Assembly (NCBI GenBank): GCA_001179505.1
Contig: CDMY01000625.1
Location: 1-40,834, forward strand
Source of the DNA: Vitrella brassicaformis CCMP3155
Lineage: Eukaryota; Protista; Chromerida
DNA: 40,834 nucleotides
Reading direction: 5' to 3'
The notes below the pieces were generated by a model. That model was not told the DNA's origin. It searched no databases and saw only the letters and a list, made by a program, of their open reading frames with translations. The position numbers and the translations under genes are program-made. Every line of letters begins with the position of its first letter. Position 1 is the stretch's first letter. Below are positions 1-40,834 of the stretch, one piece after another.

Positions 1-187
1 GTGGATTTTGTGGAGAGTCCACGTAGGACATGTAGTATGCGTCAGTCCATTCTGTCTGACGTCCTGTCCGCCATGGCCTGTCTCATGGAACGGACAAAGA
101 CTCAACAGCCGTCCTGTCTCACAGATCAGTGGATCGTCGGTCTATGAACCCTAGACCCTAAACCCTGGACCGACTTGCACTTCTGAC

Positions 188-1026
188 ATGAAGGTCAGTC
201 AGGACAGGGAAACAGTGGGCAGCTGCTCAAAGTGACACAGACACTCTGCATGCATGTTTCGGTGTGCCTCTGTGTGTGTGTGTGTGTGTGTGGCAGGACC
301 TGCCCCATGCCCTTCATGTGCCTACGGACGACAAGCAGGTGGACAACGGTGCGGCTGCGGGCCCCCCGCAGAAGAAGCAGAAGACCGAGGGCACCATGGT
401 GCACAGCGGCCTGCTCCACCTGCTGGCCATGTGTGAATATTTCGGCATGGATAAGCATGTGGCTGCCATCCTCGCGGCGCTCTACTCGTGCATCCCAAAG
501 TGGTCACTCGATGTGACCGCCTTCATCCTGGAGCTCAAGCCGAACCTGCTCGCGAGTGCTGACTTCCCTAGGGCCGAACTCAGTGACTCGCTATCGACCC
601 TCCTGGTGCGGCAGACACACACTTACTCTGGCTTCAGCAAGGACAGTCTTAAGAGGCTGCCCCTGGACCTTATCGTAGACGTGGTGGGGAGGTTAGCCCT
701 ACGATATCGTTGATATGGACGACTGACTTTTCATCGGGAGAGGTTCTCTCTCAGTCTCCCTCGCCCTGTGTGTATGAGAGAGTCACTCACGGTGGGCTGG
801 TTTGTGTGGCGGCGCACATGGCATGCTGTAGATAGATGAAATGCACGCAATGCACCGTGACGTCAGCCAGGCCTGATCAGATGAGCATGGTGTGGTGGGT
901 GTGTGATGCAGATTGGACGCATATACGCCCTACTTTCGTGTTTCAGTGAATGTGGATAGTCCTCTGACGCATTGGCCTCTCAATTTGTCCAGGCCAAGCA
1001 GTTTCACGATTCGTTTGCGAGCTTGA
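188..1026 (+). CDS. Hypothetical spliced protein, weakly BTB/BACK-like C-terminal region
   Basis: ATG AAG|gtcag at 188-193; acceptor ggcag|GAC at ~296 opens a long exon (DLPHALHVP...LLHLLAMCEYFGMDKHV...LKRLPLDLIVDVVGR). A donor at GGGAG|gttag is phase-compatible with an exon after gatgcag (~912) ending TGA 1024-1026; without that splice the ORF stops at 713. Domain call is by eye only. Confidence 0.45.
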
Positions 1027-1322
1027 AATTTTTCCAGAGTGGCGAGCTCGAAGGCTGCTCGGCGTTGTCGTGGTCATCTCACCTCACAGAGTCTCGGATA
1101 CAAGCTAGACATCCCACCTGCAGCCATCTATCCCTTCCCCGAGACTGCTCTCCCTCTTCCCTCTTCTCTCCCTAGACCTGTCCCCTCCACACGACACCAA
1201 GGCGACCACAGAAACATCTGATCTGCAGGTCTTCGCATCTTGGTGTCATCCGAATCACCACAACTTGAAGCATGGCTCTGAAGGATCTGAAGCGACGGCT
1301 GCTGCTGGCTGGTGCTTCCAGC

Positions 1323-3250
1323 ATGAGAGGCGCTGGTCAATGTGCATATGTTCTCCTACGCTGTGTGGACCTTGGCATGAAGCTCGTCGGCCCGCTGCTG
1401 GTCAGAGAGAGAAGAACCCAATACATGTGATAGGTGTCTGTCATTGTGTCTGTGTGTGGTGTTTGTGATCAGATATTGTTTGCTTTCGGCCTTTATGGGT
1501 TCATAGCGTATTCGTTCTTTGCCTTCATCGTCCCGTACGAGCCGTGGCCGGCGTGGCAGCGCACCCTGCTCTCCTTGGTGGGCATCTTCCTGCTCGCAAA
1601 CATCATATACAACTACCTTGGCGCCATCTTCACAGGTCAGTCACCATCACCCACAACATATGTGACCGACACCGACGCATGAGACCCACGGGCTGTTTGC
1701 TGGCTTCTCGTCGTGTGTGTGTCTGTTCGATGTGCAGATCCGGGCAGTCCGCCAGAATATGGAGGGGTAGGCTTCTAGGCTGGAGGAACACTTTCTTCTG
1801 TCGATTGGCGAGTGTTTGCAAACTGTGTGTGTGTGTCTGGTGTGTCCTGTCCCTTCAGACTGAGATGGAGGAGGGCGCTGGGATGGGGGGGCTGGGGGAT
1901 GAAGTCAAGCAATGCCAAAAATGTGAGGTGACGCATACCGACGGACGACATTCGTGTGGCCTGTCTTCATTCCATGCATGTGTGATGTCTGTCATGCCTG
2001 TCTGGGTGTCAGGTTCTCGCTTGAAGCCTGCCAGGTGTCACCACTGTAGCGTGTGCAACCGATGTGTTCTCAAAATGGACCATCACGTAAGTAAATCAAT
2101 GACGACAGAGGAGACAGAGATGGCATGCCATGGTCGATCCGATCGCTGCGTGTGTGGTGGTGTGGGGTGTGTGTGTCTTCAGTGTCCCTGGGTGAACAAC
2201 TGCGTCGGTTTCCACAACTACCGGTACTTTTGGCTGTTCCTCGTCTATTTGGCCATGGGCTGCACTTTCGTCATCGCAACTGTCGCCAGGGCCTTCTATG
2301 TCGCCATATTCACACCGGTCAGTCAGTCAGCAGACGAGACGCCCGCAGACACAGCATAGCCCTCACCCACTTGTGTGGTGGTGCACGTGTGTGTGAATGA
2401 ATGGCTATGCAGCGTCAGTCTGAGTTTCCTTTCTTCGGCCGGCAGTGTGTGGCCCTGACATTCGTCATCTGCTGTGCGGTGCGCAACACGCCCTGCCAGA
2501 GAGAATGTCTGTGTGCACGACACATATGTCATGTCATGGCATGGCATGGTGTGTTGTGGTCCTGTGTGCAGATTGAGTTGGCCATGTGTGTGTTGGCGAC
2601 CTTTCACGTCTACCTGGCCCTCACGAACCAAACCACTCTCGAATTCCAGGTAGCTGACCGACACAGTGTGCACGGGCACTCACTCATCTCACTCATCGTC
2701 ATGTTTGTGTGCAGCTGAATCTGCACACACGGGCGAGGGCCAGGTGGAATGGAGTGGTGAGTCAGCACACACACACGGAGGGAGGGGAAGCGACGACACG
2801 ACACACGTGGATCCTACCCCTTCCTTCTATCGCTTCGTTTTGTGTGTCAGAATTTTCGCAATCCCTACGATCTGGGGCGGAAACGAAACATGCAGCAGGT
2901 GTTCGGGCCATCAAGGTGAGTCGGTCTCTCTCACACGCTCTGATTGATGCGCTGCTCTATCAAGGAGACAGTCGGATGCATCCGCCTGCGTGTGTGGGTG
3001 TGTATGCAGGTTTCCAATATGGATGATGCCTTACTTGGCCGAACCACCAGAAGGTAGGTGCCACCTACTCAATACATGACGCCATTCACCATCCACCCAG
3101 CCACCACACCGCGTGTCATGAATCCCTGTCTCCCTCGATCCTTCAGGGGATGGTTTATCATTCCGAGCGCTGGGCAAGCCGGCCGTTCTGCGGCTGCCGC
3201 AACGACCGAAATGCGACCGACCAGCGACCCACAACGCAGCAGCAGGATGA
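1323..3250 (+). CDS. DHHC-type palmitoyltransferase (protein S-acyltransferase), multi-exon
   Basis: Spliced exons give [26 protein letters not shown]|[10 protein letters not shown]...NYLGAIFT|DPGSPP...CQKCE|...[21 protein letters not shown]|[20 protein letters not shown]...|[16 protein letters not shown] (TTxE motif)|...[16 protein letters not shown]|...GDGLSF...TGA 3248-3250. The DHHC cysteine-rich domain is intact. Confidence 0.95.
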
Positions 3251-3556
3251 TTGGTGGATGGATGTAAAGAGGGAGGAGGTGTGGTGGGGTGGGGTGTGTC
3301 GGTCGGTCAGTCAGGAAGAGCACTGTCTGTCTGTCTGTCTGTTGGTTGTGCAGCATGGCTTAGTGTGTCTGGTACAGTGTGTGTTGTACGTGTGTGTACT
3401 GACTTGTATAGGGGCGGGCAGTCGGGAAACAAACATGTACACACATGCATATATGCAGCAATCAATCTTGTTTTTATCAATCAGTCAAGATTGCTTGTCG
3501 ATCACATCAACCGACATCCGACCTTTCATTATGTATTGCATCCATCCGCCAGTCGG

Positions 3557-6500
3557 TCAGGTGCCCTGTGCGATAAGCTGTCTTGTGCGCTGCATCTGCT
3601 CCTGGAACATGGCCTCCTGCTCACGCTGACGCACAAACGACTCCTCAAGGGACAACTGCCCACACAACACACATAACACGGATCCGCACACGTCCCCCCA
3701 CCATGCTCATCCCTCTCTCTCTCTCCCACCTGCAGCTGGCTAATCTGCACAGCCAGGTCGGCCTTGTCCTGCCGGAGCTCATCCACTGACTCGTGTGTCT
3801 TGCCAGGCCCTGGCCGTGACGCCAGGAAGCCCCTCAGAGAGGCACTGAGTGTTGCGGGCGCTGTTGTGTCGCCGTCGTGTATGTGCCTCAGGTAATACAG
3901 CGCCTCCTCACAGGCGGCAGAGGCGCAGTGGAGCCGACCCTGGTAGAACGAATGCACAGATAGATAAGATGGTCGTGTCTCCGCGTCCCTGTCAATTACC
4001 TTATCCAATTGCTCTTTGGCCTCCGTCAGTCTCTCCCCCGCCACCTCAAGCAGCACACCGTCCCACTGGGCCTCCCAACCACCATCACCATCACCAGCAC
4101 CAGCCTCGACAACCCCCTCCCCCTCCCTCTCTGCCTCATCAGTCTGCGACGGGGCGGTCGTCTGTCGGGCTGGTTTCCACTCCCAGCCGTAAGCAGCGCC
4201 GTATGTGGTGGGGGCCTCTTCGCCGGGAGCTTTGGGGAGCGGGTGGCTGTAGGCCTTGACGGGTGGTTTGGGGGGTGTGTGCTGCACTGGTGGCGGCTGC
4301 AGGGTGTCGCTTCGCGGAGGGGGCGGGATGGGAGGGCCGAATGGCGGTGGCTCTGCTGACTGGGCGTCGCTTGGTGGCTCCAAGGGCTGCTCAGGCTGCG
4401 AGGGAAGGCGGTCTTCATGTTCAGGCATGTGCGGCGAGAGAGAACGAGTCTCCTTCTTCTTCGGATGCGACCAAGGACGGTCCCTGTCTCCCTCTCCGTC
4501 GCTGACAACCCCCCTTCGCCTGTCGCGCCGCCTGAGCATTGCATCCTGTCGCCTCTGCCGCTTCTCATCGCTGCCGCTGAGCTTCTTCTCCAGATGCTCA
4601 GCCCGCCTGTTGTGTGCACACCGGCTGCAGACCCCCTTGGTGCCGCCGTCCCCGCCTCGCCGCTTCTCGCTCTTGAACGAGAAAACAAATCCACACCCAA
4701 AGCAGTCGAGCAGCTTGGTGCTTGGTGGGCGCCACGGGGTGCCTGAAGCCACGGAGCCGGGTATGACCTGCAGTGCCAGCTTGGCCTGCTTGACGCCCTC
4801 GGCCAGCCATTTCTGCCGCACTGACTCGATGCCCTCGCCACCTCTGCATGTGTGGACAAGACACAATGACATGGGGAACACGTGTTTGTGTCGGTTGCCT
4901 ACCCAGGGAAGCGGAGTTCGTGTGCGTAGTGGGCGTATGAGGAGTTTGGCGGGCAGCGATCCTTTTCCGCCGGCCGAATGATGACTCGTCTTGGAGGGGG
5001 GTACTCCTTCTTCTTGGGCTGCGGTGGTGGTGCCGCCGGCTGCTCCTCTCTCCGCGGCTCCCTCATGCTCTCCCTTTGTTTGGTCCGTGGCATCGCAGTG
5101 GCGGGCCGCACGCGCGTTTGGGGCTTCACCTGTGCTGATGGCGGTGGGGATGGTGCTGGTGCTGGTGACCGTGATCGCGGTCGTTTCGCTGCTTTCTTGG
5201 GCTCGGCGGATTTTGGCGCAGCTTTGATCATCGTCTTGGGCCTCTTCTTCTTCAGCTCTGCACGTGTCTCCGTCACATTCGCTTTTGGCTCGGGTGCTGG
5301 CGCGGATGCAGACGGTGGCTCTCCCCCTTCCATGGGCGGCGGGGCGGCGGCTTTGCCAGCGTGTTTCAGCCAGGGGTTCTCCTTCTTGCCGCCCTTCCGC
5401 TTGCCGCGGCACGGAGGCGAGGCGGAGCGGGCTCTCTGCTGCTCCTTCCCGGGTGATGGTCCCCTCTTGCCGCCTTTTGGCTGTTTCTCCTCCTTCCTCG
5501 CTACAGGAGGCGCCGATGCCGGCCGTGGTGGCGCCAGAGGAGGTAATGTCGACCTCTTCTTGCTGATGGGCGGCAAAGCGGATGGCTTCGGGCCACTCAC
5601 GGCAGGCAATGGCGAGGGCATCGCCGGCTTGGTAGTCTCTTCTGGTGTTTGTTGTGCTGATTGCTTCTTCCTTTGGTCAGCTGCCCTCTTCTGCGGCTTG
5701 ACAGCAGGGGGAGGGGGAGGGGGAGGGAGCTCTGTTGGGGGAGGGGGTGGCGGTGGATGAGGTCGCTTGCCAGGCTTGGATATCACGATTGGCATCTTGG
5801 CTGCCTTGCGCTGGAGCTCCTTGGGGCGGAACTGTGTCTTGAATGGGAAACGGTCGATGGCGATGGGGCAGTGTGTGCGCTGCAGCGACTGCAGGTCACG
5901 CAGACGGGAGTGGCGTTCACGGTAGACTTTCTGCAGACAGAGGGCAAGACAGAGAATCCTCCCAGCAGCAGTGCTCTGTCTGTCTGTCTGTGTGTCTAAT
6001 GACTGACATTGATCATCTTGTTGAGGTCATACACTCGTCTGAGCAGCGCCACCGAGCCGGCATGGTCAAAGGTCTCATCCCTCCTGCATCAACAACACAC
6101 NNNNNNNNNNNNNNNNNNNNNNNNNNNNNNNNNNNNNNNNNNNNNNNNNNNNNNNNNNNNNNNNNNNNNNNNNNNNNNNNNNNNNNNNNNNNNNNNNNNN
6201 NNNNNNNNNNNNNNNNNNNNNNNNNNNNNNNNNNNNNNNNNNNNNNNNNNNNNNNNNNNNNNNNNNNNNNNNNNNNNNNNNNNNNNNNNNNNNNNNNNNN
6301 NNNNNNNNNNNNNNNNNNNNNNNNNNNNNNNNNNNNNNNNNNNNNNNNNNNNNNNNNNNNNNNNNNNNNNNNNNNNNNNNNNNNNNNNNNNNNNNNNNNN
6401 TGGACAAGACACAATGACATGGGGAACACGTGTTTGTGTCGGTTGCCTACCCAGGGAAGCGGAGTTCGTGTGCGTAGTGGGCGTATGAGGAGTTTGGCGG

Positions 6501-9500
6501 GCAGCGATCCTTTTCCGCCGGCCGAATGATGACTCGTCTTGGAGGGGGGTACTCCTTCTTCTTGGGCTGCGGTGGTGGTGCCGCCGGCTGCTCCTCTCTC
6601 CGCGGCTCCCTCATGCTCTCCCTTTGTTTGGTCCGTGGCATCGCAGTGGCGGGCCGCACGCGCGTTTGGGGCTTCACCTGTGCTGATGGCGGTGGGGATG
6701 GTGCTGGTGCTGGTGACCGTGATCGCGGTCGTTTCGCTGCTTTCTTGGGCTCGGCGGATTTTGGCGCAGCTTTGATCATCGTCTTGGGCCTCTTCTTCTT
6801 CAGCTCTGCACGTGTCTCCGTCACATTCGCTTTTGGCTCGGGTGCTGGCGCGGATGCAGACGGTGGCTCTCCCCCTTCCATGGGCGGCGGGGCGGCGGCT
6901 TTGCCAGCGTGTTTCAGCCAGGGGTTCTCCTTCTTGCCGCCCTTCCGCTTGCCGCGGCACGGAGGCGAGGCGGAGCGGGCTCTCTGCTGCTCCTTCCCGG
7001 GTGATGGTCCCCTCTTGCCGCCTTTTGGCTGTTTCTCCTCCTTCCTCGCTACAGGAGGCGCCGATGCCGGCCGTGGTGGCGCCAGAGGAGGTAATGTCGA
7101 CCTCTTCTTGCTGATGGGCGGCAAAGCGGATGGCTTCGGGCCACTCACGGCAGGCAATGGCGAGGGCATCGCCGGCTTGGTAGTCTCTTCTGGTGTTTGT
7201 TGTGCTGATTGCTTCTTCCTTTGGTCAGCTGCCCTCTTCTGCGGCTTGACAGCAGGGGGAGGGGGAGGGGGAGGGAGCTCTGTTGGGGGAGGGGGTGGCG
7301 GTGGATGAGGTCGCTTGCCAGGCTTGGATATCACGATTGGCATCTTGGCTGCCTTGCGCTGGAGCTCCTTGGGGCGGAACTGTGTCTTGAATGGGAAACG
7401 GTCGATGGCGATGGGGCAGTGTGTGCGCTGCAGCGACTGCAGGTCACGCAGACGGGAGTGGCGTTCACGGTAGACTTTCTGCAGACAGAGGGCAAGACAG
7501 AGAATCCTCCCAGCAGCAGTGCTCTGTCTGTCTGTCTGTGTGTCTAATGACTGACATTGATCATCTTGTTGAGGTCATACACTCGTCTGAGCAGCGCCAC
7601 CGAGCCGGCATGGTCAAAGGTCTCATCCCTCCTGCATCAACAACACACACATCCACTCCACCCCCCATTCCGCCTTCTCCACTCATCCATCCATCCGTCT
7701 CACCTGCTAACAACAGCGTGGGATTTGTCCCTCAGCTCTTCAAGCGTGCGGTCCCGCTCTCCCTCCATCTGTGCCGTCTCATCGCCAGCTGGAGCTGGTG
7801 GTGCCGTGGCGGCCGTGTCAGGAGCAGAAGCAGGAGCAGGTCGTGGTGGTGATGTGGGTGTCCGTTTCTTGCCAGCAATGAGGCTGTCGAAGTGTTGGTT
7901 GATCTGCTCTATGTTGAAGTGTGTCTTCAGCCGCTGGCGGGACTGCGCGAGGTATCCCATGTAGAAGAGGGCCTGGCAACGGAGCACGATGCCCCACCTG
8001 TACTTGTTGCGGTACTGGGGGTACTTCGTGCTGTCGAAGTTTTCGTTCGTGTCCCTGCAAATGTGTCGCGAGCGTGGTGGGTGAGTAGGAGGATAGACAC
8101 ACCGAATTTGTGTTTCGTATTTTGTCTCACCTGACAAACTCTTCGATGTTGCGCACGTCGAGTTTTCCTTCCAGCCACTCGTAGCGGAGACCCCTTCACA
8201 CACACCGTGAGACAGGATGCCCGTCAGCCCCTCACATAAACACATAGACACACACATACATACCTCATGAGCCGGATATTCTTGAGCGGCTGCCGCCCCG
8301 CCGCCTTCGGCACAAAGCAGCACTCCCTCCTGTCTTCCTCCTTGCCAAACAGCTCATTTCTCAGTCCCCCCGTGTCCGCCCTCTCCCACACCTCCAAATG
8401 ACTCCCACCAAACAGCGCCCTCCCGAGGCCCTCCCGCCTTGTCTCGCCGTCATCCAGACCGTTCGGGGGCACATCCAGCTGCAGCGTACCTCGTGGATCG
8501 ACTTTGATGGTCGGGCGGATGGCGGCCGGGTCTCTGTGTGTGGTGTACGGGGGGAGGATGGAGGGGTTGTCTCGCAGCCGCTGGAGGGCCTTGATATTGG
8601 CGTTGTGCGTGTAAGGGGTCCGGCCGGCCGGCAGCATGAACGCCGGGATGGCATGGCGCCAGATGAGCCGGCGACCTGATCGAGAACCAAGAATGATACT
8701 GTGCCCGTCATTCCTGCATGTGTGTGGCATAATTTGCTGACCGCCTGATTGGACTCGTCTTTTCATGAGGTCGAAGAAGAAGTGGACAAATGAGCGGGGC
8801 GCCTTGATGCGCTGTGGTGGCCCTGAACGGCGGCCGGGAGGGCCAGAGAAATCGGGATAGAACCTGATTAATGAAGAGACAGAAATGCGGAGACAGCAGT
8901 GCGGATCGGTAAGACGACTGTTCTTGCTGTGCACCTCGCATAGACGATCTTAGCGTCATGTTTCTCGCATAAGTCGGCGAAGCACTGATCCAGATACACC
9001 CTGCCGACAAACAAACAGGCGACATGCAACCATTCACTCTCAATCTCTCTGCCTGTCTGTTGAAATGTGTGTGCGTGTCTTTTCTGTCTGTGCCTGGGTG
9101 CGGTTCTCTTCTTGTCCGGTTCCATGATGGACGCCTTGGTGGCCATGTCATAGCGCTGCACGTACCGCAGGATGGTCCTGTCCAAAGCGCGGCGGGCCTT
9201 GACCGCCTCCTCATACGCCTGACAACCAACCAGCGAGGGGAAGACGCACACACACACACTGTCTGCAAATCGACGTGTGCAAGTGTGTGTGCGTCAATAA
9301 CCTCGAATGTGCGATGTGTTCTTGCTCTGTCCTTCTGTTTCCACCGCTCAATCAGCTGGCTGGGCGGACGAACGAAGACGTAGCGATAATGTACCGCCGT
9401 GATGTGCAGCGGCCAGTGCTGACTGACTCACCTTCGTTCGTCGGCGGGCATTGGGTCTTTGGTCCGCTTTCCACGAGTCATCCTGTCGCGACGACGCTCC

Positions 9501-11594
9501 TCCTGACACACACAGTCACATGTTGGCAGGCATTTCTGCATCCTTTCGTCTCCGTGTGTGACCTCAAACAAATTGTGGCAGTCATAGTCGCGTGGCTCGA
9601 TTCCTCTGGGTGCAGCGACAGACACATGGGAGCGGCGACGAAGATTCACAATCAAATTTGCAGTGTCGCTGTGAGCAAGGAGGAGGAGCGCACCTGAATG
9701 GCGGCCTGGCCAGTGTGAGGTCCGTGTGGATCATCTTCTGGACGACGGCATCGAAGGGGCACTGAGACGCCAGACGACGCAAGTAGTACTCGGGTCGCGG
9801 ACGGATGTGCGGCCTGTTGGTCAATCACACATGGGGCAAACACACGAGCTTCATAAGCAACCACAAACACACGTGCTTACTTGGCGAGTTCGTCGAGTGT
9901 GGGCTTGGGCGGGACTTTGGGAAGCACCTGAAGGGCCAGCCGCTCTTCGGCTGTACGGGCCTTGGCCACCTCATATCTATACAGCCACACAACGCACATA
10001 TACACATAGACGGCCATCGATACCCAGAGACACGATGCGATGCGCATTCACTGTTTCATGTCTTTCTGCTGCTCGTTCAGCCGCTCTTGCGCCTCACACC
10101 ACCCCAGACACAAAGACACCAGCTGTGACAAAAGAGACACAGAGAAAGGTTTCTGTCCGATGCCGCCCTCGTGCATCGTCACCTGTTTGTGTGTGTAGCC
10201 GTTGACAGCGAATTTGATCTTGAGCGGTGGCGGGATGGCCCCGGCGAACTGAGCCAGCAGCTGAGGGTCGCGGCAACTGTAGCCCATCCTCTCTTGGAAA
10301 TAATGACAGACAGTCGACCCAAAATACTCGCCCTGCCACATACCACGTACAGACACACACACCAAGCGCCATTACAGCTGTTGTCCGTGTCTCGCGTCAA
10401 CTCGCCTTTTTCCATTGCTTCAGGATGTCCTCCACTTTCTTGGGCGCGGCCGTCAGCTGGAGCTTCTCCTTGACCCGGCCACTCGACCTCTCCCAGAAGC
10501 CCACCAACACATCCACTGACAGCTCCAACCCGCCCCGCCCCTTGCCCCCAAACCCCTCTGGAAAAGGGGGCAAGGGCGGTGGGCGGATGCACGGGTCCAT
10601 CACCGACTGAGTCAGGAGAGCAAGGTCAGGCGTGGTCGTGAAGCCGGGGTCGCCGCGGCACAGCCAAAAAAGCTCCACAATGCGGCCAATAAAGTCGGTG
10701 GGCGATATGAGGAGCTCGCCTTCTTTGTGAGTGAGCGACATGGACGGTGGGGGAGGGTCACCGAGGAGCCGGAGCAGCGCTCTCGACTCGTCTGTTGGAG
10801 CCGTGTCCTCTTGTGCAGGCCTCTCCGCGACCTTTGGTGGAGAGGGAGGGGCCGACAGCGCTGTCAGGTCCAGCTTGGCCGCCATCTCTCGCCTCATTTG
10901 GAAGAACCTTCCCATCGAACTCTCCAACAGAGGCGTCACATCCCCTCCCCCTCCGGCCCCTCCCTGCTCCCGTAACACCTCCCGCCACGCCAGGTCGATA
11001 TCAGCCGACTCCCACCTCTCCTTGTGCAGAGCCGTGTTGACACTCATGACAGCCGCCATCACGTCCACAGGCGACGGCAGCACACGCCCCTCCAGAGACC
11101 GGGAGATGACTTCACACAGCTGTGCAATGCGGTCGGCGCGATGAGGTGCCTTGGTCTGTCTGCCGAGGAGGGTGACGCATCTGGACAGGTCGAGGGAGGA
11201 GACGCTTGCAGGTGCGTCTGTGATCATGGCCTGGGGAGGCGGTTGAGGAGCCGATGTGGCAGTGGCGGCCGCAAAGGACGGAGGAGGGCGGAACTGCAGG
11301 CAGGAGAGCCAGAAGGCCACGGCGGCCTCCTCATCCGGGGTGTCATAGCCTGAAACAATCAACCACCATATGCAGACGCCGTACACATGGGCAAGACCGT
11401 GGCGGTCTCTCTTTCGCTGACCCTTCTTGTCTTTGAATTCTGCTAGGATCCACAGAATGACCTGATGCATGCAATGCACGAGCAGAGAATAAGAATGTGC
11501 AGCCGGCGTGAAGCATGTCAAGGCATTGCGGGCAGATCTTGACCTCGAGAGGCAGCAGGCCTTCACGCTCGAGTGCGGCACCAACCTCATCCAT
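3557..11594 (-). CDS. Large multi-exon hypothetical protein (Pro/Lys-rich middle, C2C2 motif, C-terminal coiled coil); may be more than one gene; interrupted by the gap and duplication
   Basis: Chain of minus-strand exons with GT/AG ends: MDEVGAALEREGLL (ATG 11594); long exon in ORF 10397-11590; GEYFGSTVCHYF; YEVAKARTAEERL; PHIRPRPEYYL; ORF 8224-8934; RDTNENFDSTKYPQY; Pro/Lys-rich ORF 4899-5795; CFGC...CSRC at 4618-4704; last exon LSLEESFVRQREQE...QGT* (TGA at 3557-3559). No family recognised. Confidence 0.55.
4853..7648. repeat. Identical 1248-bp direct duplication (4853-6100 = 6401-7648) flanking an N gap; probable assembly artefact
   Basis: Offset of 1548 throughout; ORF track gives identical translations (4899-5795 vs 6447-7343; 4978-5760 vs 6526-7308). 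Copy 1 ends exactly at the gap and copy 2 starts exactly after it. Confidence 0.9.
6101..6400. other. Assembly gap (300 N)
   Basis: Run of n characters. Confidence 1.
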
Positions 11595-11932
11595 AGACGT
11601 GTGCATGGCCACTGGGGCAGATCTGGCTGCGCGAGATGGAGCCATGGTGATGCCGGAAATTAGGTTTGCTGGAGTGTGGTGTTCGCCTGAGACTGGGGGG
11701 TGTTTCGTGGGGGCCGGGGGCGAGAGAGACGAGACGCGTGCGTTTTCTCTGTGCTCCTCTTGTCGTCTGTTTCATCTATTTCATGCGATTGATGATACGC
11801 CACGTATCATATGTCTGCTAGTCTCATGCAGCCCTCCAGGAGACCCCTCCTCCCCCCTTTGTAAGTTCCCCTCTCTCTCTCTCTACCGTCCTCCTTGTCC
11901 ACCCATCCTCCACGTGCATCCGTCCAATCTAT

Positions 11933-14900
11933 CTACAAGCCCTCCGCTGCCTCCTCCTCCATAGGGACGCCAATCTCAATACCCACCGACTCCTCCTCTC
12001 TCTCCGCCCCCGAATCTGCCGCCTCATCGATGGGCTCACAGCCGTGCTGGCTGTCGCCGGCGTCCGAAGAGTTCTCGGACTCGTTGTCAGCGTCGTATGT
12101 GTGGTTGACCTCGGCCAGGTACTTCTGCCCCTCCTTGTGCAGCGTCGTCAGCCGCTGGGCCTCGGCTGCGATGCTGTCAAGGAGGGCCTTGGCCTCCTCG
12201 GGAGCCGACACGGACTGCAACGCCTCGAGAGTGAACCTGGCCACACACACATGCACAGATACGTGGATGGATACCACAGGTGCGTCTGTGTGGCACTTGG
12301 GTTTGGCGGCCTTGACAAGCTGCTGCTTTTCGTCAGTGAGCCTGCACCAACACACAACACGGCAGGACAACCGGTGACACACATCATGACATGATGTGTG
12401 TCAGTCTGGCCGGCTGGGGCTTCACCCACCCCACCGACCACCGACCCTTACTACTTACTTTTTGCACATGATGTCTTTGTCCTTGACCTGTCGCTCCAGG
12501 CCCCGCCTCGCTAGCTCCGTCCCTCGCAGACGCGACCGCATCATCTCCAAATCCATCACCAACATGCCCACATCATGACCATGGCCACCCACCCCCGGCA
12601 CCCCCACGCCACAGCCCCCACTGACAATGACAGACAGAGCAAAGCAACAGCAGACAGAACGACAGAACGATCAAAGCACATGTCTTGCATCTCTCTCTCT
12701 CTCTCTCGATGCCGCTGTGTGTTTCCTTCCCTTCTCACCTGTACGTCGTCCCTCTGGCCGGTTTGAACTGTGGGCCGCGTCGAGCCGACACGGGCGGCAT
12801 ATGCAGTGGTGTGGGCAGCAGGGCGTTGTGAGGTGGAGGCGGAGGGGGTGGAGGGGGAGGGGGCTGGTACGTGTACGTGTCGATCGTGGGCATCTGGTAG
12901 GGGGGGACGGGAGGGGGGAGGGGGAACATGGACCTCGGGGGCGGGGGGTAAAACATGGGCGTCGTCTCTGAAAAGAATTGGGAATTGGGAGAGAGAGAAG
13001 GGTGGAAGGCAAGCGTGTAGGTGCTTTTTGTGTGTGTGTGTGTGTGTGTGTATTGCGGTGTGTTGTGACCTGGGTAGTTGGGGTAGTTGTTTGTGGGTGT
13101 AGGTTGCGTCATGGCCACCATACTGGGCATACTCATGCCGTAGCCGTCGTACTCATCCATGCGATGGAAACTGCATTATGGATGCCAAAGCGTTCAGTGA
13201 AGAAACAAACGACACATCGCTTCAACGACATCGAGCCAAACAAGTGTTTTGTCTTTCCCCTCACTGGTTATCGTTGCTATGGTCGTGGTCGAATGGCAAG
13301 TGCTTGAGCTCGCTGGGCGCGTGGGCGTCCACACAACTGACGTCGTAACTCGGCTTTGCCTGCATCCACATACCCACACACGCACACAACCTGATGGTGC
13401 GATGGCAGGCTCGATCACGCACCTGCAGTGGCAGGTTGCACAGCGCTGTCTTGCGCAGGTCAGGCTTCTCGCGCAACTCCCCCTGCCCATCTGATACACA
13501 CACACGGACACACCATCACCCCCGCCCACAGATGTCTTGAGGGATGGACGTATCAGCCTGCCGACGGCCGACCGACGTACGTGCGAAGTTGCAGTGGTTG
13601 CCCAACGAACAAATGCCCGACATGTGGAACTTCGTCTTGCGCAGCGCCGCCAACGTGTCCTGACGCACCGGGGGCGGACGCCCGCGCACACCACCACGCA
13701 CGCCCCCCCCCCCTCCCCCTCCCATTCCCCCTGCCATCTCCATGGTTATGCCCACCCCTCCCTTCCCCTGCGGGCCTCTGTTGTGTATGTCATAGTTGGC
13801 CGTGTCTGCGCTGTTTGTGGGGGTGAAGTCGGGGCCGTTCTGTGTGTAGGGGTGCTGCTGCTGCTGCTGGTACTGGTGGTGCTGGTACGGGTACTGCTGG
13901 GTGGTGGTGCTGGTGTGTGTGGGGGTGGGTGTGGGGTTGTAGGGGATGAAGTCGGCTGTCAGCGGCATGGGCTCACGGTAAGTACACGCCTGCAAATGGA
14001 TGGACGGACGGGACCGACGTTAGGCGTGCGAGCGTGTGCGTGTGCGTGTGCGTGGATGGGCGTGCGTGCGTGTACCTGTTTGGTGTCCATCGGATCGCCC
14101 CGCCCCTGCTGCACCGCCACACCGTCGTCCATCCGCACCACAGCAGTGGACTCCTGGGCACCCGGCCCCGCCGAACACAAACTCTTCTCCACCTCTATCC
14201 ACAGATCACGCCTGCACACATCATGACACACAAGACGTATACAAGGGTATACATCTTCTGTGTGTGGGTGTGGGTGTGGTGTGTTGCCGGTCTTGTGTGT
14301 GTACCAGAAGTCGTTGAACAGTTTCTCGTAGTGACTGATGAGCGAAGATGGGTCCATGGAGATGGGCGTGGCCGTCTGGTGGGCCAGCTGCTGCAGCAGG
14401 CCGTGCACCGCCACACACCCACTCGACGAACCAATCCTGCACGCAACCACGCCAAGAGAGATCCATGGTCTTTGTTGTGTCCGCTGCCCTTCTCCTTCCC
14501 AGGCGGCCCTCCCTTACTTTTTGATTTTGTGTATGCATTGCTCGACGTAAGCGTCGCTCAGGCCGAGCTTCATCTGCAAATCCACCAACGTCCTGCACAC
14601 ACACTCATACATACGGATGCCATCCAGCATCGCAGGGGGAGATGGATGGATGATCCATCCATCTCCCTCCCATTCCCTCACCTCACGAGATCTCCCCGCT
14701 TCAACTCCAGGTACAGGTGGTCATGGTCATGGGTGTGGCTGTGCACCGCATCTCTCCCGCTGCCAGAATGCCCTCCCCCCATCCGCAGGCCGCCACAACT
14801 GCCACTGCCGCCCCCCTGCTGCGCATCCAATGGGGTGACGTAGCCCGTCTGGCGACCTGGAGGAACGAAATACGTGCCCAATGCGGGCACGGATTGCTCA

Positions 14901-15028
14901 CCGTTCTGCGCCAACATCACGGTTGTTGGATGCCCAATCCGGCGGTGTAAACGCTTAAACGCTTTTCTGGCCGGCTGGGTTTGCCGCTCTCCCCACTCTT
15001 TTCTGCCAGTGGACTGACTCCTCGTCAC
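11933..15028 (-). CDS. Multi-exon low-complexity protein with a tandem pair of degenerate CCCH zinc fingers and a C-terminal coiled-coil/acidic region
   Basis: Spliced exons at 13640-13270 give LRKTKFHMSGICSLGNHCNFAH|GQGELREKPDLRKTALCNLPLQ|AKPSYDVSCVDAHAPSELK, the KTxxC...FAH..ELR..PDL.KT.LC pattern of alveolate CCCH proteins. Flanked by Q/Y/P-rich, RGG-like and poly-Pro exons. 5' exons and single-gene status uncertain. Confidence 0.7.
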
Positions 15029-15189
15029 TCGTTGGTCACAAATACGTCCCGCCCCATCCTATGCAGATAATATGCATCTCTCCCCGCCAAAACACAAAAC
15101 CAACTCAACCTCTCCTTCACGGGCACACGTCGATGCCCGTCCATCGACACACACACACGTGCAAGCCTGTCTGATGTGTGTCAGGATAT

Positions 15190-16750
15190 CTATCGCCTCT
15201 GCAGTGCTGCGGTGTCTGTGAGTACGTCCCACAGGAGCTCCTCCTCGTCGACCGCACGGCTGTCAGTGATCTTCTTCAGATACACCTGATGGATGGATGG
15301 ATTGACACATCGATGTGACCACGACACACACACACACATGAGGTCGTTCAGTGGGTGTGCGAGTGAGTATGGTGTGCCTGCCTACCATCGACCGCCGCCC
15401 CCAGCTGTACTCCTTCTGCCGCGACGGCGGGAGGTCCTCGACCGAACCCTCCACGAACCCCCTCTCCTTGAACCTGACAACACCCCGCCACCCGACACAG
15501 GGCAGACACACACTCATTCAAGGGGGGTGGTCACACGTTGGCGCGTTCGTTGTGTCTTTTCGTTTGTCACTGGTGGAGGTACCACTGCATTGTGTTTGTG
15601 GAGAGGCAGAAGAGCGTCTTGATCTGCTTCTGCACCGAAAGGCGCTCGATGAACGACAGCATGGACTCCCCCCTGACAGCCACAGACATACGAGACGACA
15701 GAGATGAGGTTCATGGCGATTCGTCTGCTGTGCTGTCCTGTGTGCACTGACTTTCCGATGCGTCGGTATTTGGGATGGATGGCGAGGCACGCCAACTCAC
15801 CGAACCCGTTCCTGCAGCACAGCAACACACGACAGACGCATCAACCACATTCATGAGAGGCCAACAACGGTTGTGCATTTTGTCCGCGCGCCCTTACTCG
15901 AAGAGCCTCAGCTGCGCCACACCGATGATGCCCTCATCCCTGTATCGCGCATCCGAGCGAAGCACCGTATCGCATGCCACTCACTTAGCTGCGCGCTCAT
16001 TATCCTCTCTCTCTCTCCGTGTGTGTGTGTGTGTCCAGTCCCCGTCACCTGATGAGCACATGGTAGGATTCTATCTCCAACTCGATGTCAGCCCGGGTCC
16101 GCTTAGTCAAGATGCCCTCGTCCTGCACACACACACACACACACATCACACGTGCCCTATGAGCCTCCTCCCTTCCTCCCTTCCTCCCTCCGTCCCTCAC
16201 GATGAGCGGCTGGATGAGTTTGAGAATGCCCCTGACGTCCCGCGGCTGTGCGCGTCGGATGCCCTCGTATAGGTCGCGGGAGATGAGCAGGCCCGAGCCG
16301 TCCCGTGTGTAGAGCTCCTGCAGCAGAGCGCCGTCGTAGGCATTCACCAGGTGGGCCCTGTCCACCTCACCCTTGTCCAGCGCCTGACAGGCACATGGTC
16401 ACCCAGCCATGTCGCATGAGAACATGAGAGCGATCTCAGACATGTACTCTCTGCACGTGTGGTGTGATGTGGTGTGGTGTGGATGACGCGTACGTTGACA
16501 CAGAGCTGGCAGTACTTGAGCCCCTTGGTTAGCGCCTGGCCGTCGGAGGTCTTGCAGTCGGCCACGAGAGGGGCACCCAGCAACTCAAGGTCAGGCCTGA
16601 CACAAACACACACACACGCACCTCAGCGTGTCCGTCGTGTGTCTTGCTATCCCACTCACCCGCCGAGAGTGGCTGGGAGGATGTCTGGCGCGCCGAGTGA
16701 CAGCGACACATTGTAATGCTGCAGCAAACCCTTGGCGTCCTCCAACCTAC

Positions 16751-16783
<33 letters not shown>

Positions 16784-17206
16784 TATGCTCCCGAATTGCG
16801 CCTGTCACCAGCAGCCCCTAGATCAGCTGGCTGACCTGAGGCTCTGTATCCTCCTCTCCCTCCCCTGTCGCTGCCCCTCCCGGCCGTCCCTGAACTGGAA
16901 CCCCTCGGTGAGGAAGATGATCTTGGACGCCCGCAGCTCACGAGCTGCCGACACCGCCAGCTGGTCAGACATCGTGTTGAACACGTCACCGCTGGGCGAG
17001 TAACCTGCACTCACAGTGTGTTGAGGGGAGGTAATGACAGGTGTGTCATTTCTCGTTCTGTGTGAGTATGCTGACCGACCGAGAGAGGTGAGGAGGACGA
17101 CTTCCCCCTGGTCGAGGTGCTGTTCGATGGCACGGCTGTCGATCTTGCGCACCTTGCCCGTCTTCTCGAAGTTGATGCCCCAGTTCCGCGGGATACCTGA
17201 TGGATG

Positions 17207-17240
<34 letters not shown>

Positions 17241-18417
17241 TGACTAATGTGGGTGTGAGGTATGCCCACGCCACGTACCAACTGGGTTAGCGGTGTAGAA
17301 TCTGTTGCTGCTGGCGACAGGCACTTGACTGTTGGTCAAGCCTACCCCCCTCGCCAGGTAGCTCTCAACCTCCGTCCGCACATAGCCACCCTGTGTGCCG
17401 CGCCCACGCACACGCACACACACACACACTCTCCACATATGCACCGACACCCACATGCGGCATCGTCTGGCTGCGTGCACAGGCACCTGTTCCTTGACGA
17501 CCCGCAGCGTGTCTTCGTTGGTGATCCTGGTCTCGCCGACGAACTGGACGGGCATGGCCATCTGGCGGAGGCGCGTGTCGACCTGCTCCCGGCACCCGCA
17601 CACCAGCACCAGTTTGACGCCCAAGATCCACAACACACTCAGGTCCTCCATCAACGACGGAAACACTGGACGGTCCAACATGTACCCTGCCCACACCACA
17701 CACAGACAGAGAGGGATCTCGTCACACAGACAGGCAGAGGGCACATTGCTTTCCTTCGTGAAGTTGCCCACCTGGTATATGGACAACGAATATGTGTCCC
17801 CTGTGCGACGCTATGTACGGCGCGCAGCCCCGGAACATGCTCACGAACCCATGCCCATTGCCGCCCTGACCGGCCGGCTGCTGCTGGGCCGACAGCGGCA
17901 CCACATCGAACGGAGGCACCACCTCAATGCACTCCGGAGGGATGGAGAACAAATCGTCGGCCGGCTCGCTCGCCTCGGCCCCCCTCCAGCCGTTCGCATG
18001 ACCCTCAGGCACGTCAGACAGCCTCACCCCCGGCCGCACACATGGTGGCCGGCGGCCTCTGCTGGTGCTGAGGGGTCTTGTGCGGCAGAGGTGGATGAAG
18101 GCGTCCTTCCTTCTGGCAGCTGTGTGCCGTCGCAGCAGGGACTTGGCAAGAGAGGGGCGGGGGACGATGCTCAGAAGGATGATGGACAGAAGGGTGGCAC
18201 TGCCGACTAGCAGCCGACGCAGTCTTGCGAAAGAACCGAGTGGACGGCCATGAGGAGGTCGAGGTAATGCAGCACCGGCGCTTGCCGCATGGGCCATAGG
18301 CTGACCATGTCGTCCACAGGCAGCCGACGGCATGGATCTGCTCACTGCCTCGTCTTGGTGTTCCTCAGCGTCCCTCCATGCATCTCGCTTGTCAAATGCG
18401 AACCTCTCGCCGCTCAT
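15190..18417 (-). CDS. argA: Amino-acid N-acetyltransferase (N-acetylglutamate synthase, AAK + GNAT type) with N-terminal signal/transit-like leader
   Basis: FVSMFRGCAPYIASHRGHIFVVHIPG; LMEDLSVLWILGVKLVLVCG; GEVVLLTSLG|YSPSGDVFN; ELRASKIIFLTEG; HLVNAYDGALLQELYTRDGSGLLISRDLYEGIRRA; GELACLAIHPKYRRIG; FKERGFVEGSVEDLPPSRQKEYSWGRRSMV|YLKKI...RR* (TAG 15190-15192). These match ArgA/plant NAGS motifs. Start codon uncertain. Confidence 0.93.
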
Positions 18418-18789
18418 CGCAGCTCGGTGCCGGGAGAGGGACCGAACGCTGTGTCAGTTGTGTAGTCGTCCACACGAGAGATCTCCGTAGTTAAAAGCGG
18501 CGGTACATGGATCCACCTCTAGTGCATCCGGTGCAGATCTCAGTCGGCTTAGCTCGCAAAACCCTGCAATGGGGCTGAGAGTTGAACAGATTGTCCGCCT
18601 ATCCACGCACATGGGACAGCAGTATGATCGCACTTGCTTGTGTCTTGAAGGCAACAAAAAGATCTCGAGGCCAGATACATGAAAAAGCGAAAAAAGGGGA
18701 AGACTGCCGGTGAAAAAGACGTATACTAAGAAGACCGCACGGCCTAAACAAGCAAAACGGCCTTTCAAACTGCCTTTCAATCTTCGTTC

Positions 18790-20543
18790 TCAGATGGCCA
18801 CCACGACCCAAGCGGCAACCATCAGGCAGCCCACGATGAGGGCCAACCCAATGCCCTTCCCACCCGTCCCCGAGTCATACTGATCTTGGGTGTCCTGTCT
18901 GTCGTCGCCTGAGCGTCGGAAGCACTGCGGGCCGGCCTCCTCGTCCTCCTTCCAGCAGCAGTTGAGCAAGCTGCAGCCATTCTCGTCCACATTGGAGCCC
19001 CCGCAGGGCTGTCTGTCGGCTTCTTCGACAGCGCTGCACAATCCCCTGGGCGTCCCGCCGGGGCTGATGCCTTCGAAGAAGATGGGCGGATCGGAGTTGA
19101 TGGGCTGCCAGGCCGTGTGGATCCGAGGGATTGTCGTGTTGAGCACCTGGCCCTGAAGAGACAGAAAAGAGAGCAGACACACATGATAAGACAGGCACAC
19201 AGGCACACAGACGGACAAGGAGGGAGAGACAGCTCCTCCTACTCAGCCCCCACAGTCACTCAGGTACGTACCTTCAGTGACGTGATGCGCACACTGTAGG
19301 GCGGTTCTATTCTTCTTTGCCCGCCTTTGAGGCCCGTGACTTCTGTCTTGAAGACGAACACCCCAGCCGCCCACTGATCCATGGTCCACCACCTGTCGGA
19401 CCCCTTGTGGTATACCTGTCGGGTAAATAGCGTGCCCAGTTTGCTCGTAAAGTAGTTGATCTTTCTGCTCATGGACGTACCTCAACCTTCCGGGGCGGAA
19501 TGGGCATGTTGCGCACTTGTATCTGCAAGGCAAGAAAAAAAAAAGACATGTAGACGACACGAACGAGCGACTGATTTGTGGTTCTGTCTGTCTTTCTTTC
19601 TTTCTTTCTTTCTTTCTTTGTGTCTCCACTTGCCTACCGACAGGAAGTGCGCATTGTATCCGTTGTTTCCTGTCGAAGTGCCAGGATCAAATGCGAACTG
19701 GACGGGCTGCCCCCCCGAGTCGCCTACCGTACGTACAAAGACGGACACATGGACATTCATCGACAGTATGCGCATCGATCGCTCACAATCAACGGCCACC
19801 CACGTCGCCTGAAACTTGCCGCCTCTGCTCCCATCGGAGACATCAAAGTGGCCGGAATCGCATTCCTAAACACACACGCCGTGCATATTTCTCCTTGCCT
19901 TCCCTCCTCGCGCCTCGATCTCAGCCCACTGAGCAAGAAGCAAAGCACTTACTTATAGGACATTGGTTGTTGGCGAAGACCTTGAATTTCTGATTCTGAG
20001 GCGGAATGTCTGCATGCACCCAGCCAGAATATCCCCTATCGTGCACAGCAAGACGGTCTTCACTCGCCTACCACTCTCTTGGCCACTGCCAGGCGTGCTC
20101 TTGTCGCTCATCCCAATGTTGGTGTGGAGCACCTCGAAGCACATCCCGCATCCTCTGCCGTCGGCGAATACATCGGGAGGAAGCGCAATAGTCCTCCAGA
20201 TCCCATTCGCTGCACCCGAAGTCAGGAAAGCGTCAAGTATCGCCGCACACGGAGGGCTTCCTGACTGACTTACTGCCAGTGGGTGGGTCAGGATGGATCC
20301 TGCATTGCCCTCTGTCGGCGTCGGTGAGGTCCCAGTAGTACGTGAGGGCACCTGAAGCACCCAGTGGCACACATACCAGCCAGCTCATCCATTCACATAC
20401 ATCTGTATGGACAGGGCGTCCTGACCTTCTCGGGGGGTGGAGTACAGATTGAGCAGCGTGTTCCACGCATCACCAGTCACTTCACAAATGAGGCCGAGAG
20501 AGGCCACAAGCAACAACACACAAAACATCATCTTCACAGGCAT
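18790..20543 (-). CDS. Secreted expansin-like protein (DPBB + CBM63-like) fused to a trefoil (P-type) domain and a C-terminal transmembrane helix
   Basis: Exons: MPVKMMFCVLLLVASLGLICEVTG (signal peptide); GALTYYWDLTDADRGQC; IALPPDVFADGRGCGMCFEV; KFKVFANNQCP; ECDSGHFDVS...ATWVAVDC; IQVRNMPIPPRKVE; RWWTMDQ...PPYSVRITSLK|GQVLNTTIP; CSAVEEADRQPCGGSNVDENGCSLLNCCWKEDEEAGPQCF; GIGLALIVGCLMVAAWVVVAI*. One splice junction has a phase problem (see findings). Confidence 0.85.
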
Positions 20544-20547
20544 GCAT

Positions 20548-20573
20548 GGGGGCCGTACCCTCCCCCGGCCCCC
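20548..20573 (+). repeat. Left terminal inverted repeat
   Basis: GGGGGCCGTACCCTCCCCCG-G-CCCCCA. Confidence 0.85.
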
Positions 20574-20702
20574 AATGGGGGACCAGGGGGTCTCGAACCC
20601 GGAATGGGGGAGCCCCCCCAGGGGGGTCGAGACTGGGGGCCTGTGTGGGGGAAGTTGCGAGGATTTACCGGAGTACGTTGCTGAGATGAGCAGCTAGTAG
20701 CA

Positions 20703-23017
20703 ATGGACCAAGAAAGGTCTGCATCTTCGCGGAAATCGCTAAATTCTGAGATAGGGGGGGAAGTAGAAGTCGTCTACTTTAAGCTGAAGGTGCTGAAGGG
20801 TCAGAAAGCTCCCTGGTTTTGCTGTCCATTCTACATCTGTGAGCGCCTGTACTTGCCGTCATGCCCCTTCATGGAGCATCTGCTGGCCGAGAAGGCGGCG
20901 GGGGCGTGGCCGGAGGAGCCGTGGGTGCTCACTGGCAGTGAGGCCTTTTTCGAGCGTTTCGAGATCGATCGACACCAGTGTGCTCACCACCCAGGACGTG
21001 CAGACCCTGTACAACCAGAGGAAGAGAGGCTTCGTAACCTTTCGTGAGCATCAGCACAGAGGGGGGCTGGACACAAAGAGAGCGTCTGTATGTGCTGTTG
21101 CTTACTGTTGCTTATTCAGGCAATATTCAGGCAATGCCGTGACAGATCCCCAGCCATCGGCCAACAACACTGGCCAGCAGACGGTAAGTTCTCGCACTCA
21201 CCATCGAGTTGAAGAGAAACCAAGCCGTCTGCTGTTCCTTCAGCCCACTGGGTCTCCTCCCGGCGACGCGGGCTCTGCTCGCGCAGCGGCTAGGCCCACT
21301 GGGTCTGCCGACGAGGCGGGCTCTGCTCCCGAAGCGGATCAGGGGCAGCAGGTATCACTCCCACATCTCATATCAACAGGGGATCCACACCTGTGTTTTG
21401 AATGGACCATTGACGGATTGGTGTGGTGCGTGTGTGCCTGTTTGCGTTGTGTGGTGCAGGTGGGTCGTGCTGCATCGTACCACACCTCTACGGACCAAGG
21501 GCAGGTAAGTCGACAACACCAAATCCACCCTCACCGAGTGTATGAATCGTCTCTTTGCTGGTCGATGTGGGTGTCGCTTTCAGGGTGGTCGTGACAGCGG
21601 TTTGGCGTCCCCGTCGGCCGTGCCGTCGCCACCAGCACCAGCTCCTGCTGCCGCCGCCGCCGCTGCTTCGTCATCCCAGGACCAACCTGATGTTCCGTAT
21701 GCTCCCATGGTGCGCACGTGCTTGCACAGATCTCCATCCATTGCGTGGTGGATGCGTGTATGTATTGTGTGGGGCCTGTCTGTTGTGGGTCAACAGGAGG
21801 TTTCTCCCTCTCCCTACGAGTCCGAGCAGGTACACAAAACTGACCCCCATCCAGCGGCACACAACCTCACCCATGGTGCTCTCTGCTATGTGTATGTATG
21901 GATGTGTGGCTGTGCAGCGGGACGACAGTGGGTCGGGGCACACGTTGTCGAGTAGTCGCCCGCACCAACAGCAAGACCAGGCCCACCAGGTACGGAACCC
22001 CACATACTCTCCGTTTGTTCCACCTTGTTTGATGGCTGGATTGGTGTGGTGCGTGTGTGCCTGTTTGCGGTGTGTGTTGCAGGTGGGTCGTACTGCATCG
22101 TACCACACCTCTACGGACCAAGGGCAGGTAAGTCAACAACACCAAATCCTCCCTCACCGACTCTATGAATCGTCTCTTTGCTGGTCGATGTGGGTGTCGC
22201 CTTTCAGGGTGGTCGTGACAGCGGTTTGGCGTCCCCGTCGGCCGTGCCGTCGCCACCAGCTCCTGCTGCTGCCGCCGCCGCCGCTGCTTCGTCATCCCAG
22301 GACCAACCTGATGTTCCGTATGCTCCCATGGTGCGCACGTGCTTGCACAGATCTTCCATCCATTGCGTGGTGGATGCGTGTATGTATGTGTGGGGCTTGT
22401 CTGTTGTGGGTCAACAGGAGGTCTCTTCCCCTCTCTACGAGGCCGAGCAGGTACGCGAAACTGACCTCCATCCAGCGGCACACAACCTCACCCATGGTTC
22501 ACTCTGCTATTTGTATGGATGGATGTGTGGCTGTGCAGCGGGACGACATTGGGTCGGGGCACACGTTGTCGAGTAGTCGCCCGCACCAACAGCAAGACCA
22601 GGCCCACCAGGTACGGAACCCCACATACTCTCCGTTTGTTCCACCTTGTTTGATGGCTGGATTGGTGTGGTGCGTGTGTGCCTGTTTGCGGTGTGTGTTG
22701 CAGGTGGGTCGTACTGCATCGTACCACACCTCTACGGACCAAGGGCAGGTAAGTCGACAACACCAAATCCTCCCTCACCGACTCTATGAATCGTCTCTTT
22801 GCTGGTCGATGTGGGTGTCGCCTTTCAGGGTGGTCGTGACAGCGGTTTGGCGTCCCCGTCGGCCGTGCCGTCGCCACCAGCTCCTGCTGCTGCCGCCGCC
22901 GCCGCTGCTTCGTCATCCCAGGACCAACCTGATGTCCCGAACGACAACAAAATCGAAGTGCTTCCCGTTGGCAGCTCCGACGGGGCGACCTCACCGTCAA
23001 TGCGGCATGAGAAGTAG
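20703..23017 (+). CDS. Hypothetical low-complexity protein assembled from tandemly repeated exon cassettes
   Basis: ORF from ATG 20703 (VVYFKLKVLKGQKAPWFCCPFY...), then exons NAVTDPQPSANNTGQQT|PTGSPPGDAGS...QGQQ| and a repeated set of four phase-0 exons, ending QPDVPNDNKIEVLPVGSSDGATSPSMRHEK* at 23017. The first splice junction was not resolved. Confidence 0.6.
21415..22935 (+). repeat. Tandem repeat of a ~622-bp four-exon unit (2 full copies plus a partial third)
   Basis: aggtgggtcgt.ctgcatcgtaccacacctctacggaccaagggcaggtaagtc recurs at 21458, 22081 and 22702 (periods 623 and 621); introns are also near-identical. Confidence 0.92.
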
Positions 23018-23937
23018 TCGGCGGGGCCTCGCCAACCCTCCTGAACGATGAATGTGCCATAGCAAGGAGTTTGTTCCGGCCGCCCTACACTGCGTACAGA
23101 AACCGTTGTGTTGCGAGCCTGCGGAATGCAAAGCGGAAAACTGGCGAGGAATCGCCCACGGCATACATGTCGACAGCAATGAGCATCAAAAGAGACGTCA
23201 ACCAACAAGGGGAACAAAACGCTTCATTTGACATTGCAGAGATATCGCAAGAACACTGCCCGGAATTGGCCCGGAATTCAACCAATGGGAGCGTACAGAA
23301 AGCCTGGCTGCCGTAATTGATGCGCGGCTATGTCACGGGACGGGGAATATATGGGCAGACATATCCTGTGATTATGGGCGGAAGATTCAAAGGATCGTCG
23401 AAGTTTCGACCATGGCACCTGTATTGATTCATCAGTGCAGCCCCAGGAGTCGATCTTTCTGCCTCCTCACCCGTGACTCTGCCGGGAGGCAAGAGATTTT
23501 GGCGGGGGGGGAGGAAAGAGCGGAAACAAGGATTTTTTTCGCTTCTACACAGCAAGAATGGCTGGCAGGGGCATGATTGACGGAGAGTCGATTTCTTTTG
23601 GGTCACGATATTGAATGACAATGAAGGCAGAGACAGGAGACCGTTGGTCTATATGCAGAGAACACCAACAGGGCTACACTGGATGGTTCTTTGCATTGCA
23701 CTGCGAATCGAATTCGCAAGAGAGCAGAATCAAAGGGCAGGCTGGCCTAAGGCAGCAGACACAGGGGAGCTATCTCAATCTATCTGTGTCCAGTGAAAGC
23801 GAAAAATGTCGCAAGAGTCATTGCACTCAGAGATGGTCCATAGAGGTTATCGAGATCAACTTCGAGCGATGCTCGGACGGCTGTGCGCCGAACCGACCAA
23901 GCTATAGCAGCAGTCAGCCGAAGAGTCACGAAGCTAA

Positions 23938-24612
23938 CTTAAGGAAGCAGCAGTAATTGACACATATAAGATGATGGCGCACGGCCTGTTTACTTTTGCC
24001 TCACCGGCATTGTTTTCAGCAGGCCTCGTACGTCAGCAGATAGCGTCTTGCTTCCTGGTGAGCACAATCGACGGGAGCTGTCAAGGTCTGTTGGAGACCG
24101 TAAAGCAATGTGCACAGGTCTCCCATATGGGTGGCGGCATCGGCATTGCCCTACACGACATCAGAGTTGAACACTCACGCCGAAAGGGCGACATGGGTAC
24201 ATTGGGTGGAGTGCTTTCGTACCTGTCGGTGCTCAACCCAACCATGCAGATAGCCGACCAATGCGGCAAACGCAAAGGGAGCCTGGCGGCGTTTCTGGCC
24301 GATCACCACATGGATCTTCCAGCCTTCCTGCAATTAAGGAAAAATCAACAACAAGCAGGAGAAGTGCGCGCAAGAGAAATCTTCACTGCGGCATGGATTT
24401 CTGACCTGTTCATGGAGAGGGTGAAGAATGATGCACAGTGGACTCTCTTCGACCCACTACAGGCGCCCGGCCTTGCCAATGTCTTTGGCAGGGAATTCGA
24501 GGACTTGTATCATCGCTATGAGCGAGAGGGGAGGGGAGGTAGGGTGATTGCTTGGGCACGATTGACTCGATTCTCTGACGAGTCACTCAAGGCCACCTTC
24601 TTCGTGACGTGA
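23938..24612 (+). pseudogene. RNR1: Intronless internal fragment of class I ribonucleotide reductase large subunit
   Basis: AAVIDTYKMMAHGLFTFASPALFSAG..QQIASCFL..KQCAQVSHMGGGIGIALHDIR..DQCGKRKGSLAAFL..RAREIFTAAWISDLFMERVKNDAQWTLFDPLQAPGLANVFGREFEDLYHRYEREG corresponds to the RRM1/NrdA segment from AAIETY..THASPTLFNAG to EEFEKLYASYEKQG. In-frame TAA at 23935-37 upstream; homology is lost after ~24550. No ATP cone and no NxCxE motif. Confidence 0.85.
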
Positions 24613-24625
24613 CTGCAGACGCTAC

Positions 24626-24808
24626 TGCTGCAGGGCTCCCCTGTTGAAAGTGGGACCACCCCTCCAGGACGGAGAGGGCTCCCCCAATGCTGATGCAAAG
24701 CTCCCCAGCTGGAGAAAGACCTCTCAGGAACAGAGAGGCCTCCACCGAGTGCTGCAGGGCTCCCCTGTTGAAAGTGGGACCCCTCCAGGACGGAGAGGGC
24801 TCCCCCAA
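24626..24808 (+). repeat. Subterminal ~60-bp direct repeat pair (24626-24687, 24750-24808)
   Basis: tgctgcagggctcccctgttgaaagtgggacc(acc)cctccaggacggagagggctcccccaa occurs twice and differs by a 3-nt indel. Confidence 0.9.
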
Positions 24809-24852
24809 ACAGAGATGGGGGAGGGGGGTCGAGAAGCGGGGGAGCAGGGGAG

Positions 24853-24878
24853 TGGGGGCGGGGGAGGGTACGGCCCCC
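24853..24878 (-). repeat. Right terminal inverted repeat
   Basis: Reverse complement reads GGGGGCCGTACCCTCCCCCG-CCCCCA. Confidence 0.85.
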
Positions 24879-24920
24879 ATACAATATTACAGCTTCATAT
24901 TCGCGGCGCCTCCCGAGGCG

Positions 24921-27900
24921 ATGGGGGCGCAAAAAGTCGAGAAGGCCGAAATAATAGTACTAGCATCTCCCGTCATGGGCATCATTCTTGCCGTCCTCCC
25001 TGGACTCCTCTCTGTCTGTGCCGCCCTCCCCCGGCTGAACATTGACCGAGTCCTGAGCTGCCGAGGGCCGCTGACGGACTGCCCCGGCGCCTTCGAGGTA
25101 CCGGCGGAGACCTTGTCGACGGCAACAGACTGCTCGGTGTTGGATGACCCGGCAGAGTGCGATCAGGAGCAAGAACCTGATGACGCGGATGCAGACGACA
25201 AGTTGTTGAGGGGGCTCGGGAGGAGGAGGCCGCAGGACGATCATGTGCCGTCAGCTGAGAAGTTCCAGCTGAAGCACAGTGTCCATCCAGTGCTAAGTGC
25301 GCCGAGGGTTGCGGTCGATTATGACGGCGATGGAGCGGAGGTCGTTATTCTTGACGTGAGCGGGAGGGAAGGTTCTCGAAAAGCGTTGACGGTCTGCCAT
25401 GGCCGCTTTGTGTCTATATGGTGCAGGGCGACCAATCCCACAGTCACGAGACCAACGCGTGAGCACATCACACACACGAGGGACAATCCCGTCACGCTGC
25501 GAGGCTTATGTGTTGCAGTGATGGTGCTCTGGTGATATCCCGTTGGCAGTGGTCCGTCAACAACACGACCATGTCTGACGGCAAGCGCGAGATCCACTCG
25601 GCCAGCCTGCCCCTCGGCCGTCACTGGGTGCGGCTGAAGGTGCACGACAGCTCACGTCCATCCAAGCAGGAGGAGGTCGGCACATATGTGGACGTCGTCA
25701 GGCCCGACAAGGTGCCTGGCGTACAGGTGTGGCTCTACTCGCCCAACGTGGCTGACAACCCTAGCATTGAGAAGGTGAGAAGGAGCGGACGCAAGCAAGC
25801 ACCATGGCAGCCCGCTGAGTCTGTCCCTTGGTGTTTTTCCAGATGCTGCACAAGAGCCCAGAAGACCTGGCAAAGGAGCTCACCCCTTCCTTCGTCGGCA
25901 AGTCCTTCACGTCTTTCTCCATCCCAGTGGACCAGAAGAGCGGCAACCTGGCGGGCTCAGGGCTCAGCAAAAACGTCATGGCCAACGTGCGCGCCAAAAT
26001 TGTGCTGGACGAGTCGATCAACCCGGATGGCGAAGTCACAGTGGAGCTGCCTGGCGTGACCAAGGCCGCCATTCTGATCAACGGTTTGCCGGTGAAGTCG
26101 GGCGAGGCCATCAGCCTGCCCACCAACACCACTGCCGACTTCGATGTGAGGTTTGGTCTGAGTGATCGGGCGACTGACGTGCCGTCTGTGGAGGTCAATA
26201 GGAAAGCAGTGGAGGCCTTCGCTGCCGACGATGTCGTCGCTGACGGTGTGCGTGTGTTCCACGACGAGACGGCCATGAAGCCCCACATCAACGCCATCAC
26301 GCCCAAGCACGCCCCTGTGGGCGAGACGAAATCCGTCACCATCACGGGAGCGGGCTTCATCATGCCACAAGACAGCAAGGCGCTGCGCGTGGTGATCGGG
26401 GGGCGCAACGAGTCCCTCATACCCACCCAAGTGTCGCCGACACGCATCAAAGTGGACATGCCGGCGACACATGCCGAGCACACCTATGGCGTCAGCGTGG
26501 CATCGTCGCGGGGCAATTCCAACTGGGCCGAGTTCAAAGTCTCTGCTGCCAGCTCAAGCATGCCCGAGATCAAGTTCCACCCACCTACGGCTATCCGCAC
26601 TAAGGCCCGGCCGACTGCTGGTGCTTGGGGCGTTGACAACCGCTTCTACATGGGAAGCATGGAGGGGCTGATAGAGGTGAGTGGCTGATGGGGGGCAGGC
26701 AGAGCAGAGCAGTGAAGTGAAGTGGCACACAGATTGGGTGGCGCATCATGGTGTGGGCAGGTATATGACTTCGATATGGACTACAACGTCAAGAAGAAAC
26801 AGACGCTGAAGGTCATTGACGAGAAGTACCCCGGCGACACCATACTCGGCATCAGGGCCGACCCTTACAGCGACCCCGAGAAGCAGCACCTGTACGTCGC
26901 CCACTCCAACCTGGGCGCAGCGGTATGCCACCCACCCACACAGAGCGTCGGCTCACACCATGTGTTCATCCATCAGGGGGGCAATGACTGCGAGGTCACG
27001 AAGAAGCACGGCATGGTCTTCCCCGGCCGCATCAGCCGCATCACCGGGCCAGACTACACCAGAATCGAAAAAGTGGTGACCAACCTGCCGGCAGCCAACA
27101 AGGGAGGGCTTGGACCAAACGGCATCGACTTCGTAATGAGCAGCACCTCCACACACAAATGGGGGCAAGAAACACTTGTGTGTGGATGTCTCTGTGTGTG
27201 TGTCAGTCGCTGGATGGCGACCTCTTTTGGGCTCAGGCGTCCGTCGGCAACGGCGGCCCCCCCGTGTGCTTTCTCGGCGGGCTGCAGGACTCGCCCCTCA
27301 CCGCATCCGTCAACAGGGCCCAGTTCCGCCGACCCGACTACACACCGGATATCGACTACGTGTGGAAAAACACCACCGGCATGATAGCCAAGGGGCTGGC
27401 GAACAAGAGGGCACCCAACGACCAGCGTGAGGCGTCCAGCTACAGCATCGCTCCTTGGGTCAAGGGCATCGAGTGGTACGCCGCCGGCTTCCACAATCCA
27501 TTCTCAATCGTGTGGACGACTGATGGCGAGTTGTGGACCACCACCAATGGCCTCACTGGCGGCAACGCTTGGGACACCACACAGATACCCGAGTACATCA
27601 AGCGCATGCAGGAGGGATCCTGCGCATGGCCTGAGTGCCAGCCGCCTGCCAAATTCAGGAAATCAGTCGACAGGGTGGGTGGGTGCGTGGGTGGCCGGGG
27701 CGGAGAGAGAGAGAGGTGCATCCACTTTGCTGCCATGGCGTGTGTCGTGTGGTGATGTGTGGTGATGTGTGCAGGTGACAGGCCCGCTCAATTACAAGGA
27801 CTATGGGGGGTATCCCAACCCAGCGAGGGCACTGGAGGGCGACGAGCGGCAATGGTACTACTTCTCGGCTGCCGACCCGCCCAACCCCATGATATACAAA

Positions 27901-28742
27901 CAGGGCTTCGCCGTCGACTCGTCCGTCAACGGCATAACCGAATTCAGAGGTCAGCAAACAAACCAGACGCACAGCAGACGCCCACGTCACCATCCCTCCT
28001 CTGTTTTCGTGCAGGCAACTGTTTCAATGGTCAGCTGAAAGGCGACCTCCTCGCCCAGCAGTGGGACAAGAAGACCTACCGGCTGGACCGACCGAAGCCG
28101 GGCGAGAAGCGCCAGACCACTTTATCCGTCCTGACGGGGAAGCTCAAGGGGCTGACGCTCAACTATGGGCCGCAGTGTGCGGTGATCAGTGTGGACTTCA
28201 CCGCCTTCAGCATCAAGGTCATGCGGCCGGACGATGAGGCCGCCAAGAAGACTGACCAGCCACTGGTGCGCTGCAGACGAGAGGCACATGCCAATGCCAT
28301 TCATTGCCGTGGATTGGCCTATGTGTGTGTGTGTGTGTGTGCATCAGGTGTACGACATCAACCGGTGGCGTGCCAGCCCCGAGTATGACCAGACGCTTCA
28401 CATTGGGGGGGCAAACTTCAACAAAAAAGGGAGGAAGGCCACCAAACTCACAATCGGCGGACGGACATGCGACATCAAGACCCAATCGGTGCCTTACCTA
28501 CCGCACAAACACACACACACGAGGGCGGCACATCTTTCCTTGTGGCTTGCTGTTGTGCGTGTCCGCAGGATGGCGAGATCCGGTGTGTGTTGCCATCAGC
28601 AGCGAAGGGTGACTTCCCGCGGGGCTTCCAGGCGATCGATGTGTCGTTTAGCGACGGCACCAAGGGACACCTCGACGACGCCTTCATCTACCTCAAGCCA
28701 GGGATGGGGCTGGAGAGCAACAGAGACACCAAAGACGGCTAG
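24921..28742 (+). CDS. Large secreted protein: PKD-like + IPT/TIG + glucose/sorbosone-dehydrogenase-like beta-propeller + IPT/TIG
   Basis: Signal peptide MGIILAVLPGLLSVCAA (alternative ATG 24975); DYDGDGAEVVILD..WQWS..LPLGRHWVRLKVHDS (PKD-like); PHINAITPKHAPVGETKSVTITGAGF (IPT/TIG); PTAGAWGVDNRFYMGS, ILGIRADP..LYVAHS, PNGIDF|SLDGDLFWAQ, YAAGFHNPFSIVWTTDGELWTTTNG, YGGYPNPAR (propeller); QTLHIGGANF..LTIGGRTC..EIRCVLP (second IPT). Stop at 28742. Confidence 0.75.
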
Positions 28743-29322
28743 GCAGCCAAACCAAGGTGACCGGGCATTTGTCGGTAGGTTCGTTTCGTGTGTGGTCCAT
28801 ATGGCGTGGCGTATATCCGATGACAGTGCAGAGGGCACCGGTGCATGTGATGCTGTGTGTGGGTACATATGTGCCTGCCCGATGGCAGAGGGATGAGAGC
28901 CGAGCTGCTGGGACGTGAGGTCAGTGACGTGTGTATACATATCGTCGTCAGTGTACTGTACATATATATTGGGAGTAATTCATCGGGGAGGGGAGTATAT
29001 TTTTCAGTGCAAGCAACAAAACAAATTGGTGCCTTGACTTGACAGCTAGGGTCTCCTGCCATATTGTATCCCTGTGTGACGTGGGGTCTTGCTCTCATTG
29101 TTATGTCTTGCACCTGGGTCTTGCATCAAGCAGCCTAAAGAGGGCAGGCAGATATTCACGTGCATGCAAAGGCCAAATCGACATATTGCGCCTGAATGTC
29201 CTCAAGGAAGGAGCATATCCCGATGGTAGCGCTGATTTGAGCGCTCGGCAATGAGTGGAATCTTTCGAGCGATCCAACCGCGAGCTTGCGCGCAAAAAGA
29301 GAGCGCCGCTCGGAGCGGCAGG

Positions 29323-30063
29323 ATGGAGAAGCCTCACGTGCGTGTCGGCGTGGGAGTGATCATTCTCCGGGAAGACAAGGTGCTCGTCGGCAAGAGGTAA
29401 GCAAACACGCACGCATCTGAAGCACACATCTTTCCATGCTCCTCCCCTGCTCCTCGTGTGTGTGGCCTCTCCGTTTCGTGCAGGAAGGGCGCACACGGCG
29501 CAGGTTAACACGAAGGATGCACGCCGATGCTCCATTCCTGGAGCATGAATGTGCTGACTGCTGCCCTGTGTCCAGGCAAGTGGCAGTTCCCCGGCGGTCA
29601 TCTGGAGTTCGGTGAGGACGTCATTGACTGCGCCAAGCGGGAGGTCAAGGAGGAGACTGGCCTGGAGATCTTCCACTCTCGCGTCGGCCCTTACACCAAT
29701 GACAAGATGATGACAGGTCAGCAATTCATCATCACAATGGTTGATGGCAGTGCCCAGCTTCTGCCTGTCTGCACAGAGAACAAGCATTACATCACCCTCT
29801 ACGTCATCGCCCTCTCACCGCCAGGGCAGCCAGACCCACAGCTGCTCGAGCCACACAAATGTGAAGGATGGTGAGATGACCAACCACATAGACAGACACT
29901 CGAACGATAAGCTCTCCTGGTCGATGGTGTGTGTGGTGTGTGGGTGTGTGGATGCAGGCGCTGGGTTGAGTGGCCTGAGCTGCGGCAGCTGGAGCCTCTG
30001 TTCACTCCTATCCTGAACCTGATGGACCAGGGCTACTGTCCCGAAGAGCTCATTGAGGCGTGA
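29323..30063 (+). CDS. NUDT15: Nudix hydrolase, NUDT15/plant NUDX1-like
   Basis: [25 protein letters not shown]|KGAHGAG|[29 protein letters not shown] (Nudix box GX5EX7REUXEEXGU)...KHYITLYV...LEPHKCEGW|RWVEW...PLFTPILNL...EA*. Confidence 0.92.
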
Positions 30064-30602
30064 CACAGGCACATCATTCATTCATCAATTCATCCGAGGG
30101 AGGCTCGAAGGAGAGGGCGATGAGTAGTAGGGAGGGAGGGGCACGTAGGTAGGTGTTGGTAGCCGAACGGACAGACAGCGGATGTTGTAGGAGTGCGCTG
30201 AGAGGACCTTCTCAGACTTCTCGGTTGTACAGGGCTAGTCGACGACTGTCTAGCGCTTTTTCTCGTGCATCTGTAGGCGATGGTGTATGCATTTTCACCA
30301 GGGATGAAGGGGGAAAAAACACCACGCTTTCGAGACTGGGAGACTGCAGGGTTTGTAGGGTTAAAAATATGAGAAAACAAAAACAAAAAAGAGGTTCCCT
30401 CCTCCTAGCCTCGTTGTCGTGGGCGCTGCCCGCTTGCACTCCACCGTCATTATGTGAAGTGCAAGCGGGAGAAAGAGCAATCCACAACCCCAAGGCCAAC
30501 GACGGCGGCGGCTTGTGGGACAACGAACTACTCTCGGAGTTGATATTCTTCGACGAGGAGACGGGAAAGGGAGTCTGGGCGGCTGCGGCAGAGGTCATCC
30601 AC

Positions 30603-33014
30603 ATGGCCGGCGAGGAGCCCGCGGCAGCGGCAGCTGCTGCTGCTGCTGGTGGCGGTGGGATTCCGAAAGGTCACCCCGCCGCAGAAGTCCATCAAGGCCA
30701 CACCGCCGCAGAAGTCCATCAATCCCAACGACACACGCGTCTCGCCCGGCAGCGGGGGCGGGATTGGCCGCGGCAAGCGCCACAGCAGTGGCAGCGGTCC
30801 CTGGGAAAAGACCAACACGGGTGCAGTGGGTGGCACTCAGACGCCGTCTGACGGTGGGGAGGGGGACAGGGCCGAGGGGCGACGGAAGACCAAGGGACGC
30901 GGCGAGGAGCCCGGGGCAGCGGCAGCAGCAGCTGCTGCTGGTGGCGGTGGGATTCCTGCGTCCATCCCAAGCGAGATTCCAAAACGTGAGGAGAGGGAGG
31001 AGTGGACGTGCATCTCAGTGAGTGCTGCATCGGTCATCGTACGTTGTGTGGGTGTCTGTTCAGCTCTGTGTGACGTGCTCCGTCGCTACAACCTGACCGA
31101 CATGATCATGACGCCGGATATCGTCACCTACATCAGCCCAATGGTCAGCGAGCCGCGAGACCCTCACACAGATCAGATCAATGCTCACACGTACACACAG
31201 ACAGATGACCGGTCTGTCTGTCTGTCTGTCTGTCTGTATGTGTGCAGACCATCAGCGACCTGGAGGACTTCATCGACGGCAACCTCGACGCCAGCCTGGA
31301 CCCGGAGATCCGCAAGGAGATCGCCAGAGCCCTCAACGTCGCACTACAGCAATCTCACCCGCAGCACAACAATGGTATGCACTCCACGCGTCACACCAAC
31401 ACTCCACCAGCACGGCGCACACACACACATCCTGCCGTCTCCCTCCCTCTTCTGTAGACATCGCCTCCGGCCCTTCCACTGACTCCTTGACGGACCAGCA
31501 GCCCGGCCCCTCTCCATCGGCCGCCCCTTCGTCAGGCACCAACAGCCCCAGGGTAAGAATCGAGACCTCACGCACACACACGACCAACACACCTCTCTTC
31601 TCCCATGTGTCTGTGTGTCAGGGTCGCAAGGGCAGCAGCGGTGAGGTCGATGAGCCATCCCCGCAGGCCGACGAGGACTTCCAGGAGCCCAAGGCAGCCG
31701 GCAAGAAGTCCCCCACAGGCACCGGTGCGGGTAGTGGCGAGATGGTCGACTCTGTGTCCAAGGGCACCACGCCCGTGGGCGCCAACACCAATCGCGAGGC
31801 CTCCAGCCGCCTCAAGTCGATCCTCAGTGTGGGCAAGGAGGAGCAGCCAGCTTCAGTGGGCGAGAAGGAGGGGAAGCCCGTGCGAGAGGCAGCGCCGTGT
31901 TCGTGAGGAGGAGGAGAAGCGGGAGCTGCCGCGGCTGCAGGGACCCAACTCGTATGCGTCAACTGTGGTGAGGGAGGGAGGGAGGGAGGGAGACACACAC
32001 ACAGACGTGTGTCTGAGAGAGTCATGTGTGTGCGTGTGCAGGGCGGGAATGTCTATGGCATGGATCGTGAGCAGGGATTCAGTGCAGTTGGGGGAGTGGG
32101 TGAAGAGAAAGAGCCGCTAGATAGAACACACGCTTGTCGCCTTCCTGCACTCCTTTGCTCAGGCCGTGACTGCGACAGCGACCAAGATGGCAACAAGCTG
32201 GCGGTGGGTGAGAGCTCATGGGTCGCGTCCGTGAAGAAGACCAAGGATGAGCAGTAAGTTTGCATGACACACAGTATACAACACAGCACACTGTAACACG
32301 ACGTCGTTCTGTCTGTCTGTCCGTCTGTCTGTCTGCCTGTGCAGGGACAAGTCTGAGAAGGTGTTGCGTGCGTTGAAGGAAATTTTGAACGACCTGACCA
32401 TCGAAAACTTCGACCAGCTCTATCAACGGGTGGCTGACGTCATGCAGCGCTACCACCTGAGCAACACGCTCATTTCGCCGGACACCCTCACCTACGTCAG
32501 CTCATTGGTCAGGGATACGCAAGACCCACGCACACGTATCAATGCTCACACGTTCAGACAGATGGCCGGTCTGTCTGTATGTGTGCAGACCATCAGCGAC
32601 CTGGAGGAGTTCATCAACAGCAACGTCGCCACCCCGGTAGCCGCGTGGAAATCGGAGATCGCCAGAGCACCCCACGACGCACTGGAGCAAACTCACCAGC
32701 AGGACAACAATGGTACGCACCGGATTCCACGCGTCACACCGACACACCACCAGCACGGCGCACACACACATCCTGCCGTCTCCCTCTTCTGCAGATATAC
32801 CCTCCCCTCTGCTGTTATTCCGCACCGACCTTGGACTATGTCTCTCTTGAAGGAGGTGGGACGCACTTGTCACCCTCTCACCAAGCTGACAAGTATATGA
32901 GGCATGTGAGCGTGTGCTGTGTGGTGTGTTGTATGTGTGTGTAGGGTCAGCTGTGACGATTGGCTGATATCGGAGAGGATCGTGGTCGAGCACTTGCCCG
33001 CTCGACATGTCTGA
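30603..33014 (+). pseudogene. Rearranged, internally deleted paralog of the neighbouring USP gene, containing an eIF4G H1/MIF4G-start fragment
   Basis: 30690-31550 is near-identical, introns included, to the reverse complement of ~37770-36930. The last exon (32945-33014, WVSCDDWLISER) matches the USP last exon WISCDDRLISEK. No Cys or His box seen. There is a +1 G at ~30766 and a -1 nt near 31010 relative to the USP copy. Confidence 0.7.
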
Positions 33015-33830
33015 TTGCAGTTGTTTGATTGCAGTGGGGGAGGGGAGGGGAGCACCGGGGGGCCGGGTATATAATTACATAAGCCATACACAGTTGTGCG
33101 TACGCCGCCGCTACCGACGCTATCGACTCGACAGACCAGCACACACACACAACTTTGGGCAGGCAAGGCAAGATGATGGATGGGACGCCGTGCGGTGGGT
33201 GTGGGTGGATGGGGCGCGGGAAGTGCTGATGGACGACATCTGAGTGAGCCCGTGGACAAGGAGTGACTGAGGGAGGGGAGAGATCGCTGCCTGCATTTTA
33301 TATACCAAGGAAGGTGTTTTGATGACCCCGCATTTGCCTTGTTGATGCCATGACTACGATTGCTGCCTGCATTTTATATTTCCTGTGTGTGGATCTTTGG
33401 CAATGCTGTCATTCTTGACCTCAACATGAATCAAACTTGTCAGGCCGAAACATTAGTGAGTTATACGCATCCAACCAAAGCAAAGAGAGAAAAACACAGC
33501 CAGACACCCAGATCTCAGCAAATAGCACAAGCAAATGGCACAAGTCTACAGCAAATAGACAGTCCTAGCTCAGTCGTGTTTACAGCACACGGACACACGC
33601 ACACACAAAGGCACACGCACACACGCACACTTCCCGGTGCTGTCCTTCCCCCCCTCTCCTCCCCTCCCCGCCCCAATGCAATCAGACACGCACACACAGC
33701 CACACCGACAGGCAGGCAGGCACCCATGCAATTAGTCAGTCGCTCAGTCACTTGCTCCCTCCCCCCCGCCCCCCCCGCCCTGCGTGTGGGTGTGGCTAAC
33801 CTAACTAAGGGTGTGTGTGTGTGTGATAGA

Positions 33831-36800
33831 TTAGATGGGTGTGGGTGCGACGTCGACGACTGTCCTGGTGGTGTCGACGTAGGTGAGCAGGAGGGCCCCC
33901 GCGTGGTTCATGACCTCGCACTCGCGCTTCTCGGAAATCAGGCGATCGTCACAGCTGATCCTGCACACACACAGACGCACACACACACACACGCACACAT
34001 CACCACACAGCCCGCATCGCATTCACACGCATACGCCCAATCTCTCTCACCATTTGCCGTGGCCGCGTCTGACGAATGCGCTGAAGTGCCCCACGTGCGC
34101 CTCCAGGCCGTGGTGGACCACCACCGACACGAGCTGGTAGCTGGGGGGCGGGGGCGGGGGCGTTGTCAGGCTCGGGAAGGTGGGGGTGCGCCGCACGCCA
34201 ACGGGAGTACTCCTCCCACTTGTGACGCTCCTCGTACCGCCACCTACACACACAAACACACACACACACACACACACAGCCGCGGCATGGTGGGGATGGT
34301 TGTGCTGCCTGGTCCGGCAGGCAGTGGCAGTGGCAGTGAGTCGGACCAGTCGTAGTTGAATTGGAGTTCTCGGCCGTACTCGATGACCTTGTCCGTCTTG
34401 TGAGCCTGGTGCGCACCAAAGCCCGTCCGCTTCAAACTCAACACCAGGATCTGACAGACAGAGACCCACCCCACACAAGCAGAGAGAGAAACGACACACA
34501 TCACCTACTCTGCGTGTGTGGTTTGTTGGCTGTCTGTCTGCGTTTGTTGCCTACGGGGGGCCAGGTCTCGACGAAGAGTTTGTGATATATGTGCCGGTGC
34601 TTGGGGTCGGCGCGCAGGACCTTCTGAGGGTCGCGGTCCACCAGGGTGCAGCAGATGGCGTCCCTGCAGATGACGTGAGGCACAGGTGGTCAGTGGGATG
34701 TGTCTGTGTGTGTGTGTGTGTGTATGTGTATGTGCGGCCTGCGTACTCGATGGTTGTGATTTCGGAGTCGGTGATGGCGAGGTCGAGTGTCCAGAAGGCC
34801 TCGGGCTTCCACGTCAACTTGTTCTTGTCTGATGGATGGAGGGGTCAAGGCACACACACAGACAAGTGGAGTGGCCGAACGAACGATTTTTGTGTCGGCA
34901 AATCGGTCGCTCGTTCAGTCACTCACCGTTGTCAGACTGCACGACCCGCGACACCACGCCGGCAAACAGCTTGCTGATGGGGGATGAATTGATGTCCTCC
35001 AGAGTGTCGTTGCTGCACACACACACACACACACAGACATGCACACCCACACCCCTGCCGATGCGCAGCTTGTCAAGGTGGTGTGCCTACGCGTGGTTGG
35101 CGGCGGCTGGTGGATCGGCGGACGATGACGACGGTTTGGACGGCTGTGGGGGCGGTGGCGAATGGGACGAGAGCCGCCCGAGGCTCTGACAATACAATAC
35201 AATACAATACAATACACCACCACCAAGCGAGATATGCACTCGCTCACTCACTCACTCACCCCTCGGCGGTAGATGCTCTCTGTGTAGGTTGTTGAATAGG
35301 TCGAGAAGAAACTCCTGCGGGTCGGATTGCACACCACCAAAGGCATGACCGGCTGCACACACCACACCACACCACACCACACCACATCATCTGACCTCCT
35401 GACACAGATGTGTTGTGTGCAGTCATCTGACTGATCTGTGTGTGCAGGTGCAGGTGAGCGACCTCTGCCATGTTGGTCGGATTGGCTCTGCTCGAACTCC
35501 TTGATGACAGTCTCGAAGAAGGCCGACGCGTAGAGGGCCGGGAGGGCCGTGTCCTCGCCAGCCATCGACCCCTTCTCGGGACCCTTGTCGCTCAAACTCT
35601 CCGTGTAAGCCACCTGCACATCTGTCACACACACACACACACACACAGATGGACGTGCTGACGACTGTGCGCGTCTGTCTATGTGTGTATGTATCGTCGC
35701 CTACAGCTGTCCCTGTCCTTATGGTGCTCGAGGATAAGCTGGCAGATGTCTCGCAGCCTCTGGGTGCGCTCGCGCTCCTTGTCGAGACACGCCTTGTTCT
35801 TGGCGCGGTAGAACTCCGCGAAGATCGCCCGAAACGCCGCGTGGAAGGGGTAGTGCAGACGGTGCTCTTTCGCCCACTCACGGTCGTACTGCGCCGCGTT
35901 TGCCAATCCCTGACCAACCACACGCACACACAGGGCCCGACACACAGAACCGGTTTGTGTGCGTCTCTCTCTCCGCTGTGTGTGAGGGTCGAGACCTACC
36001 CTACCTCTGCCGATAGCGAGAGGTACTCAGCGAACCACTGCAGCGGCAGCATTCCCTGGATCAACTGACGGACACACCACACCACACCATACCACGTGTG
36101 TGTGTGTTGGCTGAATGTTTGTTTACCGCATTCACGTAGCAGTAGTTCTTGATGTTTTCGAGGCCGCGGGGCTGCCACAGGGGCTCGCCATCGGGCAGCG
36201 CCTCGTCTTCATCCTACACGCACACACACACACACACACAACACACCACCGACGGGCGGATGGATTGTGAGTGCACCGCTGCATGCCGGCCGGCCGTTTG
36301 GCTCACTCACTGACCCGTTTGAGCAGGAGCATCTCCTTCTCGTACATGAGGATGTGGGACGATACCGTGGCCAGGTGCGGCTGCCACTGAGGGTTAGAAT
36401 CAACCGCCGCATTCGAGCGGCGCCGAACATATTGCTCAAACTGACCACACACACACACACACAGAGCCAATACAGATGACACTCGGCGCCACAGACACAC
36501 ACTTGCCCTGCCATAACGCACCTTGTACACGCGCAGCCTCTCGTGTGGCTTGAGGTCCCGCAGTTCGATGGTGCGGGCATCCTTGAGGGCGAAGTAGAGG
36601 CCTCGTGTGATGACGCTGAACTGCCCGCCCCTCACCACCAAGTTGCTCTTGACGCTGTCCGTCATCCACTTGGTCGACAGCAGCCGCGGCTTCTCGGCAA
36701 ACTCCATGTCGTCACAGGCCTCCCCGCCCATCCCCGCTGCTGCTGCTGCGGCGGCGGCGCCAGGGGTCACCACGGCCGAGGGCGTGCCGAGGGGCGGACC

Positions 36801-39800
36801 CCACTCGGACCCAGATGACGTCGACTTGGGCGGCGGGGGCGAGGGACCGGGCAGAGACGCAGGCTTGATGATCGGCATTTGCGGCTGCACCGCGCTGCCT
36901 TCGCCGTACCCCTCCATGGTGCCGCCGCCAGAGGGGCTGTTGGTGGCTGACGGAGGGGTCGCCGATGGAGAGGGGGAGGGCTGCCGGTCCGGGAAGGGGT
37001 CAGTGGAAGAGCCGGAGGGTATGTCTGCAGAAGAGGGAGGGAGACGGCAGGATGTGTGTGTGTGTGTGCCGTGCTGGTGGTGTGTTGGTGTGACGCGTGG
37101 AGTGCAATGCGTACCATTGTGCTGCTGCAGGTGGGATTGCTTTAGTGCGTCCTTGAGGGCTCTGGCGATCTCCTTGCACTTCTCCAGGGGCGGGCTGGTG
37201 GGGAGGTTGCTGTTGATGAAGTCAACCAGGTCCGTGATGCTCTGCACACATACAGACAGACAGACAGACAGACCGGTCATCTGGCTGTGTGTACGTGTGA
37301 GCATTGATCTGATCCGTGTGCGTGGGTCTCGCGGCTCGCTGACCATTGAGCTGACATAGTCGAGGATCTCCAGGGTTATCAACGTGTCGCTCAGTTGGTA
37401 GCGATGGAGTACGTCAGACACCGCTGAACAGACACCCACACAACGTACGATGACCGATCACTGAGAGGCTCCGTCCACTCCTTCCTCTCCTCACGTGTCG
37501 GAATCCCGCCGCCACCACCAGCAGCGGCTGCCGCTGCCCCGGGCTCCTCGCCGCGACCCCTGTTTGTCTTCTGTCGCCCCTCGGCCGTGTCCACCTCCCC
37601 ACCGTCAGACGACGTCTGAGTGCCACCGAGGGTCGGGAACTCTGCCGCAACTTTGGGACCGCTGCCACTGCTGTGACGCTTGCCGCGGCCAATCCCGCCC
37701 CGCTGCCGGGCGAGACGCGTGTGTTGTTGAGGTTGATGGAGTTCTGCTGCGGTGTGGCCTTGGGAGTCAGGAAGAGGGACGGGAATGTGCCGCTCTCCAC
37801 GGTCGATGCGGGTGCGGCCGCCCCAGTTGCTGCTGGGAGGGGGTCGTCCCACACGCTCGTGGATGCCCCGTTGTGTTGGTGGTGGCGGGAGTGGGGGGCT
37901 CTGCTGGTTGTGGGTGGCTTGCTGTTCCAGAAGCCCTCGCCACGTGTCGTGTTGATCTTGTCGTGAGTGTCGACTGAGGGTCCCTTGCCTTGATGAAGGG
38001 CTGGCGTTGCCACCCCTGGTAGCGACGGTGCCGCCCAAGAAGTCTTTGATGTCCACTTTGACGCCGGTGAACTTCTGCTTGCCCTTCTTCTTCTGCTGCT
38101 GCTTGCTGGGTGTGGACTTGTCCTCCGTCGGGAAATCCTGAACGATCGGAGACTGAGAGGCGTCCTGAGTGAGACACACACAGAGAGGGGGGGGTTGAGC
38201 ATTCAGAGTGGGAAGGGGGAGAGGGATGAGGGCTCAGCCTGTGTCTCGACCTGCCCAGCCTCCTTCTGCTCCTCAGCAGGCGGGACCTCTTCACTGAAGC
38301 CGTCTTCCCTCTGGAAGGACCCGAACTTGCCCGCCACCGGGGGGCGCGCTCCTGAGCCGCCTGGCCGGAAGATGTCCGTCCGGGAAGCGCCCGCACGGTT
38401 GATCTCGCTGCTCTCGGTGGGCGCAGCCGAGTGGTCTGCACATGGACCGATGGGAGGCACTGGCTGTGATTGTGATAGTGGTTGTGTTGTGTGTACCCTT
38501 GAGCAGTTACGGGGGGATCTTGTGGTTGTCTGGGAGCCTCTGGCAGGACTCCTGAGGCAGGCAGATCAGGACACACATACACAGATGTGATGTGCACTGC
38601 ACACTGGTATGCAGTCAGTGTCTGGGTGAGATGTCGATCTGTCTGGATCTGTCTGTGTGTCTGTCTTGTCGAAGTCGGCCGGCACGGAGCGGGGATACAT
38701 ACCTTGTCTTTGAACGACTTTAGGAATTCGATGGGGTAGAACCGGGGGCTCCCACTCACCAAACTCGTGTGACGCAACGACGGGGATGCCTCGGGCGGCG
38801 CACTGCAAAACAGCAAACACAACACAATACAATACAACCACAACACACACACCAACATGTATGTGCATTCCTCACATGGCGGGCGCCCTCATGGCGTCGT
38901 AGTCCGGGCTCATGACATCGCTGGTGCTGGGCCCGCCGACAGAGTTGCGCCTGTACACCCCCGCCGGCTGATCCGAGTCCGTCTGCTCCTCCTCAGCCTC
39001 GCCCGCATCCTTACAGTCTCCCTCCACACCCTCGTCCATCGCGGCCCCGGGAGCACCTGGCGTCGCGACGGGCACTGGGGGCTGGGGCGGAGGGGATGGG
39101 GAGAGGGAGAGGGAGGGGGATGTGGTGTGGACTGCCTCGCCTCCGTCTTGTGGGCGGCCGCTGGGCTGACGGCGCTGGCCTTGACCTCGTCTGAAGCGGG
39201 GATGGGCTCCTCGTCTCGGGTCGACTTTTCCTTGGGTGGCTCCTCAACCACGGCTGGCGCCTCCTTGGCCGCCCCCTGCGACTCTGCTGCGATGGTGTCC
39301 TGCTTGGCAGGCACCAAGGGCTCCTCCCTGACCGGCTCCATCACCGCCTCCTCCCTGTCCACCTTTGTCTTGCCCGCCGGTGTCTCGCGCCCGGCTGGCG
39401 CGGCCTCAGCCTGACCCATAGGCACAGGGGCCTCCTGACCAGCGACAGCTTCCTCCTCCTTGGTCTTCGTCGGTGAGTGGCGGTGCTCGGGCGACGTATC
39501 CTCGACATGTGGGCCGACTGGTGTGCCGTCAGGCTCTTGGGCTTGAGGGGCCTGCACGCAACCGTGTGTGACAGAGCAAGGACACAGTGACATCGAGATG
39601 GGTGAGCGCTATTTTTCTAGGGGTGGATGCACCAACCTCTTCCTCGACGGGCATCTCCTTCTTTGCCTCCCCTCCCGCACCGACTGTTCCCTCCCCCAGC
39701 GGCACCTCAGCTTTCTTGTTCTCCTTCTTGGCCTTCTGGACAACCTCGGCAGCTTCAACGACAGGCTCTGTCATGCAAGCGAACTCTCCAACGGCCGCAG

Positions 39801-40507
39801 GGGGGGCGCTGGAAGCACACACAAAAGCAGGCATGACAGCACAACGTGTGCAGGTGTATGTGTGTTCGATGCAACACCTGTCTGGTTGTCCCTCCTGTTG
39901 GTCTTCGAAGTCGGCTTGGTAGCCCTCGTCCGACTTGACCTCCTCTGACACGGGCTTTCCCTCCTTCTCCACTGGTGCTGGCCGCCCCTCAGCCTCCTTG
40001 GCTGCTGGCTGCTCCTCCCTGACGACGTGGGGCTCCTTCACCTCAGCTGCACACGTCAGGCATTTGAGGAGGGACCAAGCCATATATGACAAAATTGCAA
40101 GACATTCACTTACCCTCGTCTTTCTCTGTCTTCTTTTCCTCCTCGGTCGGCTCCTCTGTGTGCTCGAAAACTGTCGGTGGCTTCTCGGCGGTCTTCTTGT
40201 TATCTTCCTCCTCGGGGAAGGTCTCCCCGTCGAACCTCCCCGACTTGGTCTCCGATGACACCATCACGACGGACTCGCGAGGGGGTCGGGCAGGTGGGGC
40301 AGGCTCCTCCACCTTCTCGTGACGCTGAGGGTCCTCAGACGGCTCTGGTGGCCGCTCCCCTTCCTCCTCCCGTCTCTCCTTGGACGCGTTGGGCTGGGCG
40401 GTCGATTCGGGCACATGGGGAGGGTGTGAGTGGTCGTCTTGCTGTCTACCACAGCAACACCACCCCTCACACCTCCCCACTCTTACTCTCGGGAAGCAAT
40501 TTCCCAT
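33831..40507 (-). CDS. Ubiquitin-specific protease (peptidase C19) with long disordered N-terminus, MGNC acylation motif and eIF4E-binding-like motif
   Basis: Cys box PRGLENIKNYCYVNA|LIQGML (36127-36170); QSDPQEFLLDLFNNLH (~35300); His box YQLVSVVVHHGLEAHVGHFSAFVRR (34060-34140); W|ISCDD in the last exon, which ends PTPI* at 33831. First exon ATG GGA AAT TGC TTC CCG AGA|gtaag at 40507-40487. Intervening acidic/Pro-rich exons have GT-AG ends; continuity as a single gene was read by eye. Confidence 0.85.
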
Positions 40508-40834
40508 CTTCTCCTATAGCGCCCCCAAAAGCGAGCTGTCGATCAAAAAACTTGGAGCCAATAAGATTGCCCTTCGGTAAGAACGCCGAACTGTGGCTGT
40601 GACACGCAGCGAAGGACACTTTAGCAAGAGCCGAAGCTCCAAGGCTAGAGATCGACTCCCTCGGGGAGACCACACGCCGCGCACCAGCAGCAGCACCAGA
40701 TCTGGCACGCCCAGGACGCCTCATGAGCCACGAGAGCCGGCGCACATCCCATCTCGCACAGGGCAGCATCCTCGTGTCGGCAGCACAGGTGCGACTCAAC
40801 CGCCGACAGAAATGGCGTAGATCAGGGAAGGGGT

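Follow-up and report, generated by a model that had tools for sequence, protein, structure and literature searches.

Evidence for a low-copy DNA transposon family with 7-bp target-site duplications and a KDZ-related transposase gene in Vitrella brassicaformis

The locus and the ends of the element

The window analysed here, a stretch of 40,834 bp of contig CDMY01000625.1 of Vitrella brassicaformis CCMP3155, contains a 4354-bp element (20537-24890), designated copy A, which lies between two divergent genes. The ATG of the left gene is 9 nt from the left end of the element and that of the right gene is 30 nt from the right end. Inside the element, an open reading frame, tandem units, a 358-bp piece and a fragment of a class I RNR large subunit were found in this order.

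The ends of copy A were determined by alignment of all copies in the genome, which gave the structure 5'-CAGGCATGCAT ... ATACAATATTAC-3'. Conserved sequence began at CAGGCATGCAT (20537) and stopped at ATACAATATTAC (24890), beyond which the flanks were unrelated, and the edges of conservation were sharp and at identical positions in every copy. The preliminary description had placed the ends at 20546 and 24880, next to an AT dinucleotide; conservation, however, extended 9-10 nt outside this AT in every copy, and the ends were corrected accordingly.

The exact 20-mer GGGGGCCGTACCCTCCCCCG was located at 20548-20567 on the plus strand and at 24859-24878 on the minus strand. No further match was present in the window when up to 3 mismatches were allowed (0.02 expected by chance), confirming the perfect 20-bp inverted repeat that had been described. 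The repeat could be extended to 30 nt at 93% complementarity, with the left arm at 20543-20572 (plus strand), which includes the exact core, and the right arm at 24854-24883 (minus strand), as indicated by the inverted-repeat and motif searches. As had been noticed, AT adjoins the outer side of both arms; it is nevertheless not the target-site duplication (TSD), but is internal to the element, within the imperfect repeat (TGCAT...ATACA).

The outer left terminus CAGGCATGCAT (20537-20547, plus strand) was the same in copies A, B, and C, and directly beyond it the sequences were unrelated. The outer right terminus ATACAATATTAC (24879-24890, plus strand) was invariant in the three copies and in a solo end on contig C189, and here too the flanks were unrelated. 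The two termini are asymmetric; the 5' end begins with CA (CAG) and the 3' end finishes with AC (...TTAC). The extreme 6-7 nt are not inverted, and a strong 26-30-nt inverted repeat lies directly inside them. On the left side, the outer 6 nt of CAGGCATGCAT stand outside the inverted repeat.

Copy A is bounded by ATCTTCA (20530-20536) on the left and AGCTTCA (24891-24897) on the right, which agree at 6 of 7 positions. At the equivalent positions, copies B (AGCCGCT) and C (CGCATTT) showed 7/7 matches; the probability of one such 7-bp match by chance is about 6e-5. An 8-bp reading gives 7/8, 7/8, and 8/8, and would assign the invariant terminal C to the target. A TSD of 7 bp fits these sequences best. 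Two other types of ends were considered and rejected. LTR-like TG..CA ends at the edges of the repeat were discarded, as conservation continues beyond these edges and the duplications are found outside them. For hairpin-dependent ends of the IS200 or Helitron type, the z-scores of single-strand folding were weak (-1.6 and -2.5), and the duplications also oppose such ends.

Copies in the genome and the KDZ-related gene

In the 72.7 Mb of the genome, the 20-nt motif was found at six exact sites and at one site with one mismatch, and a reversed control pattern gave none. Three copies (A, B, and C) are present in the genome, and every one of them has a separate 7-bp duplication. In addition, a single solo end of 46 bp, which carries the ATACAATATTAC terminus, sits on C189. 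The family is small, with 3-4 copies that are 92-100% identical to one another. Like copy A, copies B and C are situated just upstream of genes pointing away from them. Pre-insertion patterns of empty sites for A and B had no match in the assembly.

Copy B (2448 bp) was pieced together from C97 and C642, which overlap exactly over 148 bp, and has only the two ends in common with A. Copy C (C312 and C512) is at least 7.5 kb long and is broken in the assembly by a 300-N scaffold gap after the left end and by a contig break before the right end. It comprises, in a single order and orientation, the left end, one 621-bp unit (99% identical to A), a unique stretch of 4.9 kb, the middle part of B (98%), and the right end (100% identical to B). 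At the deletion junction of B, left position 789 is fused directly to position 5894 of C; copy B arose from a C-like copy by internal deletion. Between A and C, the left 95 bp were 97% identical, and the last 72 nt were identical in A, B, and C. A wider alignment of the right ends showed only 84% identity over 270 nt because the numbers of subterminal repeats differ. The region 22940-24515 of A is missing from the assembled part of C.

Two exons were recognized in the unique 4.9 kb of copy C, separated by a GT-AG intron on the plus strand of the element, and these exons were 62-64% identical (E 8e-61) to the protein P0158. When P0158 was compared with PF18758, the Pfam family of KDZ, a match of 32.5 bits (cut-off 26.6; E 8.8e-8) was obtained that covers profile positions 51-217 only. 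The exon of C was placed among KDZ clusters by the ESM Atlas with a score of 0.95. The C exons taken singly gave no Pfam match, and a six-frame search of the genome with PF18758 returned nothing, the control genomes being silent too. Candidate D (IGD), D (YDD), and E (NSE) motifs are readable in the exons, and part of the gene falls in the N gap. The transposase of copy C may be complete and is presumably the mover of copy A. At the paralogous KDZ element (C550 and C775), no termini like those of A, B, and C were found. The preliminary description had predicted that the motif sites would pair into elements with varied contents and that one pair would enclose a DDE transposase. The sites indeed pair into elements with differing interiors, one of which encloses a gene with a DDE-type (KDZ) transposase domain.

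Interior of copy A and its transcripts

Comparison of the element with genome DNA showed that the left region (20537-21303, plus strand) is common to A and B at 92% identity. It holds G5/C5-rich subterminal motifs and the open reading frame starting at 20703, which is frameshifted in copy A by an 11-bp deletion and is intact in copy B and in the transcript protein P0157. The product of this frame had neither a Pfam match nor a usable match in the ESM Atlas. The left region is followed by about 2.5 tandem units of about 621 bp (21415-22975, plus strand) with splice-like signals. This region was previously taken as a spliced repeat-exon gene carried as cargo. The repeats and the splice-like signals were borne out; their status as cargo was not, because the region is shared with the transposase-bearing copy C and is therefore probably the element's own 5' part.

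The 358-bp piece (23016-23373, plus strand) was 91% identical to C775:3991-4341, the only locus that it matched in the genome DNA search; this locus has flanks similar to the paralogous KDZ element at C550. The right region (24516-24890, plus strand), common to B and C, contains the final 32 codons of the RNR frame as well as subterminal repeats of 60/124 bp at 24626-24808. In agreement with the preliminary description, a Pfam search of the open reading frames found no transposase domain inside copy A, and the window showed no KDZ similarity. Pfam searches with single genomic open reading frames (the left frame, the repeat region, the middle part of B, and the interior of copy C including the lone KDZ exon) gave no matches either. 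A whole-genome DNA search for a host parent locus of the interior segments returned only the copies of the family and C775.

The RNR fragment noted before was verified as a 213-codon open frame (23971-24612, plus strand), which matches positions 1-161 of the 523 of the barrel domain PF02867 and corresponds to residues 194-385 of yeast Rnr1. At the protein level it is 39-51% identical to the RNR genes of the host (C309 and C279). These host genes are split by introns where the fragment is uninterrupted, and the fragment is intronless on its sense strand. Among 1.84 billion protein representatives, nothing exceeded 49% identity to it; all of these relatives are metagenomic records, and no donor could be named. 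The fragment is older than the split of the copies, and it is therefore an old, decayed passenger relic that was present in their common ancestor, not a Pack-type capture, and has no enzymatic role. The frame is present in UniRef as an RNR domain protein, and caution is needed against reading such a relic as a gene.

Transcripts cover the element and contain introns of both strands. In P0157, a 99-nt GT..AG intron on the minus strand (21007-21105) and a 60-nt GT..AG intron on the plus strand (21184-21243) are removed. Three further GT..AG introns lie on the minus strand, namely one of 71 nt (23934-24004) and two inside the RNR frame, of 72 nt (24151-24222) and 78 nt (24328-24405). Their joint removal reproduces the database protein P0001 exactly, as checked by local translation of the joined exons. 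Most introns in the transcripts of the RNR frame are on the strand opposite to the frame. Metagenome contigs scanned by protein and by junction pattern for the sources of P0001 and P0153 gave nothing, the genome's own records possibly having been left out.

Interpretation and comparison with known systems

The multi-copy motif, the paired ends, and the TSDs bounding each copy agree with the earlier view of the element as a mobile, non-autonomous DNA transposon. With the ends, the duplications, the census of copies, the deletion junctions, and the homology of the long copy's gene to KDZ demonstrated, we consider, at a probability of about 0.75, that 20537-24890 is an enzyme-less member (copy A) of a low-copy family of cut-and-paste transposons with 7-bp TSDs, of which copy C is the KDZ-bearing sister. 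Copy A would be the product of internal deletion and rearrangement, with terminal regions of about 770 bp on the left and about 375 bp on the right preserved; both terminal regions of the transposase-bearing copy are present in it, and the transposase is absent. Copy A presumably moved in trans. The KDZ transposase of a C-like copy would bind the shared terminal regions and excise the element, and reinsertion would occur at a cut staggered by 7 bp, in many cases a short distance upstream of a gene.

An extension of this reading, which we put forward only tentatively, is that copy A has become an exapted regulatory insert. It would have split two divergent genes, whose start codons would formerly have been about 35-45 bp apart, and would now provide both strands with promoters and 5' leader exons. 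The closeness of both flanking ATGs, the transcripts with introns of both strands, and the similar positions of B and C just upstream of outward-heading genes are consistent with it. Against it, a second sequence variant (P0152/P0153) is spliced in the same way, which suggests promoters carried by the element itself. A more far-reaching version is that an ancestral chromerid KDZ transposon carried a foreign RNR passenger, from a virus or another eukaryote, and that today's copies keep the relic and donate promoters and 5' leaders to adjacent genes through bidirectional spliced transcription derived from their ends; this scenario is speculative and, as a whole, unlikely.

It is equally unlikely that the family belongs to another superfamily with 7-8-bp TSDs (hAT7-like, P, or Mutator-like), in which case the KDZ gene on C312 would be an artefact of scaffolding, a nested insertion, or a host gene, and the actual transposase would lie elsewhere or have been lost. 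The N gap and the contig end in copy C, the apparently short N-terminal part of the KDZ domain, and the CAG start of the left terminus, which resembles many hAT ends, would accord with such an origin. However, sequences internal to the TSD-bounded A and B adjoin the KDZ segment on either side in the correct order and orientation, the deletion junction of B maps onto it, and the 358-bp piece of A links to a locus beside a paralogous KDZ gene. Furthermore, the genome paper gives 0 bp of hAT in Vitrella (PMC4501334), and the 7-bp TSD and 5'-CA fit Kyakuja.

The preliminary description had proposed a Pack-like, non-autonomous PIF-Harbinger/ISL2EU element with 20-26-nt TIR ends, a 2-bp AT TSD, and captured host fragments. 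This we regard as very improbable, even though AT adjoins both arms, no transposase lies inside, an RNR fragment is present, and the interiors vary between copies. Conservation passes beyond AT and stops sharply before matching duplications of 7 bp, not of 2-3 bp (TA/TWA/AT), and the linked transposase is KDZ, not DDE_Tnp_4. The supposed cargo has no host parent: the long copy also contains the left frame and the 621-bp unit, C775 is the only match of the 358-bp piece, and the RNR piece is just 39-51% identical to the host genes, lacks introns on its sense strand, and is older than the split of the copies. Least probable of all is a non-mobile origin by segmental duplication or a recombination-prone repeat with an inverted-repeat boundary by coincidence. 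The low copy number and the failure to find an empty site in the assembly would accord with it, but the three copies, whose flanks are unrelated, end sharply at identical positions and carry separate direct duplications of 7 bp.

Copy A is thus a real but ordinary jumping element, not one assembled from captured host gene pieces. As far as could be found, the family is the first KDZ-linked one in alveolates with defined ends, 7-bp TSDs, a transposase-bearing copy, and deletion derivatives. Vitrella is very poor in transposons, which have been reported to total 1.5 Mb, with no hAT (PMC4501334). With copies that are 92-100% alike, the family is evidence of fairly recent movement of at least one KDZ lineage in Vitrella. 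Its ends can serve as a search key for annotation and explain several breaks of the assembly (C97, C312, C512, and C642).

Among enzyme-less elements, A and B resemble Ds (of Ac) and dSpm in keeping both terminal regions of a transposase-bearing copy without the enzyme, and the junction of B is a simple internal deletion of C. In contrast to Ds and dSpm, A cannot be derived from the assembled C by deletion alone, as it keeps the ancestral RNR and 358-bp pieces that C lost. With Pack-MULE and Pack-CACTA elements, copy A shares a transcribed gene fragment between transposon ends without an enzyme; it differs in that no internal segment has a host parent and that the single fragment is old, common to copies, and highly diverged.

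The PF18758-related gene in copy C (related through P0158 over profile positions 51-217 only) and the 7-bp TSD support an assignment of the family to the KDZ group. Within this group, Zisupton and Dileera have 8-bp duplications, and Zisupton has proper TIRs (PMC12730594). The Vitrella family shares with them the Pfam transposase family (PF18758), the cut-and-paste mode, and long duplications, whereas here 7 bp fits best. Fungal Kyakuja elements have 7-bp duplications, a 5'-CA start, a 3' TG, and no TIRs; examples are Kyakuja-1_LB and Kyakuja-2_LB of Laccaria bicolor, and the fungal ones carry a TET/JBP passenger (PMC12730594). The likeness to Kyakuja extends to the 7-bp TSD, the 5'-CA, the lack of a true TIR at the extreme ends, a KDZ-family transposase, and a passenger, which here is the RNR relic. 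On the other hand, the host is a chromerid alga rather than a fungus, the transposase gene is split by an intron, and the 3' end is ...TTAC instead of TG, with the inverted repeat 6-7 nt inside the ends. Because of the 3' AC and this 30-nt, 93% repeat just inside the ends, the Vitrella family was not assigned to Kyakuja proper.

Ends and duplication of the element

The 20-mer GGGGGCCGTACCCTCCCCCG was found by pattern search of the window at 20548-20567 (plus strand) and 24859-24878 (minus strand), with no further site in the window when up to three mismatches were allowed (chance expectation, 0.02 matches). A repeat finder widened this inverted pair to 30 nt with 93% complementarity (20543-20572 and 24854-24883). 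Because the exact pair is unique in the window and extends to 30 nt, the inverted repeat noticed in the preliminary description is real. Further copies of the motif, which that description had proposed to look for, were also present: a genome-wide pattern search (72,700,666 bases, 1064 contigs) gave six exact sites and one with a single mismatch, whereas the reversed control pattern gave no match. Reading outward from these seven sites, two types of end were seen: CAGGCATGCAT precedes three of the sites, and the reverse complement of ATACAATATTAC the other four. Further out, the flanks differed among sites and were unrelated. The element was therefore delimited as 20537 to 24890 (4354 bp). Consequently, the AT on the outer side of both 20-mers, first taken as an outer flank, lies inside the element.

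In the window copy (copy A), the 7 nt immediately outside the two ends were ATCTTCA and AGCTTCA (6/7 identical), whereas those outside both ends were AGCCGCT in copy B (contigs C97 and C642) and CGCATTT in copy C (C312 and C512). An 8-bp duplication would give 7/8, 7/8, and 8/8 across the three copies; however, it requires that the C with which the element invariably ends belong to the target, so that 7 bp is the simpler reading. The outermost 6-7 nt of the left and right ends showed no inverted match, indicating that the inverted repeat is subterminal. Features of PIF/ISL2EU elements, with which the AT had been associated, were sought and not found.

Copies and insertion sites

C97 begins with exactly the 148 bp with which C642 ends (C97:1-148 in extract L010 and C642:37430-37577 in L014), and joining the two contigs through this overlap gives copy B, which is 2448 bp long and flanked by perfect duplications. 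Copies A and B have only 20537-21303 (92% identity) and 24516-24890 (85-95%) in common, the 1050-bp middle of B being unrelated to the 3212-bp middle of A. A 48-bp tandem duplication (21243-21337) lies exactly at the point of divergence (A position 767). Just inside the left end is a length-variable homopolymer, a run of about 40 G in B (L010:1411-1450) where A has GTGTGGGGGAAGTTG.

Copy C was assembled in pieces, interrupted by a 300-N gap and a contig end. Its left end (C312:6634-6540, minus strand of C312) is followed, in this order, by the 300 N, a single 621-bp unit (99% identity to A), a unique part of 4.9 kb, and a part equivalent to the B middle (C312:741-1, corresponding to B positions 790-1534 at 98%). 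C512:1-270 is 100% identical to the last 270 nt of B and bears the matching duplication. C312 (position 1 of extract L046) stops at the same element position as C97, and the family hence accounts for four or more of the contig ends of the public assembly. The junction in B is clean, left position 789 abutting C position 5894; B is thus a C-like copy that has undergone an internal deletion. Taken together, these findings show a family whose ends are fixed and whose copies are flanked by 7-bp duplications, with a long copy bearing a KDZ (Kyakuja-Dileera-Zisupton) transposase-domain gene and with deletion derivatives. Given its imperfect duplication and 92% identity to B, A appears to have inserted first, and the 98-100% likeness of B and C points to recent activity.

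A solo right end of 46 bp was found on C189 (L048:6113-6172; C189:146112-146171), with CTGGAAA outside and joined inside to ...CTGAAAAGC; it resembles what a deletion or excision would leave behind when it used CTG microhomology with the lost second copy of the duplication. Patterns for the pre-insertion sites of A and B gave no match in the assembly.

Copy A separates two divergent genes (flanks 20520-20536 and 24891-24925). The minus-strand neighbour (MMFCVLLLVASLG..., signal-peptide-like) has its ATG 9 nt away from the left end, and the plus-strand neighbour (MGAQKVEKAEII...) 30 nt away from the right end. When the empty site was reconstructed, only about 35-45 bp separated these two ATGs. 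Copies B and C likewise lie about 210-270 bp upstream of plus-strand genes heading away from the left end, namely one with a kinase-like start, MALKGHNALASGRF...GAGGHSTVFKA (L010:1753-1977), near B and an ORF beginning MTKRARTAANAS (L046, about 6900 onward) near C. This suggests a preference for insertion into 5' regions.

Coding content and transcription

An open frame in the unique 4.9 kb of copy C resembles a DDE transposase core (...IGDKTSGILVAIHPCG...IIYDDACHL...VIDRVHQSGH...NSEV) and fell among KDZ clusters in ESM Atlas (score 0.95, 181 shared features). Its sole close paralogue in the genome, on C550, is 59% identical. P0158, the spliced transcript protein of this paralogue (229 aa) from MMETSP, a public transcriptome set of marine eukaryotes, matched the KDZ profile PF18758 at 32.5 bits (Pfam cut-off 26.6; E 8.8e-8), covering only profile positions 51-217. 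The two exons of copy C, parted by a GT..AG intron on the element plus strand, were 62% and 64% identical to P0158 (E 8e-61). Between C and C550, conservation at the protein level was confined to the transposase frame, indicating coding constraint. Single genomic exons were below Pfam significance, and a six-frame search of the genome with PF18758 gave no match, control genomes being likewise silent. The gene of copy C is a candidate KDZ transposase gene, possibly incomplete, whose upstream part may fall within the N gap. The diverged paralogous KDZ element or gene occupies C550:47456-53065 and reaches the contig end; no termini resembling those of the window family were found there.

Inside copy A, the left ORF starting at 20703 also occurs in B, but an 11-bp deletion has shifted its frame in A; the 621-bp units recur in C. 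A 358-bp piece (23016-23373) matched C775 at 91%, and the sequence beside this match shares homology with that lying downstream of the KDZ gene on C550. C775 also holds other repeat families (L012:718-1051, 842-1050, and 3146-3351), namely a unit of about 335 bp, of which at least 20 copies share 80-87% identity, and many-copy pieces of about 205 bp (93-98%).

The ribonucleotide reductase (RNR) large-subunit fragment (23971-24612, a 213-codon frame) proved genuine, matching PF02867 (positions 1-161 of 523, E 2.6e-44) and yeast Rnr1 residues 194-385. It had been read, with the rest of the cargo, as Pack-type capture of host gene fragments. However, a whole-genome DNA search gave no host parent locus for any internal segment of A. 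Its identity is only 39-51% to the two intron-rich host RNR large-subunit genes (C309:39461-42576, plus strand, and C279:41407-44608, minus strand), which bear introns in this region and neither of which is its source, and among 1.84 billion representative proteins none exceeded 49%. Moreover, the breakpoint between A and B on the right lies within the RNR homology (LYHR | YEREGRGG), the last 32 RNR codons being retained in B and C at 97%, indicating that the fragment was present in the common ancestor of the copies. Several conserved RNR residues are altered, DQGG being DQCG and the GS.I.GTNG stretch unrecognisable. We regard the fragment as a passenger, old and decayed, rather than a Pack-type capture.

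Element-derived proteins are present in databases (P0001 and P0153 from JGI; P0151 and P0152 from MMETSP, UniRef A0A7S1K393), and MMETSP transcript 36052 carries the left ORF (P0157) together with the RNR frame. Compared with the genome, the proteins lack four minus-strand GT..AG segments (21007-21105, 23934-24004, 24151-24222, and 24328-24405) and one on the plus strand (21184-21243); joint removal of 23934-24004, 24151-24222, and 24328-24405 reproduced P0001 exactly. Transcription and splicing on both strands thus seem likely, and unstranded assemblies probably mix the two. The RNR frame, itself listed as a protein, is antisense to three of the four minus-strand introns. Over 20703-21290 and 24600-24650, P0157, P0152, and P0153 are mosaics that combine A-like with B-like variants: in P0157 the N-terminus is A-like and the middle B-like and intact, and P0152 and P0153 have the RNR frame of A but the TGG of B in place of the TGA stop of A. 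At least one further copy or allele, absent from the assembly, is thus expressed.

Proposed mobilization and comparison with known families

The KDZ transposase from a C-like copy would recognise the shared terminal regions (about 100 bp at the left end and about 70 bp at the right, rich in G5/C5 motifs) and move A and B in trans. In the published annotation, Vitrella TE content was just 1.5 Mb, with 0 bp classed as hAT (PMC4501334). Among KDZ elements, in which the passenger gene TET/JBP is frequent, the fungal Kyakuja elements have 7-bp duplications, 5'-CA..TG-3' ends, and no TIRs, whereas Zisupton and Dileera have 8-bp duplications (PMC12730594). The Vitrella family resembles Kyakuja in its KDZ-family transposase, 7-bp duplication, 5'-CA start, and lack of strictly terminal repeats, but differs in its 3' end, which is AC, and in its strong subterminal repeat. 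On these features, we assign it to the KDZ group, where Kyakuja is its closest match, although it lies outside Kyakuja proper.
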